Shown here one piece after another: positions 1-64,000 of a stretch of 64,000 bases of DNA (position 1 is its first letter; each line of letters starts with the position of its first letter). The DNA comes from an uncultured candidate division Zixibacteria bacterium. Lineage in GTDB: Bacteria > Zixibacteria > MSB-5A5 > UBA10806 > 4484-95. The notes beneath the pieces were generated by a model that saw only the letters and a list, made by a program, of their open reading frames with translations, had not been told where the DNA came from and made no database searches. The stretch spans positions 128,001-192,000 of the forward strand of contig CAXXKA010000001.1 in assembly GCA_963668625.2 (NCBI GenBank), in the 5' to 3' direction. The position numbers were made by a program, and so were the translations under genes.

Positions 1-1842
1 GATGCTGTTTCCGACTATCAAATCGATATCTGAATTGTCCTGAATCGGGCCGTCGATAGCGGTAGTTGATGTCAACTCCTGCGAGACGCCGTTGATATAT
101 ATGTTAACCTCGTTGATAGCATCATAGCTGACAGCTATATGTTGCCACTGATCGAGCGTTATCGAGTTCTCCGGAGTATTGATAAATCCGCCGGCGCCGC
201 CGGAGTCCCTGAAATAAAACACGAGACTGTGACTATTTAAACCGCCATGATCATAAAGGGACAACTCTATATAGTTTTTATCGAGAATGCTACCCATACC
301 CATCGAGATGTTCTCGCCCCAGCCGTAAGGATGTATCCAGGCCTCGATAGTAAACGGCCCGATTAAGTTCATCGATTCGGAAGCCGGGCTGCTGACATAG
401 CTGACTTCGCCATCGAACTCCAACGCGCTTTGGCCGTCGAATACGCGAACGTAATCCTCGTAAGTAGTCTCGGTAGAATGAATACCATCCGATATTTTGA
501 GCCTTACCGAGTAATTGCCGGGAGATGTATATTCGTGAGCAGGGTTTTGATCGTATGAATCGGTCACACCATCGTTGTCGAAATCCCATTCCCATGAACT
601 GGCGTTACCAAGCGATTGATCGGTGAAATTAACCTCATGCGGAGCATGGCCCGAGGGAGTATCCACCGCAAATGATGACTCGAGGTTCGACAGCATCATT
701 ACGAAAATATCGAACGCTCCATTGCCCCGGGCATTGGTTTGGCCCGCGACAAGGTAGCCGTTGCTAATCTCGCAGATATCATCAGCCCAACTGGAGCCGG
801 GTGTATCTATGGTCGTACTCCAAAGCTCGTTGCCCGTGGAATCGATTTTGATCAGGTGAACGTTATTGCCATTGATAGTTGATTTCGTTACCCCGCAAAG
901 AATATAGCCGCCGTCGCTTGTCTGTACGGCGTCCCTGCCGAAATCGTAAAATGTACTTACTCCAAGAAGCTGCTGCCAGCGGAAACTGCCGTCGCTTTCG
1001 ACCTTGATAGCATTAAAATCATAAATTTCCCGGTTGTGACGGCTGGCATGTCCAACCAGTAAATATCCGCCGTCATCAGTGCGGATTATGGAATGGCACC
1101 AGTCATGGTTGAGGTTGAGATCGGAACCGTATGTGCCCATATCGTATATATCGCCGTCGCTATCGATCCAGGTCAAATAACTGTCGCGGTTATCCGTACC
1201 GCCGGGGGAGGTTTTAGTGCCTCCGAAAACATAGTTGCCGCCCAGTTGGAATATGGCGTCTCCCGAGGTGGATCCTAAACCATCATAGATATCACTCCAT
1301 TCCTCGTTGCCGTTCGAATCTACCTTGATGATATAGGTATCGTGTTCGCCCAGCTCATCACTTTCGGCCCAGCCGCTTATTATATAACCGCCATCCGAGG
1401 TTTGAATAACATCCTGGCCGATCTCCTCGACAGCGGTTCCATATGTAGCTTGCCATTCCTGAATACCGGAGGAGTTGATTTTTAGCAGGTAAACATCCTT
1501 GCCGCCCGTACCGAATGAACTGGTGTATCCGACTATGACATAGCCGCCATCTCCGGTTTGCCTGACACGGTTGGCATAGTCTCGTAATGCGCCACCGTAG
1601 GTATAGCTGTTTAACTCGTTGCCGAAAGCATCGATTTTGACCAGTAATATATCCGAACTGCCATTGCCTTCCGAAAAAGTATAGCCGGCGAGAACCGCGC
1701 CGCCATCGCTGGTGGGGCAAATGGATCTAGCGCCCTCGGACAGCGAATCGCCGATAGTGATAGTCCAGACGGTATCGAGCTGGGCGAAACAGGGTGTTGC
1801 CATGATGAATATCACCAGTATCGTTCTTAGAATTTTACTCAT
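1..1842 (-). CDS. Large secreted protein, 3'-truncated by the window: propeller-like repeats, PKD domain, LamG/concanavalin-like domain
   Basis: Not in the ORF track because it runs off the edge. ATG at 1842 overlaps the upstream gene's stop. Signal peptide MSKILRTILVIFIMATPCFAQ; repeated DGGYI/L motifs; PKD motif GHAPHEVNFTDQSLGNASSWEWDFDNDG; LamG motifs FTIEAWIHP and WQHIAVSYD. Confidence 0.8.
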   Translation of the reverse strand, partial: MSKILRTILVIFIMATPCFAQLDTVWTITIGDSLSEGARSICPTSDGGAVLAGYTFSEGNGSSDILLVKIDAFGNELNSYTYGGALRDYANRVRQTGDGGYVIVGYTSSFGTGGKDVYLLKINSSGIQEWQATYGTAVEEIGQDVIQTSDGGYIISGWAESDELGEHDTYIIKVDSNGNEEWSDIYDGLGSTSGDAIFQLGGNYVFGGTKTSPGGTDNRDSYLTWIDSDGDIYDMGTYGSDLNLNHDWCHSIIRTDDGGYLLVGHASRHNREIYDFNAIKVESDGSFRWQQLLGVSTFYDFGRDAVQTSDGGYILCGVTKSTINGNNVHLIKIDSTGNELWSTTIDTPGSSWADDICEISNGYLVAGQTNARGNGAFDIFVMMLSNLESSFAVDTPSGHAPHEVNFTDQSLGNASSWEWDFDNDGVTDSYDQNPAHEYTSPGNYSVRLKISDGIHSTETTYEDYVRVFDGQSALEFDGEVSYVSSPASESMNLIGPFTIEAWIHPYGWGENISMGMGSILDKNYIELSLYDHGGLNSHSLVFYFRDSGGAGGFINTPENSITLDQWQHIAVSYDAINEVNIYINGVSQELTSTTAIDGPIQDNSDIDLIVGNSI

Positions 1843-2485
1843 CACTTGCCCCCTCTCTTTCCTGACTGCAGATTTCGACACAATCGGCCACTGCCTGGCA
1901 GTTTTGCGGAGCGAAAAAATCACCGCGCACGCAGGTTACTATATTGCCATCGGTGACAGGTGGAACTCGCACGCCGGCGAAAATAGCTCCTGCCGCTTCG
2001 TACTCCGACCGGTAACTGGGATTGCCGGTGACCGAAACGCCGTCTAAAACATCCGCCGCCGCCAAAACACGCACGCCGGTACAAAACGCCCCGATTGTTA
2101 TATTGGCGGCTACTGCATTTTGGATAAGGGTTAAGGCATCGCTGCTGGCCATCAGGTCAGAGCAAGGATCGTACTGAACCGTCGTGCTCGAGGTGATCAG
2201 AACACAATCGAATTCCGTTACATCATCGATGTCGGAGATAAGTATATCGACATCGATGGACGGGCAGCCGAAAGGTTGAGCGAAAGCGGGGCAGGGTGGA
2301 ACCTGTGCTGTTAAGGCGGTAGTGGTTATGTCCCAGCCTTTCTTTTCGAACTCATCGGCTATCAAATAAAAATTCGCGCCATAGTTATAGGGCAGTATTA
2401 TGAGGGCTTTCACATTACCGTGCGCCTGTGATACCGAGCCGAGTAAAACTATAAACGCAAAAATACACATAAGCAATTTTCTCAT
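1835..2485 (-). CDS. DJ-1/PfpI family protein with signal peptide
   Basis: Nucleophile elbow IGAFCTGVRVLAAADVL and VTDGNIVT; ATG at 2485 follows an AAGGAG RBS. Confidence 0.85.
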   Translation of the reverse strand: MRKLLMCIFAFIVLLGSVSQAHGNVKALIILPYNYGANFYLIADEFEKKGWDITTTALTAQVPPCPAFAQPFGCPSIDVDILISDIDDVTEFDCVLITSSTTVQYDPCSDLMASSDALTLIQNAVAANITIGAFCTGVRVLAAADVLDGVSVTGNPSYRSEYEAAGAIFAGVRVPPVTDGNIVTCVRGDFFAPQNCQAVADCVEICSQEREGASDE

Positions 2486-2885
2486 CGAAACTCCTTTCAA
2501 TTGCGAAATATGAAATTATCAGAGGCGCTTTTCTACGACTGCTGTTTCATTAAGCTAATACGTTTAAACAAATATTATGATACGCGCTACGCTCCATCCG
2601 TGGGTTATTTCTACTCGTTTCACTTTTAATACAATCGAGTATTTTATTTATTCCGTTCGATTTTCATATCGAGAGTTAAATGGCCTATTGACATTATACA
2701 CCCTCGGTCATTTCGATAAACTTTACGAAAACAGTCACCATGAAAAGAAAAAACCCGAGCTTATCGTTAAAAAACATATACTCAGGTAAGAGAGGCAGTC
2801 ATGCGAGAGTGAGAGGCACTCTGGTTATAGAGTTGTTGCACTCATGATACAATTGTAGTCAGGATTTATTCCGTTAATATTTTGG

Positions 2886-3803
2886 CTAAATTAATCCCCG
2901 GCCGGAAAGTTTCAGAAAAACATCCTCCAAGTTAGCGGGACGTTTTAACAGGCCTTTAGGTTTGAACTTGCTCAATTCGGCAACGATAGGATCGCCATCA
3001 TTGGTGTAGATATAAGCCTTATCACCGGTAAATTCGACCCTGCCTTTTTCACCGACAATACCGGGCAAAGCCTCGATCAATTCTCGATCTGGATCGATAA
3101 GCTCGATAGCCTCGATGCCGATATGCTCTTTTATGAGATGCTCGGGAGTACCTCGCGCGATAATTTTGCCCTGATCCATCATTAAAAGCCTGTCGCAGAG
3201 TTGCGCCGCCTCATCCATGTAATGAGTGGTGAGAATGATCGTGATACCTGATTTTTTCAGGGCTCTCAGTTTTTGCCATACCAGGTGACGGGCCTGGGGA
3301 TCGAGGCCGGTAGTAGGTTCATCAAGAATGAGTATTTTCGGATTATTGATAAGCCCCCGGATAATCATCAACCTGCGTTTCATACCGCCCGATAGCTCCT
3401 CGATTATCACATCCTTTTTATCCTCGAGCGACATCATTTCGATCAGCTTATCGGCCCGGGGGGAGGATTCTTTTTCCGGGATATCGAAATAGCGTCCATA
3501 AGTCAACAGGTTTTCTTTTACATTCAAATCGGGATCGAGCGAGTCCTCTTGCTGCACCACGCCCAAAATCTTTTTCACCCCGCGGGGATATTTCATGACA
3601 TCCAGGCCATCCACCTCCAGAAGGCCGCTATCGGGCAAGATAAAACAGTAGATCATTTTCATGGTGGTAGTTTTACCGGCGCCGTTGGGCCCTAAGAAAC
3701 CGAAAGTCTCGCCCTCGGTAATCTCGAACTCGATATGATCGACGGCTGTTAGATCTTTATATTGCTTATACAGCTTTGAGGCTTTGATAATCGATTCAGG
3801 CAT
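2886..3803 (-). CDS. ABC transporter ATP-binding protein (NodI/DrrA-like)
   Basis: Walker A GPNGAGKTT, signature LSGGMKRR, Walker B ILILDEPT, C-terminal LEDVFLKL. Confidence 0.92.
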   Translation of the reverse strand: MPESIIKASKLYKQYKDLTAVDHIEFEITEGETFGFLGPNGAGKTTTMKMIYCFILPDSGLLEVDGLDVMKYPRGVKKILGVVQQEDSLDPDLNVKENLLTYGRYFDIPEKESSPRADKLIEMMSLEDKKDVIIEELSGGMKRRLMIIRGLINNPKILILDEPTTGLDPQARHLVWQKLRALKKSGITIILTTHYMDEAAQLCDRLLMMDQGKIIARGTPEHLIKEHIGIEAIELIDPDRELIEALPGIVGEKGRVEFTGDKAYIYTNDGDPIVAELSKFKPKGLLKRPANLEDVFLKLSGRGLI

Positions 3804-4791
3804 TGGAAAACAGGTTCAACTCCTCTATCGCGTACTGCGCGATTTTGTTGCGATTGGCGAGTGTGGCTTTTATCGCGTTATAACCTCGGTATTTCAAATC
3901 CTCGACTATATCCTTGAAACCGAACAGGCAGTAAATCACTTTCGGCTTTGCCATCTCGATATAGTTGATCAAATCATTATACGAGGCGTGATCGGAAAGC
4001 GGAATCAGCTTATCGACATAAGGTAATCGTATATAGCCCGGGTACAACGCCCAGCCGGAAACGAAACAGGTGCGCTTGCGATAGGCAGGGAAGAGGTCGT
4101 GCAAATTCTTATACGAGGGCGGCAATACCAGTGCGCCGTTTTCCGGGTAACTATCGCTTAGCTCGTGGAAATTGTCTATTTTGACGTCATATTTATTGTG
4201 TATCTCGGCGTTAAGCACGGCCTGAGGCACGCCGTACGTATGAAAGCCCTCATCACCGAGGATTTTCATCACCTCCTGCGCCTTACCGGTGCTATAAGCG
4301 AATATCACCGGTATATCTCCCTTGTACAGAGCCGCCTCTACGAATTCCAGCAATTGTTGTTTGATATAGCCGTAGTCCGGAAACTCGAAACGTTTGCTAC
4401 CGAAAGTGGTATCGATAAACAATACGTCGCATTCGTGAATCTCGGCCTGTTTGCAAGTATCGTTCGGGCTTAGTTTAAAGTCACCGGTATATACTACCCG
4501 GTAACCCTGGTAGTCGATAACGAACTGTGCCGAGCCGAGAATATGCCCGGCCGGTTCGGGTCTTAAAGTCGCGCCATCGAAATTGTAGCTTTTGCCGAAC
4601 TCCATAGGCACGCCATGAAAATCGCCGATCATATTATGCGTAAGCTCCAGAGTCGGCGGTGTGGCGAATATGGTCTTATGTTTTTTTACATGATCGGAGT
4701 GAGCGTGCGTGACCGCTGCCGCCGGTTTCACCCGCGTCGGGTCAAGTATAAGCTCCTCACCGATGTTTATTCCGCAGTTGAGTTCTATCAA
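3796..4791 (-). CDS. MBL-fold/beta-CASP nuclease-like protein
   Basis: THAHSDH, AGHILGSA, YTGDF, DTTF and LSDHA motifs. Confidence 0.85.
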   Translation of the reverse strand: MIELNCGINIGEELILDPTRVKPAAAVTHAHSDHVKKHKTIFATPPTLELTHNMIGDFHGVPMEFGKSYNFDGATLRPEPAGHILGSAQFVIDYQGYRVVYTGDFKLSPNDTCKQAEIHECDVLFIDTTFGSKRFEFPDYGYIKQQLLEFVEAALYKGDIPVIFAYSTGKAQEVMKILGDEGFHTYGVPQAVLNAEIHNKYDVKIDNFHELSDSYPENGALVLPPSYKNLHDLFPAYRKRTCFVSGWALYPGYIRLPYVDKLIPLSDHASYNDLINYIEMAKPKVIYCLFGFKDIVEDLKYRGYNAIKATLANRNKIAQYAIEELNLFSNA

Positions 4792-5282
4792 AGCTTATAA
4801 CCAATATCACGAAGGAATATTTTCCGGGCTTTTCTCTGGGCGTCATTTTCGACTCCCTTCGGCGGGAAACCATCGATTACGCCTAAAACGGCGCCGCCTT
4901 GCTCTTTCCTGGTGACTACGACCTGAATCGGATTGGCGGTGGCGCAATAGAGCCTGACAATCTCGGGCACATTCTTGATAGCCGGAAGAAAATTCAACGG
5001 GAACGCATCCCTTAAAAAGATAATGAAACTGTGACCGCAGCCTATTTCCATTAGGGCGTCGGCGGCTAGTTTCACCAGGTCCTTATCGTTGCCCTCGGTG
5101 CGTATCAGGCATTCCTGCGAGGCCTCGGAGAAGGCTATGCCGAATTTGACACTGGTACTGTTATTGACCATCACCTCGTACAGGTCCTCGGCGGTCTTGA
5201 TAAAATGAGAATGCCCGAAAATGACATTACAGCCCTCGGGAATATTTATTGCGACGGTACTGATATCCATATTAGCCTCCAT
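4788..5282 (-). CDS. Adenosine-specific kinase family protein (DUF355)
   Basis: GHSHFIKTAEDL, FGIAFSEAS, CATANP and GVIDG motifs. Confidence 0.85.
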   Translation of the reverse strand: MEANMDISTVAINIPEGCNVIFGHSHFIKTAEDLYEVMVNNSTSVKFGIAFSEASQECLIRTEGNDKDLVKLAADALMEIGCGHSFIIFLRDAFPLNFLPAIKNVPEIVRLYCATANPIQVVVTRKEQGGAVLGVIDGFPPKGVENDAQRKARKIFLRDIGYKL

Positions 5283-5303
5283 CGTTATTTTCTATATTGA
5301 TAT

Positions 5304-6275
5304 TTAATTGGATAGAGATAAAATTTCAATAGCTTTTTGAAAATCCTCCGGCAAATTGCTCTCGAAACTCATCTCTTTCTGCTTTCGGGGATGCATGAAA
5401 GTCAGTTTCTGGGCGTGAAGCGCCTGTGTTTCCAGTGTCCTCAGAAGTGATAATCCCAACTGCTTCTTGGGGCCGGTGAGCCGGGTAACCGATTTGGAAC
5501 GACCGCCGTAGGCCGGATCGCCGACTACAGGATTACCGTAATGGGAGAGATGCACCCTTATTTGATGAGTTCTGCCGGTTTCGAGCTTAACTCTAAGCAG
5601 CTCGGCTATGTTGAATGTGTGTATCACCTTAAAATGCGTGACCGCATCCCGGGCTTTCGTGCCGTATACTTTCATTACCTTACGATCACTGGGCGAGCGT
5701 CCCATCGGCAAATCGATAGTGCCCTCCGCCTGCGGCATCTTTCCCCAGACCAGGGCGGCGTATTCGCGCTTGATAGTACGCTTCTTCATCATTTTCTGTA
5801 AAGTTGCAAGCATCTGCTCTGTTTTGGCGATTACCAGCAATCCAGATGTATCCTTGTCCAGGCGATGTACCAGGCCGGGTCTGAGTTTATCCGAAAAATC
5901 AGCTAATCCCTTGAAATGATATAATAGCCCGTTTATCAGGGTACCATCGTAATTACCTGCTGCCGGGTGGCAGACAACACCGGCCTGCTTGTTGACAATC
6001 AGCAGGTATTCATCCTCATAAACGATATCAAGCGGGATATCCTCAGGCTCGGCTTCCAGTGGCGGGGGCGCAACCATTTCGATAACTATTTGATCGCCGG
6101 GTTTGACTTTATACGAGGGCTTTAATTGCTTGCCGTTTAAAGTGATATATCCGCCTGAGGCTAGCTTGGTGAAATGACTTCGGGTGTGATCGAAAACCTT
6201 GCGCGCGCAGAATATATCGAGCCTGTTACCGGCCTCATTCTCCGGCACTGTCAGTTTTAAGATCGGATCGTCCAT
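5304..6275 (-). CDS. rluD: RluA-family pseudouridine synthase (RluD-like)
   Basis: N-terminal S4-like domain, VHRLDKDTSG, TGRTHQIRVH. Confidence 0.9.
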   Translation of the reverse strand: MDDPILKLTVPENEAGNRLDIFCARKVFDHTRSHFTKLASGGYITLNGKQLKPSYKVKPGDQIVIEMVAPPPLEAEPEDIPLDIVYEDEYLLIVNKQAGVVCHPAAGNYDGTLINGLLYHFKGLADFSDKLRPGLVHRLDKDTSGLLVIAKTEQMLATLQKMMKKRTIKREYAALVWGKMPQAEGTIDLPMGRSPSDRKVMKVYGTKARDAVTHFKVIHTFNIAELLRVKLETGRTHQIRVHLSHYGNPVVGDPAYGGRSKSVTRLTGPKKQLGLSLLRTLETQALHAQKLTFMHPRKQKEMSFESNLPEDFQKAIEILSLSN

Positions 6276-6834
6276 TTGTTGCTTCTTCGCTGGCTTTTTC
6301 GCCTAACAATTGATGTCCCAATTTATCCTGTATCAGGAGGTATATTATAAATCCTAGAAGTCCAAGCGTGATCGCAGCATCAGCGATATTGAATACGTAC
6401 CATCGGTAAAGTTGGAAACCGGTAAACTCCAGGCCCAAAAAGCTAAATGAGGGAATAGTGACATCAATAGTGTTAATATCGATGAAATCGATTACCTGCC
6501 CGTAAGATATCCTGTCTATCTGGTTGCCTAACGCTCCGCCTACCACGAATGCCAGGCAGTATTTGGCAATTTTATCGGTGGATGGCACTTTAACGAAATA
6601 AATTATCACGATGACAACCGCCAGCATAGAGATAATAGTGTAAACCCAGAAATTACCTATATTTATGCCAAAAGCGCCGCCTGGATTGTAAACGAATGTA
6701 AAGCGTAGAAAATCACCAAGTATCTGTATCGTTTCGCCCGGCACGAATTTGGCATGAATATAAAGCTTGCTCAGTTGATCAATAAGAATGACTGACACAA
6801 TGCTTATAAGGTAAGGACGATACTCAGGCCTCAC
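6235..6834 (-). CDS. lspA: Lipoprotein signal peptidase II
   Basis: NPGGAFG, GGALGNQIDR, VIDFID and FNIAD motifs with TM segments. Confidence 0.93.
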   Translation of the reverse strand: MRPEYRPYLISIVSVILIDQLSKLYIHAKFVPGETIQILGDFLRFTFVYNPGGAFGINIGNFWVYTIISMLAVVIVIIYFVKVPSTDKIAKYCLAFVVGGALGNQIDRISYGQVIDFIDINTIDVTIPSFSFLGLEFTGFQLYRWYVFNIADAAITLGLLGFIIYLLIQDKLGHQLLGEKASEEATNGRSDLKTDSAGE

Positions 6835-7210
6835 GAGCTTTTCTAATCTCCTCGGCTTCTTTGCATTTTATACACATTCGGGCATGAGGAACAGCTTTCA
6901 GTCGAGCTGCACCTATAGGTTTCCCGCATTCCACACAGTTGCCGTACTTGCCGTCCCGTATGCGGCGCAGGGCCTCATCGATATGATACAGCAGCCGTCC
7001 CGATTTCGAGGCGAACATGAAAGCCTTCTCGCGTTCCATTGCGTCAGTGCCCTGATCAGCCATATGATAGGAATAGGATGACAGATCGCCCGAGCTCTCC
7101 TTAGTGGTGTTATCCAGCGAGGTTTTTCGGATAGCGCCCATGTCTTCGATCAACTGACGTCTTTTATCCAAGAGAAGTCTCTCGTACTTCTTATAGTCAT
7201 CCTTCTTCAC
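6824..7210 (-). CDS. dksA: TraR/DksA C4 zinc-finger protein
   Basis: HMADQGTD coiled-coil tip and CVEC...CIKC finger. Confidence 0.85.
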   Translation of the reverse strand: MKKDDYKKYERLLLDKRRQLIEDMGAIRKTSLDNTTKESSGDLSSYSYHMADQGTDAMEREKAFMFASKSGRLLYHIDEALRRIRDGKYGNCVECGKPIGAARLKAVPHARMCIKCKEAEEIRKAREA

Positions 7211-7229
7211 ATTTAACTCCGGGATAAAG

Positions 7230-10200
7230 TTAATTCTTCTCTATCGCTATAACGGTGTCGATACCGTTGATGTTCCATTCCTTCTTGATCGATCTATCGA
7301 TGTTGTTGTCCAGACCGACCGACAGAGTTTCACTTTTAATGTAATCACCGAACATCTTAACCGCTTTATCGATTTCATCCGAGGCGGAAATACCCAGGTT
7401 TATCCTGTCGGTGACCTCAAGACCCCCGTTTTTCCTCATGTTCTGAATCTTGTTGACAAGCTCTCTGGCGAATCCCTCAGCGATTAACGTATCAGTCATC
7501 GTCAGGTCAATAGCCACCTTCAATTGATTATCGGCGGCGGCGGCATAGCCTTCCCTGGGCAGTACTTTAATATGTACTTCCTCGGTAGTCAATGTTTTTT
7601 CCACGCCGTCAAATGATGCTTTTATCGATCCGTTTTGCTGAATCTCCACCGCTTGCTCGGAGGACATATTCCTGATGAACTCACCTACCACGTTTGCCAG
7701 CTTGCCGAATTTTGGGCCGATCTGGCGGAATTGCGGTTCGGTTTTAAATGATATGAAACTACTATCATCACCGGTGAAAGAGATTTCTTTGACATTAAGT
7801 TCCTCGAGGATTACTTGAAATAGATTATCCAGACCTTTTGGTGCGCTACCACTATCGTTGATCACGTATAATTTCTGCAAAGGTTGACGGACTTTAGCAT
7901 TGGCATCCTTACGAGCCGCCCGCCCGAGCCTGACAACGTTTTCCGCAGTTGACATGGCGTAGTCGAGGTCTTTATTGATATGAGCCTCATCGGCAACAGG
8001 GTAGTCGCAGTGATGAACCGATTCGGCGAAACCATCGAAACTCTCGGTCAATCTACGGTAGATATCCTCAGCGAAAAACGGCGCAACCGGTGCGATCAAC
8101 TTGGCGGTATTCATCAGTGACTGATACAACACATGGTACGCCGCCGATTTATCATCGCTCATCTCGGCGCCCCAGAACCGCTTGCGGCTTCTCTTGATCC
8201 ACCAGTTGGAAAGCTCATCCACCACGAAATTCGTGATAATACGGGTAGCACGGGTAAACTCGAATTTCTCGAATGCCTCGTTTGTATCCCTGATCATGCC
8301 ATGCATGCGGGACAACAGCCAGGTATCGATAAGCGGTATATTTTCTGGCATCTTCGAGTGTGGATCGAATTTATCCAATTCAGCATACAACGCGAAAAAC
8401 GAGTAGCTATTCTGCAGTGTGGAGAAAAACCGACGCATCACCTCGAGCAAACCATCCTCATCGAATTTTTTGGGCAACGAAACCTGCGAGCCGCTAAGAA
8501 AATACCAGCGCACGATATCCGCGCCATATTTATCGAAAAGCTCTTTCGGCCGGATGATATTTCCCAGACGTTTGGACATCTTCTTGCCCTCGGTATCCAG
8601 TACCAGGTTATTTACGATACAACGCTTATAACTCGAGGTACCGGTTACGAACGTGCTTATCGCCAGCATCGAATAGAACCAGCCCCTTGTCTGATCGAGT
8701 CCTTCGGCAATAAATTCGGATGGAAAGTAATTACTCTCGAAATCATCCTTATGCTCGAACGGGTAATGAGCCTGACCGTAAGGCATAGAGCCCGAATCGA
8801 ACCAGGCGTCGATTACCTCTTTAACACGGGTAGCCTCGCCGCCACAATGACTGCATTTGATCTTGATATTATCAACATACGGTCGATGCAGATCGATTTC
8901 ATCGTCATCGAGCGGGCTTAACGCCAGCTCTTTAAGTTGCTCTATACTGCCGATTGCGGTCTGTTTCTCGCAGCTTTCACATATCCACACCGGCAGCGGG
9001 GTGCCCCAGTACCGTTCACGCGAAAGCGCCCAATCGATATTATTCTCCAGCCACTCGCCGAAACGTTTCTCACCGATCTCCGGCGGGTACCAGCATATCT
9101 GCTTGTTATTTTCGATCATCTTTTCTTTGAAAGAGGTGGTTTTGATAAACCACGAGCTACGGGCATAATACAGTAGGGGAGAGTCGCATCTCCAGCAGAA
9201 CGGGTAAGTATGCTCGTGCTTTTCGGATTTGTATAGCAACTCGCGAGTACGCAAATCTTTCGTGATATCCGGGTCGGCATCTTTAACGAACTGACCCGCC
9301 CAGGGCGTCACCCTGTCGATGAAATTACCGCGGGTATCTACCGCCTGAAGCACGGGGACATCGTATTTCTTGCCTAGCTCATAGTCATCCGCGCCGAAAG
9401 CGGGCGCACAATGGACGATACCCGAACCATCATCCATGGTCACGAAATCGGCGACCGTGGCGTAATAACCGTTTTCCACGCCCTCGGCCATGAAGGGGAA
9501 CAGTGGTTCGTATGGCGTACGTTCGTAATCCTTCCCCGATTTTTCCTCTACGATCTCGTATTCGCCTTCGAGCACATGCAAGCGAGCTTTAGCCAGGATG
9601 AGATATTGATCGTAATGTTTTACTTTTACGTATGTTTCGTCGGCGGCCAAGGCCACCATGATATTCGAGATCAAGGTCCAGGGAGTGGTTGTCCAGACCA
9701 GGAAAAAGGTGTTATTCTCACCCTTGAGTTTCATCTTTACGAATATCGACGGATCTTTAACCTCTTTATAACCCTGGGCGACCTCGTGTGAGGACAATGC
9801 CGTACCGCAACGCGGACACCAGGGGAGAATCTTATAACCTTTATAAAGCAAATCCTCATCGTGGAATTTTTTCAAAATCCACCAGACAGTTTCAACGTAA
9901 TCGTTGGTATAGGTTATATAAGGGTGATCCAGGTCTATCCAGTAACCCATCTTACGGGTGAAATCGTCCCACTCGGTTTTGTATTTCCAGACAGATTCTC
10001 TGCATTTCTTGTTAAAATTCTCGATTCCGTAATTTTCGATCTCATCTTTATGCTTGATCCCGAGGTCAGCTTCGATTTTCAGCTCCACCGGCAGGCCGTG
10101 AGTATCCCAACCGGCTTTACGCTCGACAAAATGACCGGTCATACTTTTGAATCGGCAGACCGTATCTTTAATCGTGCGGGCTAAAGCGTGATGGATACCG

Positions 10201-10361
10201 GGAAGACCATTAGCCGTGGGCGGGCCCTCGTAAAATACGAAACGCTTGGCGTTCTCTCGTAAGGCCAGCTCTTTTTTGAAAATATCTTTTTCATCCCAAT
10301 ACTTTAAAACATCAGCCTCAAGTTTGGGTTGATCGAAGCTTTTATCATATTGTCGAAACAT
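7230..10361 (-). CDS. ileS: Isoleucine--tRNA ligase (type 2)
   Basis: FYEGPPTANGLPGIHH, GWDTHGLP, WTTTPWTL, EGLDQTRGWFY and KMSKR motifs. Confidence 0.97.
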   Translation of the reverse strand: MFRQYDKSFDQPKLEADVLKYWDEKDIFKKELALRENAKRFVFYEGPPTANGLPGIHHALARTIKDTVCRFKSMTGHFVERKAGWDTHGLPVELKIEADLGIKHKDEIENYGIENFNKKCRESVWKYKTEWDDFTRKMGYWIDLDHPYITYTNDYVETVWWILKKFHDEDLLYKGYKILPWCPRCGTALSSHEVAQGYKEVKDPSIFVKMKLKGENNTFFLVWTTTPWTLISNIMVALAADETYVKVKHYDQYLILAKARLHVLEGEYEIVEEKSGKDYERTPYEPLFPFMAEGVENGYYATVADFVTMDDGSGIVHCAPAFGADDYELGKKYDVPVLQAVDTRGNFIDRVTPWAGQFVKDADPDITKDLRTRELLYKSEKHEHTYPFCWRCDSPLLYYARSSWFIKTTSFKEKMIENNKQICWYPPEIGEKRFGEWLENNIDWALSRERYWGTPLPVWICESCEKQTAIGSIEQLKELALSPLDDDEIDLHRPYVDNIKIKCSHCGGEATRVKEVIDAWFDSGSMPYGQAHYPFEHKDDFESNYFPSEFIAEGLDQTRGWFYSMLAISTFVTGTSSYKRCIVNNLVLDTEGKKMSKRLGNIIRPKELFDKYGADIVRWYFLSGSQVSLPKKFDEDGLLEVMRRFFSTLQNSYSFFALYAELDKFDPHSKMPENIPLIDTWLLSRMHGMIRDTNEAFEKFEFTRATRIITNFVVDELSNWWIKRSRKRFWGAEMSDDKSAAYHVLYQSLMNTAKLIAPVAPFFAEDIYRRLTESFDGFAESVHHCDYPVADEAHINKDLDYAMSTAENVVRLGRAARKDANAKVRQPLQKLYVINDSGSAPKGLDNLFQVILEELNVKEISFTGDDSSFISFKTEPQFRQIGPKFGKLANVVGEFIRNMSSEQAVEIQQNGSIKASFDGVEKTLTTEEVHIKVLPREGYAAAADNQLKVAIDLTMTDTLIAEGFARELVNKIQNMRKNGGLEVTDRINLGISASDEIDKAVKMFGDYIKSETLSVGLDNNIDRSIKKEWNINGIDTVIAIEKN

Positions 10362-10366
10362 TTAAT

Positions 10367-11188
10367 TTACATCCGCTCCACAGTTTTCTCGATTAATCTC
10401 GATAAGTTCGGGCCTGCTTTTTCGGCGGCCGCAACGATTTTTTGATGTGAACAAGATTCCATTGCATCGGGTAAACCCATATCGGTGACTACCGAGAACC
10501 CGATTACTTTGGTACCCTGGTGACGGGCTACGATTACCTCCGGCACTGAGGACATGCCAACGAGATCGCCGCCGATTATGCGTAGAAAACGATACTCGGC
10601 TGCGGTTTCCAGGTTGGGGCCGGATACGCCGACATACACGCCGCGATGAATATAAATGCCCTCATCTATAGCGGTCTGGATAGCCAGTTGACGTAAATCG
10701 TGGTCATAACAGTTGTACATATCGGGGAAACGGGGCCCGAGATCGTCGTCATTGGGGCCCAGGAGCGGGTTGGCGCCCTGGAAATTGATATGATCGGTGA
10801 TCAGGCAGATATCGCCTTTTTCCATCTGCGGGTTCATGCCGCCGGCGGCGTTAGAGACGACCAGTGTCTCGATGCCGAGTTGTTTCATGACCCTGACAGG
10901 GAAAGTGACCTGCTTCAATGTATAACCCTCGTAGTAATGGAACCGTCCCTCCATTGCCACGACATCCTTGCCGCCGACCTTGCCGAACAACAATCTACCG
11001 GCATGGCTTTCCACTGTTGAAACCGGGAAATGCGGGATCTGGTCATATGGAATTTCAATTTCTCTTTTAACGGCTTGTGCCAAACCGCCTAAACCGGTGC
11101 CTAAAATGATACCGATTTTCGGGGATTTATCAGTTTTGGTACGAATAAATTTTACGGCTTCATCGATTTTCTGTCTCAGGTTTTCCAT
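10367..11188 (-). CDS. punA: Purine-nucleoside phosphorylase (trimeric type)
   Basis: IILGTGLG, GRFHYYEG, SNAAGG, GPNLET and VGMS motifs. Confidence 0.93.
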   Translation of the reverse strand: MENLRQKIDEAVKFIRTKTDKSPKIGIILGTGLGGLAQAVKREIEIPYDQIPHFPVSTVESHAGRLLFGKVGGKDVVAMEGRFHYYEGYTLKQVTFPVRVMKQLGIETLVVSNAAGGMNPQMEKGDICLITDHINFQGANPLLGPNDDDLGPRFPDMYNCYDHDLRQLAIQTAIDEGIYIHRGVYVGVSGPNLETAAEYRFLRIIGGDLVGMSSVPEVIVARHQGTKVIGFSVVTDMGLPDAMESCSHQKIVAAAEKAGPNLSRLIEKTVERM

Positions 11189-11191
11189 TTA

Positions 11192-11812
11192 TTATTCCTC
11201 CGGATGGTTAGAATCTGAGTTCTCGGTTGATGTATTGGAAACAGTCACGGTCTCTTCCGTGTTTGGATCGACTTCTCGTTTGAATTGCTCGACGACCCGG
11301 TCAACCTCGGCATCGGCGATCTCCGGGCGCTTTTTCAATCTTAAAACGCGGGGTCTCTCCTCGGCTTCTTTTTCCATTAATTCCAGCAGCTTCAACTGCG
11401 ATTCGATAAGCGATCTGAAATTAACCAAAAACGCAGCCCGCTGGCTTTTCAAAGATATAAATTCCCGCCTCAATTTCGAGGATTTTTCGTAAGCATCATC
11501 GATAATTTTTTCCGCCTGCGAGTTTGCCTCCCTGACAATCAATTCGGCTTTTTCCTCGGCGGAGGCCCGCATTTGCTCGGCCGAATCCTGAGTTGCCACC
11601 AGCGTGTTCTGAAGAGCCGTTTCTATCCTGGTGTAATTTACCAGTTTATCCTGTGCTCGTTGAAGTTTCTCCTTATATTCGAGATTATCCCGAACGAGTT
11701 CCTCCATCTCCTCCGATACCAACTCGAGAAATGATATTACCTCGTCTTTATCGAAGCCTCGAAATTTGGACTGGAACTCTTGCTTTTTAATATCCAGGGG
11801 CGTTATTCTCAT
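11192..11812 (-). CDS. divIVA: DivIVA domain protein
   Basis: MRITPLDIKKQEF...RGFDKDEV N-terminus then coiled coil; ATG at 11812 follows GGAGG. Confidence 0.88.
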   Translation of the reverse strand: MRITPLDIKKQEFQSKFRGFDKDEVISFLELVSEEMEELVRDNLEYKEKLQRAQDKLVNYTRIETALQNTLVATQDSAEQMRASAEEKAELIVREANSQAEKIIDDAYEKSSKLRREFISLKSQRAAFLVNFRSLIESQLKLLELMEKEAEERPRVLRLKKRPEIADAEVDRVVEQFKREVDPNTEETVTVSNTSTENSDSNHPEE

Positions 11813-11831
11813 TTTGCAGCCTCCCGTCAGG

Positions 11832-12521
11832 CTAGTTATAGTTTCTTCTACCAAATATCGCAGTGCCGATCCTGAGCTCTGTGCTGCCGTATATTAATGC
11901 CTGCTCGAAATCGGAACTCATCCCCATTGACAATATCGATATACGCGAACCGAACCGATCCTGCAACCTTGAATACAACTCCTGTGTCATCTTGAAAGAT
12001 TCGTCGATCATATCAAGGTTATCTGTTAGCGGCCCGACCGTCATCAACCCGCGTAGCTCGATATTATCCAGCTTATCTATTTTTTCGGCTGCTGACAAGA
12101 TTTCCTCAGCCTCGAAACCGAATTTGCTTTTTTCGCCGGAGGAATTCAGCTCCAGCAGAATTTTCATTTCGATATCTTGTTTAACGCATTCTTTTGAAAT
12201 TGTTTCAGCTAATTTTACGCTGTCAATCGTCTCTATAATATCGAATAGCTTTACCGCTTTTTTCACCTTGTTGCTCTGGAGATGACCTATCATATGCCAG
12301 ATAGGCCCTTCATCTACTTGCGGTATTTTTCTCTCGGCTTCCTGTATCTTGTTCTCTCCCAAGTGCAAAAGCCCCGCCTCGAAAGCCTCCTGAGCCAATT
12401 CCGCAGGATGCATCTTGCTGACACCGACGAGTACTACCTCATCGGGATTTCGTCCGAATTTCAAGCAAGCTTGCTTTTTTCTGTTTTCAACTGATTTTAA
12501 ATTAATCTCAATATCACCCAT
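11832..12521 (-). CDS. yggS: PLP homeostasis protein, YggS family
   Basis: VSK, GENKIQE, WHMIGHLQSNK, LSMGMS and RIGTAIFG motifs. Confidence 0.95.
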   Translation of the reverse strand: MGDIEINLKSVENRKKQACLKFGRNPDEVVLVGVSKMHPAELAQEAFEAGLLHLGENKIQEAERKIPQVDEGPIWHMIGHLQSNKVKKAVKLFDIIETIDSVKLAETISKECVKQDIEMKILLELNSSGEKSKFGFEAEEILSAAEKIDKLDNIELRGLMTVGPLTDNLDMIDESFKMTQELYSRLQDRFGSRISILSMGMSSDFEQALIYGSTELRIGTAIFGRRNYN

Positions 12522-12715
12522 AACAATCCCGAGTTAAGTCTTTCATTATATTCCTTAGGCTGATCAAAAGCAATTGTTTTTTTGATACCGCAATCTCGAT
12601 ACCGACTGATAACATATTATATAACATGCGGTTATGAGTTTATAGGTCAGTGCCTTATACTATTTGACATATTTTTCAAATTATGATATCCAAATCCGCT
12701 TATCGTAGTCGATTT

Positions 12716-12733
12716 ATAGCTCAATTGAGCTAT
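12716..12733. promoter_or_regulatory. Perfect 18-bp palindrome in a divergent promoter region, candidate operator
   Basis: ATAGCTCAATTGAGCTAT between yggS and the divergent coiled-coil gene. Confidence 0.4.
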
Positions 12734-12858
12734 TGTCACTTGTCTAATTTATTCATCTAATTGGAGGTTTTTTATACAGTTTAGAACGCTAATACCGATA
12801 CATTAATTGAGGTAGTTTCAAATGCTAAAACCTTTGTTGCTTGGTAAGGAGCGGTTTA

Positions 12859-15480
12859 ATGTTTAAATTTCACAAAGTGAGAGGGCCGGAACAGGTCGGT
12901 GATGCTATCAGCACACTGGAAGAAACGGCCAATAGACTGGAATCTATGGTAGAGATTGCTCAGAAAGAGAAATCTCGACTTCATCTTCTGGTAGGGAATG
13001 TCACGGATCGTGTCGATCAGATAAAACAATCAGCATCAGGCTTTGATGGAATTGTTAAAAAAATCGAAACATTTCAGGACCGGTTTCAAAATATCGAAAA
13101 CGAAATCCAGGTGATTCAACGTCAGGCGGACGGCTTAAAAGAGCTAAAAAGCGAGACCGCCAATCTGTTCAATCAATTCAAGCAGTTGAAGCAGGATTTC
13201 GATGGCACCGCCGCCAAGCTGAGAGGCTACAGTGATACTGCAAATAAACTCGCCCCGTTAAACGAAAAGGTTAACGAGGTAAAAAACAAGCTCCTGCCCG
13301 AGATAGAAAGTATCAACATAAAGCAGGATGAGCTTGCCAAAAAATACAACGAATATTTCGATCGGCTGGATAAAGCCGACTTGAAACTTCAGGGATTGAT
13401 GAAACTCAGCGATGAGTTCAAGCAAACCTCCGAGAATGTCGTTCGTGAATCCGCCAGAATAAGCACCTGGATGGAGGCAACCGAATCGATGTCATCGAAG
13501 TTGGAGCAGGCGACCGAGGTTTTTGAAACTACCAAGCAAAAAATCGATAGTCTGCACGAACTGGCCGAGTATGTCGAAAACAAGACCAAATCCTTGAAAA
13601 AGCAAAAAGAGCTGCTCAAAAAAGCCCATATCGAATCGGGACGGGCCAATGGACTGTTCTGGGAGATCAAGTCAAAACTCAACGAACTGGAACAGGACGC
13701 CGAGAAGATTCGCCAGATGGAAATGCAGACAAACGAGTTTGCCGGTACTTTAACGAAAATCGAAAGCCGCTTCGAACAGATAAATAGTTTTTCCAAGAAA
13801 CTTGACCTCATTTTAAACGAATATACTCGTCTCGAGGAATATGCCCGCCAGCTTCACGACCACCGCAAACAGTTTAGTGTGGTGGATGATTTATTGAAGC
13901 AAATTACCAGGCATATCGATATGGCAAAGGACGAACGCAATAAGCTCAGCCAGGCCGAACAGCAGATGAATCTCTTTATCAAACGTTCCGAGGAATCGCA
14001 AGACGAATCCCGCGCATTGATCCGTCAGATGACGGAGCTGATGCAAAACGCGGAGAAATTCCTGCAGCGCGCCCCCGATGTCAACAAGGCGCTGGGGCAG
14101 ATCGAATCGATCAGGAAGCGCGCCCTGGTTCTCGAGAATAAGATCATGGAGGCTATGGCATCCGGTACCGAAATCGAGAAACAGTCGGAGAAAGCCAACC
14201 AGATAAAACACCAGGTAGATCAGTTCAATCAGGATGTCGATCAGAAGATTGCCAACCAGAAAAAGGAACTGGGAGATCTCACCTCCTCGATAACCGGCTT
14301 AAAGAGCAATCTCGAGATGGTGCAGACCAACTGGAATAAAGTCCCGCAGTTGATGGAAAAGCTCTCCGAGGTTGAGAAACTTCAGAGGGAACTCGATAAA
14401 ACCTACAAATCCGTGATGCAACGTGAACAAACCGTCACCGGGCTTAAAAACCTGATGGAACAGAATAACGTCGCTTTCAAGGAATTCGAAAAAACCAGTA
14501 GCGAGATTCATAAAAAAGCTACGGATATTTTGAATGTTAAATCCGAACTGGAAAATATCGAATATAAAGTGCAATCGCTTTCTTCTGCCGCCAAACAGCT
14601 TACCATGATGGGCGAGCGTATCGAGAAAACCGAAACCGAGATGGAGAACTTGAACGAGAATTTCTCCGCGCTCAATTCCCAGGCTAAAAACTGGCAATCG
14701 CAATCGGCTAACATGAAAACCGAGTGCTCCAATATCTCGAAAACGCATGAGGATTTGCGCACGAATATCGGTGATGTCATGGATCTGTTCACCCGCCTGT
14801 CGGAACATCGCGCCCAGGCCGAAAGCGAAGCCAAACGCTTGAACAGCTATTTCCAACAGGCCGAGCGGAAAGTCAAGGAACTGGCAGAGATGAGCGGTAA
14901 ATCCTCGGATAACGCCGCTAAACAGGTCGAGATGATGAATGAGATCAGCGATTCGATTAAAACATTGAATACCGGCCAGGATGAGTTAATAGCGCGTTTC
15001 AACAGTATCGAATCGGAATCGGCCAAACTTACCAGCCTGGCCAACGCGATCAAGGAAAAGCAAATGGAGATGGCCTCCCTCGAGGAGAAAGTCAGCATGC
15101 TTGATGGCAAATTGAACGAGGCGGTAAAAGTACAGAAACGGGTGGAGGAGTTCGATAAGGCTTTCGATAATTTCCGTAAGGACATGAAATCGATATCAGC
15201 GACGCTCGGTAAAATGGAGAACACCAACAAAGAGTTCGACAATTATAAAAACATGATTGCCTCGTTCGAAAAGAAGATTACCTCGATGAGCGAACAGGCC
15301 AAGAAAGTCGATAAACTCAAATCAGATCTCAACCGGGCCTCGATTATGGCCGAGGAGTTGAACGCTCGCCAGAAAACTTTAAAAGACGACAAAGAACTCA
15401 TTGATATGGCTATTAACGCCGCCTCAAAACTTGAGGAACTTGTGTACCGGGCTGAACATATAACAAAGGAGAAGAAATAA
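12859..15480 (+). CDS. Long all-coiled-coil hypothetical protein (~873 aa)
   Basis: Heptad-rich E/K/Q/L composition with no Walker motif, TM segment or signal peptide; ATG at 12859 follows AAGGAG. Confidence 0.85.
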   Translation: MFKFHKVRGPEQVGDAISTLEETANRLESMVEIAQKEKSRLHLLVGNVTDRVDQIKQSASGFDGIVKKIETFQDRFQNIENEIQVIQRQADGLKELKSETANLFNQFKQLKQDFDGTAAKLRGYSDTANKLAPLNEKVNEVKNKLLPEIESINIKQDELAKKYNEYFDRLDKADLKLQGLMKLSDEFKQTSENVVRESARISTWMEATESMSSKLEQATEVFETTKQKIDSLHELAEYVENKTKSLKKQKELLKKAHIESGRANGLFWEIKSKLNELEQDAEKIRQMEMQTNEFAGTLTKIESRFEQINSFSKKLDLILNEYTRLEEYARQLHDHRKQFSVVDDLLKQITRHIDMAKDERNKLSQAEQQMNLFIKRSEESQDESRALIRQMTELMQNAEKFLQRAPDVNKALGQIESIRKRALVLENKIMEAMASGTEIEKQSEKANQIKHQVDQFNQDVDQKIANQKKELGDLTSSITGLKSNLEMVQTNWNKVPQLMEKLSEVEKLQRELDKTYKSVMQREQTVTGLKNLMEQNNVAFKEFEKTSSEIHKKATDILNVKSELENIEYKVQSLSSAAKQLTMMGERIEKTETEMENLNENFSALNSQAKNWQSQSANMKTECSNISKTHEDLRTNIGDVMDLFTRLSEHRAQAESEAKRLNSYFQQAERKVKELAEMSGKSSDNAAKQVEMMNEISDSIKTLNTGQDELIARFNSIESESAKLTSLANAIKEKQMEMASLEEKVSMLDGKLNEAVKVQKRVEEFDKAFDNFRKDMKSISATLGKMENTNKEFDNYKNMIASFEKKITSMSEQAKKVDKLKSDLNRASIMAEELNARQKTLKDDKELIDMAINAASKLEELVYRAEHITKEKK

Positions 15481-15542
15481 AGGAACCGAAATATTCGGAT
15501 AAAAGTTGACATTCACGATATAAGTCAATAGTTTCAGCCAGG

Positions 15543-16472
15543 ATGGATTTGTTGAAAAAATCAATAGTAGCATTGCTAATAGCAATTTTATTCTCACCGG
15601 CACTTGCAGATAAGTACGCCGGTGAGTTTTTGTATTTAGGAGTCGGCGGTAGGCCGCTGGCGATGGGCGGCGCCTATACCGCAGCCGATGGCGATGTATT
15701 CTCCTCGTATTATAACCCCGCTGGCCTGGTCGATTTAGACGGTTACCAGGCGGCTTTCATGCACTCCGAGACATTCGGATCATTACTCAATCATGATTAT
15801 TTCACGGTTGCCCGAAAACAATCGGGGGGAGTTGCTTCCGTTTCGCTGTATTATCTTGGCGGTGGTGGTATTCTAGTTACCGAGGAATATCTCGGCAGGT
15901 TCAGGGTGCTCGAGGAGGAATCGCACGCCGATTACGTTTTATCGTTTGCCTACGGTAGAAATCAATCCGAGCGTCTCGATTGGGGGTTGGCGGCCAAAGT
16001 AATTCGCCGTGATATCGCCTCCTACTCGGCCTGGGGGCTTGGCCTGGATGCCGGTATACGTTACCGGGTTTTCGAGGGATTCACCTCAGCGCTGGCTGTT
16101 CAGGATTTGACCGGTACGCTGCTTTCATATTCCAACGATAACAAGGAGACTGTCAGCCCGACAGCCAAAACCGGTATCGGGTATGTTCGCGAATCCGGAG
16201 ATTTCAGGGGCACCTTGCTTGCGGATATCGACTGGCGATTCGAGGGCAGGGAGGATGCCGCTAATTTCAATATAGGCTCGATCTCGGGTGACTATCATAT
16301 TGGTTTCGAGGTACTATATAAACAAGTGGTAGCAGCCCGTGTTGGTTCGGATATCGGTAATTTAACTACCGGTATCGGCGTTACATTCGGCAGATTCACG
16401 GTCGATTTAGCATTGTTCGACCACGATGAGTTGGATACCTCTTATCGCGGTTCGCTCATCATCGATTGGTGA
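15543..16472 (+). CDS. PorV/PorQ-family outer-membrane beta-barrel
   Basis: Signal peptide then FLYLGVGGRPLAMGGAY...YYNPAGL; terminal Trp. Confidence 0.82.
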   Translation: MDLLKKSIVALLIAILFSPALADKYAGEFLYLGVGGRPLAMGGAYTAADGDVFSSYYNPAGLVDLDGYQAAFMHSETFGSLLNHDYFTVARKQSGGVASVSLYYLGGGGILVTEEYLGRFRVLEEESHADYVLSFAYGRNQSERLDWGLAAKVIRRDIASYSAWGLGLDAGIRYRVFEGFTSALAVQDLTGTLLSYSNDNKETVSPTAKTGIGYVRESGDFRGTLLADIDWRFEGREDAANFNIGSISGDYHIGFEVLYKQVVAARVGSDIGNLTTGIGVTFGRFTVDLALFDHDELDTSYRGSLIIDW

Positions 16473-16479
16473 TAATAGC

Positions 16480-18186
16480 TTATTCGCAATTTGGCCAACC
16501 GGTCGGAGGCAATGCCGGTCTATCCTCCGGTAAGATCCAGGCCGGTTCATAATCCGGGCAATAGTCAAGCCCATTTAATCCCCTGAAATAATTCACTAAA
16601 GCCGTTACATCCCCGCCTAGAATCCGGCAGTCACCATTGATATCGGCCGAACACCAGAATCCCTGCAATAAGCAAGATGTGCTGGTGGGCAAACCTCTGA
16701 AATAATTTACGAGATAGATAACATCACTACCGAATACGGAGGGAGGCCATGCCCCTACCGCCATATTAACATCACCGGGAAAATATTCAAATCTAAATCC
16801 GCAACCTGTGCCATAGGCGCCGATATCGCCACCTCCGGAACCTGTGCCGATACAGCATGAGCTTGCAGCAAGATAAAAGTTGCCGGTATCAGGCCAACAC
16901 AGTTGGGGATCACAGGAGATATTACCATCCTGGCCGGTTAAATCCGGGAAATCGCAATAGTTGTCGCTTTCGTTATCGTATACATCACAATACGAAATAT
17001 CGTAGTTCGGATCACTTTCATAGTTGTATTTGATACCACAGCCATCGTTTCCGGCAATTATGGTATTGGTAACGATAAAGTACCCGTTGTCATCAAAATG
17101 AAGGACATTAATTCCGGTGCTATGATTGCCGTAAATCGTAGATTGTGATATATTAAGTCTGCCTCCGCTAGCTGGATAGTATTCAATCGGGCTGTGATTA
17201 TCATAGTATAAGCAGTCATTCATTCTCAATATTGGCCACCAATTAGTTGCGTAAATACCCCCCGCATTTCCATATATTCGGCAGTTATTTATCTCCAGCG
17301 TTCCCTCAGTACCGATATAAGCAACCCGGTCTGTACAATTTCTGATGATACTATTGTTGATTTCTGCACGGCAGGGGCCTGAGATCGAGAATACCAATCC
17401 TACAATGTTTTCTATCAGGCAATTGGAAATATAATATTCAATACCTATGCTAAATCCGCCGCCACCTGCTATATATGAGTTAGAGATAGTGAATCCACCT
17501 GTTAACGCGCAATTATTATTAGTGAAATCACAACTGTCGATTTTGCAATGCAAAGGCCAATCGACACGGGAATATACACCGGTTCCATTACTATCAAATG
17601 TGCATCCATTCGCGAGGAAGTTATAGATAGATTCCGCCAGACTAATACCGGTTGAGTTGTTTCGAAACAAGCAATTTCTTATTGTTGTAGGGCAACCAGA
17701 TTCAATGTCCACCCTAACGCCTTCTGCGTTATTGATAAATTCACAATCTCTAATTATAGGACCGGCCGCTATATATGCCCGTATACCCTGCGAAGTATTC
17801 GAGATAAGTTTGAGATTAACGAGTTTCGGGGAAGCATAGAATAGCCATATTCCTTCCTCGGCATTGGTTATGGTGAATCCTTCAATGATAGTTGTAGAAT
17901 CTTCATCCGTATCATCTAGATTAAAACCTTTTACACTTCCTGCTTGGCCATCTATTATGGCTAGACTATCACCCTTAACAAGAATAGCCTTTCCGTTCGT
18001 CGCCAGGTTTACATTTCCAACCCCGGTGTAGGTACCGGATGCAACCAATACGGTATCGCCATCACTGGAGGCATCAATACCGGCTTGTATTGTTGCATAT
18101 TCATTCGGCACATTGATTATAGTCGCTGGAACAGGTAAACATGAAATAACTGTAATAGCTACCGTAAAAATGAGTATTGATCTCAT
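16480..18186 (-). CDS. Secreted right-handed beta-helix protein with C-terminal dockerin-like domain
   Basis: INVPNEYATIQAGIDA...GDTVLV, NosD-like repeats, duplicated GDVN...DVIYLVNYFRG / ADINGD...DVTALVNYFRG. Confidence 0.82.
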   Translation of the reverse strand: MRSILIFTVAITVISCLPVPATIINVPNEYATIQAGIDASSDGDTVLVASGTYTGVGNVNLATNGKAILVKGDSLAIIDGQAGSVKGFNLDDTDEDSTTIIEGFTITNAEEGIWLFYASPKLVNLKLISNTSQGIRAYIAAGPIIRDCEFINNAEGVRVDIESGCPTTIRNCLFRNNSTGISLAESIYNFLANGCTFDSNGTGVYSRVDWPLHCKIDSCDFTNNNCALTGGFTISNSYIAGGGGFSIGIEYYISNCLIENIVGLVFSISGPCRAEINNSIIRNCTDRVAYIGTEGTLEINNCRIYGNAGGIYATNWWPILRMNDCLYYDNHSPIEYYPASGGRLNISQSTIYGNHSTGINVLHFDDNGYFIVTNTIIAGNDGCGIKYNYESDPNYDISYCDVYDNESDNYCDFPDLTGQDGNISCDPQLCWPDTGNFYLAASSCCIGTGSGGGDIGAYGTGCGFRFEYFPGDVNMAVGAWPPSVFGSDVIYLVNYFRGLPTSTSCLLQGFWCSADINGDCRILGGDVTALVNYFRGLNGLDYCPDYEPAWILPEDRPALPPTGWPNCE

Positions 18187-18398
18187 AATTAACCCCTTGT
18201 TTATGTGTTATATTTTCCTTTGGTGTTAAATATAATGTACTTGCCGGAAATATACCATCGATAGCTTCAGAGTCAACTAAAAAGTATGAAAGTCGTTTTT
18301 TTTTCTTGTTGACAATTATCTGGCTGTATCTTGGATATAATTGATTATTGCCAACGGGCGATATTTTTGGCAACTCGCTAAGTATTCATGATCAATTA

Positions 18399-19835
18399 TT
18401 ACTTATCCTCGGCTCCGGTCACGCTGTTAAACAGGTTTACGAAACTTAATCCGAATCCCCAATAGGTAGTTGGTTTCGAATCTAGGGGGAGAACCCAGCC
18501 GGCGTTTATCTGCAATTTGTTATCGAATAGCGAAAATACCGGGCCAACGGCCAGATCAAGATCATCGGAGTTGAATTCCGGGAATGTTGCATTAATTCCA
18601 ATCCCGGGTCTGATTAAATTGAGAAAGCCGTTTCGAGACCTCAATCTCCAACCGAATGTGGTTCCGGAGGCGAATTCGAATTTAGTCGCGACTGTGCCAT
18701 CGGGTGATTTATCCCTATCCATCAGTATGAACGAATCGGAGAACCTGGCTCGCCAGCCGAAATCTTCCACCTCAAGCAATATAATCATCTTGCGATTGGA
18801 AACATCATCACCGATACCATTCTGAATAGTAATCTCGACTTTCTCGCCAGGTTGTACGCCGGTAGGGGAAAGGAATATATCCGTTTCGCGTAAACCACCT
18901 CGGAGATCCTGTTCGATGTTATATTCGAATCGGCTTATTTTTTTCTGTGTTTCGGTTAATGATATCGAATCGCTGTTGGAATATATGCCTTCCTTGTACA
19001 AATCATCAGGTAAAATATCCGATAAGAATTCCAGGTTGGTTTGTATGTATTTATAATATTTTATTGCTTTGCTCGGATCCTGCATGTTCTGTTTTAGCTC
19101 TTGCAACCATTTGTTCTCTATGCAATTAGCGTAATCGACAATCAAATCAGGATCAACATATTTATCGATAAGCGAAAGATTCCTGCATAACACCTTAAGT
19201 ACATGTTGATACGTTGGCGAGGTAATCTTTTCCAACAGGACAGTTATTTTGGATTGATTGTTCACTATATCAATTATATCCATACTGGAAATCTGGCTCA
19301 CATCTTTATAAAAATAACTCAGGTAAGTTTCCTGCAATTGCTGGAAAATAGCTTTAATCTCCCAGTAATTACTTATTTTTGCGGTTGATGTCTTTTTAAC
19401 TTTACCAAATTCCGTATAACCCGGTACCTCGATCTCTCTTGATTCATCTTTGCTGATTATTTTGGCGGTAATCAGTATATCCGCCTCGAAATTAGCTTTG
19501 CTGGAGCTTCTGATGCTATTCTCAATCCAATCCCGGTCGAATTTTATCAGAATACGACTATTTTTATCGACTACCGGATTGGATTTAATTATCGGCGTTC
19601 TTACATTATTGATTATTTTATGATATAGTATATCCTGTTTGGGAGCGATGTAATCGCCATCATTGGCATATTCCGACATCATCATAAAATATTTAGGGTG
19701 ATAGATATCGTATTCCGAATAGGCCGGTTCGACTGCGATTGAAAGTATAACTATGATTAGAAATAGCTGGAGTAGATTAGTGAAATCTGTCGTTGAGGGA
19801 AGAGTGAATTTGATTGATGTTTTTGAGATTAACAT
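18399..19835 (-). CDS. Hypothetical exported protein with C-terminal amphipathic beta-strand region
   Basis: 478-aa AT-rich ORF with a hydrophobic N-terminal segment and alternating G/aromatic strands at the C-terminus. Confidence 0.65.
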   Translation of the reverse strand: MLISKTSIKFTLPSTTDFTNLLQLFLIIVILSIAVEPAYSEYDIYHPKYFMMMSEYANDGDYIAPKQDILYHKIINNVRTPIIKSNPVVDKNSRILIKFDRDWIENSIRSSSKANFEADILITAKIISKDESREIEVPGYTEFGKVKKTSTAKISNYWEIKAIFQQLQETYLSYFYKDVSQISSMDIIDIVNNQSKITVLLEKITSPTYQHVLKVLCRNLSLIDKYVDPDLIVDYANCIENKWLQELKQNMQDPSKAIKYYKYIQTNLEFLSDILPDDLYKEGIYSNSDSISLTETQKKISRFEYNIEQDLRGGLRETDIFLSPTGVQPGEKVEITIQNGIGDDVSNRKMIILLEVEDFGWRARFSDSFILMDRDKSPDGTVATKFEFASGTTFGWRLRSRNGFLNLIRPGIGINATFPEFNSDDLDLAVGPVFSLFDNKLQINAGWVLPLDSKPTTYWGFGLSFVNLFNSVTGAEDK

Positions 19836-20020
19836 TGATTACTCCTTGGTTTTATAGTTAATATATTTTGATTTAGAACTCTTTATTATTGACCAAAAAC
19901 ATTATAGATATATCTAGCCGTATAATCAAGGGGAAATAGGATGTTAATAGAATAATTCTCTTTGCATTTTAATTTACGATTATTATTATCATCACAAGCT
20001 TAAAAAATAACGGAGGAGTA

Positions 20021-20908
20021 ATGCCTAAAGTCAAAGATAACATGCAGATCGGCCCCATGATCTGGAAGATGAGAATTGAGGTTCCAAAGCTCGTTAAAAA
20101 AGCTCAGGCCGGTCAGTTCGTTATAATACGAGTCAACGAGGAAGGCGAACGCGTGCCGATGTCTATTGCCGGACTCGATAAAGAAAACGATCTTCTGACC
20201 GTGATTTACCAGGTGGTCGGTAAAACCTCGGCTACCATGACCGCTGTTCCAGCCGGTGGAGATATCCTTGATTGTGTCGGGCCGTTGGGTGTGCCATCCC
20301 ATGTTGATAACTGGGGAACCGCCTGCGTGGTTGGCGGCGGTATTGGTATCGCCCCGATTTACCCGATTGCTCAGGCTTACAAAGCTGCGGGCAACAAGGT
20401 GATCACGATAGTCGGCGCCAGGAGCAAAGATATTCTTTTCTACGAAGATGAACATAAAGCGATTGCCGATGAACTTCACGTCTGCACCGATGACGGCTCG
20501 GCCGGACATCATGGTTTTGTCTCGGATGTATTGAAAAAGCTTTTAGATGATCAAGTCGGTATCAAGATGATTATGGCTATCGGACCTGTCCCCATGATGA
20601 GGGTGGTGGCCAATCTCACCGAACCTTACGGCGTGCCAACCTGGGTTTCGCTTAACCCGCTTATGGTTGACGGCACCGGTATGTGCGGTGGATGCCGCGT
20701 ATCGCTCAAAGGCGAAACCAAGTTCGCCTGCGTTGACGGCCCCGATTTCGACGGTCACCTGGTCGACTTCGACCTTCTGACAAAACGCCTGGGTTCGTAT
20801 AAAGACCAGGAGAGAAAAGCTATGCATCGATTCTTAGCCGAACCCGGCTGCAAGCTGGCCAACTCCGTCAAGGAGTTCAGGTATCCGGATGAGACTAAGA
20901 AAGGCTAA
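20021..20908 (+). CDS. nfnA: NfnA/SudB-type small subunit of electron-bifurcating transhydrogenase
   Basis: GQFVIIR, GERVP, GGGIGIAP, DGTGMCGGCRV and CVDGPDF motifs. Confidence 0.85.
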   Translation: MPKVKDNMQIGPMIWKMRIEVPKLVKKAQAGQFVIIRVNEEGERVPMSIAGLDKENDLLTVIYQVVGKTSATMTAVPAGGDILDCVGPLGVPSHVDNWGTACVVGGGIGIAPIYPIAQAYKAAGNKVITIVGARSKDILFYEDEHKAIADELHVCTDDGSAGHHGFVSDVLKKLLDDQVGIKMIMAIGPVPMMRVVANLTEPYGVPTWVSLNPLMVDGTGMCGGCRVSLKGETKFACVDGPDFDGHLVDFDLLTKRLGSYKDQERKAMHRFLAEPGCKLANSVKEFRYPDETKKG

Positions 20909-20937
20909 GACAATAATCCATGTTTGGGAGATAAATC

Positions 20938-22368
20938 GTGGCAGAAAAATTAACTAAAAAAGAGAGAATGGCAATTCCCCGGCAAGCGATGCCGGAGCAG
21001 GAACCAGATGTTCGTAAGGCTAATTTCAAGGAAGTTCCCCGTGGATTATCCGAGGAACAGGCGTTAATAGAGGCCTCCAGATGTCTCGAGTGCAAAAAGA
21101 AACCGTGTATTGATGGTTGCCCGGTCGAGGTGGATATTCCGGCTTTTATCGATCTGATAATGCAGAAAGATTACGCGGCCGCCGCCAGAAAGATCAAAGA
21201 GACCAACTCGTTACCGGCTGTTTGTGGCAGAGTATGCCCGCAGGAGGAGCAGTGCGAGAGCACCTGTATCTTGAGCAAGAGCAAAAATAACAGGCCGGTG
21301 GCTATCGGCTATCTCGAAAGATTCGTGGCCGACTACGAGCGTGAGCATAAATTAACTCAATTGCCGAAAATCGCTCCGCCGACAGGCCGCAAGGTCGCTA
21401 TTATCGGCTCGGGGCCCTCGGGTTTGACTGTTGCCGGTGATTTGATTAAGCTGGGTCACGAGGTGACAATATTCGAAGCTCTGCATAAACCCGGCGGTGT
21501 ACTGGTTTATGGTATCCCCGAATTCAGGCTACCGAAGAAGATAGTGCAGTCCGAATGTGATTTTATGGCTGACATGGGTGTGAAATTCCAGAATTCGGTC
21601 GTGGTGGGCAAAACCGACACTATCGATGAACTGTTCGAGGAGGGTTATGATGCCGTGTTTATCGGCACCGGCGCCGGCCTGCCGAGATTCATGAACATAC
21701 CCGGTGAGAACCTTATCGGAATTTACTCCTCCAACGAGTATCTCACCCGTTCGAATCTCATGCGCGCATTCGATTTCCCCACATACGACACGCCGATTAT
21801 CAAAGGTAATAACGTGGCCGTAATCGGCGGCGGTAATACCGCTATGGACTCTGTCAGAACTTCATTGAGGTTAGGCGCGGATAATGCTTATATCATATAT
21901 CGTAGGAGCGAACAAGAGATGCCGGCTCGTATCGAGGAGATACATCACGCCAAACAGGAGGGAGTCGAGTTCCGCCTGTTGACCACGCCGATCCGCTATA
22001 TCGGCGATGACGACGGCAAAGTGAAAGCCATGGAATGCCTGAAGATGGAGCTGGGTGAGCCGGATGCCTCCGGTCGTAGACGTCCCGTACCGATTCAGGG
22101 GTCGGAGTATATCATCGATATTGATCTGGTTGTCGTAGCTATTGGTAACTCCTCCAACCCGTTGGTACAGTCGACTACTCCGGGACTGGATACCAACAAG
22201 TGGGGGAATATCGTTGTTAATGAGGAGACTATGCAAACCTCGCGTAAGGGAGTATATGCCGGAGGTGATATCGTAACCGGTGGCGCTACGGTAATCTTAG
22301 CCGCCGGCGCCGGTAAAGCAGCGGCTCGCGCGATGCATAAATATCTCATGGAAGAAGTTAAGAAATAG
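20938..22368 (+). CDS. nfnB: NfnB/SudA-type large subunit (GltD-like Fe-S flavoprotein)
   Basis: RCLEC..PCIDGCP, CGRVCPQEEQCE, GSGPSG, GGGNTAMD; adjacent to nfnA with no gltB. Confidence 0.85.
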   Translation: MAEKLTKKERMAIPRQAMPEQEPDVRKANFKEVPRGLSEEQALIEASRCLECKKKPCIDGCPVEVDIPAFIDLIMQKDYAAAARKIKETNSLPAVCGRVCPQEEQCESTCILSKSKNNRPVAIGYLERFVADYEREHKLTQLPKIAPPTGRKVAIIGSGPSGLTVAGDLIKLGHEVTIFEALHKPGGVLVYGIPEFRLPKKIVQSECDFMADMGVKFQNSVVVGKTDTIDELFEEGYDAVFIGTGAGLPRFMNIPGENLIGIYSSNEYLTRSNLMRAFDFPTYDTPIIKGNNVAVIGGGNTAMDSVRTSLRLGADNAYIIYRRSEQEMPARIEEIHHAKQEGVEFRLLTTPIRYIGDDDGKVKAMECLKMELGEPDASGRRRPVPIQGSEYIIDIDLVVVAIGNSSNPLVQSTTPGLDTNKWGNIVVNEETMQTSRKGVYAGGDIVTGGATVILAAGAGKAAARAMHKYLMEEVKK

Positions 22369-22400
22369 AGATTTATATTTAGCAGATGATACTTTTAATT

Positions 22401-22428
22401 GTAGGGGCGTTCGATCGAACGCCCCTAT
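22401..22428. repeat. REP-like perfect palindrome, probable bidirectional terminator
   Basis: GTAGGGGCGTTCGATCGAACGCCCCTAT between convergent genes. Confidence 0.7.
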
Positions 22429-22485
22429 CTTTATTAACTGTTTCTATATTTTTTTAATACTCGATTCAGAATCCCTCGATTTATG

Positions 22486-23346
22486 CTATCTTACGAGTGG
22501 CGAGAAATACTTCTTTTCGGAACACCTTAAAATTTTATTCGCGGCCGCGACGGCAGTTGTTGCGGTAAACCAGGCCGTATACTCTGTTCCGCATGAGGAT
22601 GTATCGCCGTTATCCGGACCTACCCACATCCAGTAAGTTCCCGCTTGCACTTGAGCTTCCAGAGTTAAAGTATCATAGGCAACAGAGAAAGTATCAATAA
22701 GGGCAAGACTATCAGCACATCCATCTCTGCCATCTATAATAAATAGCAAGGGATTGAACTCGGCGTAAACTGTCCATGTCAATACCTCATCTCCTGTAGC
22801 CTCGTACTCGTACCAATCCGTATCGCGATAATTTAGGGTATCCTGAAACATGTAATGACCGGATTTGCCATGGATTTCCACATCGTTATTAATAGCCTGA
22901 AAAACTTCCGGCGTAGAGTTGCAGCCGCCGTTATAGGAGTCATCATAATCATCGTAACAATCAGGTTCGCCCTCGACAATAAAAGCTAATTCGAAATTAG
23001 CTGTCAGGGTGATATCGTTACGCCCGAAATAAAGCTCGATTTCATCCAGGTACTCGGAGCCCGATTCGAATACGATATCATCGCTCTCCCAGTAAGCGAA
23101 TTCGTAGCCCTCGGATGGTATGGCCGAAAGATATATGGTATCGTCAGGAATATAACAATCATCTATGGGATCGATTTCAACCGTACCCTGACCGATAACA
23201 TCGACATCTAATTCCAGGCATATCGGATTAGATGAACTATCGCTGTTGCAACCGATAGAAACGAAAAAGCCCACGAGAATAGCAGGGAATACGAATTTTG
23301 CGAAATTAAAATGCAATTTTCCTCCTCCTTTTGATTTTAATAACAT
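22486..23346 (-). CDS. Acidic lipoprotein with InlB-B-like repeat domain
   Basis: Lipobox SIGC; GQGTVEIDP...LSAIPSEGYEFAYWE...LTANF. Confidence 0.7.
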   Translation of the reverse strand: MLLKSKGGGKLHFNFAKFVFPAILVGFFVSIGCNSDSSSNPICLELDVDVIGQGTVEIDPIDDCYIPDDTIYLSAIPSEGYEFAYWESDDIVFESGSEYLDEIELYFGRNDITLTANFELAFIVEGEPDCYDDYDDSYNGGCNSTPEVFQAINNDVEIHGKSGHYMFQDTLNYRDTDWYEYEATGDEVLTWTVYAEFNPLLFIIDGRDGCADSLALIDTFSVAYDTLTLEAQVQAGTYWMWVGPDNGDTSSCGTEYTAWFTATTAVAAANKILRCSEKKYFSPLVR

Positions 23347-23540
23347 TATCGGGAAAATGTTAGGTTAATATTAATCGAAAGTTGCTGCAGAACGCAAATG
23401 ACTTTTTTCATTTTATTATTGATGCTTTCAGCATTATTCATTATATTATATGCAGTTGCTTCGTTTTTGCTGGAGGCATATGATATTTAGCTAGCATTCA
23501 GTAAGTTATACTTCGCAAATACATTTTTTGGAGGAGAGAA

Positions 23541-24275
23541 ATGGCAAAGCGTATTTTTTTAACTTACGGCTTGATTATTGCCGTTTTGGTTTTAATTGTT
23601 CCACTTAGCGCCCAAACCCCGGATACCTGTGATTTCATGATCTCGCTTGATTCTGCTGTTTATGAATTGGATGATTCGCTCGTGGCGCTAAATATTAGTT
23701 TCACGGGAGATTGCTACGCCGGGGGAATGCAGTATAAGATTTCCACCTCACCGGAGGGTGTGATTATTCCTTTCGATATTGACTTTACCGGTACCATCAT
23801 CGAGGGCTGGGAAGTCCTGAGATCAAACCAGAGTCCTGATTCGACCGAGCTCAAGTTTTTGGGGATAGTTAATATGCCGGGCGGTGATGATCCCGAGCCG
23901 CTGGCTCCCGGTGAGGGGCATATTGGAACGTTGTTATGTAAATACAGATGTAGTTTCGAGGAAGGGCTCGAGGTAACAGTACGAATCGATTCGGCGCTCG
24001 TGCCCGATGTCACGGGGTATAAGATTTTCCCCGCGGATAATACCAACGGCTTGATCGTTATGGGAGAGGATACCTCTATCAGGGGCGATGCTAATTGTGA
24101 TGGTATGCTTATCGGCGCGGATGTTTCGTATCTGGTAAATTATTTCAGGGCAATGTTACCCTGCCCGTGCACGTTAAAGGCCGGGGATGTCAACAACGAC
24201 GGCATGATTATTGGCAGCGATATTACCTACCTCGTAAACTATTTCCGAGGTATCAATCCGCCGCCGGATGATTGA
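23541..24275 (+). CDS. Secreted cohesin-like plus dockerin-like domain protein
   Basis: Signal peptide, beta-sandwich with PLAPGEGHIGTL, then RGDANCDG...DVSYLVNYFR...GDVNNDG...DITYLVNYFR. Confidence 0.72.
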   Translation: MAKRIFLTYGLIIAVLVLIVPLSAQTPDTCDFMISLDSAVYELDDSLVALNISFTGDCYAGGMQYKISTSPEGVIIPFDIDFTGTIIEGWEVLRSNQSPDSTELKFLGIVNMPGGDDPEPLAPGEGHIGTLLCKYRCSFEEGLEVTVRIDSALVPDVTGYKIFPADNTNGLIVMGEDTSIRGDANCDGMLIGADVSYLVNYFRAMLPCPCTLKAGDVNNDGMIIGSDITYLVNYFRGINPPPDD

Positions 24276-24329
24276 ATGATTTCAGCTATTTTCTATCAAC
24301 CTGGAAATAAAACTTATAAACGAATTACT

Positions 24330-25868
24330 CTAAACGATGACCACCAGGTATTGTAAATCACCGGCGCGCTCGATTACGAACAGTACTTTGTAACCTCGTC
24401 CTATTTTTTCGATCGTATTTTTGTAATCATTTAGATTCGCAATCTTATTGCGGTTAATTCGCCTGATAATATCGCCCTGCTGAAGCTCCCAGTTGGCAGA
24501 GACCGAATTATCCTCCCAACCTGCCACCATCACGCCCTGGTTATCTTTCAGGTTATATGTGCTGGCCAATTTCTTGGTTATGGATGCTACATGAAGACCG
24601 AAGCGATCGACTATCGAGGGGGCTTTCTCCAGCGGCAGTTCCTCGGGAACTATCTCTATACTCAGCGTATCCGAACCCCGAATGACCGCCAGATCGAGCT
24701 GTTCGCCCACTCTGGCGTAATTGATTATCTCATCCCAGTCGGACTGCTTGATTATTTCCTCGCTGTTAGCCTTGATTATAACATCACCCTGAGTAATACC
24801 GGAATTTTTTGCCGGCGAGTACTCATCAACGGAGGCGACGATAAGGCCGTTATTCACGTTCAATCCCAATCCCTGAGCAACAACCGGCGTGATACGCGCC
24901 GCCCGCAAACCAACCCAGGCTCGTATAACTTTGCCCGAGCTTATCAAATCACTGATTATCACCTTGGCGCGATTGACAGGTATGGCAAAACCGATACCCT
25001 CGGAACCCCTGCTTGAGGTAAATATGAATGAATTTATCCCGATTACATCACCTTTTGAATTAACCAGCGCTCCACCGGAATTCCCGGGGTTGATCGCAGC
25101 ATCGGTCTGGATCATGTTACGGTAAATCTGGCGTTGTCCTTCCTCGGATTTGATATCGCGATTGACCGCCGAGATCACTCCCACGGTGACAGTTGGCTTG
25201 GTATCATCGAGGAGATACCCGAATGGATTACCGATCGCGATAGCCCATTCTCCAGTCATGAGGTCATCCGAATTTCCCAGTATGGCGTAAGGGAAGTCCA
25301 CGTTGTCTGATATGATTTTCAACACTGCCAGATCGGAGGACTCATCTCCGCCGACAAGGTTTGCCTGGTACTGTTCGCCATTAGTCAGGGTTACCGTTAT
25401 TTGCTCGGCGCCTGAAACCACATGTTCGTTGGTTAGCACATAGCCCTCGGGATTTATAATTATGCCCGAGCCCAGCGAGTGAACCTGTTTTCTGTACTGA
25501 CGGGGGCCATACAGGAAGAACTCCCAGAAATCAGCTCCGAGGCCGGGGTGGTTTTGACGGTAGACTTGAGTCCAGGTTACTGAAATCGATACAACCGCAG
25601 GGCCAACTCTTTCAGCGGCAACGACTATCGCGTTTCGTCGGGATTCTAAAATACCCGTGCCATAGTAGGTTTCCTGAGCGGTCTGGTTAACAGGTAGGAT
25701 AGTAGTCGGTGATATACCGCTGTTTATATTGCCATCGCTTTTATTAGTGGCGATGCCTATGTTTTTTCCGGGATTAAATGCTTTTAACAAAAAATAGGAT
25801 GTCGCAGTACCCAGTACGGCACCTATAAGAACTAAGGCTATTACTCCGATTAACTTAGATGTTCTCAT
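24330..25868 (-). CDS. htrA: HtrA/DegP serine protease with two PDZ domains
   Basis: LTNEHV, DLAVLKI and IQTDAAINPGNSGG motifs. Confidence 0.93.
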   Translation of the reverse strand: MRTSKLIGVIALVLIGAVLGTATSYFLLKAFNPGKNIGIATNKSDGNINSGISPTTILPVNQTAQETYYGTGILESRRNAIVVAAERVGPAVVSISVTWTQVYRQNHPGLGADFWEFFLYGPRQYRKQVHSLGSGIIINPEGYVLTNEHVVSGAEQITVTLTNGEQYQANLVGGDESSDLAVLKIISDNVDFPYAILGNSDDLMTGEWAIAIGNPFGYLLDDTKPTVTVGVISAVNRDIKSEEGQRQIYRNMIQTDAAINPGNSGGALVNSKGDVIGINSFIFTSSRGSEGIGFAIPVNRAKVIISDLISSGKVIRAWVGLRAARITPVVAQGLGLNVNNGLIVASVDEYSPAKNSGITQGDVIIKANSEEIIKQSDWDEIINYARVGEQLDLAVIRGSDTLSIEIVPEELPLEKAPSIVDRFGLHVASITKKLASTYNLKDNQGVMVAGWEDNSVSANWELQQGDIIRRINRNKIANLNDYKNTIEKIGRGYKVLFVIERAGDLQYLVVIV

Positions 25869-26036
25869 AATTTCATCCTTTCTAATCTATCGGATAATTA
25901 TACTAAGAGGTAAGCGCAAAAGTTGCAATCACTATTATATGCTTATTTCAGGACTTTTATAATTGAAACAGAGCCTTAAATATGGTAGTTTTCAACTTAT
26001 ACTGGAATGTATTGGTCCTGCTCGATACCAAGCGCT

Positions 26037-26183
26037 GGGATTGTTGAAAAAGCCCTTGTTGGATGGACGAGGTGTTAGGAATCCTTTCCTGACACCTGAT
26101 TTCATGCGATATGTCGCGGGAAAGGATGAACAATGGACTTCGTCCGCCCAGCGGCGCATGAGAAAGATTTTTTCAACAACCCC
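26037..26183. mobile_element. MITE-like element, 147 bp, copy 1
   Basis: Terminal inverted repeats GGGATTGTTGAAAAA / TTTTTCAACAACCCC; flanking GCT duplication at 26034-36 and 26184-86; internal hairpins; homologous copy at about 57171-57273. Confidence 0.75.
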
Positions 26184-26232
26184 GCTGCTTGGTATCGCCG
26201 AAGGAATGGCTAAAAAATATTTTGAGGAAGAA

Positions 26233-27282
26233 ATGAGTTCTAATAAAATAAAGCTCACCGGTTATGCATCCTGTGCCGGGTGAGCGGCTAAATTTTCGCC
26301 CGAGGCGATGATCCAGGTTCTGGATCGTTTACCCAAAAGAAAATTCGATGACGTACTGGTTGGTACGGATTTTTTCGATGATGCCGGGGTGGTCAGGCTC
26401 GATGATAAAACCGGTATCGTGACAACTGTCGATTATTTCACGCCGGTTGTCGATGATCCGGCTGATTTCGGTCGAATCGCCGCCGCCAACTCGCTATCGG
26501 ATATATATGCTATGGGTGGCAAACCCATATCGGCGCTCAATATCGTCGGATTCCCGGAAAAGAATCTGTCACTGGATATATTGGGCGATATCCTCGCCGG
26601 CGGGGCGGAGGTGACTAATGCCAATGATATCCCTATCGTGGGTGGACACTCATTTAAAAGCGATGAGCCGTTTTATGGGCTTTCGGTGACCGGGCTGGTG
26701 GATATCGATAAAATGATGATAAATTCCAACTGCAGAAACGGGGATTATCTTTATCTTACCAAACCCATAGGCTCGGGGCTGATTACTACGGCATTAAAAC
26801 AGAGCAAAGCCGAACCGGAGATAGTGGAGAAGGCTATAAAGGTAATGGCCGCGTTAAACAAAGAGGCCGCCGAGGCCGCCACGGAAACCGGTGTGATCGC
26901 CGGTACGGATGTTACCGGTTATGGTTTTTTAGGCCATTTGATGGAAATGATGATAGCCTCGAACACCTCGGCTGTGGTATACTCCGATAGCGTGCCGTTA
27001 ATGGATGGTGTTCACGAACTCGCCGAGCTTCAGACATTTCCTGGCGGAACGGGCGCGAATCTTCTATATGTGGATAAGCAGGCTGTCTGGGATGAGCGAC
27101 TTTCTCTGAATGAGAAAAGGCTTCTGTGTGACGCTCAGACCTCGGGAGGATTAATCCTGGTTGTTAATCCCGGTAAAGCGGATAAACTCGAGAATGAAAT
27201 GAAAAAACGTAATGTAATGGTTGCCCGGGTGGGCAAAGTGATAAAGCGGGAAGAATGGTTGCTAAAGATCAACAAAAATTAA
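26233..27282 (+). CDS. selD: Selenophosphate synthetase, selenocysteine-containing (UGA at codon 17)
   Basis: MSSNKIKLTGYASCAG-UGA-AAK continues in frame into DDAGV, TVDYFTPVVDDP, ANSLSDIYAMGG and DAQTSGGL; GAGGA RBS upstream. Confidence 0.95.
26307..26329 (+). promoter_or_regulatory. Candidate bacterial SECIS hairpin
   Basis: ATGATCCAG-GTT-CTGGATCGT, a 9-bp stem with a G-led apical loop about 33 nt after the UGA at 26281. Confidence 0.75.
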
Positions 27283-28613
27283 GCAAGATACCCTCGGTAA
27301 ATAAGATTCTGGAAAGGGATGATATTCGGGCTTTGATGCCGGAATGGTCGTTTGCCTATGTCTCGTTCGAGACTAAGAAAAAAGTCGGGGAGGCGCGAAA
27401 GCTGGCGCAGAGCAAAGGCGAGATATTATCCGAAAAACGGATCGCCGAGAAAGTAGTCGAAGCGTTCGATTACAAACGTACGACCTTAATCAAACCCGTG
27501 ATAAACGCCACCGGCGTAGCTCTTCACACCAATTTAGGCCGTGCTCCGATGAGTAGTGACTTGATAGAGCAAGTTACTAAAAACTGTGTATCGTATTGTA
27601 ATTTGGAATACGATCTCGAACTCGGCAAACGATCCAAACGCGGCAGCCTTGCCGGAGAAATAGCAGCCGTGCTGACAGGATCGGAAGCGGGTGTGATTGT
27701 CAATAACAATGCCGCTGCGGTGCTGCTAACTGTCAATTGTTTCGCAAAAGATAAATATGTTCTGGTATCAAGGGGTGAGCAGATACAAATAGGCGGTGGA
27801 TTCCGTATCCCCGAGATGATCGAAGCCTCGGGTGCGATGGTTAAAGAGGTAGGTACCACCAATCGCACGGTGCTTTCCGATTACTCCCGTCATATAGGCA
27901 AAAACACCGGGCTTATCATGAAAGTCCATCGCTCGAATTTCGAGCTCTCCGGGTTCACGGAGGAAGCCACACCGGCCGAGTTGACGGTGCTGGCCAACAA
28001 GAAAAAAATTCCACTGCTGTACGATTTAGGCTCGGGCATGATAACTAATTTCGATCTGGAGGAGTTCGATAACGAACCGAGTGTCGAATATGCCGTCCGT
28101 TCGAAAGCCGATATGATCTGTTTCTCCGGGGATAAACTTCTGGGCGGACCCCAGGCCGGCATCATTGTCGGTAAGAAAAAACTTATCAGCAAGCTAAGAG
28201 CGCATCCGCTATACCGACCGTTGAGGCCGGATAAATTCACCTTGAGCGCTATCGAGCAAACGTTGCTCGCTTATCTGGCTAATCCCGCTCGTATTCAGTT
28301 AAACTCGATATTCAAACAGGGCCAGGAGCTTCTTCAGAAAAGAGCCGAGGCGATTTGCGAAAAGCTCGATCTGGAATTCGTGCAACCCGCTCGAATGAAA
28401 AGCACGGCCGGTGGCGGTTCTACACCGACTATTGACTACAACGGGCTTGGTATAGTAATAAAAGAGAATTATAAAGGTCTAGACAGTAAACTTCGTAAAC
28501 ACGATCCTCCGATCATCATCAGGATGGGGCGCAGCAAAGCGATGATAGACCTGACCACGGTCTTGCCCGATCAGGATGAGATCTTAGTAAAGGCGTTGAA
28601 AAAATGTTTGTAG
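27255..28613 (+). CDS. selA: L-seryl-tRNA(Sec) selenium transferase
   Basis: INATGVALHTNLGRAP, VNNNAAAV, IGGGFRIP and FSGDKLLGGPQAG motifs. Confidence 0.96.
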   Translation: MVAKDQQKLSKIPSVNKILERDDIRALMPEWSFAYVSFETKKKVGEARKLAQSKGEILSEKRIAEKVVEAFDYKRTTLIKPVINATGVALHTNLGRAPMSSDLIEQVTKNCVSYCNLEYDLELGKRSKRGSLAGEIAAVLTGSEAGVIVNNNAAAVLLTVNCFAKDKYVLVSRGEQIQIGGGFRIPEMIEASGAMVKEVGTTNRTVLSDYSRHIGKNTGLIMKVHRSNFELSGFTEEATPAELTVLANKKKIPLLYDLGSGMITNFDLEEFDNEPSVEYAVRSKADMICFSGDKLLGGPQAGIIVGKKKLISKLRAHPLYRPLRPDKFTLSAIEQTLLAYLANPARIQLNSIFKQGQELLQKRAEAICEKLDLEFVQPARMKSTAGGGSTPTIDYNGLGIVIKENYKGLDSKLRKHDPPIIIRMGRSKAMIDLTTVLPDQDEILVKALKKCL

Positions 28614-30463
28614 TCGGCACTGCCGGTCATATAGATCACGGAAAATCCTCACTGGTAAAATCCCTTTCGGGCATCGATCCCGATCGTTTGCCCGAGGAGA
28701 AGCTTCGCGGCCTGACAATCGATCTGGGCTTTGCCTGGTTTAACCTTCCCGGCGGCGATTCGGTTGGCGTTGTGGATGTTCCGGGGCATGAGCGTTTTAT
28801 CAAGAACATGGTTGCCGGTGTTGGCGGTATTGATGCAGTCATGTTAATAATAGCGGCAGATGACGGCTGGATGCCGCAGACCACCGAACATCTGGATATA
28901 CTTTCACTCCTCGACATTAAAACCGGTATCGTGGTTCTTACCAAAATCGATCTGGTTGACGAGGAGATTGTCGAATTGCAAAAGGATGATATCTTAAATC
29001 ATCTTAAAAGTACGTTTTTGGAGAATGCCCCGATTGTATCGTTTTCAGCTAAAGATAACTCCGGCCGCGAGGATGTGCTTTCGGCAATCGAGAAGGCGTT
29101 AAGCAAAGGCGTGGAACATCCAGTATACGGTTCGCCACGACTGTATATCGATAGAAGTTTCGTGGTGAAAGGCATGGGCACGGTGGTAACCGGTACGCTC
29201 ACCGAGGGCGAGATCATGCTGGGACAGGAACTGCAGATCAGCCCCTCGGAGATGAAAGTTCGGGTGCGCGGTTTACAAACGCACAAACGTACTATCGAAC
29301 TGGCTAAGCCCGGCAGTCGCGTAGCTGTAAATATCACGGGCGCTTCTAAAGATGATGCCCATCGTGGCTCGGCCCTGGTTCTGCCCGGACATTTCGAACC
29401 GACAAAAGCGCTAGGCGTAAAAATAAAGATGTTACCCGAGGTTAAGCATCCATTGAAAAACGCCTCTGAGGTGGTATTCCTGTTGGGGACATCGATAACT
29501 CACGCCAAACTGAAATTGTTCAAGCGTAAAACCCTGACAGCGGGCGAGGAGGATTTCGCCGTTCTTCACCTGGAGGATGAGATATGCTGCCGCATAGGCG
29601 ATAGGTTTATACTGAGACGTCTTAGCCCGCCTATTACGGTAGGCGGTGGAACGGTGATCGACTGGGATTTCGATTTAGTCAAGCAGAAAAAAGCCACGCA
29701 ATATGAGATACTGAAAGCCCGTGCCGATTTATCCGTTGAATCGATAATCAAATCCGAACTGATCAAGGATGTTAACATAAAACCGCAACGGCTGAAACTC
29801 AATAGCCGTTACTCGCTCGAACAGATTGAAAAGCAGATAGCCGGAGCTAAGGATATCGTTAAAGCCGGCGGCGCGCTAATCCAGAAAGAGCATCTCCAGA
29901 AATACCTGGAACCGACGGTCACCATGTTAGAGAAAGATCACGAAACCCGCCCCTGGGTTAAGGGTGTACCGATCGGGGAGATAGCCAAGAAATTGAAAAT
30001 ACCGGCTAAAGAGCGCGAGGAGGTAGTAGCATACCTTCAAGCCGAGGGTAATATTACGCAGGAGGGCGGCGTGTTGAGACTGAATTCGCACGAGCCGCAT
30101 CTTAGCCCCGGTCAAAAAGCTTTATCTCAGAAATTGCATGCCATACTCTCGGCCGGACCTCTAGCCTCGCCATTGAAAAAGAAATTCATCAGTGATGATC
30201 CAGCGTATGAGGTTGTCATAAATTTCCTCGTAGAAAGCGGCGAGCTGTTGGAGCTGAAAAACGGAGTGCTGTTTACCCGTAAAGATTTCGATGAAGTCAT
30301 CGATGGCCTGAAAAAATTCATAGGCGGGAAAGGTAAAGCCACCGCCTCCGAGATAAAAGATCATTTGAAAACTACCAGAAAATATATCATCCCGCTTTTA
30401 GAGGAGCTTGACACGCTCGGAATAACGATAAGGGATGGAGATTATCGTAAGCTGGGGGAATAA
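28604..30463 (+). CDS. selB: Selenocysteine-specific elongation factor
   Basis: GTAGHIDHGKS, DRLPEEK.RGLTIDLGF, DVPGHERF; C-terminal winged helix TTRKYIIPLLE. Confidence 0.96.
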   Translation: MFVVGTAGHIDHGKSSLVKSLSGIDPDRLPEEKLRGLTIDLGFAWFNLPGGDSVGVVDVPGHERFIKNMVAGVGGIDAVMLIIAADDGWMPQTTEHLDILSLLDIKTGIVVLTKIDLVDEEIVELQKDDILNHLKSTFLENAPIVSFSAKDNSGREDVLSAIEKALSKGVEHPVYGSPRLYIDRSFVVKGMGTVVTGTLTEGEIMLGQELQISPSEMKVRVRGLQTHKRTIELAKPGSRVAVNITGASKDDAHRGSALVLPGHFEPTKALGVKIKMLPEVKHPLKNASEVVFLLGTSITHAKLKLFKRKTLTAGEEDFAVLHLEDEICCRIGDRFILRRLSPPITVGGGTVIDWDFDLVKQKKATQYEILKARADLSVESIIKSELIKDVNIKPQRLKLNSRYSLEQIEKQIAGAKDIVKAGGALIQKEHLQKYLEPTVTMLEKDHETRPWVKGVPIGEIAKKLKIPAKEREEVVAYLQAEGNITQEGGVLRLNSHEPHLSPGQKALSQKLHAILSAGPLASPLKKKFISDDPAYEVVINFLVESGELLELKNGVLFTRKDFDEVIDGLKKFIGGKGKATASEIKDHLKTTRKYIIPLLEELDTLGITIRDGDYRKLGE

Positions 30464-30466
30464 AAC

Positions 30467-32050
30467 ATGAAAACTCTGTTTACCAACGCGGTCATCTATT
30501 CACCGCTGAAATTACGCGCTGATTCGATTGCGGTCGATAACGGCCGTATCGTAGATATAGGCACTAAAACGAAACTGGCCCCGCTAAAACGCCACGGCTT
30601 CAAAGTGTTGAATCTTAAAGGCAAAACGCTGCTGCCTGGTTTCATAGACTCGCATCTTCACTTGCTGTCATCGGGATACGATCTTTTGAACGTACGTCTC
30701 GATTATATCGACTCGCTCGATAAAGTGCTGGTTAAAATAGAAAAAGCTGCCGCGAACGTCCCCGCCGGTCAGTGGGTACTTGGCAGGGGATGGAATAAAA
30801 ATCTCTGGGGTGATGATTTCCCCACCAAAGAGATGCTCGATAAAGTATGCCCTAACAAGCCCGCAAGATTTTACTCCAAGGACGGCCACTCGATCTGGGC
30901 GAACTCCGCCGCGTTGAAAATAGCCGGTATAGATGATCGCACGCTCGACCCGGCAGGCGGCCGTATCGGTAGAGCTTCCGATGGTTCACCGAACGGCATG
31001 TTTTTTGAAAACGCCGTCGGACTCATTGATGATTATCTGCCCGAGGCTCCGACTGATTACAAGCTAAAGGCTTTGAAAAAGGCGGTTACGCATTTCAACA
31101 AGCTGGGCATAACCGGCGTTGGCGATATGGACTGGCACCCAAATCGGCTTGGCCTGTTCAAAATAGCCGAGGATAGAAGGCAGTTAAGCCTTCGGGTTTA
31201 CATGATGCTTTCCCCGGATGATGTGCTGCCTGCCTCCAAGCTCGGGTTACGTACGGGATTCAGTGATGGTTTTATCACTATTGGCGCGCTTAAGTTATAC
31301 ATGGATGGCGCGCTGGGTTCGCAAACGGCCTGGATGTTCGAGGCGTACGAAAACAGCTCCAATACGGGAGTACCGACTCTATCGGAGGAACAGCTGGAGG
31401 ATTATTTCGAGCGGACTCATCTAAACGGTATCTCGATGGCTATCCACGCGATCGGCGATAGAGCCAATGCCGAGCTTCTGGATTTCTTCGGTAAAAAATA
31501 TAAAATATCCAAAAAGCTGGGTTTGAAACATCGACTGGAGCACGCTCAACATATGCGCAAAGAGGATATTGCCAAGTTCAAGAAGTATGATGTCGGCGTA
31601 GCGTTACAGCCGATTCATATCCTGGCCGATAGGGACATGGCCGGGAAGCAGCTCGGTGAGCGTGCGAGATGGGCTTATCCGTTTGCCACCATGTTGAAAC
31701 GCGGCGCGACTATCGGTTTCGGCTCTGACTGCCCGATCGAGGACGCCAACCCGCTTATCGGCATCTATGCGGCTATTGCCCGGAAACGTCCCGGAGATGA
31801 CCGAGGCTCATGGTACGGCGAGGAATGTATTACCCTGCCCGAGGCGATAAGGGCTTACACCGAGGGCGCCGCCTCTATATGCCGCTGGGGTGAATGCTCG
31901 GGAATGATAGCTAACGGCAGGCAGGCGGATTTCGTAGTGCTCTCGGAGGACATTTACAAAGTTGATAAAGACCGGATACCTGATATAAAGGTGCTGGCCA
32001 CGATCGTTAACGGTGAAATCGTATACCAGAATAAGGCGATGAAATTATGA
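30467..32050 (+). CDS. YtcJ-like amidohydrolase (amidohydrolase_3)
   Basis: PGFIDSHLH, KLYMDGALGS, HAIGDRA, RLEHAQ and GSDCP motifs. Confidence 0.9.
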   Translation: MKTLFTNAVIYSPLKLRADSIAVDNGRIVDIGTKTKLAPLKRHGFKVLNLKGKTLLPGFIDSHLHLLSSGYDLLNVRLDYIDSLDKVLVKIEKAAANVPAGQWVLGRGWNKNLWGDDFPTKEMLDKVCPNKPARFYSKDGHSIWANSAALKIAGIDDRTLDPAGGRIGRASDGSPNGMFFENAVGLIDDYLPEAPTDYKLKALKKAVTHFNKLGITGVGDMDWHPNRLGLFKIAEDRRQLSLRVYMMLSPDDVLPASKLGLRTGFSDGFITIGALKLYMDGALGSQTAWMFEAYENSSNTGVPTLSEEQLEDYFERTHLNGISMAIHAIGDRANAELLDFFGKKYKISKKLGLKHRLEHAQHMRKEDIAKFKKYDVGVALQPIHILADRDMAGKQLGERARWAYPFATMLKRGATIGFGSDCPIEDANPLIGIYAAIARKRPGDDRGSWYGEECITLPEAIRAYTEGAASICRWGECSGMIANGRQADFVVLSEDIYKVDKDRIPDIKVLATIVNGEIVYQNKAMKL

Positions 32051-32643
32051 ACATCATAGATATAATCAAGAAACGTCAGACTGTCTCGAATTTCTCCTCC
32101 CGGCCGGTCGAGAAAGATAAGATCGAGCGTATTACGGGCGCGGTTGAATTCAGCCCGATGGGCTCGGAGAAAATTCCGCTCAAGGTGATAGTGGTATCGA
32201 AACCGAAACATAAACAGCAAATACGACTTCAGGCAGAACAGGTAGAGCGGGCTTATACGCATGGCGCCTCCGTGTTCGGCGAGGATAACGGCGATGAGCC
32301 AGCCGATAGCAACGGCTGGAAGAAACCGTTTCTGGAGGAAGCGCCGTTTTTACTGGTGGTTTGCTCGCTGGCGGGTCAACCATATAACGCCGCCTCGACC
32401 TGGCTGGCTCTGGGCAAGGTCATGATGGCCGCCTCGGAGGAGGGGCTTGGTTCCATGTGTTATTCTCCCCAGATGCCGACATTCCTGCGCAAGGTGCTCA
32501 ATATAGCCGCTCGGTTCATGCCTATCGCTATCATCCCGGTAGGGTATTCCGCCGATGACCTGTTTCCGACACTGGAGCCGCAGGAGGAGAAGATGTTTCG
32601 TAACCTGTTCTCGGGACGGTTCAACTGGCAGAGCGCGAATTGA
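32047..32643 (+). CDS. Nitroreductase-fold protein resembling iodotyrosine deiodinase
   Basis: IIKKRQTV, KQQIRLQAEQVE...WKKPFLEEAPFLLVV, EEGLGSM and IIPVGY motifs. Confidence 0.7.
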   Translation: MNIIDIIKKRQTVSNFSSRPVEKDKIERITGAVEFSPMGSEKIPLKVIVVSKPKHKQQIRLQAEQVERAYTHGASVFGEDNGDEPADSNGWKKPFLEEAPFLLVVCSLAGQPYNAASTWLALGKVMMAASEEGLGSMCYSPQMPTFLRKVLNIAARFMPIAIIPVGYSADDLFPTLEPQEEKMFRNLFSGRFNWQSAN

Positions 32644-32701
32644 TTGGTATGGTTTATTACATGGTCACGATTAGAGAGCAGACATTCGTTAGGATAGTAA
32701 A

Positions 32702-32848
32702 ATGATGATCGATTTTGTTTGGGATACGATTTCGGATGTCATTGATTTCTTTTTCGGCCATAAAGTAAAAGTATTTGTCGTACTGATAATAGTAGTATTG
32801 GCATATCGGCGTTTTTATTTCTTAGCAAACGAAATGCTAACTAATTAA
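32702..32848 (+). CDS. Putative 48-aa single-TM small protein
   Basis: MMIDFVWDTISDVIDFFFGHKVKVFVVLIIVVLAYRRFYFLANEMLTN, AGGA upstream, fills the gap before rnr; below the ORF-track cutoff. Confidence 0.45.
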   Translation: MMIDFVWDTISDVIDFFFGHKVKVFVVLIIVVLAYRRFYFLANEMLTN

Positions 32849-32895
32849 TTTGCGCCAAATAACGGATAACCTTTAATAAGGTAAAATATAGGATT

Positions 32896-35073
32896 ATGGA
32901 AAACAAATTTCTCCCTGAAATCAAAAGCACTCTGGCGAATCTCCCCAGCCCTCCGAGAGTGCGTGAACTCGCTAAAATGATGAATATCAGCCAGGCTGAC
33001 TATCGCGAGTTCAGGCGGGTCATTAAAGCTGCCGCACATGACGGCGAATTGGAGCGTCTTCGCGGTGGAAGGCTGGCGGTGCCGAGTTTCGTCGGCAGGA
33101 TAAAAGGCCGGCTGCTTATTGCCCGCTCGGGATTCGGTTTCGTAATGCCCGAGGATCAGCCCGAGGAGATATTTGTCAAAGAGCAGGATCTCGCCGGGGC
33201 AATGCATGGCGAAACCGTGATAGTCGAGCTAAAGAAATTCAAGCTCGGTAAAAGCATGGAGGGGCGAATCGTCAAGGTGCTCCATCGCGAGGGAACGCAA
33301 TTAGTAGGCAAGCTGAATAAAAACCGTTACGGCTGGCAGATCGATCCGACCGATCCCCGGATTGACCAAACTATCGAGGTCCGGGAAACCGGTAGTTTTG
33401 CCATAAAGCAGGATTACCTGGCAGTGGTCGTTCTCGATGAGTGGACAGCCGATTACCTTCCACCGACCGGCCGCATAGTCGAGGTGCTCGGTCCCGCCGG
33501 TTCACCCGGTGTCGATATTGACGCCCTGGTTATCAGTTCCGGCGTGCCGATAGAGTTTTCACAGCAGACGATCAACCAGACTAAACAAATCGGTAAAACT
33601 ATCAGCAAGTTCGAGAGAAACCGTCGCAAAGACCTGCGCGATCTGACCGTGTTTACGATAGACCCGGCCGATGCTAAGGATCACGATGATGCTGTCAGCC
33701 TGGAGGAGTTGCCTGACGGCACCTGCAGGCTGGGTGTTCATATAGCGGATGTTTCCCATTATGTCAAAGCCGATAGCTGGCTCGATCAGGATGCGCTTTT
33801 GCGCGGCAACTCGATTTATCTGGTCGACCGTGTCATACCGATGCTTCCCGAAAAGCTCTCGGCCGATCTATGCAGTTTGCACGAGGGTGTGGACAGGATG
33901 GCGCTGACCTGCTTTATCTATTACGATAAACGCGGCAACGTGAAAGACCAGGAGATGCTGGAGACAATCATAAACAGTAACGCCTCTCTCAATTATAACG
34001 AGGTACAGGATTGTCTCGATGGTAACCCAAACGACAAAACCGGGCAGTACGCCGAGCTTCTGGTCAAGATGGATAAGCTCGCCAAAAAATTAAAAGGAAA
34101 GCGCGTTAAAGCGGGCAGTCTCGATTTCGATTTACCCGAGGCCAAGGTAGTGCTCGATCCGGACGGTAATGTCGTGGAGATATTGAAATACCCGCGCTAC
34201 GACAGCCATCGACTGGTAGAGGAATTCATGCTGTCAGCCAACAAGGTCGTGGCTAAACTGTTGGAGGGTTTTGCCGCGCCGATTCTCTTTCGGGTACACG
34301 ATAAACCCGATAAACTTAAAGTGAAAAATTTCGCCGAGCTGATAAAGGAGATGGGTTATACTTTCAGCTTTAAAGGCGAGATAACCCCCAAGAAATTTCA
34401 GCGGGTGCTCGATGAGGTAACCGGCAAAGCGGATGAGGCTTTCGTTCATAAGCTGTTGCTCAGATCGCTTGCTAAGGCGGCGTATCAACCCAACAACCTC
34501 GGCCATTTCGGTTTGGCTTTCGATAGCTACGCTCATTTTACCTCCCCGATCAGGCGCTATCCCGATTTACACTTGCATCGCGTGGTGAAATTATTTATCA
34601 ATAAATTACTGCACGCCGGGATCGCCTCGAAACTCAGGGAGAATTTGAAAAATATCGGCAATCACTGCTCCCAGACCGAGCTTCAGGCGGACGCCCTGGA
34701 ACGCGAGTCGATAAAGATCAAGATGCTGGAGTATTTCGATAATCAAATCGGCGCGCGATTTGCCGGCACCGTATCGGGCGTCGTTCGCTCCGGTTTGTTC
34801 GTGCAAATAGATGAGATGATGGCAGAGGGATTTTTAGCGTACTCATCGTTCGGGGATGATTATTATATCTACGATGAGGTGAAACACGAGGCGGTCGGTA
34901 AGCGCACCAGGAAGAGATTTCGCCTGGGCGATAAAATAGAAATAATCGTAGCCGGGGTAAATCGCGAACGCCGCGAGATGGATTTTTACGCGGCCTCGAT
35001 GGTTGAACCCAAAGAGAAAAAAAACAACAATAAACCTAAACGCAGAGACGTTAAGCCTAAAAAACGAAAATGA
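32896..35073 (+). CDS. rnr: Ribonuclease R
   Basis: TIDPADAKDHDDA, HIADVS, EEFML and HFTSPIRRYPD motifs, S1 domain, basic tail. Confidence 0.95.
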   Translation: MENKFLPEIKSTLANLPSPPRVRELAKMMNISQADYREFRRVIKAAAHDGELERLRGGRLAVPSFVGRIKGRLLIARSGFGFVMPEDQPEEIFVKEQDLAGAMHGETVIVELKKFKLGKSMEGRIVKVLHREGTQLVGKLNKNRYGWQIDPTDPRIDQTIEVRETGSFAIKQDYLAVVVLDEWTADYLPPTGRIVEVLGPAGSPGVDIDALVISSGVPIEFSQQTINQTKQIGKTISKFERNRRKDLRDLTVFTIDPADAKDHDDAVSLEELPDGTCRLGVHIADVSHYVKADSWLDQDALLRGNSIYLVDRVIPMLPEKLSADLCSLHEGVDRMALTCFIYYDKRGNVKDQEMLETIINSNASLNYNEVQDCLDGNPNDKTGQYAELLVKMDKLAKKLKGKRVKAGSLDFDLPEAKVVLDPDGNVVEILKYPRYDSHRLVEEFMLSANKVVAKLLEGFAAPILFRVHDKPDKLKVKNFAELIKEMGYTFSFKGEITPKKFQRVLDEVTGKADEAFVHKLLLRSLAKAAYQPNNLGHFGLAFDSYAHFTSPIRRYPDLHLHRVVKLFINKLLHAGIASKLRENLKNIGNHCSQTELQADALERESIKIKMLEYFDNQIGARFAGTVSGVVRSGLFVQIDEMMAEGFLAYSSFGDDYYIYDEVKHEAVGKRTRKRFRLGDKIEIIVAGVNRERREMDFYAASMVEPKEKKNNNKPKRRDVKPKKRK

Positions 35074-36500
35074 TAATTTACGTATACGGCCCGGATAAAG
35101 ACTACAACGAGTCCCTATCGGAAGCTTTAAAAAAGCTTTCGTTCGAGACCTCGGTTTATGATGATAAGCAGGCGCTCGGATCGGCAATTAAAAACCTGTC
35201 GCCGACCGGCCTGTTTTATGACCTTCGCTATGAAAACGAGATACCGCGAGTGCTAGAACGCATCTATCTCGAACATCCCGATATAATTCTACTCGGAGTA
35301 ACCGAACATCACCTGGAAATGTTCGAGGGGTACACCGATCAACTGTTTCTACCTCATCTCGATATCGCCCAAATGGCCAGCGCTTTTAACGAGCATTTAA
35401 AAGATAGAGAGCTCTTAGAGTCATGCGGTTTCGTCGGTCGTTCAATCGAGCTGATCGGCGTAGCCAGAATGATTCATCAGGTTGCCCCGACTGATATTAC
35501 CGTACTGGTAACCGGCCCCTCGGGAGCGGGCAAGGAGACAGTCGCCCTGGCCATTCATCGTACTTCCGGCAAGGCTGATGATAAATTCTACAGTATCAAT
35601 ATCGGTTCGCTGGCGCCGGGAGTCGTCGAATCGGAGTTGTTCGGCCACGAGAAAGGCTCGTTCACCGGTGCGGTCGCGAAGCGTTCAGGATATTTCGAGA
35701 TGGCCTCGGATGGTACTTTGTTTTTGGATGAAATAGGCGAGCTCTCGGCCGATTTGCAGGTAAAACTATTACGTGTACTCGAGGAACGTAGTTTCTATCG
35801 CGTCGGTGGCCAGAAAAAGATATCGACCGGGACCAGGCTTATTTTTGCCACCAACCGAGATTTGGGTGAGGAGGTGGCATCGGGCAATTTCCGCCAGGAC
35901 TTGTACTATCGCTTGAATGTCGTTAATATCACCTTGCCGCCGCTATCAGCCCGGCCCAAAGATATTTCACCGCTGGTGAAAGCGTTCATAAAAAGATCCC
36001 GTTATTATAACGAGGTGGTTTCCAATCCGATCGAGCCCGGCGCGCTCAAGCTTTTCATGCGTTATCATTGGCCGGGTAATATCAGGGAATTGAAAAACGT
36101 GGTCGAGTCGATGTTGATTCTTTCCAACAAAGGCGTGATTACCCAGGAATCATTCGAACGCTACCTGCGCGAGAAATCTCTTCACAATACCAGGCTGCCG
36201 GTGCCAACGGGCAGATCGACGACCAGCGCCGAACATCAATTGATTATTCAAGCGTTGCTGTCGATGAAAGATGAAATTTCGAGCCTGCGGCAGCTAATCA
36301 TGGAAAATATCGATAGTCCTTTGAATGATACCAACAGGCTGCCCGAACAGCAGGAAAGCCTGAATTTGGAAAATAACGAACGTAACCTGATCGAAAAAAC
36401 CTTGAAGGAGGTGAATGGTAATCGCAGGCGAGCAGCAAGGCTTCTGGGTATAGGCGAAAGAACGCTTTACCGCAAGCTCGACAAATACGGCATAAGCTGA
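35070..36500 (+). CDS. Sigma-54-dependent enhancer-binding protein (divergent receiver-like N-terminus, AAA+, Fis HTH)
   Basis: [38 protein letters not shown] and [11 protein letters not shown] motifs. Confidence 0.92.
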
Positions 36501-36508
36501 TCTGCTCT

Positions 36509-37987
36509 TTGTTAGTCTCGTTTTTGGTCATTTGCTTTTCAAAGGGTAACGCATCACCGGTATACAACATAGAAAATCTCGATGATTTATTCGATGCCTA
36601 TTATTCGGGCATGATAGACTACACGACATTTTCTATTCTCTATAATGCGTATGACCTCGGCGGATTAACCGGGGATGATCTCGAGGCTTTGAATATATCG
36701 GATCGAACCGAATTATACTTTCTGCTCAATCCCGAGGATAGCTCCGGCTTCTGGCAGGAGCTTTTAAACAATCGGAACGGACAGCTTGGTTTTAGGAGAT
36801 ATAGCCGCGATAAGGATTATATCTATAGTAATTACTACGCTGATTTTTTTCGGCATGGATTTAACCTCCGGTTCGATATCAGAAAGCTCGATGAGCAAAC
36901 CGAATTTCGCCGACGATCTATCGGTTGGCGTAATGAATATATCGAGCTGAAAACCGGCAATTATCTGGTAAAACAGATGTATGGCCTGACAATCGGCAGG
37001 TACGATTATCAGCCCTCGGCGGGATATGGAAACGAGAGTAAACTGAATTTACTTTCCCCCTCGAACAGCTACTATAACGGATTCGCGATGGAAATTAATA
37101 GAAGCAATTTTCATTCAGGTTCATACTATTCATATAAAGAATATGATAATTACGATAAAACGTTTGCCGGTGGATCGATAACCTATGAATCGAAGCGGTA
37201 TACGGTCAGTATCATCTCAGGCTGGAATAAAATATACAACGGAGATAAAGATGAAGAATACCTGGCTATCGGAACGGGTTTTGAAATCAACATGGATGAT
37301 TACTCGCTTGGCGGTGAATACGCCCTCGTCGAAAAGTCCGCCGGAGTGTACCTGAAAGCCTCAAAGCAAGCAGAAAAACTGCTGATACAATCGGAGTTCT
37401 GGCATTATGCCGATCATTTCTGCAATTTTAATTGCAGCGGCCCGGCAGCCTCCGATTACGAATCGTTTTACCCGCTGGATGATGAATTGGGTTTCAGGTC
37501 AACTCAGGCGGGGGAGACCGGCGTATCGATCAGCTATCACGTTACCGGCCTGGATGCCGGTTTACAGATGTGGAATCAAAGCGGCAGCGATTTTCCGAAC
37601 TCATCCATATATGCCCGTTCGTTTCATGATATCAGCGAGAGCATCAGGATTAAATATCAGCTATCATATAAGAATACCGAAACCAGTAGATATTTTTGGA
37701 TGAGAGTTTATCACGACATGGAACTTCCAGTGATTGACAGGCTGGGTTTAAAAACTTATTATGATGACGGCAACTTTATCAGGAAGAACAGCTACGCTTA
37801 CTCGGACCATCGCTATGAAATTAATAGGCAATTCGCATTAACTTTGAAACTGAGATTTTACATGGATAATCAAATATACTGGTATATTGGCGAATCACTT
37901 GAGACCGCGCCGCGTTTACGTCTACGTGGCGAAGTTTCTTACAGGGATTATGCCCGGATAAACATCAAAATAGAGAAAGCGCTATGA
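36509..37987 (+). CDS. Hypothetical outer-membrane beta-barrel-like protein
   Basis: Aromatic-rich alternating strands and GNY...GLT motif; start codon uncertain. Confidence 0.6.
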   Translation: MLVSFLVICFSKGNASPVYNIENLDDLFDAYYSGMIDYTTFSILYNAYDLGGLTGDDLEALNISDRTELYFLLNPEDSSGFWQELLNNRNGQLGFRRYSRDKDYIYSNYYADFFRHGFNLRFDIRKLDEQTEFRRRSIGWRNEYIELKTGNYLVKQMYGLTIGRYDYQPSAGYGNESKLNLLSPSNSYYNGFAMEINRSNFHSGSYYSYKEYDNYDKTFAGGSITYESKRYTVSIISGWNKIYNGDKDEEYLAIGTGFEINMDDYSLGGEYALVEKSAGVYLKASKQAEKLLIQSEFWHYADHFCNFNCSGPAASDYESFYPLDDELGFRSTQAGETGVSISYHVTGLDAGLQMWNQSGSDFPNSSIYARSFHDISESIRIKYQLSYKNTETSRYFWMRVYHDMELPVIDRLGLKTYYDDGNFIRKNSYAYSDHRYEINRQFALTLKLRFYMDNQIYWYIGESLETAPRLRLRGEVSYRDYARINIKIEKAL

Positions 37988-38844
37988 GGACGATTTTAAA
38001 AACGGTGATTTTTTTAATGATCTCTTATCGAATGGTTTCGGCCGAGATCATCTTAAGCGAGATACTGGCGAATGAACCTGGCAGCCGTGTACTGTTGGAA
38101 TGGTTTGAGATTTACAATAGCGATGATTCGACGATCAACCTAGATAATTACTCATTCATAGAAAACGGCGATACGCTGAATATTCCTGAAGGAGCGATTA
38201 TCGATGGCAACTCGTATGCCGTTATCTGCCGTCGACTCGAACCGCATGATGGCAGCGACTGTTTCGAATCGTACTGGGGCGATTCCTCCGGTGTCTGGGG
38301 GGATGCTCTCGATGAAAACTATCGAGTCTACGAGGCAGGTATGACTCTCTCCAACAGCAACGGATCTATTTATATATTACTCGCCGACAGTATCGGTATT
38401 GACCATTTCATCTGGGATAAAGCTACCGATGACGCTCGAAGTTACGAGCGCGACTGGGTGCTAGATCCGTTCTCGGACTGGCATGAATGCTATGATCCGT
38501 CCGGCTCGACACCCGGCAGCGAGAATTCGGTTATTCCATCCGATGATGCTCAGTATTTTCTGAGCGTGGAACCGGAGGCGGTCAGTTTAGCCCGTCATGA
38601 AAAAACGATGACCGTAACATACGGCGCGCCATCAGGTACCGAGGTTACTATTTACATATACGATGATTCTGCTCTTCGACGGCGAGTCATAGTCGAACAG
38701 TCTTCTAATTCCGTTGATGAGATAATCTGGAATCTCGAGGATGACAACAGCGATACTTTGCCTGCCGGGTTGTATTTCCTGTCGTTCAGGACATCCGGAG
38801 CTATCTCCGTTTTGAAAAACATTCCGATTGTGATTGCCCCATGA
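37984..38844 (+). CDS. Lamin-tail-domain secreted protein with FlgD-Ig-like C-terminus
   Basis: ILSEILANEP...EWFEIYN, LSNSNG, STPGSENS and LPAGLYF motifs. Confidence 0.78.
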   Translation: MRTILKTVIFLMISYRMVSAEIILSEILANEPGSRVLLEWFEIYNSDDSTINLDNYSFIENGDTLNIPEGAIIDGNSYAVICRRLEPHDGSDCFESYWGDSSGVWGDALDENYRVYEAGMTLSNSNGSIYILLADSIGIDHFIWDKATDDARSYERDWVLDPFSDWHECYDPSGSTPGSENSVIPSDDAQYFLSVEPEAVSLARHEKTMTVTYGAPSGTEVTIYIYDDSALRRRVIVEQSSNSVDEIIWNLEDDNSDTLPAGLYFLSFRTSGAISVLKNIPIVIAP

Positions 38845-39614
38845 TTAGAACATCAATACTGCTCGTTTTGCTGCTGCCATTACTGGCATTTTGCCTTGAG
38901 GGACCTGATCTTATGCTCCTGGGCGACTGCTACATTCCAGGCCCGGGTGGTTTCAACCTCTGCTCGGCCGAACCGCAGACGGGAGGCATGAAACTGACAC
39001 TCCAGAACGCCTCGCTTTACGATATCCGTTCTTTGGATTGGAACTACGCCGGTATCAGATATTCTTCCGGTTGCTGGACAATAGCCGGAGATTTTCGAAT
39101 GTATGGCGTGAATAGTCTTTATGAGTCTGATCAATACCAGGTGATGATTCACTATCTGTTTGTCGAGCGCCTATCGATAGGAGCAGGTTACGGTCGCAAA
39201 GAGCTCAACTTCGGCGACGGGTTGTATAAAACATCAATCAATATACTCAGGTTCAGTTCAGGATTCAAACTCGATAATTTCAGCCTCGACCTGACTGTTG
39301 ATAATATCGCGCTAAATGATGATGACAAAGCCGTGGGTGATCCCGAATACCTGTTTTCCGGCGCATGGCCTGTTTACCGGGAACTTACGGTGTACAGCAT
39401 TTATTATAGAAATCCATATAAGCATGATAGATTTTTACTGGGGCAGGATTTAAAACTGAACAAACACCTGAACATTAATGCAGGACTGATAAGCGGCCCG
39501 GAGGTATATTTTGTGGGGCTTGAAATTGTTTACAAAGGACTTGTTTTCGGTTATACTTACTACGATGTAGCGGGCTTACCGGATTGCTCGAAATTAACTC
39601 TAAATTACAGGTAG
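38841..39614 (+). CDS. Hypothetical outer-membrane protein, possibly a divergent PorV-like barrel
   Basis: Signal peptide, amphipathic beta strands, overlaps the upstream gene (ATGA). Confidence 0.55.
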   Translation: MIRTSILLVLLLPLLAFCLEGPDLMLLGDCYIPGPGGFNLCSAEPQTGGMKLTLQNASLYDIRSLDWNYAGIRYSSGCWTIAGDFRMYGVNSLYESDQYQVMIHYLFVERLSIGAGYGRKELNFGDGLYKTSINILRFSSGFKLDNFSLDLTVDNIALNDDDKAVGDPEYLFSGAWPVYRELTVYSIYYRNPYKHDRFLLGQDLKLNKHLNINAGLISGPEVYFVGLEIVYKGLVFGYTYYDVAGLPDCSKLTLNYR

Positions 39615-39618
39615 AAAA

Positions 39619-40776
39619 ATGACAATTCGCGAATTGCTTGAAAAACAGGAACATGAAACGTTGGCGCCGTACGCCGCTAAATCATCCGAAAGCAGGGGAC
39701 GGCATTATAAGGAACGCAGCCACGATCAGCGAACCGAGTTTCAGCGGGACCGCGAAAGGATTATTCACACCACAGCGTTCAGGCGTCTCGAGTATAAAAC
39801 ACAGGTGTTCGTCAACTACGAGGGCGACCATTATCGTACGCGACTGACGCACACGATAGAGGTAGTGCAGATAGCGCGAGGAATCGCCAGGGCATTACAT
39901 CTTAACGAGGACCTGGCCGAGGCTATCGCATTAGCTCATGATCTGGGACATACGCCGTTCGGGCATTCGGGCGAAGCCGTGCTTAACAAGCTCATGAAAG
40001 AGCATGGTGGTTTCGAACACAATCGCCAGAGCCTGAAAGTGGTAGAAAACCTGGAGAAACGTTATCCCGATTTTCCGGGATTGAATCTCACTTATGAGCT
40101 TCGGGAGGGTATTTTAAAGCATGAGACGATTTACGACAATCCCATGTACCCGGCCGAGCTGTTCCCCACCGAAAGAGGTACGCTCGAGTGCCAGGTAGTA
40201 AATATCGCCGATGAGATAACCTATACGTGTCATGATGTTGATGATGGTTTGCGTTCCGGCTTAATTTCGGTTGAGGATTTGAAAATCATCCCATTCTGGA
40301 ATGAACTTCACGAGATAGTCATGAGCCAGTATCCATATATCGATAACACCCAGATTTATCGTCACCAGATGGTTAAAAACATGATCAACCTGATGATAGC
40401 CGATAGTATCGCCGCCAGTGTTAAGGCTCTCGACAAAGCTAAACCGGAATCGGTTAGTGATGTTCGCCGGATGGCGGAAAACCTGGTTTGCCGCGGGGAT
40501 GAGGCGTTGCGCAAAGAATCGCGGATAAAGCAGTTTCTTTTGGAAAAGGTATACCGTCACCATAAACTGGCCAGAATGGCCGATAAAGCCGAGAGAATTA
40601 TCACCACCCTGTTCGAGGTATATATCAAAAGCCCTGAACAGCTTCCACCGAATTTCCAAAACCGGTTAAGCAACGAGGACAAATACATAGTGGTGGCCGA
40701 CTACGTTGCCGGCATGACGGACAGGTTCGCCGCTACCGAATACAAAAAAATGATCGATCCGTTCGAGTTAATTTAG
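39619..40776 (+). CDS. dgt: dGTP triphosphohydrolase-like HD protein
   Basis: RTEFQRDRERI, RTRLTHT, AHDLGHTPFGHSGE and DYVAGMTD motifs. Confidence 0.93.
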   Translation: MTIRELLEKQEHETLAPYAAKSSESRGRHYKERSHDQRTEFQRDRERIIHTTAFRRLEYKTQVFVNYEGDHYRTRLTHTIEVVQIARGIARALHLNEDLAEAIALAHDLGHTPFGHSGEAVLNKLMKEHGGFEHNRQSLKVVENLEKRYPDFPGLNLTYELREGILKHETIYDNPMYPAELFPTERGTLECQVVNIADEITYTCHDVDDGLRSGLISVEDLKIIPFWNELHEIVMSQYPYIDNTQIYRHQMVKNMINLMIADSIAASVKALDKAKPESVSDVRRMAENLVCRGDEALRKESRIKQFLLEKVYRHHKLARMADKAERIITTLFEVYIKSPEQLPPNFQNRLSNEDKYIVVADYVAGMTDRFAATEYKKMIDPFELI

Positions 40777-40926
40777 AAATAAGTTGAATATATTGTCCGT
40801 ATCAGTTAATAGATATATTGAAAGTATGGATTATCCGTTTACTTTCAGGCTTGGAATTACTGGTTATAATCAGGTTCCCGGCTATTAAACGAAACTTAAA
40901 GGACTGGATTTTAGTAATAGGGTATT

Positions 40927-42009
40927 ATGTCGGAGAATATGACAAAAAAGGAAGCCGCGGAGAAATTCACCCGCAATATGCTGCCCCAGGTTTCCCGGAC
41001 TTTTAACCTGGCTATAAAGTTTTTGCCCCAGAAACTCGGTAAACCGGTAGGCCTGGCCTATCTGCTGTGTCGTATCGCCGATACGTTCGAGGATTCGGCT
41101 GTGTTATCGCCGGGTGAACGTCAGGATATGCTGGGCAAATATGCCGGTCTTTTGGGTGGATATGGCAATTGCGATAAGGCATTGCTCGATGAAATACGGG
41201 GCTCATTTAAAAATAAACAGGCTAATTTCGAATCAGGCACATCCTCGTTTCCCGATCATATCCCCAGCGTAAATCTCGTTGAAAATCTCGACCAGGTACT
41301 TATAGCAGTGAACTCGATGCCGGATAGTTTCCGCGATCATATTTTTCCACGGGTGCAGGAGATGGCAACCGGGATGGCAAAATATACTACGCTTGCCAGC
41401 GGTGATCAGGCCAATGTCAAGTTTCTCAATGATGAATCCGACTGGGATAATTACTGCTATTATGTCGCCGGTACGGTTGGCCATATGCTAACCGATATTT
41501 TCTCCGACTACGCCGGTTTCTCGGAGGACACCCGAGCCAAGCTTCACCCGCTGGGCAGATCGTTCGGTCTCGGTTTGCAAAAAGTTAATGTCCTGAAAGA
41601 TGCCGTTATAGATACCAGCAGGGGAGTATGCTTTCTGCCGAAAACTTTCATCGAGCGGAATCATATCGCTTTTGGCAAGAAATCACTTCTCGATTTGCGG
41701 GGCGATATCACCGGGCTTGTTTTCGATGTCGTTAATATCTGCCACAGACATTTTCAGGATTCGCTCGAATATATCAGTATGATTCCCAAGAAACATTACG
41801 GTTTGAGGATGTTTTTAATCGTACCGATTATGTTGGCGGCCGCGACTCTTCGCCTGATTAGCGAATACCCCCATAAACTAGTCGATAAAGGTGATTTGAA
41901 ACTCGCCCGCTCCGAGGTCTGGAGCCTGGTGCGAAAGGCGTTCTTCCTGCGTTTCTCGGATCGTTTATTGACATATTCGTTTGCCAGAATCTATCCCGCT
42001 AATAACTAA
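40927..42009 (+). CDS. Squalene/phytoene synthase family protein
   Basis: VSRTF, YLLCRIADTFED, YCYYVAGTVG and GLGLQKVNVLKD motifs. Confidence 0.88.
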   Translation: MSENMTKKEAAEKFTRNMLPQVSRTFNLAIKFLPQKLGKPVGLAYLLCRIADTFEDSAVLSPGERQDMLGKYAGLLGGYGNCDKALLDEIRGSFKNKQANFESGTSSFPDHIPSVNLVENLDQVLIAVNSMPDSFRDHIFPRVQEMATGMAKYTTLASGDQANVKFLNDESDWDNYCYYVAGTVGHMLTDIFSDYAGFSEDTRAKLHPLGRSFGLGLQKVNVLKDAVIDTSRGVCFLPKTFIERNHIAFGKKSLLDLRGDITGLVFDVVNICHRHFQDSLEYISMIPKKHYGLRMFLIVPIMLAAATLRLISEYPHKLVDKGDLKLARSEVWSLVRKAFFLRFSDRLLTYSFARIYPANN

Positions 42010-42244
42010 ACCGGGTATATCGAGACGCCTGTCATTGCCGGGAGACGGTAGCGGTGTCTGTTTATGGGATATTCTCAATACCTCAGTAATTTGTATTCTA
42101 TCAATCTGCCATTCATGACGGGTAATCTTATTGCGAATAATTATTCGGAGGCATTTTCCGGGTTCGGCGCATATATGGGAATCTACAACCTGACTTATGA
42201 CTCGTGCCGATATCGGCGCATTCTACTACCATCAGTTATCTTTA

Positions 42245-42430
42245 ATTGATAACATAACCTCATTACCGCAAGGAGTCAAACTTCACCAGAACTGTCCCAA
42301 TCCGTCAATGTATCCTGCGGGCGAGCACACTATTCGTTTTAGCGGCGCGGATTTGAGCTCCGGAGTTTATCTATAAAGAATTCAGACGAAAAATTGCGAG
42401 ATTGCTAAAAAACTAACGCTGATAAAATAG
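42245..42430 (+). pseudogene. Decayed remnant of a T9SS-type C-terminal sorting domain
   Basis: Reads LPQGVKLHQNCPNPS-MYPAGEHTIRFSGADLSSGVYL*RIQTKNCEIAKKLTLIK*, with an internal TAA at 42374 and the CTD mid-section missing. Confidence 0.72.
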
Positions 42431-42592
42431 CCCTATCCGAGTGGTGATAACAAATTCATGTACTCAAACAAACCGTCAATCGGGCGGGGGAAAATCTTAT
42501 GTATGTTTATCGAGACAATAAATGCTTGACCTGGTTGTAGATTATATTATCTTCTTAACTAAGCGCGTTAAACCATCCTCAGGGAGGAAATT

Positions 42593-44170
42593 ATGAAGAG
42601 GTATAGAGTTTATTTTTTGATGGTACTGGTATTAACAATTATCACCTCGAGTGCTTACCCTATAAATACCAGACAACTGGATAACGGTGTGAAATATATC
42701 GCCAACCGTGTTATCGTGATGACTGATCCTGCATATTCTCATGATGTCGTTGCGGGCAATTTGCTAGCTATGGTTCAAGCGGATGATGATATCGTTAGTG
42801 TCGAGCCTTTTTACGATGGGATACTGAGGAAACAATCGATCAAGCAACTGGCCGACAGGTTATTTATTATCACAACCCGCGAGGATTCCGATTTATTCGC
42901 AGTTATCTCTCGCCTGGAAAACCGGGCTTGTATCCAATCGGCGGAGTTCCAGCCTATTCCCGATCTTTTATACACACCCGATGATCCTTATCTCTATCAA
43001 CAATGGCATTTAGAAAAAGTAGGAGCTTATATCGCCTGGGATTACGTTCGAGGCGAGCAAACCGAAAATGTCGTAATAGCTGTTAACGATGCCGGGATTA
43101 ATTACTACCATCCCGATATAGCGGCCAATATCTGGTACAACGAGAATGAGGATATAAACGGCATTGATGATGATGCTAACGGTTATATTGATGATTACAT
43201 GGGCTGGGATTTCGGCGAGGAAGACAACGACCCGATCGATCATCTCGGCCATGGTACGGGTGTAGCCGCCGCGATTGCCGAGGTTACCGATAACGCCACG
43301 ATGGGTGCCGGATTAGGTTATTCGACCCGACTGATGAATTTGAAGACCATTACCGATAACGGATACCTGGTTGAGGGTTATACCAGCATGTTTTACGCGG
43401 TTGAACAAAATGTGAGTATAATTAACATGTCCTGGGGTATGCCGGTTTATCGTGAATTCGAGCAAGCTATTGTCGATGCTCTCTGGGATGAGGGCGTTTT
43501 GATGATAGCCGCCGGCGGTGAGCGGGATGATCTAACTTATCCGGCTGCTTACAATCATGTTATGGCGGTCTCGGCAACCGATCAGGATGATCATATCGGA
43601 TATTTCGCGCCTTATGGCGAATATATCGATATTTGCGCTCCGGGCGTAGCTATCGGCTTGGCTTATTTCGAGGGTTTTTCTGTTATCACCGGTACCTCAT
43701 TTTCGGCGGGGATGGTTTCCGGGTTGGCCGGCCTGATCAAAGCTTACTATCCCGATTTTACCAACGAGCAGATCTGGCAGATGATTATCGATTCTGCCGA
43801 TCCCATCGATGATATCAATCCGGGTTATGAGGGGCTTATAGGCGCGGGACGGTTAAACGCGGCAAATTGCTTTACCACCGGCATTGAGGAAAACACGCGG
43901 CTACCTGAAAGTATAGCGTTGATTGAAAGCTACCCCAACCCGTTCAACGCCCAAACGCGCATGCGATTTCAGTTGATGAACACTGCCGATGTCGAGTTGA
44001 TTATATACGATATTCTTGGCCGCAAGGTGGAAATCCTGGAGCTAGGCGAGAGGCAAGCCGGCATGCATTCGGTAATCTGGGATGCCAAAGATAAATCATC
44101 AGGAGTGTATTTTGCCAGGTTATACTCCGGTGGGGAATCGGATATAGTGAAAATGGTATTATTGAAATAG
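42593..44170 (+). CDS. S8 subtilisin-like peptidase with T9SS-type CTD
   Basis: Triad motifs AVNDAG, HGTGVA, GTSFSA; C-terminal YPNPFNA...SSGVYF...KMVLLK. Confidence 0.9.
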   Translation: MKRYRVYFLMVLVLTIITSSAYPINTRQLDNGVKYIANRVIVMTDPAYSHDVVAGNLLAMVQADDDIVSVEPFYDGILRKQSIKQLADRLFIITTREDSDLFAVISRLENRACIQSAEFQPIPDLLYTPDDPYLYQQWHLEKVGAYIAWDYVRGEQTENVVIAVNDAGINYYHPDIAANIWYNENEDINGIDDDANGYIDDYMGWDFGEEDNDPIDHLGHGTGVAAAIAEVTDNATMGAGLGYSTRLMNLKTITDNGYLVEGYTSMFYAVEQNVSIINMSWGMPVYREFEQAIVDALWDEGVLMIAAGGERDDLTYPAAYNHVMAVSATDQDDHIGYFAPYGEYIDICAPGVAIGLAYFEGFSVITGTSFSAGMVSGLAGLIKAYYPDFTNEQIWQMIIDSADPIDDINPGYEGLIGAGRLNAANCFTTGIEENTRLPESIALIESYPNPFNAQTRMRFQLMNTADVELIIYDILGRKVEILELGERQAGMHSVIWDAKDKSSGVYFARLYSGGESDIVKMVLLK

Positions 44171-44192
44171 CATATCTATAGACAAGACTAAT

Positions 44193-44233
44193 AAAAGAGG
44201 GTTGCCTGGATATTACTGGCGGCCCTCCTTTTT
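44193..44233 (+). terminator. Intrinsic terminator
   Basis: GAGGGTTGCC / GGCGGCCCTC stem followed by a T-run. Confidence 0.65.
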
Positions 44234-44647
44234 GCCTTTTCTGGATACTACAATAGTTGTTTTCAACCATTCTCATGGATTTATTACACGATAATACATT
44301 TAAATATCTAATAATAGCTACTGTTTTGCACAGTAATTATTAGCTCCGCAAAATAACAGACCAGGACTAATATGATTTACATAAATGTTTATTAATCAGT
44401 GCATATTCTTTTTCGGGTTGACTGGAACAAATAGCTCCTCTATACTGTTTAATTATTAAGGAATCCGTTGTACAACAGTGAAATATGCGGTAGTTCTTTG
44501 GCATATAAAAGGCGGGGGCATTGGTCTATTCAAGGAATATCAGGGGCCTGTGATTGTATATATTATTGGAGGGAAAGGCTGGCTGACCGATATAAATAGA
44601 TAGACTGGAGGCAGTATTGATCCAATGTCACAATTTTATCGTAAAAT

Positions 44648-44755
44648 AGCCCGGAATGTGAAAGGTTTTGCAGAGGTTGTAAAAGCCTAACACACGCTCA
44701 AAACCTCCTTCAAGGAAATCAGGTGTTTCGCATTCCCGGGCTTTTTTATTTTTTC
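44648..44755 (+). ncRNA. Candidate structured RNA or attenuator ending in a U-tract
   Basis: AGCCCGGAATGTGAAA (44648-63) pairs with TTTCGCATTCCCGGGCT (44726-42) and encloses GGTTTTG/CAAAACC plus small hairpins. Confidence 0.45.
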
Positions 44756-44844
44756 TCAATTAATCTGTTGTAAAATAACACGTTACCCAAAAGGCGAATG
44801 TCTCGCCAGAAAATATCAAAAATATCACTTTCATTTATATATAT

Positions 44845-44860
44845 GGGCATGGCTTTTGCG
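44845..44860 (+). promoter_or_regulatory. Sigma-54 (-24/-12) promoter
   Basis: GGGCATGGCTTTTGCG fits GG-N10-GC with TTGC, about 40 nt before the ATG at 44902. Confidence 0.65.
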
Positions 44861-44901
44861 CTTTCTTAAGGGAAATCGTTCACGAGAGAAGGAGGCGGAG
44901 T

Positions 44902-45276
44902 ATGAAATGCTTTTTCCAGGGAGTTGTTAGAGACAACAATATCGAAACCCAGTTCAACAGCTTTGTAAGTTTCATCATACCCGAGCTTGGAATCAATTTC
45001 CGAGGCCAGTTTAAAGGCGACTATGAGGAATGCGAGTACGCCAGCCTTCTGGCCCTCCTGGAGTTCATTGAATTAAACAATCATCTCTTCAAAGATAAAC
45101 GAATCGAGATACTTGGCAATAACTACAGCGTAATCAGCCAGGTCAACTCGGTCGAGGAGCCCTCCACGGATTTGGAGCCGTTATGCAGTCTGGCGCAAAG
45201 CTATAAGAAGAAATTCCCGTTTATCCTGGACTGGATTCCTACCGAAGAAAATATGGCTCAGGATCGCTGGGTGTAG
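44902..45276 (+). CDS. Small protein with degenerate RNase HI-like motifs
   Basis: ECEYASLLALLE and IEILGNNYSVISQVN resemble AEYxAL and GDSxLVxxQ; strong AAGGAGG RBS. Confidence 0.6.
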   Translation: MKCFFQGVVRDNNIETQFNSFVSFIIPELGINFRGQFKGDYEECEYASLLALLEFIELNNHLFKDKRIEILGNNYSVISQVNSVEEPSTDLEPLCSLAQSYKKKFPFILDWIPTEENMAQDRWV

Positions 45277-45304
45277 CGTTTAAAATGAAAACCGGAAGCT
45301 TGTT

Positions 45305-45333
45305 TAAGGGTCATTCAATGGCCCTTATTTTTT
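45305..45333 (+). terminator. Intrinsic terminator
   Basis: TAAGGGTCATT-C-AATGGCCCTTA followed by TTTTTT. Confidence 0.75.
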
Positions 45334-45472
45334 GTTTATACTGTTTGACTAAACTCAAATACATGTTATATTTAAGTAGGGTAGAGAACTTAAGCTTCAT
45401 AGAAATGGTTTATTTAATTGGAAACAAAGGAGATGGTACGATAAAAGCATCTTGCTAATCTATTCTGTTGGT

Positions 45473-45645
45473 GTTAGAGCTTCGGTAATGAATTTCTAAC
45501 TGGAGCGGATAGGTTATAGGCTGAACTGAATGCTTGAGGCCAGACCTCGTAAAGGAGATTAATCAGACCTGTAACCGAATTGCCACCATAAGGCAAAGAC
45601 CTTGAATAGGAGTTTGGTAGGCGCCGACAGAGAGTCTGCTCCAGT
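45473..45645 (+). ncRNA. Putative bridge/seek RNA of the IS110 element
   Basis: 5' hairpin, basal stem 45499-509/45635-45, and two internal-loop domains carrying target (AAAGGAGAT) and donor (ATAGGAG, ACCAT) matches. Confidence 0.75.
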
Positions 45646-45670
45646 GATAACCATAGAATGGAGCAAGAAG

Positions 45671-46684
45671 ATGAGGTACTTAGGAGTAGACCTTCACACA
45701 AACAGTTTGACCGTGTGTTACCTGACAGCCGGTGGTCGGGAGAGGATCAAGGAGTATCGGCTAAAGGATCTAAAGGAATTTAAACGAGGATTAAAAAAGA
45801 CGGATTGTGTAGCGGTTGAGGCCACTGGCAACACTCGTTATTTCGTTGATGAGATATCGCATTTGGTCAAGCGAGTTGTTGTCGTCGATCCGAACAAATT
45901 TGAGATAATCAAATCATCAGTCAGTAAGACGGATGAAAACGATGCCAGGAACTTAGCCTATTTTATGAGCAAAGACATGTTGCCGAAAGCCCGATTAAAG
46001 ACGAAAGATAAAGCGCAGATCAGTTCACTTGTTGGGACACGGGACAAGCTGGTCAAGTTACGTACAGCTTTGAAGAATAAAATACACAACATACTCAATC
46101 ATCATGGTATCAAGAGTAAAAAGGAGGCCTACTCCAGCAACAAGAGTTTGGAGCGGGTTCTAAAGATGAATTTTGATGAGGTTGTTTCTGTTGAGCTTGA
46201 GGTATTGGTTGATCAGATTCGCAGTTTGAATGAGGGGATAAAAAAGCTGGACAAACAGATAGAGGATCAGGGTCGCAAGTTGAACGGGCATAAGAACCTG
46301 ACCAGCATCAAAGGAATCGGCAGCAAATCAGCTACAGTGTTGCTTTCGGTAATTGGTGATGTTGCTGATTTTTCGGACAAAGATAAATTGGCCTCATATT
46401 TTGGCGTAGTGCCGCGAGTTTCCAATTCAAACGAGATTCAGCATCATGGTCGGATTACCAAGCGTGGTTCTAAGATTGGTCGGACTACACTGGTGCAGTG
46501 TACGCTTGTTGCCATACGATATAACCATTACTTGAGTAAATATTACAATCGTATAAAAAACCGTCGTGGCAGCGGTAAGGCTATCATTGCCACAGCCAGA
46601 AAATTACTGGGAATAATCTATGACACCTTGAAAAATAATTGGGTGTTTGAAGATTTCCCTAACTTTGTGTTAGCAAACAGATAA
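45671..46684 (+). CDS. IS110-family DEDD transposase/recombinase
   Basis: YLGVDLH, AVEATG, KTDENDA, SIKGIG, ASYFGVVP and A.ARKL motifs; ATG at 45671 follows GGAG. Confidence 0.95.
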   Translation: MRYLGVDLHTNSLTVCYLTAGGRERIKEYRLKDLKEFKRGLKKTDCVAVEATGNTRYFVDEISHLVKRVVVVDPNKFEIIKSSVSKTDENDARNLAYFMSKDMLPKARLKTKDKAQISSLVGTRDKLVKLRTALKNKIHNILNHHGIKSKKEAYSSNKSLERVLKMNFDEVVSVELEVLVDQIRSLNEGIKKLDKQIEDQGRKLNGHKNLTSIKGIGSKSATVLLSVIGDVADFSDKDKLASYFGVVPRVSNSNEIQHHGRITKRGSKIGRTTLVQCTLVAIRYNHYLSKYYNRIKNRRGSGKAIIATARKLLGIIYDTLKNNWVFEDFPNFVLANR

Positions 46685-46721
46685 CTGAAATTTGGAGTAG
46701 ACTTTTATCATAGGAGATGAA

Positions 46722-48980
46722 ATGAAAAAATATCTATTGTTCGCGGTTGCTTTTAGCCTGATGCTTTCAGCATCCGCCATACATGCAAACGAGAATCCCT
46801 CATTGTTGCATGTTTACTTAATGAATAAAACCGATGTTATGAAGCTGGCCGATATGCCTCTGGATATTCCTTATTATACAGAGGATTATGTCGAGGTAGT
46901 TGCTTATAGTGATGATATCGCGGAAATAGCCGCGGCCGGATTGCATTATGATATAGTGCAGGAAGATATGGTTAGTTTCTATCAACAACGCAACCCGGTG
47001 ATTACCACGATGGGCGGATACCTGACCTATAGCGAAGTAGTGGACTCTCTTGATATGCTTCATATGCTTTATCCTGAACTGGTCTCCGAGAAATTTTCGA
47101 TCGGCCAGAGCTGGGAGGAGCGCGATCTGTGGGTGATCAAGGTTTCGGATAATGTCGATACCGATGAGGATGAGCCTGAGATTTTCTACAATGCATTAAT
47201 TCACGCTCGCGAACCTGCAAGTATGGCCTGGCAACTGAATTTCCTTTCCTGGCTTCTGGAAAATTATGGCATAGATGATGATGCTACCGAAATTCTGGAT
47301 GGACGTGAAATCTGGTTCCTGCCCGTTTTTAATCCGGATGGCTACGAATATAACCGTCAGACCAACCCTAACGGCGGCGGCATGTGGCGTAAAAACAGAC
47401 GTTCCGGTGGCGGAGTTGACTTGAACCGTAACTGGGGCTACATGTGGGGCTATGATGATGACGGCTCTTCGCCTTATTCCAGTGATGAAACCTATCGAGG
47501 CCCGGCGGCGTTTTCGGAACCCGAGACTCAAGCTGTCAGAGATTTCATTACCGGCCGCGATTTCAGTTTCATTATAAACGCGCATACTTATGGCAACTGG
47601 TGGTTGTATCCTTACGGCTATGATGATATTTATACTCCCGATCAGTCGATTTTCAGCGCTATCGGCGACTCCGTCGAAACGTTGACCGGTGGCGATTACA
47701 GACCCGGTACCGCCTGGGAATGTTTATACAATACCAATGGTGATGCCAACGACTGGCAGTACGGCGAACTCGGCCTGTTTTGTGCCACCCCCGAAACCGG
47801 CAATTCCTCGGATGGATTTTGGCCGGCGTCGTATCGTATAAATCCACTTAACGCCCAGATGTTACCCGTAGCTATCTATATCGCTCAGATTGCCGGAAAT
47901 GTCGAGACAATCTCGGCGCCGACCGCGCCCGTCTTGAACCCCATCGGCCAGCTCGATACATCATCGTATACCGTAAGTTGGACGCATGAGGATGAGGATA
48001 ATCCGGCTGTGGCTTATGAACTGGTCGAGAAATCGGGATATCTCAGAACCGAAGACGATATCGAATCGGGTGATGGTTTGTGGGAGTTCGATGGTTACGG
48101 AATCAGTACCAGCCGTTATCACTCCTCTAACCATAGTATATTTTCCGGGAATGAGAACTCATACCACGGCAGCGCTATTTTGGCTGATGAGCTGAACGTT
48201 TTAGATGATGACACTCTGTCGTTCTGGGTTTGGTTCGATGTCGAGGAAGATTTCGACTATGGCTATGTTGAAATTTCCACCGATGGCGGGGCTATTTTCA
48301 CACCGATCGAGGGAAATATAACCACTAATTACGATCCTAACGGCTCCAACCGGGGTAATGGTATAACCGGCTCCTCCGCAGGTTGGATCGAGGCCTCGTT
48401 CCCGCTGGATGCTTACGCCGGTATGTCCGTCCAGATCAAATTCAGCTATGTTACCGATAGCTGGATGCTGGAGAGTGGTATATATATAGATGATGTTTAC
48501 CCGATTGAGACTTTCGAAAGCGAGATGGTTCTGGCCTCGGATATTGCAGATAACTTCTACGATATAACAGATCGGGAAAATGGTACTTATTTCTATCAGG
48601 TCCGGGCGAAAGATGCCGAGGATCAATGGTCGGGATTCTCCAATCGCGAGGCCGCTATTGTTGACGCTAACGTATCAATAGATGATAACAATCAGATTCC
48701 GGCCGAATTTAACCTGGCGCAGAATTACCCAAATCCGTTTAATGCCAGCACCGAAATTAGTTTTGCTTTATCGAGCGCCGGTTACATTACTCTCGAGGTT
48801 TACGATATCGCCGGCAGATTGGTAAGAACTCTCCTGAGCAGCGATATGACGGCAGGCGATCATACCGTAATATGGAACGGCTCGAATGATAACGCCGAAT
48901 CGGTTTCTTCCGGCATATATTTCTATAAGCTCACGACCGATCAAAAATCGGAAACCAGGCGGATGACCTTACTCAAGTAA
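46722..48980 (+). CDS. M14 zinc carboxypeptidase (carboxypeptidase T-like) with InhA/MAM-like domain and T9SS-type CTD
   Basis: HAREP, WRKNR, GVDLNRN, FSEPET, HTYG and QNYPNPFN...SGIYFYKL motifs. Confidence 0.92.
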   Translation: MKKYLLFAVAFSLMLSASAIHANENPSLLHVYLMNKTDVMKLADMPLDIPYYTEDYVEVVAYSDDIAEIAAAGLHYDIVQEDMVSFYQQRNPVITTMGGYLTYSEVVDSLDMLHMLYPELVSEKFSIGQSWEERDLWVIKVSDNVDTDEDEPEIFYNALIHAREPASMAWQLNFLSWLLENYGIDDDATEILDGREIWFLPVFNPDGYEYNRQTNPNGGGMWRKNRRSGGGVDLNRNWGYMWGYDDDGSSPYSSDETYRGPAAFSEPETQAVRDFITGRDFSFIINAHTYGNWWLYPYGYDDIYTPDQSIFSAIGDSVETLTGGDYRPGTAWECLYNTNGDANDWQYGELGLFCATPETGNSSDGFWPASYRINPLNAQMLPVAIYIAQIAGNVETISAPTAPVLNPIGQLDTSSYTVSWTHEDEDNPAVAYELVEKSGYLRTEDDIESGDGLWEFDGYGISTSRYHSSNHSIFSGNENSYHGSAILADELNVLDDDTLSFWVWFDVEEDFDYGYVEISTDGGAIFTPIEGNITTNYDPNGSNRGNGITGSSAGWIEASFPLDAYAGMSVQIKFSYVTDSWMLESGIYIDDVYPIETFESEMVLASDIADNFYDITDRENGTYFYQVRAKDAEDQWSGFSNREAAIVDANVSIDDNNQIPAEFNLAQNYPNPFNASTEISFALSSAGYITLEVYDIAGRLVRTLLSSDMTAGDHTVIWNGSNDNAESVSSGIYFYKLTTDQKSETRRMTLLK

Positions 48981-49000
48981 ACGGATAAATTAAGAATAAT

Positions 49001-49030
49001 AACGGAGCCTCTAACCCGGGCTCCGTTTTA
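49001..49030 (+). terminator. Intrinsic terminator
   Basis: AACGGAGCC / GGCTCCGTT stem followed by a T-rich tail. Confidence 0.7.
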
Positions 49031-49074
49031 TATTTGTATTGTCATAGAACTCGAATTGTATTAGTAATAGGATT

Positions 49075-50079
49075 ATGGGAATTTTATCAAAATTAAAAAG
49101 GTATTACTTCTTCCATGGCGAGGATGAGTATCTCAAGTGGAAGAGAATAAAGAACCTGGTTAATTCGGTGATAGACAGTGGTTTCAAAGATTTCGATTAC
49201 ACTTTCTACGAGGGCCGTGGCCTGGATGGCGCAACCCTGATAAACACTGTTTCCTCGCCGCCATTCGGCTCTCCGCTACGGGTGACGGTTGTCAGGAATT
49301 TCAACAAAATGTCGCCTAAAAACCAGGAACTGGTCATAAAGTTCATCGATAAAGTGCCGGAACACTCGACAATGGTGATAACCGCCGGCAAACTTGATGG
49401 CAAAGACAAGCGCAAGAAGGTTTACAAGGCGCTACTGGCAAATAAAAGCAATCACAAAGAATTCAAGCAGTTAAGCCCGGCCGAGGCGGTAATTGCCATG
49501 ATTGAATATGCCAAAGAACTCGAAATTACCGTTTCGGAAAAGGCACTTGACTATCTGGTTGAAACAGTTGGCTGTAATATCGGTATATTAGAACAGGAAC
49601 TACAAAAACTGGCAATTTATGCCGGTGATGTAAAAACGGTTAGCCGGGAGGATATTGCCAACCTGATCGGGGCTGGTACTCTGGGTACAGTGGCCGATTT
49701 GCCGATACGAATAGCTGAAAAGGATATCTCCGGAGCTTTGAGGCTTCTGCATAAGTTATTATTAACGAAGGAATCGGAGGGGACGATGTTATTTCGGATC
49801 AAAGATTTCTTCCTGAAGCTGAATACGGCCAAGATGTATAATGCCACGTCATTTGTTCTTATGAAAAATTTACATTTTTCAAAAACAGTGGCCGATACTA
49901 TAAGTCGTCTCGCGCCTTTAATATCGAGCGATACTTTAAACGATTGCTTGCATGATATTTACGAGGCTGAGATAAGTCTCAAATCGGCCGGGATGCGCAA
50001 GGATATTCTTCTGATTAATCTGGTATCGAGTCTGGGGTCTAAGATTGCGGGGAATAAACAGCCGAGTAATTTGTATTAA
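49075..50079 (+). CDS. holA: DNA polymerase III delta subunit
   Basis: YFFHGEDEY, PPFGSPLRV and ELQKL motifs; typical length. Confidence 0.88.
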   Translation: MGILSKLKRYYFFHGEDEYLKWKRIKNLVNSVIDSGFKDFDYTFYEGRGLDGATLINTVSSPPFGSPLRVTVVRNFNKMSPKNQELVIKFIDKVPEHSTMVITAGKLDGKDKRKKVYKALLANKSNHKEFKQLSPAEAVIAMIEYAKELEITVSEKALDYLVETVGCNIGILEQELQKLAIYAGDVKTVSREDIANLIGAGTLGTVADLPIRIAEKDISGALRLLHKLLLTKESEGTMLFRIKDFFLKLNTAKMYNATSFVLMKNLHFSKTVADTISRLAPLISSDTLNDCLHDIYEAEISLKSAGMRKDILLINLVSSLGSKIAGNKQPSNLY

Positions 50080-50089
50080 AGTTAGAGCG

Positions 50090-50683
50090 ATGGGTAACAA
50101 TACGATAAAAGATGAGGACCAGATCGTAATCGAACGTGTACTCGATGGCGAAGTAAAAGCGTTTGAGGTGCTGGTGAAAAAGTATCAAAGAAAGATATAC
50201 TTTTTGGCTTTACGTATGACTAAAAACCACGATGTTGCAGATGAATTGGCACAGGAAAGTTTCGTGAGAGCTTACATGTCTCTTTCCACTTTCCAGAAAG
50301 GCCGGAGTTTTTACACCTGGATATATCGCATAGCGGTTAACCAGATTTTAAACTACCTCAAGCACAAAAGTTTCACGGTCTCGCTGGATACGCCCTCGGG
50401 AAGGACTTTCTTGGAATCCGTACCCAAATCGCCGGATCAGTTGAACAGGTTGGTTAACCAGGAGCAGATGATAGTTTTTCAGGAAGCGCTGGACAAATTG
50501 CCCTCGCCACAAAAGACTATTTTTATGTTAAAAACTTATGATAATTTTTCATACGAGGAAATTTCAAGGATCATGGGCTGTTCGATCGGCACGGTGATGT
50601 CGCGGTTGTTCCGCGCCCGCACGAAGCTGAAGAATGCCCTGTTGGAGAGCGATAAGAGTAAAAATGGGAAATTGCAAAAATAA
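50090..50683 (+). CDS. ECF RNA polymerase sigma factor
   Basis: AQESF, FYTWIYRIAVN and SYEEIS..MGCSIGTVMSRLFRAR motifs. Confidence 0.92.
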   Translation: MGNNTIKDEDQIVIERVLDGEVKAFEVLVKKYQRKIYFLALRMTKNHDVADELAQESFVRAYMSLSTFQKGRSFYTWIYRIAVNQILNYLKHKSFTVSLDTPSGRTFLESVPKSPDQLNRLVNQEQMIVFQEALDKLPSPQKTIFMLKTYDNFSYEEISRIMGCSIGTVMSRLFRARTKLKNALLESDKSKNGKLQK

Positions 50684-51605
50684 GAGACTGATTGGACCTT
50701 ACCTCGATGGCCACCTGGGTGAGTGTAAATGGCTGGAGGAGCACATTGTCGAGTGCTCTGAATGTCTGGCCGAGTATGAGGCGGTGCAAAGACTGGCTCA
50801 TCTGGCCGATAAAGCCGATTATCCTCCGCCGGAGGGGAATTACTGGCAGAAATTCGGCACCAGGGTTATTGCCCGAATTGCCGCCAGGCCGCAGCCGAAG
50901 CGTTATCCGAGGTTTATCGAAAGCCTGTTTGCCAATAAGATGGCTTTTAGGCTGGTTACACCACTGATGGCGGTGTTGATAGCCGTATTGGCCTTAAGGA
51001 TTTATATACCGCTGAGTAATACGCCATCGATTGAGCCGGTTGCCGCGATAGAGACAACCGAGACATCCCGGATAAATACCGTTATGGGTGAGATGGCAGA
51101 TATGCCTATCCTGGCCAAAAATCAAGCTGTAAAACAGGATAACGATACGCAGCCTGTGGTTGTTGAATTGTCTGAGCAAGCGAGGGAAATAGAGCCCGAA
51201 CAAATACAACCGGCGATATATGCAGTGGAGCAATCGTTAAACGATATCGAATCATTGATGCAGGATTATCTGAGAAACCGTGAGGTAAAGGTTTCGCCAA
51301 CCCGCCTGGCCGCGCTGGATAACGGTTTCTGGGCTGAGATATCGCAGGATTACAGTTTTCGGATATTCGATACCGATAATGTCCTGAAATTCCAGATTAT
51401 CTCCGGTTCCAACCCCAGTCTGGCGCCGTTAAGCTCTTACAGAGAGGCGGCCGGGAAATTTTTCGCGCCGGAGATATCAAATTCGCGAAATTCCTTCGAG
51501 GAAAATATTCCCAATCGATGGGGCTATGCTAGAGGTGATGACAAGTATAATAAGGAAAGACAGCAGCATCTGGAGTTAGAATTCGATTTATCTCGTGAAA
51601 AGTAA
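50664..51605 (+). CDS. Zinc-finger (ZAS) membrane anti-sigma factor
   Basis: YLDG..HIVECSEC (HxxxCxxC), one TM segment, overlaps the sigma gene. Confidence 0.8.
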   Translation: MGNCKNKRLIGPYLDGHLGECKWLEEHIVECSECLAEYEAVQRLAHLADKADYPPPEGNYWQKFGTRVIARIAARPQPKRYPRFIESLFANKMAFRLVTPLMAVLIAVLALRIYIPLSNTPSIEPVAAIETTETSRINTVMGEMADMPILAKNQAVKQDNDTQPVVVELSEQAREIEPEQIQPAIYAVEQSLNDIESLMQDYLRNREVKVSPTRLAALDNGFWAEISQDYSFRIFDTDNVLKFQIISGSNPSLAPLSSYREAAGKFFAPEISNSRNSFEENIPNRWGYARGDDKYNKERQQHLELEFDLSREK

Positions 51606-51632
51606 GTAGCATACTCTAAAATTATTAATAAA

Positions 51633-51667
51633 GCAGGAGCATTTGATCAAATGCTCCTATTTTTTTG
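51633..51667 (+). repeat. REP-like perfect palindrome acting as terminator
   Basis: AGGAGCATTTGATCAAATGCTCCT followed by a T-run; same family as 22401. Confidence 0.7.
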
Positions 51668-52194
51668 GTGAATATGTTTAGTGAATGAAGTATGTCCTGA
51701 GAAAGCTTATAAGCGCCTTAAATATAAAAGGTTCAATTTAGCTATTAATAGTAAGCCGATTACTTGATAATGGCTCACCATTTTAGTAATGGTTGTCATT
51801 ACTGTACTGTATAAGATAGATAATTCGATGACAGATATGTGTTAGCTATGAATTTATCGAGGCTGAATTTTTCAAATAAGATAAAACATTTTGATCAGTT
51901 TTTGGGTTATGTTCCCGTTTATTTTGTCCTTCATCAGCGGGATGAGTAGTATTGGCATGCTGATCGGTAATTCATGCAAGGCAACGAGGTAAACGGAAAT
52001 ATAGTTACGAATTCAAGCTAATTGCCACACGGGTAAAATGCCCGTGATACGTATCCGTAAACTTTTAAGGATCGAAAATGCCTGTTTATATTTTTTATGC
52101 GTTGCCCAATAAAAACATTTGCCAACCAATGACATATCATATATATTGATTTCACCCAAAGTTTTCGTGGAGAGGAGCCAGGAAGAGATTCTTT

Positions 52195-53367
52195 ATGTGG
52201 CTCGTTTTTTTATTAGTCGTGCTTTTCACACTTTTCGGCGTCATCGAATTCCACAAGCATAAGCGGAATTTGAGCCGTATTTCTGTGCGTATCCATATTA
52301 ATGGAACACGTGGTAAGTCATCCGTGACCCGTTTGGTTGGCGGCGGTTTGAAAGGCGGCGGCAAACGCGTTTTTGTTAAAACCACTGGCACCAGTCCGCG
52401 TACTATCGATCCCACCGGTTATGAGGAACCCATAAGGCGCGTTGGCTCGGCTAATATTATCGAACAGCTTGGTATAGTGGCCAAAGCCGCCGACAACGAA
52501 GCCGATTTTTTCGTTGTCGAGTGTATGGCTTTAATCCCCAATCTTCAGTATATAACCGAGCATCAGATGATAAAATCGCAGGTGGGAATTATCACCAATA
52601 TCCGTGAGGATCATCTGGATGTAATGGGGCCTACTGTTGATGACGTGGCTGAAGCTATATGCAACACTATTCCTGAGGACGGCCTGCTTTTCACCACCGA
52701 GGAGCGCTATCTGGATGTTATTAAGAGACGAGCGGCAAAGGTCAATTGCAAGGTTGTAGAGGTCACGACCGAGAGTGTCAACCCGGAGGATTTATCCCGT
52801 TTCGGTCATCTGGAGCACAAAGACAACGTGGCGGTTGCCCTGGCGGTATGCGAGCATTTCGGTGTGGACAAAGAGTCTGCTCTTCAGGGAATGATCGAGA
52901 TAAAACCTGATCCCGGCGCTTTGAAGAAGTATACTTTGAAAATACACGGGCATACCTTAGAGTTTTTGAATGCATTCGCAGCCAACGATCCCGACAGTTA
53001 TCGGGCGATCTGGGATATGCTGCACTTACACCGGGGCAACGATAAAAAGCTGATGGTGCTGGTGAATTCCCGTCGTGATAGGGTACAGCGGGCCGAGCAA
53101 CTGGGCGAATTCATTGCCAGGGAGCTGGAGGCCGACTATTTTATTATAAGCGGCGAAGCTACCAAGCCGCTGGTGCACAAGGCACAAAAGAACGGCCTGG
53201 CAAGTTCAATGATGATGGACCTGGGCGGTAAGAACGTAATAGAGGTTTTTGATTTTATAGATACGATAGTTACCAGCGATACGATTATAGTCGGTATCGG
53301 TAACATCGTTGGCTTAGGAGACGAGATCGTGCGATATTTCATAAATAAGGGGAGGATGGTTGCCTGA
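52195..53367 (+). CDS. pgsB: Poly-gamma-glutamate synthase
   Basis: HINGTRGKSSVTRL, KTTGT, ECMAL, TNIREDHLDVMGP and FAANDP motifs. Confidence 0.93.
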   Translation: MWLVFLLVVLFTLFGVIEFHKHKRNLSRISVRIHINGTRGKSSVTRLVGGGLKGGGKRVFVKTTGTSPRTIDPTGYEEPIRRVGSANIIEQLGIVAKAADNEADFFVVECMALIPNLQYITEHQMIKSQVGIITNIREDHLDVMGPTVDDVAEAICNTIPEDGLLFTTEERYLDVIKRRAAKVNCKVVEVTTESVNPEDLSRFGHLEHKDNVAVALAVCEHFGVDKESALQGMIEIKPDPGALKKYTLKIHGHTLEFLNAFAANDPDSYRAIWDMLHLHRGNDKKLMVLVNSRRDRVQRAEQLGEFIARELEADYFIISGEATKPLVHKAQKNGLASSMMMDLGGKNVIEVFDFIDTIVTSDTIIVGIGNIVGLGDEIVRYFINKGRMVA

Positions 53368-53824
53368 ATCTACTCTGATAATGCAAGCTATCGGACTGGG
53401 ACTTATCCTGAGCCTGGTATTTTCCGAGCTTCTGGGTTTGGCCGCGGGCGGAATGGTTGTCCCCGGCTATGTCGCGTTGATGATACATCAACCTCTCAGG
53501 ATTGTTGGTACAATTATAGTAGCGCTGCTGACATACCTTACTGTCAGATTGATGTCTAACCAGATGTTCCTCTATGGCCGTCGCCGCACCGTGATGATTA
53601 TCCTGGTGGGATTTTGTTTCGGCTGGGCCTCGAGAGAGCTTTTCGTAATGTCTCCCGATACCGTGCCGATCGAGTTTCAGGCTATCGGTTATATTATACC
53701 CGGCCTGATCGCTAACTGGATGGAACGTCAGGGTGTTATACAGACAATCACTATGATGATAGTAGCAGGTGTTTTAGTGAGGATGTTTTTGATGATATTC
53801 TCTGGCGGGGAGGTCATACTATGA
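53360..53824 (+). CDS. pgsC: Poly-gamma-glutamate biosynthesis protein
   Basis: GGMVVPGYVAL, LYGRRR and IGYIIPGLIA motifs. Confidence 0.93.
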   Translation: MPESTLIMQAIGLGLILSLVFSELLGLAAGGMVVPGYVALMIHQPLRIVGTIIVALLTYLTVRLMSNQMFLYGRRRTVMIILVGFCFGWASRELFVMSPDTVPIEFQAIGYIIPGLIANWMERQGVIQTITMMIVAGVLVRMFLMIFSGGEVIL

Positions 53825-54963
53825 GGCGCAAAACAGGAAAGCCATCCCTGGCCTTGCTGGTGTTTCTGGCGATACTATCGATTTTATTCTTCTACTTAGC
53901 CGAGAAATCGCAAAAGCCACAGAAATCCCCGCATTACGATCAGAAAATAAAAGCGGCTGAACTGGCAAAAAGCGCTCAGGATATTATCAAGAAAGAACTG
54001 AGCAATCGCGGTTATGTCATCGATGTTCAAAATGATCCCAATATGAGCGGTATGATCGGTCCTCAATATTCGCTAATTACAACCGACCGAGGTTATATTC
54101 GCGATAAATTGATTTCGACCAATCCCAACAATGCAGCCGTTATAGTTGATCTTCTTAACCGAGCGGATGTCGAGCCGGGTGATAAAATTGCAGTAACGTT
54201 CACCGGCGCTTTTCCTGCAATGAACGTGGCCGTGATGGCCGCTTGCAAAGTAATGGGACTGAAACCGGTAATTATTACCTCGATTGGAGCCTCGACCTGG
54301 GGCGCTAACTGGGAGGAGTTCACCTGGTTGGATATGGAAAGCGCGCTTGTTGAGAGCGGTATCTGGGATTATAAATCGGTTGCAGCCTCATTGGGAGGCG
54401 GTAACGATGGTGGACGAGGCCTTTCACCTCAGGGAAGAGAACTTCTGGAGCAGGCGATCGCCCGCAATAATGTCGAATTTATCAGTTCTATCGATGAGAA
54501 CGATCTTTCCGGTTCACTCGAGGCCAATATCGAAAAACGTATCGAGATTTTCGATGAAGCGGCGGGTAGTGATGAGTATAAAGCCGTTGTAAATGTAGGT
54601 GGCGGACTGGCCGCTGTCGGCTCATCCCAAAACGGCAAGCTGATGCTGCCGGGATACAACGCTCATCTCTGGGATCGCGAGATGCCGGCACGAGGCGCCA
54701 TAAATATTCTGGCGGAGAGAAGGCTGCCGGTAATTCACCTTCTGCAAATTGATGATTTTGCGCATAAATACCAACTACCGGCAGAGGTAGTACCTGAACC
54801 GGTAATTGGCGAGGGATCGATTTTCGTTCAGGAAAGATATTCGATCACCACGACCGTCATATATACCGTTATTTTACTGCTTATACTCTACGGAGCTATC
54901 AGGTTGGATTTCAGGTACTATATTTATCGTAACCGTCACTTATTCGTTAAGAAAAATGCTTGA
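53821..54963 (+). CDS. pgsW: Poly-gamma-glutamate system protein
   Basis: DPN.SGMIG, TNPN, TGAFPAMN, SIGASTWGAN and VNVGG motifs; follows pgsBC. Confidence 0.82.
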   Translation: MRRKTGKPSLALLVFLAILSILFFYLAEKSQKPQKSPHYDQKIKAAELAKSAQDIIKKELSNRGYVIDVQNDPNMSGMIGPQYSLITTDRGYIRDKLISTNPNNAAVIVDLLNRADVEPGDKIAVTFTGAFPAMNVAVMAACKVMGLKPVIITSIGASTWGANWEEFTWLDMESALVESGIWDYKSVAASLGGGNDGGRGLSPQGRELLEQAIARNNVEFISSIDENDLSGSLEANIEKRIEIFDEAAGSDEYKAVVNVGGGLAAVGSSQNGKLMLPGYNAHLWDREMPARGAINILAERRLPVIHLLQIDDFAHKYQLPAEVVPEPVIGEGSIFVQERYSITTTVIYTVILLLILYGAIRLDFRYYIYRNRHLFVKKNA

Positions 54964-54973
54964 TGGGGGAACC

Positions 54974-55918
54974 ATGAATCGTAGAATATTAATATTTGTG
55001 TTGATGATTTCAGCTTTCGTTTTTACTGCGGAGTCTTTCGCTCGCACTACGGTTATGCCGTTTGGTCGCCCGCGAGCTGTCAATTATCAAAATTCCAAAG
55101 GTAAAACCTATAGCTATTATTGCCTGGTTAAAGGCCAATCGATGGGGTTCGCTGTCGAGGGACCGGTTCAGGTGGATGTTCGCACCAGGGCTGGTTTGTA
55201 CCAGAAAGATGTAACGGCGGAATATCAAGTGCAAGTTTGGGAGGAAGAATACCTCGTCGCTGCCGAGCAATTTAAAAGTAAAAACAGTGGCAGTAAGGTA
55301 TTGGATTCCGAATTGTACCCGGCCATGTACAGGAAAATGGAATTCGAATCATCGGCGGGAATTCATAATTATCGCCTGTGGCTGGTTTCGGATAATGTCG
55401 ATACGGTTTTTGTCAGAATTTATAAATCCCAACCGGAAACCATATCGCCTAAAAAAGTCAGTATGTACCCGCTCCAATATTTCAAACGAGTACACCTCTA
55501 TTCCAAGAAAAATCAGACTCCTTATTATTTGATCTCGAATGATGAAGGAGTCAAGCTCAGGATTAACGGCCCGGCCGAGTTTATAGTCAGGGCCAGGGCT
55601 AATTTTACGGAGGAGATGGTCGGTAGAATAGGTTTCACTATCTCGATGTTCGAGAACGGCTCGGAGATCAACACGCTCTCGGCCACTACCTCGAAATCGC
55701 TGACCATGGCTTATCAGGATTACACCGGAGTCGTGCCCTCGCGGCCGACAGAGTTTATCGTCGAGGTACCGTCCGGCAGCCACACTTATGATTTTCTCCT
55801 GAAAGAGTCCACCGCTGAGACAATCAGTATTCGATTCAGTCTGCCCAAACAAGAATCCGATCAGGATATAGATCAGGATATTCAGGGGATCGAGGATGAC
55901 AATGAGGAAGAAGAATAG
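54974..55918 (+). CDS. Hypothetical exported protein with two repeated beta-sandwich-like halves
   Basis: Signal peptide; YYCL..VEGPVQVDVRTRA versus YYLI..INGPAEFIVRARA; acidic tail. Confidence 0.7.
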   Translation: MNRRILIFVLMISAFVFTAESFARTTVMPFGRPRAVNYQNSKGKTYSYYCLVKGQSMGFAVEGPVQVDVRTRAGLYQKDVTAEYQVQVWEEEYLVAAEQFKSKNSGSKVLDSELYPAMYRKMEFESSAGIHNYRLWLVSDNVDTVFVRIYKSQPETISPKKVSMYPLQYFKRVHLYSKKNQTPYYLISNDEGVKLRINGPAEFIVRARANFTEEMVGRIGFTISMFENGSEINTLSATTSKSLTMAYQDYTGVVPSRPTEFIVEVPSGSHTYDFLLKESTAETISIRFSLPKQESDQDIDQDIQGIEDDNEEEE

Positions 55919-55920
55919 CA

Positions 55921-56958
55921 ATGACGACGAATAATGCCGTTAGGCTTATCATAGTTTGCATGTTGGTATCGGGATGGCTTACCGGGGCGACTACGCTTTC
56001 GGCTAAATCTCCGTTCGATATCGATATCGAGATTCAGACTATCTACGATGATAATATCCTCAACTACTCCGATTCCGACCTGGATCAGATGGATGATCCG
56101 GGCGCGCCCGATAATAAGTTCGCCGTGGAATCAAAAGATGATGTCATCATTAACCCCGAAATCGATATAGTTTACAAAACCAAACTGCTCAAGCACAGTT
56201 TCCACCTCGGATTTAAAACCGACTACTATTATTACAACGAGAACGATGTCAAACGTCACTGGCGGTTTGAGACTTATTTCAAACGCTATTTCAAACGTGG
56301 CACATTTTTCCAGGGTTCGGTGTCGTACCTTCCCGATTACTACTATCGTAACAGCTTCATAACGGGGGATGGGTATCACGAGGCGAAATTCGATAAGATA
56401 TCGCTTAACGCCAGGATGGTTTATAGATTGTTCAAATCGACCAGCGTCAGCGTTAATTACACATATTCCGATAAAGACTTTATCGAGATATTCGATGAGC
56501 GCGATATCTACGAACATGAAGTTGGCGGAACACTGGTTTATCGCCCGGTTAAGCTCTGGAAAGGCTGGATCGGCTACGAATATTCGCACGCCGTTGGCGC
56601 GGGCGCCGATAACTCATCTCACACTCGCGATACCTCGTATGACGGCAACAAATTCACGCTGGGAAGCAGGTTCTATCTCAAAGGCCTGGGGCGAAAGAGT
56701 TTCCAGATAGCCGGCAAGGTATCCTATGAGCTGGTGCAGTTCCAGACCATGAAAATCACTGACATTTACCGCCTGGGGCGCGAGGACACCCGCTTGTATT
56801 TTTACGGTATGTTAAAACATTACTTGAAGCGTGGAATTAGTGTAGAGGCGATATTCAAAAGCTACGACAAATCTGTCGAGATACCGGCTGATTATCTGAT
56901 AGATCAACTCGAGTCATCATCCAACACTTTCTACCTGGTATTCAACTACTCGCTTTAG
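55921..56958 (+). CDS. Outer-membrane beta-barrel protein
   Basis: Signal peptide, YDDNI motif typical of polysaccharide-locus barrels, alternating aromatic strands, ends in FNYSL. Confidence 0.75.
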   Translation: MTTNNAVRLIIVCMLVSGWLTGATTLSAKSPFDIDIEIQTIYDDNILNYSDSDLDQMDDPGAPDNKFAVESKDDVIINPEIDIVYKTKLLKHSFHLGFKTDYYYYNENDVKRHWRFETYFKRYFKRGTFFQGSVSYLPDYYYRNSFITGDGYHEAKFDKISLNARMVYRLFKSTSVSVNYTYSDKDFIEIFDERDIYEHEVGGTLVYRPVKLWKGWIGYEYSHAVGAGADNSSHTRDTSYDGNKFTLGSRFYLKGLGRKSFQIAGKVSYELVQFQTMKITDIYRLGREDTRLYFYGMLKHYLKRGISVEAIFKSYDKSVEIPADYLIDQLESSSNTFYLVFNYSL

Positions 56959-57170
56959 TAGACTCCTGGCTGGATATAAACTGCTGGATATAGTCATGGC
57001 AGTGAAGATTATAATTATAATGAATGATATTTCTCTCTGGATTCCTGGCGATGCTTGGAAACTTTTTTGCGGCATGTAGAATGATCATTCTACCAGCAGG
57101 CGGTTGCGTTGCGAAACAGCGCTCCGCAACGAGGAAACAGGAGTAGTTACTTAGTTCTAAATTGGCTGTA

Positions 57171-57273
57171 GCGTCAGAAATCTTTGATTTCAAATGGGAT
57201 GTCACCGGGAAAGAATGCACAGAGAACTTCATCCCTCCCGGTGACTCGTGAAATAGACTTTTTCAACAATCCC
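57171..57273 (+). mobile_element. Truncated second copy of the MITE-like element
   Basis: Colinear similarity to about 26072-26183 ending in TTTTTCAACAATCCC; no left TIR visible. Confidence 0.65.
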
Positions 57274-57345
57274 AGCGCTTCACACCGAGGATGTAGAGGG
57301 TAGTTACTTCATTTAAGTTATTAACTTATCCGTAAAGGAGTAATT

Positions 57346-58062
57346 TTGGGCTTTACGCTTAAGTATTGTTGGCTTATCTTTATTATCATGATGGGCCAAA
57401 CCGATGACAAACATGCCGCCGATACCACCGATGTATATTTTAAATATCGCCAGGTGATGGTCGATTCACAGATAATCGTCCGAGGTGTGAAAGATAAACG
57501 AGTGCTCGAGGCTATGCGCAAAGTACCCCGTCATGAGTTCGTGCCTGAATACGTTCGCCGTTATGCCTACGAGGATGAACCTCAGCCTATAGGCAATGAT
57601 CAGACAATCAGCCAACCTTATATAGTTGCTTTGATGACCGAGTTATTGGAATTGGAGCCTGATTCCAAAGTGTTGGAGATCGGTACGGGTTCCGGTTACC
57701 AGGCGGCTATACTGGCCGAACTTTGTGATTCGGTGAGCACGATAGAGATTATTCGCGAGCTGGCCGATCGAGCCGATTCGACATTCACTGCGCTGGGCTA
57801 TGATAATATCGAGGTTAGGTGTGGAGACGGATTCCGGGGTTGGCCGGAGAAAGCGCCGTTTGACGCCATAATCGTGACCGCTGCCCCCGATGAGGTGCCC
57901 GAGCCGCTTATCGAACAACTGGCCGAGGGGGGACGCCTGGTGATACCGGTAGGGACTTACCATCAGGATTTAAAACTCATTCGCAAAACTGAGGGTGAGA
58001 TAAAGACCATGAATGTCATTCCGGTAAGGTTCGTTCCGATGACCGGCGAGGCGGATGAGTAA
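57346..58062 (+). CDS. pcm: Protein-L-isoaspartate O-methyltransferase
   Basis: QTISQP, VLEIGTGSGYQAA, APFDAIIVTAA and VRFVPM motifs. Confidence 0.95.
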   Translation: MGFTLKYCWLIFIIMMGQTDDKHAADTTDVYFKYRQVMVDSQIIVRGVKDKRVLEAMRKVPRHEFVPEYVRRYAYEDEPQPIGNDQTISQPYIVALMTELLELEPDSKVLEIGTGSGYQAAILAELCDSVSTIEIIRELADRADSTFTALGYDNIEVRCGDGFRGWPEKAPFDAIIVTAAPDEVPEPLIEQLAEGGRLVIPVGTYHQDLKLIRKTEGEIKTMNVIPVRFVPMTGEADE

Positions 58063-58105
58063 CGCCTGATATTATCTCCACGATATCTATCATTTCATAT
58101 TAAGC

Positions 58106-58197
58106 GTAGGGGTAAAGTTAATCTTTACCCGGAAACCAGCAGACCGTTAATTTAATTCATTCTGCGGGCTTCAGGGTAGAGCGAGTTCTGCCTTTAC
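58106..58197. repeat. REP doublet (REPIN-like)
   Basis: GTAG-GGGTAAAG-TTAAT-CTTTACCC and an inverted degenerate partner GGGTAGAG-CGAGT-TCTGCCTTTAC. Confidence 0.55.
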
Positions 58198-58326
58198 AAA
58201 AAAACGATACTTTGTAACGAGGGGACAATAGCCCCGAAAATTACTCTTGAATTATCTCGTAACAAATAGTAAGTCTAATCCGTAATATGAAGCGGATATC
58301 GCAATTCCTTACCAGGAGGTTACAAT

Positions 58327-58794
58327 ATGTCCAACAGGAAACTTTATCGTTCCCGTGAAAACGCCATGATTGGCGGCGTATGCGCGGGATTGGCTGATTA
58401 TTTCAACATAGACTCAACCATCGTCAGGCTGGCTACGGTTATTTTGATATTTCCCGGCGGTCTGAGTATCTGGGCGTATATTATCGCCTGGATTATTATT
58501 CCCCAGAAACCGCTTTTGGGAGCCTCCGAAATGGCAAGTGACGGAAGTGCCACTACGGCGGAGGGGGAGGTATCCTCAATGTCCGAGGATGAATCACCGC
58601 TCGAGGAAAAGGACAAGTCACGTTTTATTGTCGGTACGGTATTGATCGCGCTGGGTGCGCTTTTTCTACTGAATGCGTTCGATGTTTTCTACTGGTTTTC
58701 GTTCGGTAAGGTCTGGCCTGCCATATTGATTATTGTCGGTGTAGTGGTTTTGTTTAAAGCCGTAAACAAAGGCGGTGAAAAAGATGAAAGTTAG
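58327..58794 (+). CDS. pspC: PspC domain membrane protein
   Basis: KLYRSRENAMIGGVCAGLADYF...YIIAWIIIP; C-terminal WPAILI TM hairpin. Confidence 0.85.
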   Translation: MSNRKLYRSRENAMIGGVCAGLADYFNIDSTIVRLATVILIFPGGLSIWAYIIAWIIIPQKPLLGASEMASDGSATTAEGEVSSMSEDESPLEEKDKSRFIVGTVLIALGALFLLNAFDVFYWFSFGKVWPAILIIVGVVVLFKAVNKGGEKDES

Positions 58795-59710
58795 CTCATT
58801 ATGCTGGGGTGTGATTTTCATCGGAATCGGCGCCTTTTTCCTGGGGATAAACACCGGCTATCTCAGTCACTATGTCTGGCTGAAACTTATCTCACTATGG
58901 CCGGTAATTCTGATCGCGATAGGCATAGCTCTGGTTTTCGGCCGCACTAAAATGAAATACCTGGCGTTACTCGCGCCGCTTTTATTCGCTCTAACATTTA
59001 TCTATGTAGCCGTGGATGGCTGGGGAGCGCGCGGTTATTATAGCTACGACTACGATTACTCATCTAAATATTCGCGCGAGGTATACGAATATCAGGTCGA
59101 TTCCGATTCGGATGTTAAGGAACTTGATATCGAGATTGATTTCGGCATGGGCGAGATGTGGATAGGCCCGAGTAACAACGAATTATTCAGCGGCGATTTC
59201 GAGTATCGTACGAAAAGACCGCAGATCAAATACGCTGTCGATAACGGTGTTGGCGAGCTAAGAGTTAAATCGCGCGATTTGCAGAAATTGAACTTCTTCA
59301 AACGCCGTAATTTCAAGAATGATGCCCGGGTGTTTATCGCCGACTACCTGCCACTGGATCTCGACCTGGATATCGGGGCCGCCAGGGTGGAGCTTGATCT
59401 GGCAGATCACAAGCTGAGAACACTATATCTCGATACCGGTGCGGCTGATATCGATATCAAGCTGGGCGATAAATCCAAATCGCAGAAAATCGATATAGAC
59501 TCGGGCGCGTCCTCGATCAGTATCAGGGTGCCACGCGATATGGCGCTGGAGATCGATTCCGATATCGCCCTATCGGAAACTAACTTCAATTCGGCCGGTC
59601 TGGAAAAATATCATGGCAAGTTCCGATCCGATAATTTCGGAACGGCTTCCTGTACCGCCTATATCGAAATCGACTCGGGCGTATCCGAAATAAAAGTATA
59701 CTATTATTAA
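58784..59710 (+). CDS. LiaF/LiaG-like envelope stress protein (TM domain plus toast-rack beta-solenoid)
   Basis: LWPVILIAIG TM segment; repeated IDxGA strands. Confidence 0.7.
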   Translation: MKVSSLCWGVIFIGIGAFFLGINTGYLSHYVWLKLISLWPVILIAIGIALVFGRTKMKYLALLAPLLFALTFIYVAVDGWGARGYYSYDYDYSSKYSREVYEYQVDSDSDVKELDIEIDFGMGEMWIGPSNNELFSGDFEYRTKRPQIKYAVDNGVGELRVKSRDLQKLNFFKRRNFKNDARVFIADYLPLDLDLDIGAARVELDLADHKLRTLYLDTGAADIDIKLGDKSKSQKIDIDSGASSISIRVPRDMALEIDSDIALSETNFNSAGLEKYHGKFRSDNFGTASCTAYIEIDSGVSEIKVYYY

Positions 59711-59755
59711 TTTCCGCGTTGCTTGATATACGTTTTATGAACTAAATATATATTT

Positions 59756-60658
59756 ATGGTTGAATTCCCGATAAGCGGAGTGGAGACATACTGGTGGTTG
59801 CCGGCCTTGGTGGCTTTCATGATCTCTGCGTTCGCCTCCACCGGCGGGCTCTCCGGAGCATTTTTGCTTCTGCCGTTCCAGATGAGTATACTCGATTACA
59901 CCGCCATTTCAGTCAGCCCGACAAACCTGGTGTTTAACATAGTAGCCATACCCGGCGGCATATATCGGTTTATTCGCGAAAAACGTATGCTCTGGCCACT
60001 GGCTCTCATTATCATTATCGGCACGACTCCCGGTTTGATATTAGGAGCTTACTTACGTACTACCATATTCTCCGGGACCGAGGATTTCAAGCTTTTTGTC
60101 GGACTGATACTTCTGTACATTCTGATCAGGCTGATTTTCGAGATCATCAAAAAGAAAGATAGAACCGGGACTGAATTAAAAGATCAATCCGATTTTCGTG
60201 CTCATACTATTCGTTTTTCGCTATTGAAATACCAGTATGAGTTCGAAAAACGGGTTTACACGGTCTCGAATCTGCCCGTGTTCATTCTAGCCTCCGTGGT
60301 TGGTATAATCGGCGGAGCCTATGGCATAGGCGGTGGCGCGATAATCGCTCCATTTCTGGTGACAGTATTCGGTCTGCCGATTTACACCGTTGCCGGCCCG
60401 GCGCTTCTGAGTACGTTTTTCACCTCCATAGCCGGCATATTCGTCTACAGCCATTTACTGCCCGCTATTTATCCGGCTCAAGCGGCGGTGATACCCGATT
60501 GGTATCTGGGATTGTCGTTCGGTATAGGCGGGTTGGCGGGTATTTACCTCGGTGCGAGGTTACAGAGATATTTACCGGAGCGGTTGATCAAAACGATCAT
60601 GGCTACCGCTTTATCCGTTGTGGTTATTAAATATGTTTTCAGCTATTTTATGGGCTAA
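59756..60658 (+). CDS. TauE/SafE (TSUP) family membrane protein
   Basis: GGLSGAFLLLP and duplicated GIGGGAIIAP; multiple TM segments. Confidence 0.85.
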   Translation: MVEFPISGVETYWWLPALVAFMISAFASTGGLSGAFLLLPFQMSILDYTAISVSPTNLVFNIVAIPGGIYRFIREKRMLWPLALIIIIGTTPGLILGAYLRTTIFSGTEDFKLFVGLILLYILIRLIFEIIKKKDRTGTELKDQSDFRAHTIRFSLLKYQYEFEKRVYTVSNLPVFILASVVGIIGGAYGIGGGAIIAPFLVTVFGLPIYTVAGPALLSTFFTSIAGIFVYSHLLPAIYPAQAAVIPDWYLGLSFGIGGLAGIYLGARLQRYLPERLIKTIMATALSVVVIKYVFSYFMG

Positions 60659-60711
60659 TTTGCTACGTGTTTTCTGTTGACTTGAACGCCCTGCCCCGAT
60701 ATCATTAAACC

Positions 60712-61140
60712 ATGTCCGAGAAAATATTACAATCCCGTAACTGCTTCGTTTGCGGAAGCGAAAATACGCGTGGCCTGATGGTGCCGTTTAACTTTCATGG
60801 CGATCTGGTAACCGCCGAGTTTACACCTTCCCGGTATCACTGTGGTTTCGATGGCGTCGTGCATGGCGGCATACTGTTCGCTCTGGCCGATGAGGCGATG
60901 ATGCATCTGATTCAAGGCAACGAAATTAAAGAGATCACCTCAGAGATTACCATAAGGATGGTCAATTTCGCCAGGGCCGATAGCAGGGTGAATATTGCCG
61001 CCGACTCGCTGCAGGCGGGGAGGCATCTGGTAACCTGTAAAGCAGTCATAAGTAACGATGACGGGATCACGATCTGCAAGGCCACGGGCAAGTTTTTATA
61101 CTATACCGAGGATCAACCTTTTAAAAAGAGCGGTTTATGA
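60712..61140 (+). CDS. PaaI-family thioesterase
   Basis: CFVCGSEN..GL and GVVHGGILFALADE motifs. Confidence 0.88.
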   Translation: MSEKILQSRNCFVCGSENTRGLMVPFNFHGDLVTAEFTPSRYHCGFDGVVHGGILFALADEAMMHLIQGNEIKEITSEITIRMVNFARADSRVNIAADSLQAGRHLVTCKAVISNDDGITICKATGKFLYYTEDQPFKKSGL

Positions 61141-61892
61141 AAAAGATAACGATTTTATTGATAGCCGTAACGCTGCTGATATCATGTTCGGATGGCAACA
61201 AAACCGGTTATGATCGCCTTAAAGCTACCGGTGTTTTGCTTATCGGCACCGATGCCACCTACCCGCCATTCGAGTACAATGATGATAAAACCGGTGAACT
61301 GGTCGGTTTCGATATCGATCTGATGAAAGCCATCTGCAAGGAGTTGAAAGCCGAGCCGGAATTCATCGTAGTTCCGTTCGGGGGAATCATACCCGGACTT
61401 CGCAGCGCCAAATACGATTGCATCATCTCGGCAATGACAATCACCGCCGAACGCAAACAGGCGGTGAGTTTCACTATACCCTACTATGATGCCGGCCAGA
61501 CTATTTCGGTACCGCTGGATAACCTTACTATCAAGGGTATCGAGGATCTCGAGGGTTTGCGGATAGGCGTACAGCTTGGCACGACCGGCGAGTTGATGGC
61601 AAAAACCATAGAGGATGCCGAGGTGATCAGTTTCAACAATATCGGCGCAGCTTTCATCGATATGGAAAACGGCCGTCTCGATGCGGTTTTAAATGATGCT
61701 CCCACATCGCGGCGGGCTATTAAAGTTAGAGGTAATGCCAAAATCGTCGGCCCGCTGTTGTCATCAGAGCAATACGGAATAGCGGTTGCTCAATCCGAAA
61801 ACAAATTGCTGGGTGAAATAAACAAGGCTCTTCAAAAGCAGATGATAGAGGGTGTCGTGGATTCGTTAAAGGCCTACTGGATCGGGGAATGA
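61137..61892 (+). CDS. Polar amino-acid ABC transporter substrate-binding lipoprotein
   Basis: Lipobox LISC; DATYPPFE, GFDIDL and TITAER motifs. Confidence 0.92.
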   Translation: MKKITILLIAVTLLISCSDGNKTGYDRLKATGVLLIGTDATYPPFEYNDDKTGELVGFDIDLMKAICKELKAEPEFIVVPFGGIIPGLRSAKYDCIISAMTITAERKQAVSFTIPYYDAGQTISVPLDNLTIKGIEDLEGLRIGVQLGTTGELMAKTIEDAEVISFNNIGAAFIDMENGRLDAVLNDAPTSRRAIKVRGNAKIVGPLLSSEQYGIAVAQSENKLLGEINKALQKQMIEGVVDSLKAYWIGE

Positions 61893-62572
61893 TCTTGGAT
61901 TTTATTTTAGAGCAAGCCCGACTGTTTTACGGTATATTCAAATTCCTCGTCCCAGCGATTCCAGCCACTCTGAAAATCACTTTCCTGAGTTTCTGTTTCG
62001 CCTCGGTACTGGGGCTTTTGACGGCTTTCTCGAGATTAAGCAAGTCGCCGCTACTCAGGTATCCGGCCAAAATCTATATCGATATCGTTCGCGGTGTGCC
62101 GCTTTTAGTTCAGATATTTTTCATCTATTTCGGGTTGGGGAAAATCATCAGCCTCGATCGTTTCGTCGCCGGGGTGGTGGCGATAAGTTTCTGCTATGCC
62201 GCCTATCTGGCGGAGGTGTTCCGAGCCGGTATTCAGGCTATCCCGAAAGGGCAGACCGAAGCGGCGCTCTCACTGGGGATGACAAAGTTTCAGCTCTGGC
62301 GATATATAATCGTGCCGCAGACAATCAGGCTGATAGCTCCGCCGCTGGTTAATGACTTTATCAGTTGCTTAAAAGACAGCTCGCTGGTTTCGATTATCGG
62401 CCTTCGCGAGCTGACCCGCGCCGGCACCGAGTATTACTCGCAGCATTTCGTCGATTTTCAAACCTGGCTATTAGTCGGCTTAATATACCTGGCTATTACG
62501 GTGAGCCTGACCAGATTCTCCTCATACCTGGAACGTAAATACCGCATACCCGGCCTGGGGATACATCACTGA
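61889..62572 (+). CDS. Polar amino-acid ABC transporter permease
   Basis: [28 protein letters not shown] and KDSSL motifs. Confidence 0.92.
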
Positions 62573-63303
62573 TGGCCATTATAAATGCATCGCAAGTCAG
62601 TAAATCGTTCAAAGAGAACAAGGCGCTGAACAATGTCTCGTTCGAGATCGAGCCAAGCGAGGTAGTTGTCATTATCGGGCCGTCAGGTTCGGGCAAGTCC
62701 ACGCTTCTAAGGACACTTAACGGACTGGAGTTGATCGATTCGGGAGAGATCACGATTGATGATATTACATTGGATAGCTCCGGTAAGAACGCTCATGAGG
62801 CCCGCTTGAAAATCGGCATGGTGTTCCAGCAGTTCGAACTTTTCGTTCATCTGAAGGTATTGCAGAACTTAATCATCGCGCCGGTAGTTGTAAGCAAGCT
62901 GGAGAAAGCCGAAGCCGAGAAAATCGCCCGGTACTATCTCAAGAAAGTCGGCCTGGAGCATAAATGCGATTCGTATCCCAACGAACTTTCCGGCGGTGAA
63001 AAACAGAGGGCGGCAATCGCCAGGGCATTGTGTATGAAACCCGAAATTATGCTTTTCGATGAGCCGACCTCGGCGCTCGATCCGGAGATGATAGGCGAGG
63101 TTCTGGCAGTGATGCGTCAACTGGCGAACGAGGGAATGACCATGATAACGGTGACTCACGAAATAGGATTCGCCCGTGAGGTTTCCGACAGGATAATATT
63201 CATGGATAAAGGGCAAATAATAGAGCAGGGGCCGACAGGTGAGTTACTCGATAAAGCTAAACATCCCAGAACAACCGAGTTTTTAAGCAGGGTATTAAAA
63301 TGA
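62572..63303 (+). CDS. Polar amino-acid ABC transporter ATP-binding protein (GlnQ-like)
   Basis: [28 protein letters not shown] and VTHEIGFA motifs. Confidence 0.93.
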
Positions 63304-64000
63304 AAAAAGCGATTACGATAATAATTTTGATATTAATTAACATAGCATCAGCCTCGGATTATTTTCAACAGCAGGTCGACTACCGTATCTCGGCCCAACT
63401 CGTCCCCGGCGAAAATATGGTAAAAGGTACCGAGGAGATAGTCTATCATAATAACTCGCGCTCGAAACTCGATACCTTGTATTTTCATTTGTATCTGAAC
63501 GCATTCAAGCCCGGTTCCAATTTCGATACCGAGCTCGACCGTCGTGGCTCTCATCGAATGGCCGACTTTTCGGCTTTCATGCATGGCGGTATGATTATTA
63601 ACCGGATAATGATTAACGATCATGAACCGGATGGATTCATTATCGATGACACGATATTAAAACTGCCGCTTGCCGGTTCGCTTTTGCCGGGTGATTCGCT
63701 GTTATTATATTTCGATTTCGAATCGATCATTCCTGCGCGTGGTTATCGTCTGGGCAGGCGCGGCTCTCATTTCGATGTCGGCCAGTGGTACCCCAAAGCG
63801 GCGGTCTACGATAACTACGGCTGGCATATCAACCAGTTCCAGAGTATGAGCGAGCAATATTCCGATTTCGGCAATTATGATATAAGAGTAACCGCGCCTG
63901 AAAATTATATATTGGCTCATACGGGCAGCCATCTTAATGAAACCGAAGTTTTTGGCGGTATGCTTAAAACCCCGAAAGAGGGCCGGGTGATTTACGATCT
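63300..64000 (+). CDS. M1-family metallopeptidase-like secreted protein, N-terminal part truncated by the window
   Basis: Signal peptide then [10 protein letters not shown]...[18 protein letters not shown]...QWYPK; the catalytic HEXXH would lie beyond the window. Confidence 0.75.

Follow-up and report, generated by a model that had tools for sequence, protein, structure and literature searches.

IS900, the IS110-family insertion sequence (IS) of Mycobacterium avium subsp. paratuberculosis, is described as using a target that reads CATGNNNNNNTCTCCTT in the orientation of the element and AAGGAGA-N6-CATG on the strand of the gene (PMC8141618). In the same account, IS900 is without inverted repeats, makes no target duplication, and inserts mostly outside coding sequence, and a paper cited there (Doran et al. 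1997) states in its title that the element targets translation initiation signals. The IS900 target is also described as resembling the circle junction (PMC1525189). IS621 and ISCro4, of the same protein family, are described as carrying a non-coding RNA upstream of the transposase gene, with two pseudo-symmetric loops, one for the target and one for the donor, that both include the core (PMC11208160, PMC11208158). Excision of IS621 is reported to need read-through transcription from flanking DNA (PMC13626964), and, according to a 2026 preprint, a large number of bridge-RNA models depart from the structure of IS621 (10.64898/2026.10.21.760802). In the full-text literature searched, targeting of a Shine-Dalgarno (SD) site by a bridge or seek RNA is undescribed and IS900 is the only precedent for SD targeting; Supplementary Data 2 of PMC11208160, which lists target motifs per guide bin, may include an AGGAG-type target.

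Here, we describe an element in a 64,000-nucleotide stretch of DNA (the window) from an uncultured candidate division Zixibacteria bacterium. Like IS900, it targets the translation start region, and 11 of 11 copies are inserted after an SD and before the start codon that goes with it. Going by the published description of IS900, the orientation differs: the IS900 transposase gene is antisense to the host gene, and a complementary-strand ORF, hed, is said to use the host ribosome binding site (RBS) (PMC8141618), whereas the transposase gene described here is sense to the host gene. IS900 and its named kin are mycobacterial, whereas the clade described here spans many phyla. The element is very probably an active, recently expanded IS of the IS110 (bridge-recombinase) family with a guide RNA whose target-binding loop is programmed for the SD.

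A Shine-Dalgarno site split and rebuilt

The SD site of an M14 carboxypeptidase gene (752 aa; Peptidase_M14, E 8e-66) is split by an IS110-family element of 1284 bp (Table 1). Read directly, the left junction is ...GGAAACAAAGGAG|ATGGTACGATAAAAGC..., with AGGAG at 45428-45432, and the right junction is ...GACTTTTATCAT AGGAG|ATGAA ATG, where AGGAG occupies 46712-46716 and the start codon 46722-46724. Excising 45433-46716 in silico leaves AAAGGAG, ATGAA, and the ATG of the carboxypeptidase gene, as expected from the first-pass annotation, which had read the element as interrupting an RBS. Its second observation, that the right end of the element recreates AGGAG at the same spacing, also held, as the rebuilt SD stands 5 nt before the ATG at 46722. 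Judged from this arrangement, the host gene is probably left translatable behind the element.

Carboxypeptidase homologues show the same geometry uninterrupted. AAGGAG is found 5-6 nt before the start in three of five homologues from relatives' genomes, with TAGGAG in the other two, and in 9 of the 11 metagenome homologues inspected. This empty-site comparison rests on homologues in other species; no same-species empty site was found, and a metagenome scan with the carboxypeptidase N-terminus gave nothing above 70% identity. In the contigs of four runs aligned to 45000-47200, neither a joint across the element (the empty allele) nor a right-end/left-end (circle) joint was seen, and the element formed a separate high-depth unitig (45427-46716, assembly depth of 51 vs ~7 for the flanks).

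The transposase carries the domains DEDD_Tnp_IS110 (PF01548, E 5.7e-13) and Transposase_20 (PF02371, E 5.4e-22) and scores 242.7 bits against NCBIfam NF033542, "IS110 family RNA-guided transposase" (cut-off of 140). On the basis of this domain architecture, the element is assigned to the IS110 family. Similarity to the solved IS621 and ISCro4 transposases (PDB) is distant (E ~1e-12; 3.1e-12 and 1.1e-12, respectively), and the best stretch is in the C-terminal half.

The element begins with ATGGTACG... and ends with ...TTTATCAT, without long terminal inverted repeats. Complementarity between its sub-terminal repeat arms has a mean of 7.5 of 10 positions over 48 distinct junctions, compared with at most 3.5 in other registers. 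In IS1111-type elements, the long non-coding region lies downstream of the transposase gene. Elements of that type (seekRNA) are described as having an RNA-guided DEDD transposase and sub-terminal inverted repeats, to which the 10-bp repeat found here is comparable, and the IS110 type as being without such repeats (PMC11187229). Because the non-coding region here is upstream and a sub-terminal repeat is present, the clade mixes IS110-type and IS1111-type features. A modelled circle junction is spanned by TAGACT, 17 nt, and TACGAT (8 of 12 matches to promoter hexamers), a candidate junction promoter that may resemble the −35-like and −10-like hexamers described on the two junction ends of IS621 and ISCro4 (PMC11208160, PMC11208158). 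Matches of at least 9 of 12, with at least 4 in each hexamer, occur in 10 of 49 distinct junctions.

A candidate host promoter, identified by consensus scan, is located ~55 nt upstream of the insertion point and is preceded by a terminator-like hairpin (45305-45327). No terminator-like site was found on the + strand within the element, which, together with the promoter-like site upstream, would make host read-through possible.

Table 1. Features of the element and its insertion site (window coordinates)
Feature	Position	Strand	Remarks
Host promoter-like site	45345..45372	+	TTGACT, 16 nt, TATATT, TG before second hexamer; consensus scan, 10/12 matches
Host half of split SD, AAAGGAG	45426..45432	+	Left target plus first AGGAG copy (45428-45432); (A/T)AAGGAG in 11/11 copies
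Element-specific DNA	45433..46711	+	Identity among 11 copies begins and ends here; 1284 bp counting one AGGAG
Left non-coding end, 238 nt	45433..45670	+	Begins ATGG, then −10-like hexamer TACGAT (45437-45442)
Sub-terminal inverted repeat	Left arm 45438..45447; partner 46702-46711	+	ACGATAAAAG and CTTTTATCAT; 9/10 complementary
Bridge-RNA-like structured RNA core	45502..45642	+	Long-range stem around two stem/internal-loop/hairpin modules
Target guide AAAGGAG, then AU	45551..45559	+	Guide equals left flank plus core; AU equals the element's first two bases
Donor guide AUAGGAG, then UU	45606..45614	+	Guide equals right end plus core
IS110-family RNA-guided transposase gene	45671..46684	+	337 aa; own GGAG 7 nt before ATG
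Right end	46685..46716	+	−35-like hexamer TAGACT (46698-46703); terminal ...ATCAT AGGAG
Host spacer and M14 carboxypeptidase gene	46717..48980	+	Spacer ATGAA, 46717-46721; gene with T9SS sorting domain, 46722-48980

Eleven copies, each in front of a start codon

The genome contains 11 near-identical copies of the element, which differ at one internal position and all retain an intact 337-aa transposase ORF. Every copy has host (A/T)AAGGAG|ATGGTACG... on the left and ...ATCAT AGGAG, 5-7 nt, and ATG on the right, and the transposase is co-oriented with the downstream host gene in all 11. By comparison, only 280 of the 1552 free AAGGAG sites in the genome (18%) have an ATG 5-7 nt downstream, and the chance of finding 11 of 11 copies before an ATG is P ~9e-9. 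If at least 80 open codons are also required, 233 of the 1552 free sites qualify. ORFs of at least 116 aa are opened at nine of the 11 insertion sites (the other two downstream ORFs are 34 and 39 aa), and the chance of at least 9 of 11 copies with a long ORF is P ~2e-6. Mapping all copies, as the first-pass annotation had proposed, revealed the enrichment before start codons that it anticipated, and none of the 11 copies was found away from a start site. The element was not found in the 30 kin genomes searched, five of which contained only distant IS110-family genes (at most 31% identity).

In the window, an 8-bp sequence, AGGAGATG, is found twice, at 45428-45435 and 46712-46719. Because the right-hand host sequence differs in the other 10 copies, the constant repeat is the 5-bp AGGAG, and the extra ATG of the window copy is a chance identity between the host spacer and the first three bases of the element. 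The host base to the right of AGGAG is T in nine of the 10 non-window copies and A in one, so that T follows AGGAG in 9 of 11 copies overall, compared with 48 of 233 comparable free sites (P ~7e-5).

The repeat is shorter still among relatives of the element, where 4 bp (GGAG) are shared clade-wide. The base to the left of GGAG is host-derived on the left side and element-derived on the right: locus L081 has TGGAG (host) and AGGAG (element), L069 has CGGAG and GGGAG, and an Acidobacteriaceae family has AGGAG and GGGAG. This pattern places the exchange within GGAG, and the identity between the two sides is that of donor and target. The earlier proposal that the repeat reflects donor/target identity rather than target duplication therefore stands, with its length revised from 8 bp to 5 bp in this genome and 4 bp across the clade; AGGAG does not vary with each insertion as a target-site duplication would.

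Landing just downstream of host promoters, also proposed earlier, fits the copy in the window, with its candidate promoter. Two of the 11 sites are operon-internal, however, and two are located just after hairpins that resemble terminators by eye; therefore, a host promoter directly upstream is not general.

A structured RNA with a target guide and a donor guide

We compared the element with 80 relatives from many phyla, including Acidobacteriota, Omnitrophota, Spirochaetota, Nitrospira, Planctomycetota, Alphaproteobacteria, and others, in a lineage that numbers 4768 protein clusters (E of 1e-30 or lower). In 53 of the 77 relatives' loci with the end motif, the motif precedes a start codon that opens a reading frame. 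The transposase is sense to the host gene in relatives also, and the start codon is ATG, not GTG or TTG, at all 11 sites in this genome and at most sites in relatives.

The left non-coding end is predicted to fold with a free energy of −81 kcal/mol (z −4.99). In the single-sequence minimum free energy fold, the guides are paired into stems; this fold was set aside in favor of the comparative structure. The latter is kept in 22 diverse relatives, with 94.8% of cells paired and compensatory change in 23 of 37 pairs. None of 500 shuffles scored as high, and slid controls reached 30-48%. An HMM of the RNA region matched upstream of the transposase in 75 of the 80 relatives. Comparison of 45300-46800 with Rfam (E threshold of 10) gave only two chance-level matches, to osmY and PK-BYV, and no curated family covers the RNA.

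Both guides are in the sense orientation and follow the inner hairpins, each on the 3' strand of its loop. Across relatives, the target guide agrees with the left flank at positions −3, −2, and −1 in 51, 60, and 62 of 62 loci, respectively. Where the target guide has a base other than A at these positions, the flank changes too in 14 of 18, 3 of 3, and 5 of 5 cases; these non-A variants stem from roughly eight lineages, and shuffle-based covariation figures overstate independence because copies and relatives share descent. Guide and flank pairs in relatives include ACACGGAG with CACGGAG, AAUGGAG with AATGGAG, UAGAGGAG with AGAGGAG, and AUUAGGAG with TTAGGAG. The dinucleotide that follows the target guide is identical to the one that opens the element in 61 of 62 loci (AC with AC in 7 of 7), and the donor guide equals the right end in 68 of 68 loci, including 15 of 15 G variants. 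These data uphold the earlier suggestion of a guide aimed at the SD: the left-end segment that reads AAAGGAG here changes in step with the flank among relatives. Since guides covary with flank and end across the 80 relatives, the whole bridge-RNA lineage appears to be aimed at the SD sequence.

The succession of hairpin, G-N, 7-nt guide, and 2 nt matching the other partner recalls the RTG/RDG and handshake guides described for IS621 (PMC11208158). In contrast to that description, sense guides here occupy the 3' loop strand, where IS621 has the antisense RTG and RDG, so the two systems must differ either in the order of the loops or in the way the gene cassette is turned relative to the core. 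The IS621 order of a 5' sense guide and a 3' antisense guide, two per loop, was not found; each loop here has one clear guide, and both loops lie inside a long-range stem. The stretch common to donor and target is 5 nt here vs 2 in IS621, and the natural target is an SD rather than a REP element.

We also looked for a second guide that would read the spacer side. None was demonstrable in the window's element; among relatives, the donor loop held no convincing second guide and the target loop gave a weak signal. In the commonest families, the donor loop has a 5' strand, CACC[A/G]U, that agrees with the left end over its first 4 nt; judged by eye, however, this strand does not change along with the variants, and it was not taken as a second guide. 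Bases after the donor guide match host positions +1 and +2 weakly (34 and 29 of 78 loci; 170 and 406 of 5000 shuffles as high). For the 5' strand of the target loop, the longest run of complementarity to the right flank was not significantly elevated (5.53 vs 5.14, P 0.08), and core-anchored registers with linkers of 0-3 nt yielded P values of 0.04, 0.014, 0.41, and 0.87.

Site choice, mechanism, and significance for the lineage

A 7-nt guide by itself does not account for the confinement of all copies to true start sites. The guide may read (A/U)AAGGAG only, with restriction to start sites imposed by later selection, such that genic insertions are lost and SD insertions survive by means of the rebuilt SD. 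This would agree with the single clear 7-nt target guide in the window's element, with most other AAGGAG sites being necessarily coding (82% are without an ATG 5-7 nt downstream), and with the rebuilt SD as a plausible reason for neutrality. However, ~50 lost insertions must then be assumed per 11 kept (15-18% of sites), and this within a recent burst, since the 11 copies differ at one base. The T after AGGAG in most copies shows an additional sequence preference on the right. In relatives, the pre-ATG spacer is also better complemented by the 5' strand of its own target loop than by non-cognate strands (3.70 vs 3.11 of 7, P 0.0025), with P 0.0005 for spacer complementarity by 39 families and a Watson-Crick register peak at shift 0. 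We consider later selection a possible explanation and lean against it.

The spacer signal might instead come from a second guide that reads both the spacer and the start-codon AU, in which case SD, spacer, and AUG would be recognized together as a translation start site. In relatives, the target loop has a 5' strand that begins with a conserved N-A-U, and when this AU is set opposite the start-codon AT, the next bases pair with the spacer more than in non-cognate or shifted comparisons; the predominance of ATG over GTG and TTG would also be expected. The effect is small (~0.6-0.8 pairs of 7), though, and base composition shared by host and element could contribute. Moreover, spacer length ranges over 5-7 nt in a single family, too wide a spread for a fixed register from the core to cover, and the window's element has AC instead of AU and no such match. 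Such a second guide is, in our assessment, doubtful. Classical target-site duplication by staggered cuts at a protein-recognized AGGAG, with the RNA motifs incidental, is highly improbable: the 4-5 bp direct repeat around every copy fits it, and by sequence alone a 4-bp duplication of GGAG would be conceivable, but the base left of GGAG differs between sides, the right-hand copy fits the element's own donor guide in 68 of 68 loci, IS900 is described as making no target duplication although of the IS110 family (PMC8141618), and circle-junction-like targets are on record for both IS117 and IS900 (PMC1525189).

We therefore return to an SD-programmed guide RNA. In the proposed mechanism, the left-end RNA would use its two pseudo-symmetric modules to read the host left flank plus core (AAAGGAG) and the element's right end plus core (AUAGGAG). 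A circular form (right end, AGGAG, left end) would recombine with host (A/U)AAGGAG, with strands exchanged within GGAG, possibly at the final AG, whose opposite strand reads CT, as does the IS621 core dinucleotide. The host would retain AAAGGAG on the left, and the element's ...CAUAGGAG would come to lie as far from the host start codon as the SD was before insertion. Because the guides are asymmetric, they would fix orientation, and the transposase would always read in the direction of the host gene. Host transcription may pass through the element and supply guide RNA and transposase, like the read-through of IS621, and if the host gene is translatable from the rebuilt SD, insertions would cost little.

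Taken as a whole, and tentatively, these elements may be a bridge-RNA lineage that homes to the SD across many phyla, with a second strand reading the spacer and start-codon AU; that inserts behind host promoters in the direction of the gene, depends on read-through transcription, and repays the host with a replacement SD; and in which, compared with IS621 and IS900, the gene cassette points the other way with regard to the CT core. If this joint reading is true, nature would have supplied in this element both a promoter trap and an off-the-shelf means of tagging start sites in any bacterium that uses SD sequences. Annotators should have evidence before they call a gene inactivated when such an element stands in front of its start codon. 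The lineage also offers a natural test for bridge recombination, both of the share of site choice that comes from guide pairing vs selection and of whether read-through, needed for IS621 excision, shaped the choice of target. The old observation that IS900 seeks translation initiation signals gains a concrete RNA-guided reading, and the SD-seeking habit is no mycobacterial oddity but marks a large lineage. A guide to the SD, common to nearly all bacteria, could explain both how these elements cross phyla and how they find many safe, transcribed landing sites.

An IS110-family element in a Shine-Dalgarno site

The product of the 337-codon open reading frame (ORF) in the insertion, which we call the SD-homing element, carries the Pfam domains DEDD_Tnp_IS110 and Transposase_20 and scores 242.7 bits against NCBIfam NF033542, "IS110 family RNA-guided transposase" (cut-off 140). 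It is also distantly similar to the solved transposases of IS621 and ISCro4 (E about 1e-12), and the first-pass assignment of this DNA to IS110 is thereby borne out. By its protein, ends, core, and guide RNA, it is an IS110-family bridge-RNA element; its guide order is not that of IS621.

Features of the SD-homing element and of a second IS110-family element in the same genome (G000; window coordinates unless a contig, C1 to C8, is named)
Feature	Position	Size	Remarks
Element-specific DNA	45433-46711		AGGAG copies at 45428-45432 and 46712-46716 on its two sides
Non-coding left end		238 nt	
Target guide	45551-45559		GACCUCG-U-AAAGGAG-AU; reads like host left flank + AGGAG
Donor guide	45606-45614		GACCUUG-A-AUAGGAG-UU; reads like the element's right end
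Transposase ORF	45671-46684	337 aa	
Right end		32 nt	
Peptidase_M14 protein with T9SS sorting domain	46722-48980	752 aa	Directly behind the window copy
Second IS110-family element	C1:622956-623924, C4:59228-60196, C5:24615-25583 (-), C6:580870-581838, C8:130664-131632		Outside the window

At the window copy, the left host flank ends in AAAGGAG, and to the right AGGAG is followed by ATGAA and then the ATG at 46722. Deletion of the element gives AAAGGAG-ATGAA-ATG, in agreement with the earlier claim that it splits the ribosome-binding site (RBS) of the carboxypeptidase gene; AAGGAG lies 5-6 nt ahead of ATG in 9 of the 11 metagenome homologues examined. Homologues from two genomes of the same genus and one of the same family read AAAGGAG-ACGTG-ATG, AAGGAG-TTGTA-ATG, and AAGGAG-TCGTTG-ATG, and the other two of these five homologues have TAGGAG 5 nt ahead of ATG. 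Because homologues show the same layout uninterrupted, the reconstructed sequence represents the normal state of the gene. No empty allele of the same species was found among run contigs over the locus or metagenome homologues of the carboxypeptidase. Strong AAGGAG Shine-Dalgarno (SD) sites are also in use in this genome. A Por/T9SS C-terminal sorting domain ends both the M14 carboxypeptidase and an S8 subtilase (42593-44170).

The SD-homing element was absent from the 30 relatives searched, and the unitig spanning 45427-46716 had a depth of 51, compared with about 7 for its flanks, in the assembly contigs of one run that covers 99% of the window's sampled words. Both observations fit a recent gain and burst. 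A 1587-nt wetland metagenome contig (run X5, contig record 13) carries a diverged relative whose ends match 45427-45447 and 46692-46724 and whose flanks are different.

Site choice in the genome and across the clade

A search of the window's genome (4.3 Mb, 10 contigs) yielded 11 copies of the SD-homing element, differing at a single internal position. At the left junction, all 11 show host (A/T)AAGGAG followed by ATGGTACGATAAAAGC; at the right junction, all show ...TTTTATCAT AGGAG, 5-7 host bases, and ATG. Among unoccupied AAGGAG sites, an ATG lies 5-7 nt downstream in 280/1552 (18%), and in 233/1552 (15%) this ATG also opens at least 80 codons. The chance of finding all 11 copies before an ATG is P about 9e-9, and that of finding at least 9 before a long ORF is P about 2e-6. 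The predicted enrichment at SD sites upstream of start codons therefore holds, and a search for copies at non-RBS sites as counter-evidence found none in this genome. By a looser count, AAGGAG is SD-like in 423/1574 cases, compared with 42/1574 for the reverse motif.

Nine copies precede ORFs of at least 116 aa, encoding M14 and M32 carboxypeptidases, FG-GAP, sortilin/BNR, SnoaL, glyoxalase, and PSCyt1 proteins and two products without a Pfam match. The other two ORFs, of 34 and 39 aa (L005:2801-2902 and L007:2797-2913; copies C10:184848 and C6:142543), one of them hydrophobic, could encode small proteins or leader peptides or be decayed genes.

The junctions argue against a target duplication. 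The first-pass annotation had described an 8-bp repeat, which is present at 45428-35 and 46712-19, but the first host base after the right AGGAG is T in nine copies and A in two, so the constant repeat is AGGAG and the extra ATG is a coincidence of the window copy's spacer. This T occurs in 9/11 copies, compared with 48/233 free sites (P about 7e-5). Immediately left of GGAG, the left junction carries the host's base and the right junction the element's; exchange is therefore confined to GGAG, and the repeat reflects donor/target identity, as proposed, rather than a classical duplication.

We then considered 80 relatives with 52-64% protein identity, from metagenome-assembled genomes (MAGs) of many phyla. 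The same anatomy recurs in three multi-copy sets, from an alphaproteobacterium, an Acidobacteriaceae MAG, and a Spirochaetota MAG. CAT[AG]GGAG follows the transposase gene in 77/80 loci, and in 53 of these 77 a start codon lies within 3-10 nt, opening at least 50 codons or running off the locus. The 24 misses comprise four loci without remaining flank, four retargeted loci, about 10 short ORFs, and a few pattern mis-catches of the end. At E 1e-30 or better, the transposase family comprises 4768 protein clusters; no cluster has a specific IS name.

The second IS110-family element (about 1.45 kb, five identical copies, 28% protein identity to the first) has the flanks ...CAG/GAAAGTAAC... and ...CATAGCAG/GATTCCT.... 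Its target differs and is non-SD; the genome thus holds two guide-directed elements with different addresses.

A probable guide RNA and its covariation with flanking DNA

The left end is predicted to fold at -81 kcal/mol (z -4.99), far better than shuffles, and an HMM of the RNA region matches upstream of the transposase in 75/80 relatives. Alignment of 22 diverse left ends gave a consensus with a 5' hairpin, a long-range stem, an outer stem with internal loop and hairpin, and a second hairpin module. Across its 37 pairs, 94.8% of cells pair, with changes on both sides in 23; none of 500 shuffles scored as high, and slid controls reached 30-48%. Two 7-nt segments, each 3' of an inner hairpin and in near-identical contexts, are read as the target and donor guides.

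In the 62 loci where both are known, the target guide agrees with the left flank at the three bases before GGAG in 51, 60, and 62 cases; at non-A guide positions, the flank carries the matching base in 14/18, 3/3, and 5/5. Examples are L081 (guide AAUGGAG, flank AATGGAG), L045 and L030 (AGAGGAG), and L053 (guide UUAGGAG, flank TTAGGAG). In 61/62 loci (exception, L065), the element begins with the same dinucleotide that follows the target guide, and all seven "AC" elements begin ACG.... The donor guide equals the right end in 68/68 loci, including 15/15 for the G variant (AUGGGAG/CATGGGAG). The dinucleotide after the donor guide matches host +1/+2 weakly (34/78 and 29/78); UU at this place fits the T preference at +1 in the window's family. 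Because the loci are related by descent, shuffles overstate the independence of this covariation, and the guide variants come from roughly eight lineages. An SD-directed guide, as first suspected, is upheld by AAAGGAG in the left-end RNA and its covariation with the flank.

ACACGGAG replaces UAAAGGAG as the target guide in four Acidobacteriaceae MAG loci (L069, L075, L077, and L079). Their flanks read CACCACGGAG, the element, and ACACGGAG..., without a start codon behind, and the donor end keeps CATGGGAG. From these flanks, the subfamily looks like a case of natural retargeting away from the SD.

Selection could account for the restriction to start sites, or a second determinant could. Among the relatives, the target loop has a 5' strand that opens with N-A-U, and its pairing with the pre-ATG spacer is better when AU faces AT (3.70 vs 3.11 of 7, P 0.0025; by 39 families, P 0.0005), and Watson-Crick pairing peaks in register (3.14 at shift 0 vs at most 2.7 elsewhere). 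However, the window's element has AC at that place and shows nothing comparable.

In the modelled circle junction (right end, AGGAG, left end), a -35-like TAGACT from the right end and a -10-like TACGAT from the left end lie 17 nt apart (8/12); 10/49 distinct junctions score at least 9/12. A 10-bp sub-terminal inverted repeat (45438-45447 and 46702-46711) matches at 9/10 positions here and at a mean of 7.5/10 over 48 relatives' junctions, compared with at most 3.5 in other registers. It brackets a 10-nt asymmetric centre, AGGAG+ATGGT, and families retain it as both arms change. Repeats of this kind are reported to mark the IS1111 group and to be lacking in the IS110 type (PMC11187229). IS117 and IS900 targets are described as resembling the circle junction (PMC1525189). 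At L025 (about 2540-2575), the right end's final 16 bp occur twice in tandem, and at L052 (about 1252-1267) the left flank CTCATAGGAG looks like a related element's right end. Either insertion into a rebuilt SD or imprecise excision may have left these traces. By eye, many relatives (e.g., L036, L043, and L061) begin ATGG(C/T)ATGA..., so that host SD, 5 nt, and ATG open a few-codon mini-ORF at the left junction; at the left junction of the window copy (45428-45447), ACG stands in place of that ATG.

Relation to known elements and consequences for the host gene

As described for IS621, each loop runs stem, sense guide, stem-loop, antisense guide, and 2-nt handshake guide; the handshake guide pairs with the other DNA partner, and the core CT is present in all guides (PMC11208160; PMC11208158). 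Many bridge-RNA models are reported to depart from this structure (2026 preprint 10.64898/2026.10.21.760802). The sense guides of the SD-homing element occupy the place of the IS621 antisense guides, and the dinucleotide after them behaves like a handshake guide. Either, in the IS621 frame, the bound strand would be 5'-CTCCTTT-3', with core CT and the gene cassette reversed, or the loop strands would be swapped.

IS900 is a precedent; going by the title of Doran 1997, it reportedly targets translation initiation signals. Its target motif is given, in the element's orientation, as CATGNNNNNNTCTCCTT, and the hed ORF, which lies on the other strand from the transposase, reportedly uses the RBS of the host (PMC8141618). 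The SD-homing element is oriented the opposite way to IS900, with its transposase reading in the same direction as the host gene.

The first-pass annotation had placed insertions just downstream of host promoters. This applies to the window copy, with a terminator-like hairpin (45305-45327) and a promoter-like site (45345-45372, 10/12) upstream, but is not general, because 2/11 sites are operon-internal and 2/11 lie just after hairpins resembling terminators by eye. No terminator-like site was found on the + strand within the element. Excision of IS621 is reported to require transcription entering from flanking DNA and to be abolished by an upstream terminator (PMC13626964). By landing at an SD in the sense direction, the SD-homing element would gain incoming transcription of this kind, and the host gene would remain as the final cistron, preceded by a rebuilt SD. 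Full-text searches and the main texts of the bridge-RNA and seekRNA papers yielded no SD-directed guide RNA. What is new is an IS110-family bridge-RNA element naturally addressed to the SD, which inserts in the sense direction and brings its own replacement SD.

Follow-up and report, generated by a model that had tools for sequence, protein, structure and literature searches.

[quoted passage not shown]

The window, a stretch of 64,000 nucleotides of an uncultured candidate division Zixibacteria bacterium (assembly GCA_963668625.2, contig CAXXKA010000001.1, positions 128,001 to 192,000, forward strand), contains an IS110-family element with a long non-coding left end. A preliminary description of this DNA had proposed that this end specifies a two-loop guide RNA spelling out the target and donor sites of the element, and all the strings and coordinates given there are present in the sequence. 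The locus raises the question of whether the left end encodes such an RNA and, if so, which DNA strands it reads and around which core. The answer reached here, from sequence comparisons, is that the left non-coding end (~45465-45645) very probably encodes a bridge/seek RNA for the element's own DEDD/Ser recombinase, acting by the mechanism proposed below. The element, its gene and its ends comprise the following features (window positions):

45433..46716, + strand: IS110-family insertion sequence, 1284 bp including the right-hand core copy, boundaries from flank comparison
45671..46684, + strand: recombinase gene, 337 aa
45437..45447, + strand: left subterminal inverted repeat TACGATAAAAG, with the exact run GATAAAAG at 45440-47
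46702..46709, + strand: right subterminal inverted repeat CTTTTATC
46710..46716, + strand: left donor plus core, ATAGGAG, element right end
46698..46703, + strand: putative -35-like hexamer TAGACT of the right end, spaced 17 nt from TACGAT across abutted ends
45437..45442, + strand: putative -10-like hexamer TACGAT of a circle-junction promoter
45345..45372, + strand: host promoter-like site TTGACT-16-TATATT, reading into the element (consensus match only)

In the left end 238 nt precede the ATG of the recombinase and 32 nt follow its stop codon. The source genome holds eleven near-identical copies of the 45433-46716 element (99–100% identity), and the read depth of the repeat contig (45427-46716) was 51, versus ~7 in the flanks; judged by its sequence, this is an active-looking IS110-family insertion sequence. 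Among the contigs from four sequencing runs, neither a joined RE-LE form nor an empty insertion site was found. The inverted repeat formed by GATAAAAG and CTTTTATC is exact over 8 nt and matches at 10/11 positions once extended; of the 52 distinct elements compared, 31 have a subterminal inverted repeat with an exact run of ≥7 nt. With the ends abutted, TAGACT and TACGAT would make up a putative promoter rebuilt across the circle junction, the -35/-10 spacing being 17–18 nt in 39/52 elements. Concerning the host promoter-like site, the promoter scan returned 3 sites against 3.7 ± 1.5 in shuffled sequences, i.e., no excess, and the site at 45345-45372 is therefore considered weak. A terminator-like hairpin belonging to the upstream host gene lies at 45305-45327.

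The recombinase matches the Pfam families DEDD_Tnp_IS110 (PF01548, 5.7e-13) and Transposase_20 (PF02371, 5.4e-22). Its residues D7, E50, D88 and D91 align with the DEDD catalytic residues of IS621, and S253, an invariant column among the homologues, is the likely nucleophile. The similarity to the IS621 protein is remote (phmmer E ~1e-12, mainly in the C-terminal domain). With the IS4321 transposase it shares 26% identity over residues 4-317 (E = 1e-16) and a KRG.K..RT.LVQC block. The C-terminal motif GVVPRVSNSN reads G-VP----SN, with SN rather than SG or TG. Homologous proteins numbered 4827 at E ≤ 1e-3, and 80 homologous loci from several phyla were examined, the metagenome-assembled genomes of the clade being labeled Planctomycetota, Acidobacteriota, Calditrichota, Pseudomonadota and others. 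Within the same phylum, 11 of 285 genomes had a match, G000 included, with all matches outside G000 at ≤31% identity; these same-phylum loci (L013-L022) were left out of further analysis.

A structured RNA of ~180 nt can be delimited at the left end of the element (~45465-45645), and nhmmer located it at 79 of the 80 homologous loci, in one of them partially. Its helical parts are:

45465..45475, + strand: leader strand CTGTTGGTGTT of the leader-linker helix, partner 45620-45630
45499..45509 / 45635..45645, + strand: basal stem ACTGGAGCGGA / TCTGCTCCAGT, 11 bp with one G-U
45512..45524 / 45563..45576, + strand: arm 1 lower stem GGTTATAGG-CTGA / TCAG-A-CCTGTAACC
45535..45549, + strand: arm 1 apical hairpin, stem GAGG/CCTC
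45589..45604, + strand: arm 2 apical hairpin, stem AAGG/CCTT
45620..45630, + strand: linker strand GGCGCCGACAG of the leader-linker helix

The left end (237 nt) folds at -80.5 kcal/mol (z = -5.04), a value equaled by none of 200 shuffles. Covariation was evaluated on 56 distinct homologous RNAs: the structure of the preliminary description had 88.7% of its cells paired versus 81.3 ± 0.4 in shuffles that ignore phylogeny (0/500 as high), 23 of its 40 pairs changed on both sides, and slid controls were only 28–48% paired. Most of the helices drawn there are thus borne out, with compensatory changes in this set in 7/11 pairs of the basal stem, in 6/11 plus 1/2 pairs of the arm 1 lower stem, in 3/5 pairs of the arm 1 apical stem (99.3% paired) and in 4/5 pairs of the arm 2 apical stem (100% paired). 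The lower stem of arm 2 behaves otherwise: the pairing TTGCCA/TGGTAG is 83.5% paired, the same as the alternative register CACC/GGTG, its 5′ strand acts like a DNA guide and its 3′ strand joins the leader helix. In that leader-linker helix, 9 of 11 pairs change on both sides, with 68.5% of cells paired, and the mean duplex energy was -19.4 kcal/mol with the own linker versus -12.7 kcal/mol with foreign linkers, 53 of 55 RNAs beating the median. The helix crosses the basal stem, so that it must be either a pseudoknot or an alternative fold; the two helices, which are not jointly nested, may be alternative folds. RNAalifold on its own failed to recover the lower stem of arm 1 and added two small helices devoid of compensation. 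Rfam, which may hold no bridge-RNA family, gave no match at E < 0.99 in 45200-46900.

The elements by which this RNA would read DNA, and the host sequence that it resembles, are located as follows:

45426..45432, + strand: left target plus core, the host Shine-Dalgarno AAAGGAG
45525..45534, + strand: target-loop 5′ strand ACTGAATGCT
45551..45557, + strand: target guide AAAGGAG (5 nt of left target plus AG core)
45558..45559, + strand: handshake-like dinucleotide AU, equal to the element's first two bases (45433-34)
45582..45585, + strand: donor-loop 5′ guide GCCA, complementary to TGGT of the top strand (+2..+5, 45434-37)
45606..45612, + strand: donor guide AUAGGAG (5 nt of right end plus AG core), sense-identical
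45613, + strand: U, a weak handshake-like match to the host base that directly follows the insertion

Concerning the target loop, AAAGGAGAT at 45551-59 is identical to 45426-34; the string is found three times in the 64-kb window (expectation 0.70), a count that 5 of 100 shuffles also reach. AAAGGAG at 45551-57 is sense-identical to the top strand and therefore must pair with the bottom strand. When the 3′ strand of loop 1 was compared with the host left flanks across the homologous loci, 366 of 385 positions were identical versus 304.9 ± 4.6 when the RNAs were shuffled among sites, a null that ignores phylogeny (0/10000 shuffles as high). The tracking covers the variable positions -7 to -3; at position -7, elements with T in the guide have T in 23/26 flanks and those with A in the guide have A in 40/48. 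Natural retargetings point the same way: the loop reads ATATCCAG with flank atatccag in L101, ATAACCAG with flank ataaccag in L080 and TTCAGGAG with flank ttcaggag in L078, while L106 and L108 use GTGGAG, and the two non-Shine-Dalgarno retargetings match at 8/8. That the loop follows the insertion sites, as the preliminary description anticipated, is thus confirmed for its 3′ strand. Concerning its 5′ strand (ACTGAATGCT), no diagonal of complementarity to the target and no guide function were detected; its strongest cells rest on two related elements, L080 and L101, and its only right-flank signal was one position against the first post-core base (51/75 versus 36.6).

In the donor loop, ATAGGAG at 45606-12 is identical to the right end of the element at 46710-16. 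Across the clade, the 3′ strand of loop 2 agreed with the right end at 269/270 positions versus 259.6 (0/10000 shuffles), and the variants ATGGGAG (4 RNAs) and ATAGAAG (1 RNA) match their own right ends. Together with the left-flank count, this upholds the proposal of a bispecific IS110-family guide RNA with a target and a donor loop. On the 5′ side, GCCA was complementary to element positions +2..+5 at 201/216 positions versus 182.5 (0/10000 shuffles), and the partners change together, U occurring with A in 7/7 elements, A with T in 1/1 and C with G in 4/4. These donor-side correlations link two parts of one element, which are co-inherited, and the shuffles ignore phylogeny; host flanks are not co-inherited with the element, and therefore only the host-flank comparison escapes this problem. 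The mutual-information scan, dominated by clade effects, was used only to locate the diagonals on which identities and complements were counted. Dual-strand recognition, the defining trait of IS621, is thus seen for the donor and not for the target, because the target-loop 5′ strand lacks complementarity.

Between the two guides and their sites the common dinucleotide is AG (CT on the other strand), with its left copy at 45431-32; it is invariant at both junctions in 77/77 sites and 54/54 elements. Next to the core-matching bases of the target loop, the handshake-like dinucleotide agreed with the first bases of the element at 80 of 108 positions versus 62.3 (0/10000 shuffles), the shared dinucleotide being AT in 25 elements and AC in 12; mismatches were CU versus GG in the Ruegeria group and AA versus GT in the L038/L040 group. 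The corresponding match on the donor side is weak, with columns 159-160 agreeing with the right flank at 62/160 positions versus 48.1, a value reached in 99 of 10000 shuffles.

The landing sites share a context. All eleven copies of the source genome sit between (A/T)AAGGAG and an ATG located 5–8 nt downstream, and in the wider set a reading frame of ≥60 codons starts within 24 nt in 66 of 79 distinct right flanks, the distance being 5–9 nt in 58 flanks. The right end ATAGGAG regenerates a Shine-Dalgarno sequence ahead of the host gene starting at 46722, an M14 carboxypeptidase. The clade as a whole thus goes in between Shine-Dalgarno sequence and start codon, regenerating AGGAG. The target is a Shine-Dalgarno sequence 5–9 nt before a start codon, in the orientation of the gene, which places the element in a transcribed 5′ UTR. 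Immediately after the insertion, the host sequence begins with T in 9/11 copies versus 97 of 490 unoccupied AAAGGAG sites. Only 32% of the free AAAGGAG sites of the source genome are in a Shine-Dalgarno context, whereas 11/11 copies are near an ATG, so that selection or a further factor must also act.

Three other readings of the same data were considered. The preliminary description had assumed an IS621-like bridge RNA with an AT core, in which ACCAT (45585-89) guides to the left end ATGGT. It is true that both junctions of the window copy read AGGAGAT and that ACCAT is complementary to 45433-37, but AT follows the right end in only one of the eleven genome copies and is absent there in the other ten, against the invariant AG, and in L080 and L101 only AG is shared between target and donor. 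The ACCAT register, moreover, does not track the donor (213/270 versus 210.3, with 1975 of 10000 shuffles as high). Both the AT core and the ACCAT guide had to be given up, and a reading built on them is extremely improbable. A scheme in which the target is chosen by protein or selection alone, the identity of loop and flank coming from common ancestry and Shine-Dalgarno likeness, would account for the proximity of all the copies to an ATG in spite of the low share of free sites in that context, and it agrees with most elements carrying the same AAGGAG guide and with the presence of AGGAG-like sites at most bacterial genes. Against it, host flanks, which are not inherited with the element, track the guide at positions -7 to -3 beyond every shuffle, and the two non-Shine-Dalgarno retargetings match in full; its chance of being correct is minute.

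The left-end structure could also be viewed as a cis-regulatory 5′ UTR of the recombinase mRNA, with the AGGAG strings as decoy or masked ribosome-binding sites instead of guides. It is true that AGGAG is present in both loops, that in the single-sequence fold the leader is paired with sequence surrounding the ribosome-binding site of the recombinase, and that the leader offers an alternative partner for the basal stem. However, the loops of relatives follow the non-Shine-Dalgarno targets ATATCCAG and ATAACCAG, as well as GTGGAG and single-base flank variants, and the donor loop follows the right-end variants ATGGGAG and ATAGAAG, which makes this view highly unlikely as the sole explanation. 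Regulation could be an added function of the guide RNA; by itself it leaves the loop matches unexplained.

Returning to the bridge/seek RNA, its operation can be sketched by analogy with IS621. The partner of both 3′ guide strands would be the DNA strand antisense to the recombinase gene; there the core is CT, and along that strand the layout would be right guide, core and handshake, as in IS621. Strand exchange would take place at AG/CT between a circular RE-LE junction and the target (A/T)AAGGAG. The element would be transcribed from a host promoter or, in the circle, from the junction promoter, and once inserted its right end gives the host gene back an AGGAG at an unchanged spacing. The strand polarity and the order of cleavages in this sketch are inferred from IS621, which is a distant relative.

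A broader interpretation, put forward here tentatively and considered doubtful, is that the clade constitutes a third RNA-guided IS110-family architecture, combining a pseudoknotted RNA in the left end, IS1111-type polarity, one-guide reading of the target and wiring into host 5′ UTRs. According to it, a half-site would be read by a single 7-nt guide strand plus one handshake base, unlike the dual-strand site of IS621, while a host promoter would transcribe the element and the returned Shine-Dalgarno sequence would keep the downstream gene translatable. If true, this would be a naturally minimal 'one-guide' bridge recombinase and a rare insertion sequence built to be non-disruptive.

The smallest known programmable recombinases are guided by bridge and seek RNAs, and the locus adds a well-populated natural clade to them. 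It indicates that the polarity of the sites relative to the RNA/recombinase cassette can invert with the handshake logic kept, that an upstream RNA is compatible with an IS1111-like order of guides, and that as few as ~8 nt of a single guide strand may suffice to specify a target. The Shine-Dalgarno sequence, the most conserved short bacterial motif, is both exploited and rebuilt by the element. The retargetings to ATATCCAG and ATAACCAG provide ready-made tests of programmability. For annotation, the proposal explains the constant position of this insertion sequence, exactly between ribosome-binding site and start codon, and why genes downstream of it may still be expressed.

The comparison with known systems is based on parts of the published accounts, and the likenesses and differences given next hold within those parts. 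Within the literature searched, no description of the clade was found; the clade may be contained in the supplementary sets of Durrant, of Siddiquee and of a 2026 language-model preprint. With IS621 the locus shares a DEDD plus Ser recombinase, an RNA of ~180 nt encoded by the left end ahead of the gene, a target loop preceding the donor loop, guides that include the common core dinucleotide (CT on one strand), a 2-nt handshake located 3′ of the core-pairing bases and matching the non-cognate partner, and a promoter rebuilt across the circle junction, here putative. Handshake guides and a CT core are described in the IS621 literature (PMC11208160; PMC11208158). In IS621 it is the 5′ side of the loop that pairs with the bottom strand (Durrant 2024, PMC11208160), whereas the present RNA carries its 7-nt guide, with the sense sequence of the left flank, on the 3′ strand; the preliminary description was correct, relative to that account, in placing the sense-matching guides on the 3′ strands. 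With left target and left donor both matched in sense by the 3′ sides, the recombination sites would run opposite to those of IS621 relative to the gene cassette, and the arrangement becomes IS621-like only when read antisense to the gene. No second target guide was detected here; other differences are a basal stem enclosing the two arms, the leader-linker helix and the remoteness of the recombinase from that of IS621.

The layout, called atypical in the preliminary description, has a precedent: a reversed guide order, with the top-strand match 5′ of the bottom-strand match, is published for IS1111-type seekRNAs (Siddiquee 2024, PMC11187229). The donor loop, with its top-strand match (GCCA) 5′ of the bottom-strand match (AUAGGAG), resembles those of ISEc11, ISPa11 and ISKpn4, while the target loop differs in showing the 3′ bottom-strand match without a top-strand match. 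The same IS1111 guide order was seen in the RNA of one IS4321 copy (locus L109). Other likenesses to IS1111 are the subterminal inverted repeats of at least 7 nt (IS1111 range 7–17 bp), the full-length 26% identity of the 337-aa recombinase to the IS4321 transposase, at a size within the 330–350 aa of IS1111 transposases (PMC11187229), and the position of the donor-binding bases at a multi-helix junction, described for IS1111 as opposed to a simple internal loop (Durrant, PMC11208160). The locus departs from IS1111 in the C-terminal motif, G-VP----SN in place of GL-P----S(t)G, and in having the RNA and the long non-coding region upstream of the gene rather than downstream, an upstream RNA being found in only a few IS1111 members, e.g., ISMtsp17 (Siddiquee 2024, PMC11187229).

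Concerning the landing site, the closest likeness is to IS900 and IS901 of Mycobacterium avium, also of the IS110 family, which insert between ribosome-binding site and start codon in one orientation. The transposase of IS900 is longer (~400 aa) and runs in antisense relative to the host gene, with a consensus target that is given for the other strand. Thus RNA-guided IS110/IS1111 recombination, the reversed guide order, the exceptions with an upstream RNA and the Shine-Dalgarno targeting of IS900/IS901 are all published, no new principle is involved, and the locus is a real variant of already known bridge-RNA systems.

The sequence at 45473-45645 agreed exactly, on re-reading, with its preliminary description, and it is part of the non-coding left end of an element of the IS110 family. 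Comparison of the flank pairs of the 11 copies found in the window's own genome, at 99-100% identity, gave 45433 and 46716 as the element boundaries (1284 bp); in agreement, the public assembly contigs include a repeat contig of 1290 nt (45427-46716) with a depth of 51 versus about 7 in the flanks. At the left junction (A/T)AAGGAG of the host is followed by ATGGTACGATAAAAG, the start of the element, while at the right junction the element ends in TTTTATCATAGGAG and is followed by 5-8 variable host bases and ATG. The gene of the window copy and two sites that precede it, both consensus matches only, are:

45305-27, terminator-like site of the upstream gene
45345-72, promoter-like site
45671-46684, + strand, recombinase ORF of 337 aa, with DEDD_Tnp_IS110 (5.7e-13) and Transposase_20 (5.4e-22)

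A consensus scan found no + strand terminator-like site inside the window copy. The element is flanked by putative secreted-protein genes at 42593-44170 (upstream, a 525-aa ORF) and 46722-48980 (downstream), the latter an M14 carboxypeptidase with MAM-like, FlgD-Ig and type IX secretion sorting domains.

Homologous recombinases were numerous: of 6941 candidates, 4827 proteins reached E <= 1e-3. The scan of species-representative genomes gave 80 loci (denoted by L-numbers) with 54-68% protein identity, in MAGs labelled Planctomycetota, Acidobacteriota, Calditrichota, Pseudomonadota and others. The left-end RNA was located by nhmmer in 79 of the 80 loci, being partial in L036 and absent from L087, both of which look truncated: L036 (1391-1466) retains the donor half of the RNA alone, and in L087 the RNA is lost, what remains being the gene with the last part of the left region. 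The alignment of distinct RNAs contained the window RNA and 55 others; duplicates and L083, a copy cut by a contig end, were left out.

The left end had a folding energy of -80.5 kcal/mol (z = -5.04), with none of 200 shuffles as good. The two-armed structure of the preliminary description was checked for stem covariation on the alignment, where 88.7% of the cells were paired versus 81.3 ± 0.4 in shuffled alignments (0/500) and 28-48% in slid controls, and both sides changed in 23 of the 40 pairs. Compensatory changes supported the basal stem (45499-509 with 45635-45; 7/11 pairs), the lower and apical stems of arm 1 (6/11, and 3/5 with 99.3% pairing) and the apical stem of arm 2 (4/5, 100% paired). 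Concerning the lower stem of arm 2, the proposed TTGCCA/TGGTAG and the register CACC/GGTG were equally well paired (83.5%).

The correspondence between loops and DNA was analyzed by locating both junctions of the homologous elements and setting them against fixed alignment columns, the null being obtained by shuffling the RNAs among sites 10000 times, which ignores phylogeny. The host-flank comparison is the cleanest tracking test, because host flanks and element are not co-inherited. On the 3' strand of the target loop (AAAGGAG, 45551-57), the five bases before AG equalled host positions -7 to -3 in 366/385 cells versus 304.9 ± 4.6 expected (0/10000 shuffles; 77 distinct RNA-site pairs). The targets diverge together with the loops: L101 carries ATATCCAG with the flank atatccag, L080 carries ATAACCAG with ataaccag, and L078 carries TTCAGGAG with ttcaggag; the target is GTGGAG in L106 and L108 and TGAGGAG in the L091 group, and elements with T at -7 had T in the host flank at 23/26 sites. 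The misses were three mismatches in L071 and one apiece in L082, L089, L103, L105, L086 and L099. At -8 the match was at most weak (21/77 versus 15.6; 154/10000 shuffles as high), and therefore the target guide is essentially 7 nt long. The two bases after it equalled the first two of the element in 80/108 cells versus 62.3 (0/10000), with AT opposite AT in 25 elements and AC opposite AC in 12, the exceptions being the Ruegeria group (CT versus GG) and the L038/L040 group (AA versus GT). The 5' strand of the target loop (45525-34) showed no diagonal of complementarity to the target in the homologue alignment, in keeping with the poor match already noticed for that strand. L080 (178-390) and L101 (1257-1469) are related elements, in MAGs labelled Desulfobaccales and Desulfuromonadaceae, naturally retargeted and without an ORF downstream; their target-loop 5' strand (GAGAUAUG) shows partial complementarity to the 3' guide.

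In the donor-side correlations both parts lie within one element. The donor-loop 3' strand (AUAGGAG, 45606-12) equalled the right end in 269/270 cells (0/10000 shuffles), the sole mismatch being in L076, and variant right ends were matched by their own donor loops (ATGGGAG in four distinct RNAs, ATAGAAG in one). The guide previously assigned to the left end, ACCAT (45585-89) against ATGGT, did not track (213/270 versus 210.3; 1975/10000 shuffles as high). Instead, GCCA (45582-85), on the 5' strand of the donor loop, was complementary to element positions +2 to +5 in 201/216 cells versus 182.5 (0/10000), with compensatory changes (U with A 7/7, A with T 1/1, C with G 4/4). The first base after the donor guide weakly followed the first host base past the insertion, and the two bases after it matched right-flank host bases in 62/160 cells versus 48.1 expected (99/10000 shuffles as high). 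That first host base was T in 9/11 copies versus 97/490 free AAAGGAG sites of this genome. An AT core had been proposed, but the dinucleotide invariant at both junctions is AG (77/77 sites, 54/54 elements), and in L080 and L101 target and donor have AG alone in common. AT was seen because the window copy happens to precede ATG; the other 10 copies in this genome have no AT after the right end.

Concerning the insertion sites, the element targets ribosome-binding sites and always has the orientation of the host gene, for which AGGAG is restored with the original spacing by the right end (ATAGGAG). Among 79 distinct right flanks, 66 had a start codon within 24 nt opening an ORF of at least 60 codons, 58 of them at 5-9 nt; those without one include the retargeted L080 and L101, at non-Shine-Dalgarno sites. 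This genome has 499 AAAGGAG sites, 9 of them occupied, and two further copies lie at TAAGGAG. ATG followed 5-8 nt downstream in all 11 copies, opening an ORF of at least 60 codons in nine, whereas a Shine-Dalgarno context was found for only 158 of the 490 free sites, which argues that selection or a further determinant also acts. Such half-site targeting of Shine-Dalgarno sequences, with regeneration of the site, is of biological interest. Since a single base distinguishes the target guide from the donor guide (AAAGG versus ATAGG), right ends may themselves serve as targets.

Several further observations touch on these sites. L105 is inserted behind ctcATAGGAG, which resembles the right end of a sister element; the right flank of L063 has further copies of CCATCATAGGAG at +675 and +692; and a third AAAGGAGAT of the window, at 34344-34352, is without an element and is a potential free target. 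At every left junction (45426-45444 in the window) the host Shine-Dalgarno directly abuts ATG GTA CGA TAA of the element, or ATG GCA TGA or ATG GTA TGA in relatives, a mini-ORF of 2-3 codons with zero spacing.

With the element ends abutted, 39/52 distinct elements have a -35-like hexamer of the right end and a -10-like hexamer of the left end (positions 5-10) separated by 17-18 nt, a geometry like that of the junction promoters described for IS110 and IS1111. At 46694-46702, GGAGTAGAC is a near-copy of the basal stem 5' strand, complementary to its 3' strand, that overlaps the -35-like hexamer and recurs in most right ends (consensus GGAGTAGA); it may be a promoter element only, or an RNA/protein site too.

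A second covarying helix was found in the RNA. The leader (45465-75) is complementary to the linker between donor hairpin and basal stem (45620-30), and as this helix begins 5' of the RNA start first proposed, the RNA was extended 5'. The own leader-linker duplex averaged -19.4 kcal/mol versus -12.7 for 1898 foreign-linker pairings; it was better than the median foreign partner in 53/55 RNAs and best of all in 22, and both sides changed in 9/11 pairs. The helix, of interest in itself, crosses the basal stem, so the RNA must be either pseudoknotted or switching between folds. The duplexes often reach into the UGG after the donor guide, which would free GCCA to read DNA and would put the donor-binding bases at a multi-helix junction, by analogy with IS1111 RNAs, for which a remark in Durrant 2024 (PMC11208160) places them there. 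The leader motif (A/G)CU(U/C)C(A/G)G (45477-45484, and homologous leaders) is similar to the 3' strand of the basal stem; a possible pairing with the 5' strand of that stem (GCUUC/GGAGC in the window, ACUCC/GGAGU in relatives) is a hint of fold switching. Contigs of run X1, from the same sample, have loose ends at 45543 and 45598 and carry a second, diverged RNA of the family, differing in the target-loop 5' strand and the donor hairpin; the sample thus contains at least two members of the clade.

The conserved, covarying fold and the loops tracking flank and ends indicate, on comparative sequence grounds, that the left-end RNA is a real bridge RNA, as had been correctly recognised, with the core and one guide mis-assigned. 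Its 3' loop sides are sense to the left halves, so that pairing is possible only with the DNA strand antisense to the gene for the recombinase, where the core is CT, as in IS621. The order of right guide, core and two bases matching the other partner follows IS621 logic: in IS621 the core is included in both guides, as stated in Durrant 2024 (PMC11208160), and, as stated in Hiraizumi 2024 (PMC11208158), the core is CT and two handshake bases, on the 3' side of the right guides, pair with non-cognate DNA after exchange. By this analogy the recombination sites are inverted relative to the RNA/recombinase cassette as compared with IS621, with a cleavage polarity that we infer. The layout had been called atypical; the guide order does differ from IS621, but, as judged from the loop matches, it is the IS1111-type order in an element with an upstream RNA. 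According to Siddiquee 2024 (PMC11187229), IS1111-type seekRNAs as a rule have the reversed order, in which the top-strand match lies on the 5' side of the bottom-strand match, and a few members of IS1111, e.g., ISMtsp17, have an upstream non-coding region. IS4321, in a single-locus reading of one copy, has the same match order in its downstream RNA region, and its transposase shares 26% full-length identity with the recombinase (E = 1e-16), including a KRG.K..RT.LVQC block, while the matches to IS621 and ISCro4 lie mostly in the C-terminal domain (E ~1e-12). Also IS1111-like are the 337-aa length and the subterminal inverted repeats (GATAAAAG, 45440-47, with CTTTTATC, 46702-09; an exact run of at least 7 in 31/52 distinct elements), whereas the position of the RNA, ahead of the gene, and the C-terminal motif, with SN in place of S(t)G, are unlike IS1111. 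IS900 and IS901 also insert between a Shine-Dalgarno sequence and the start codon, as mentioned in Plague 2010, citing Doran 1997 and Inglis 2003.
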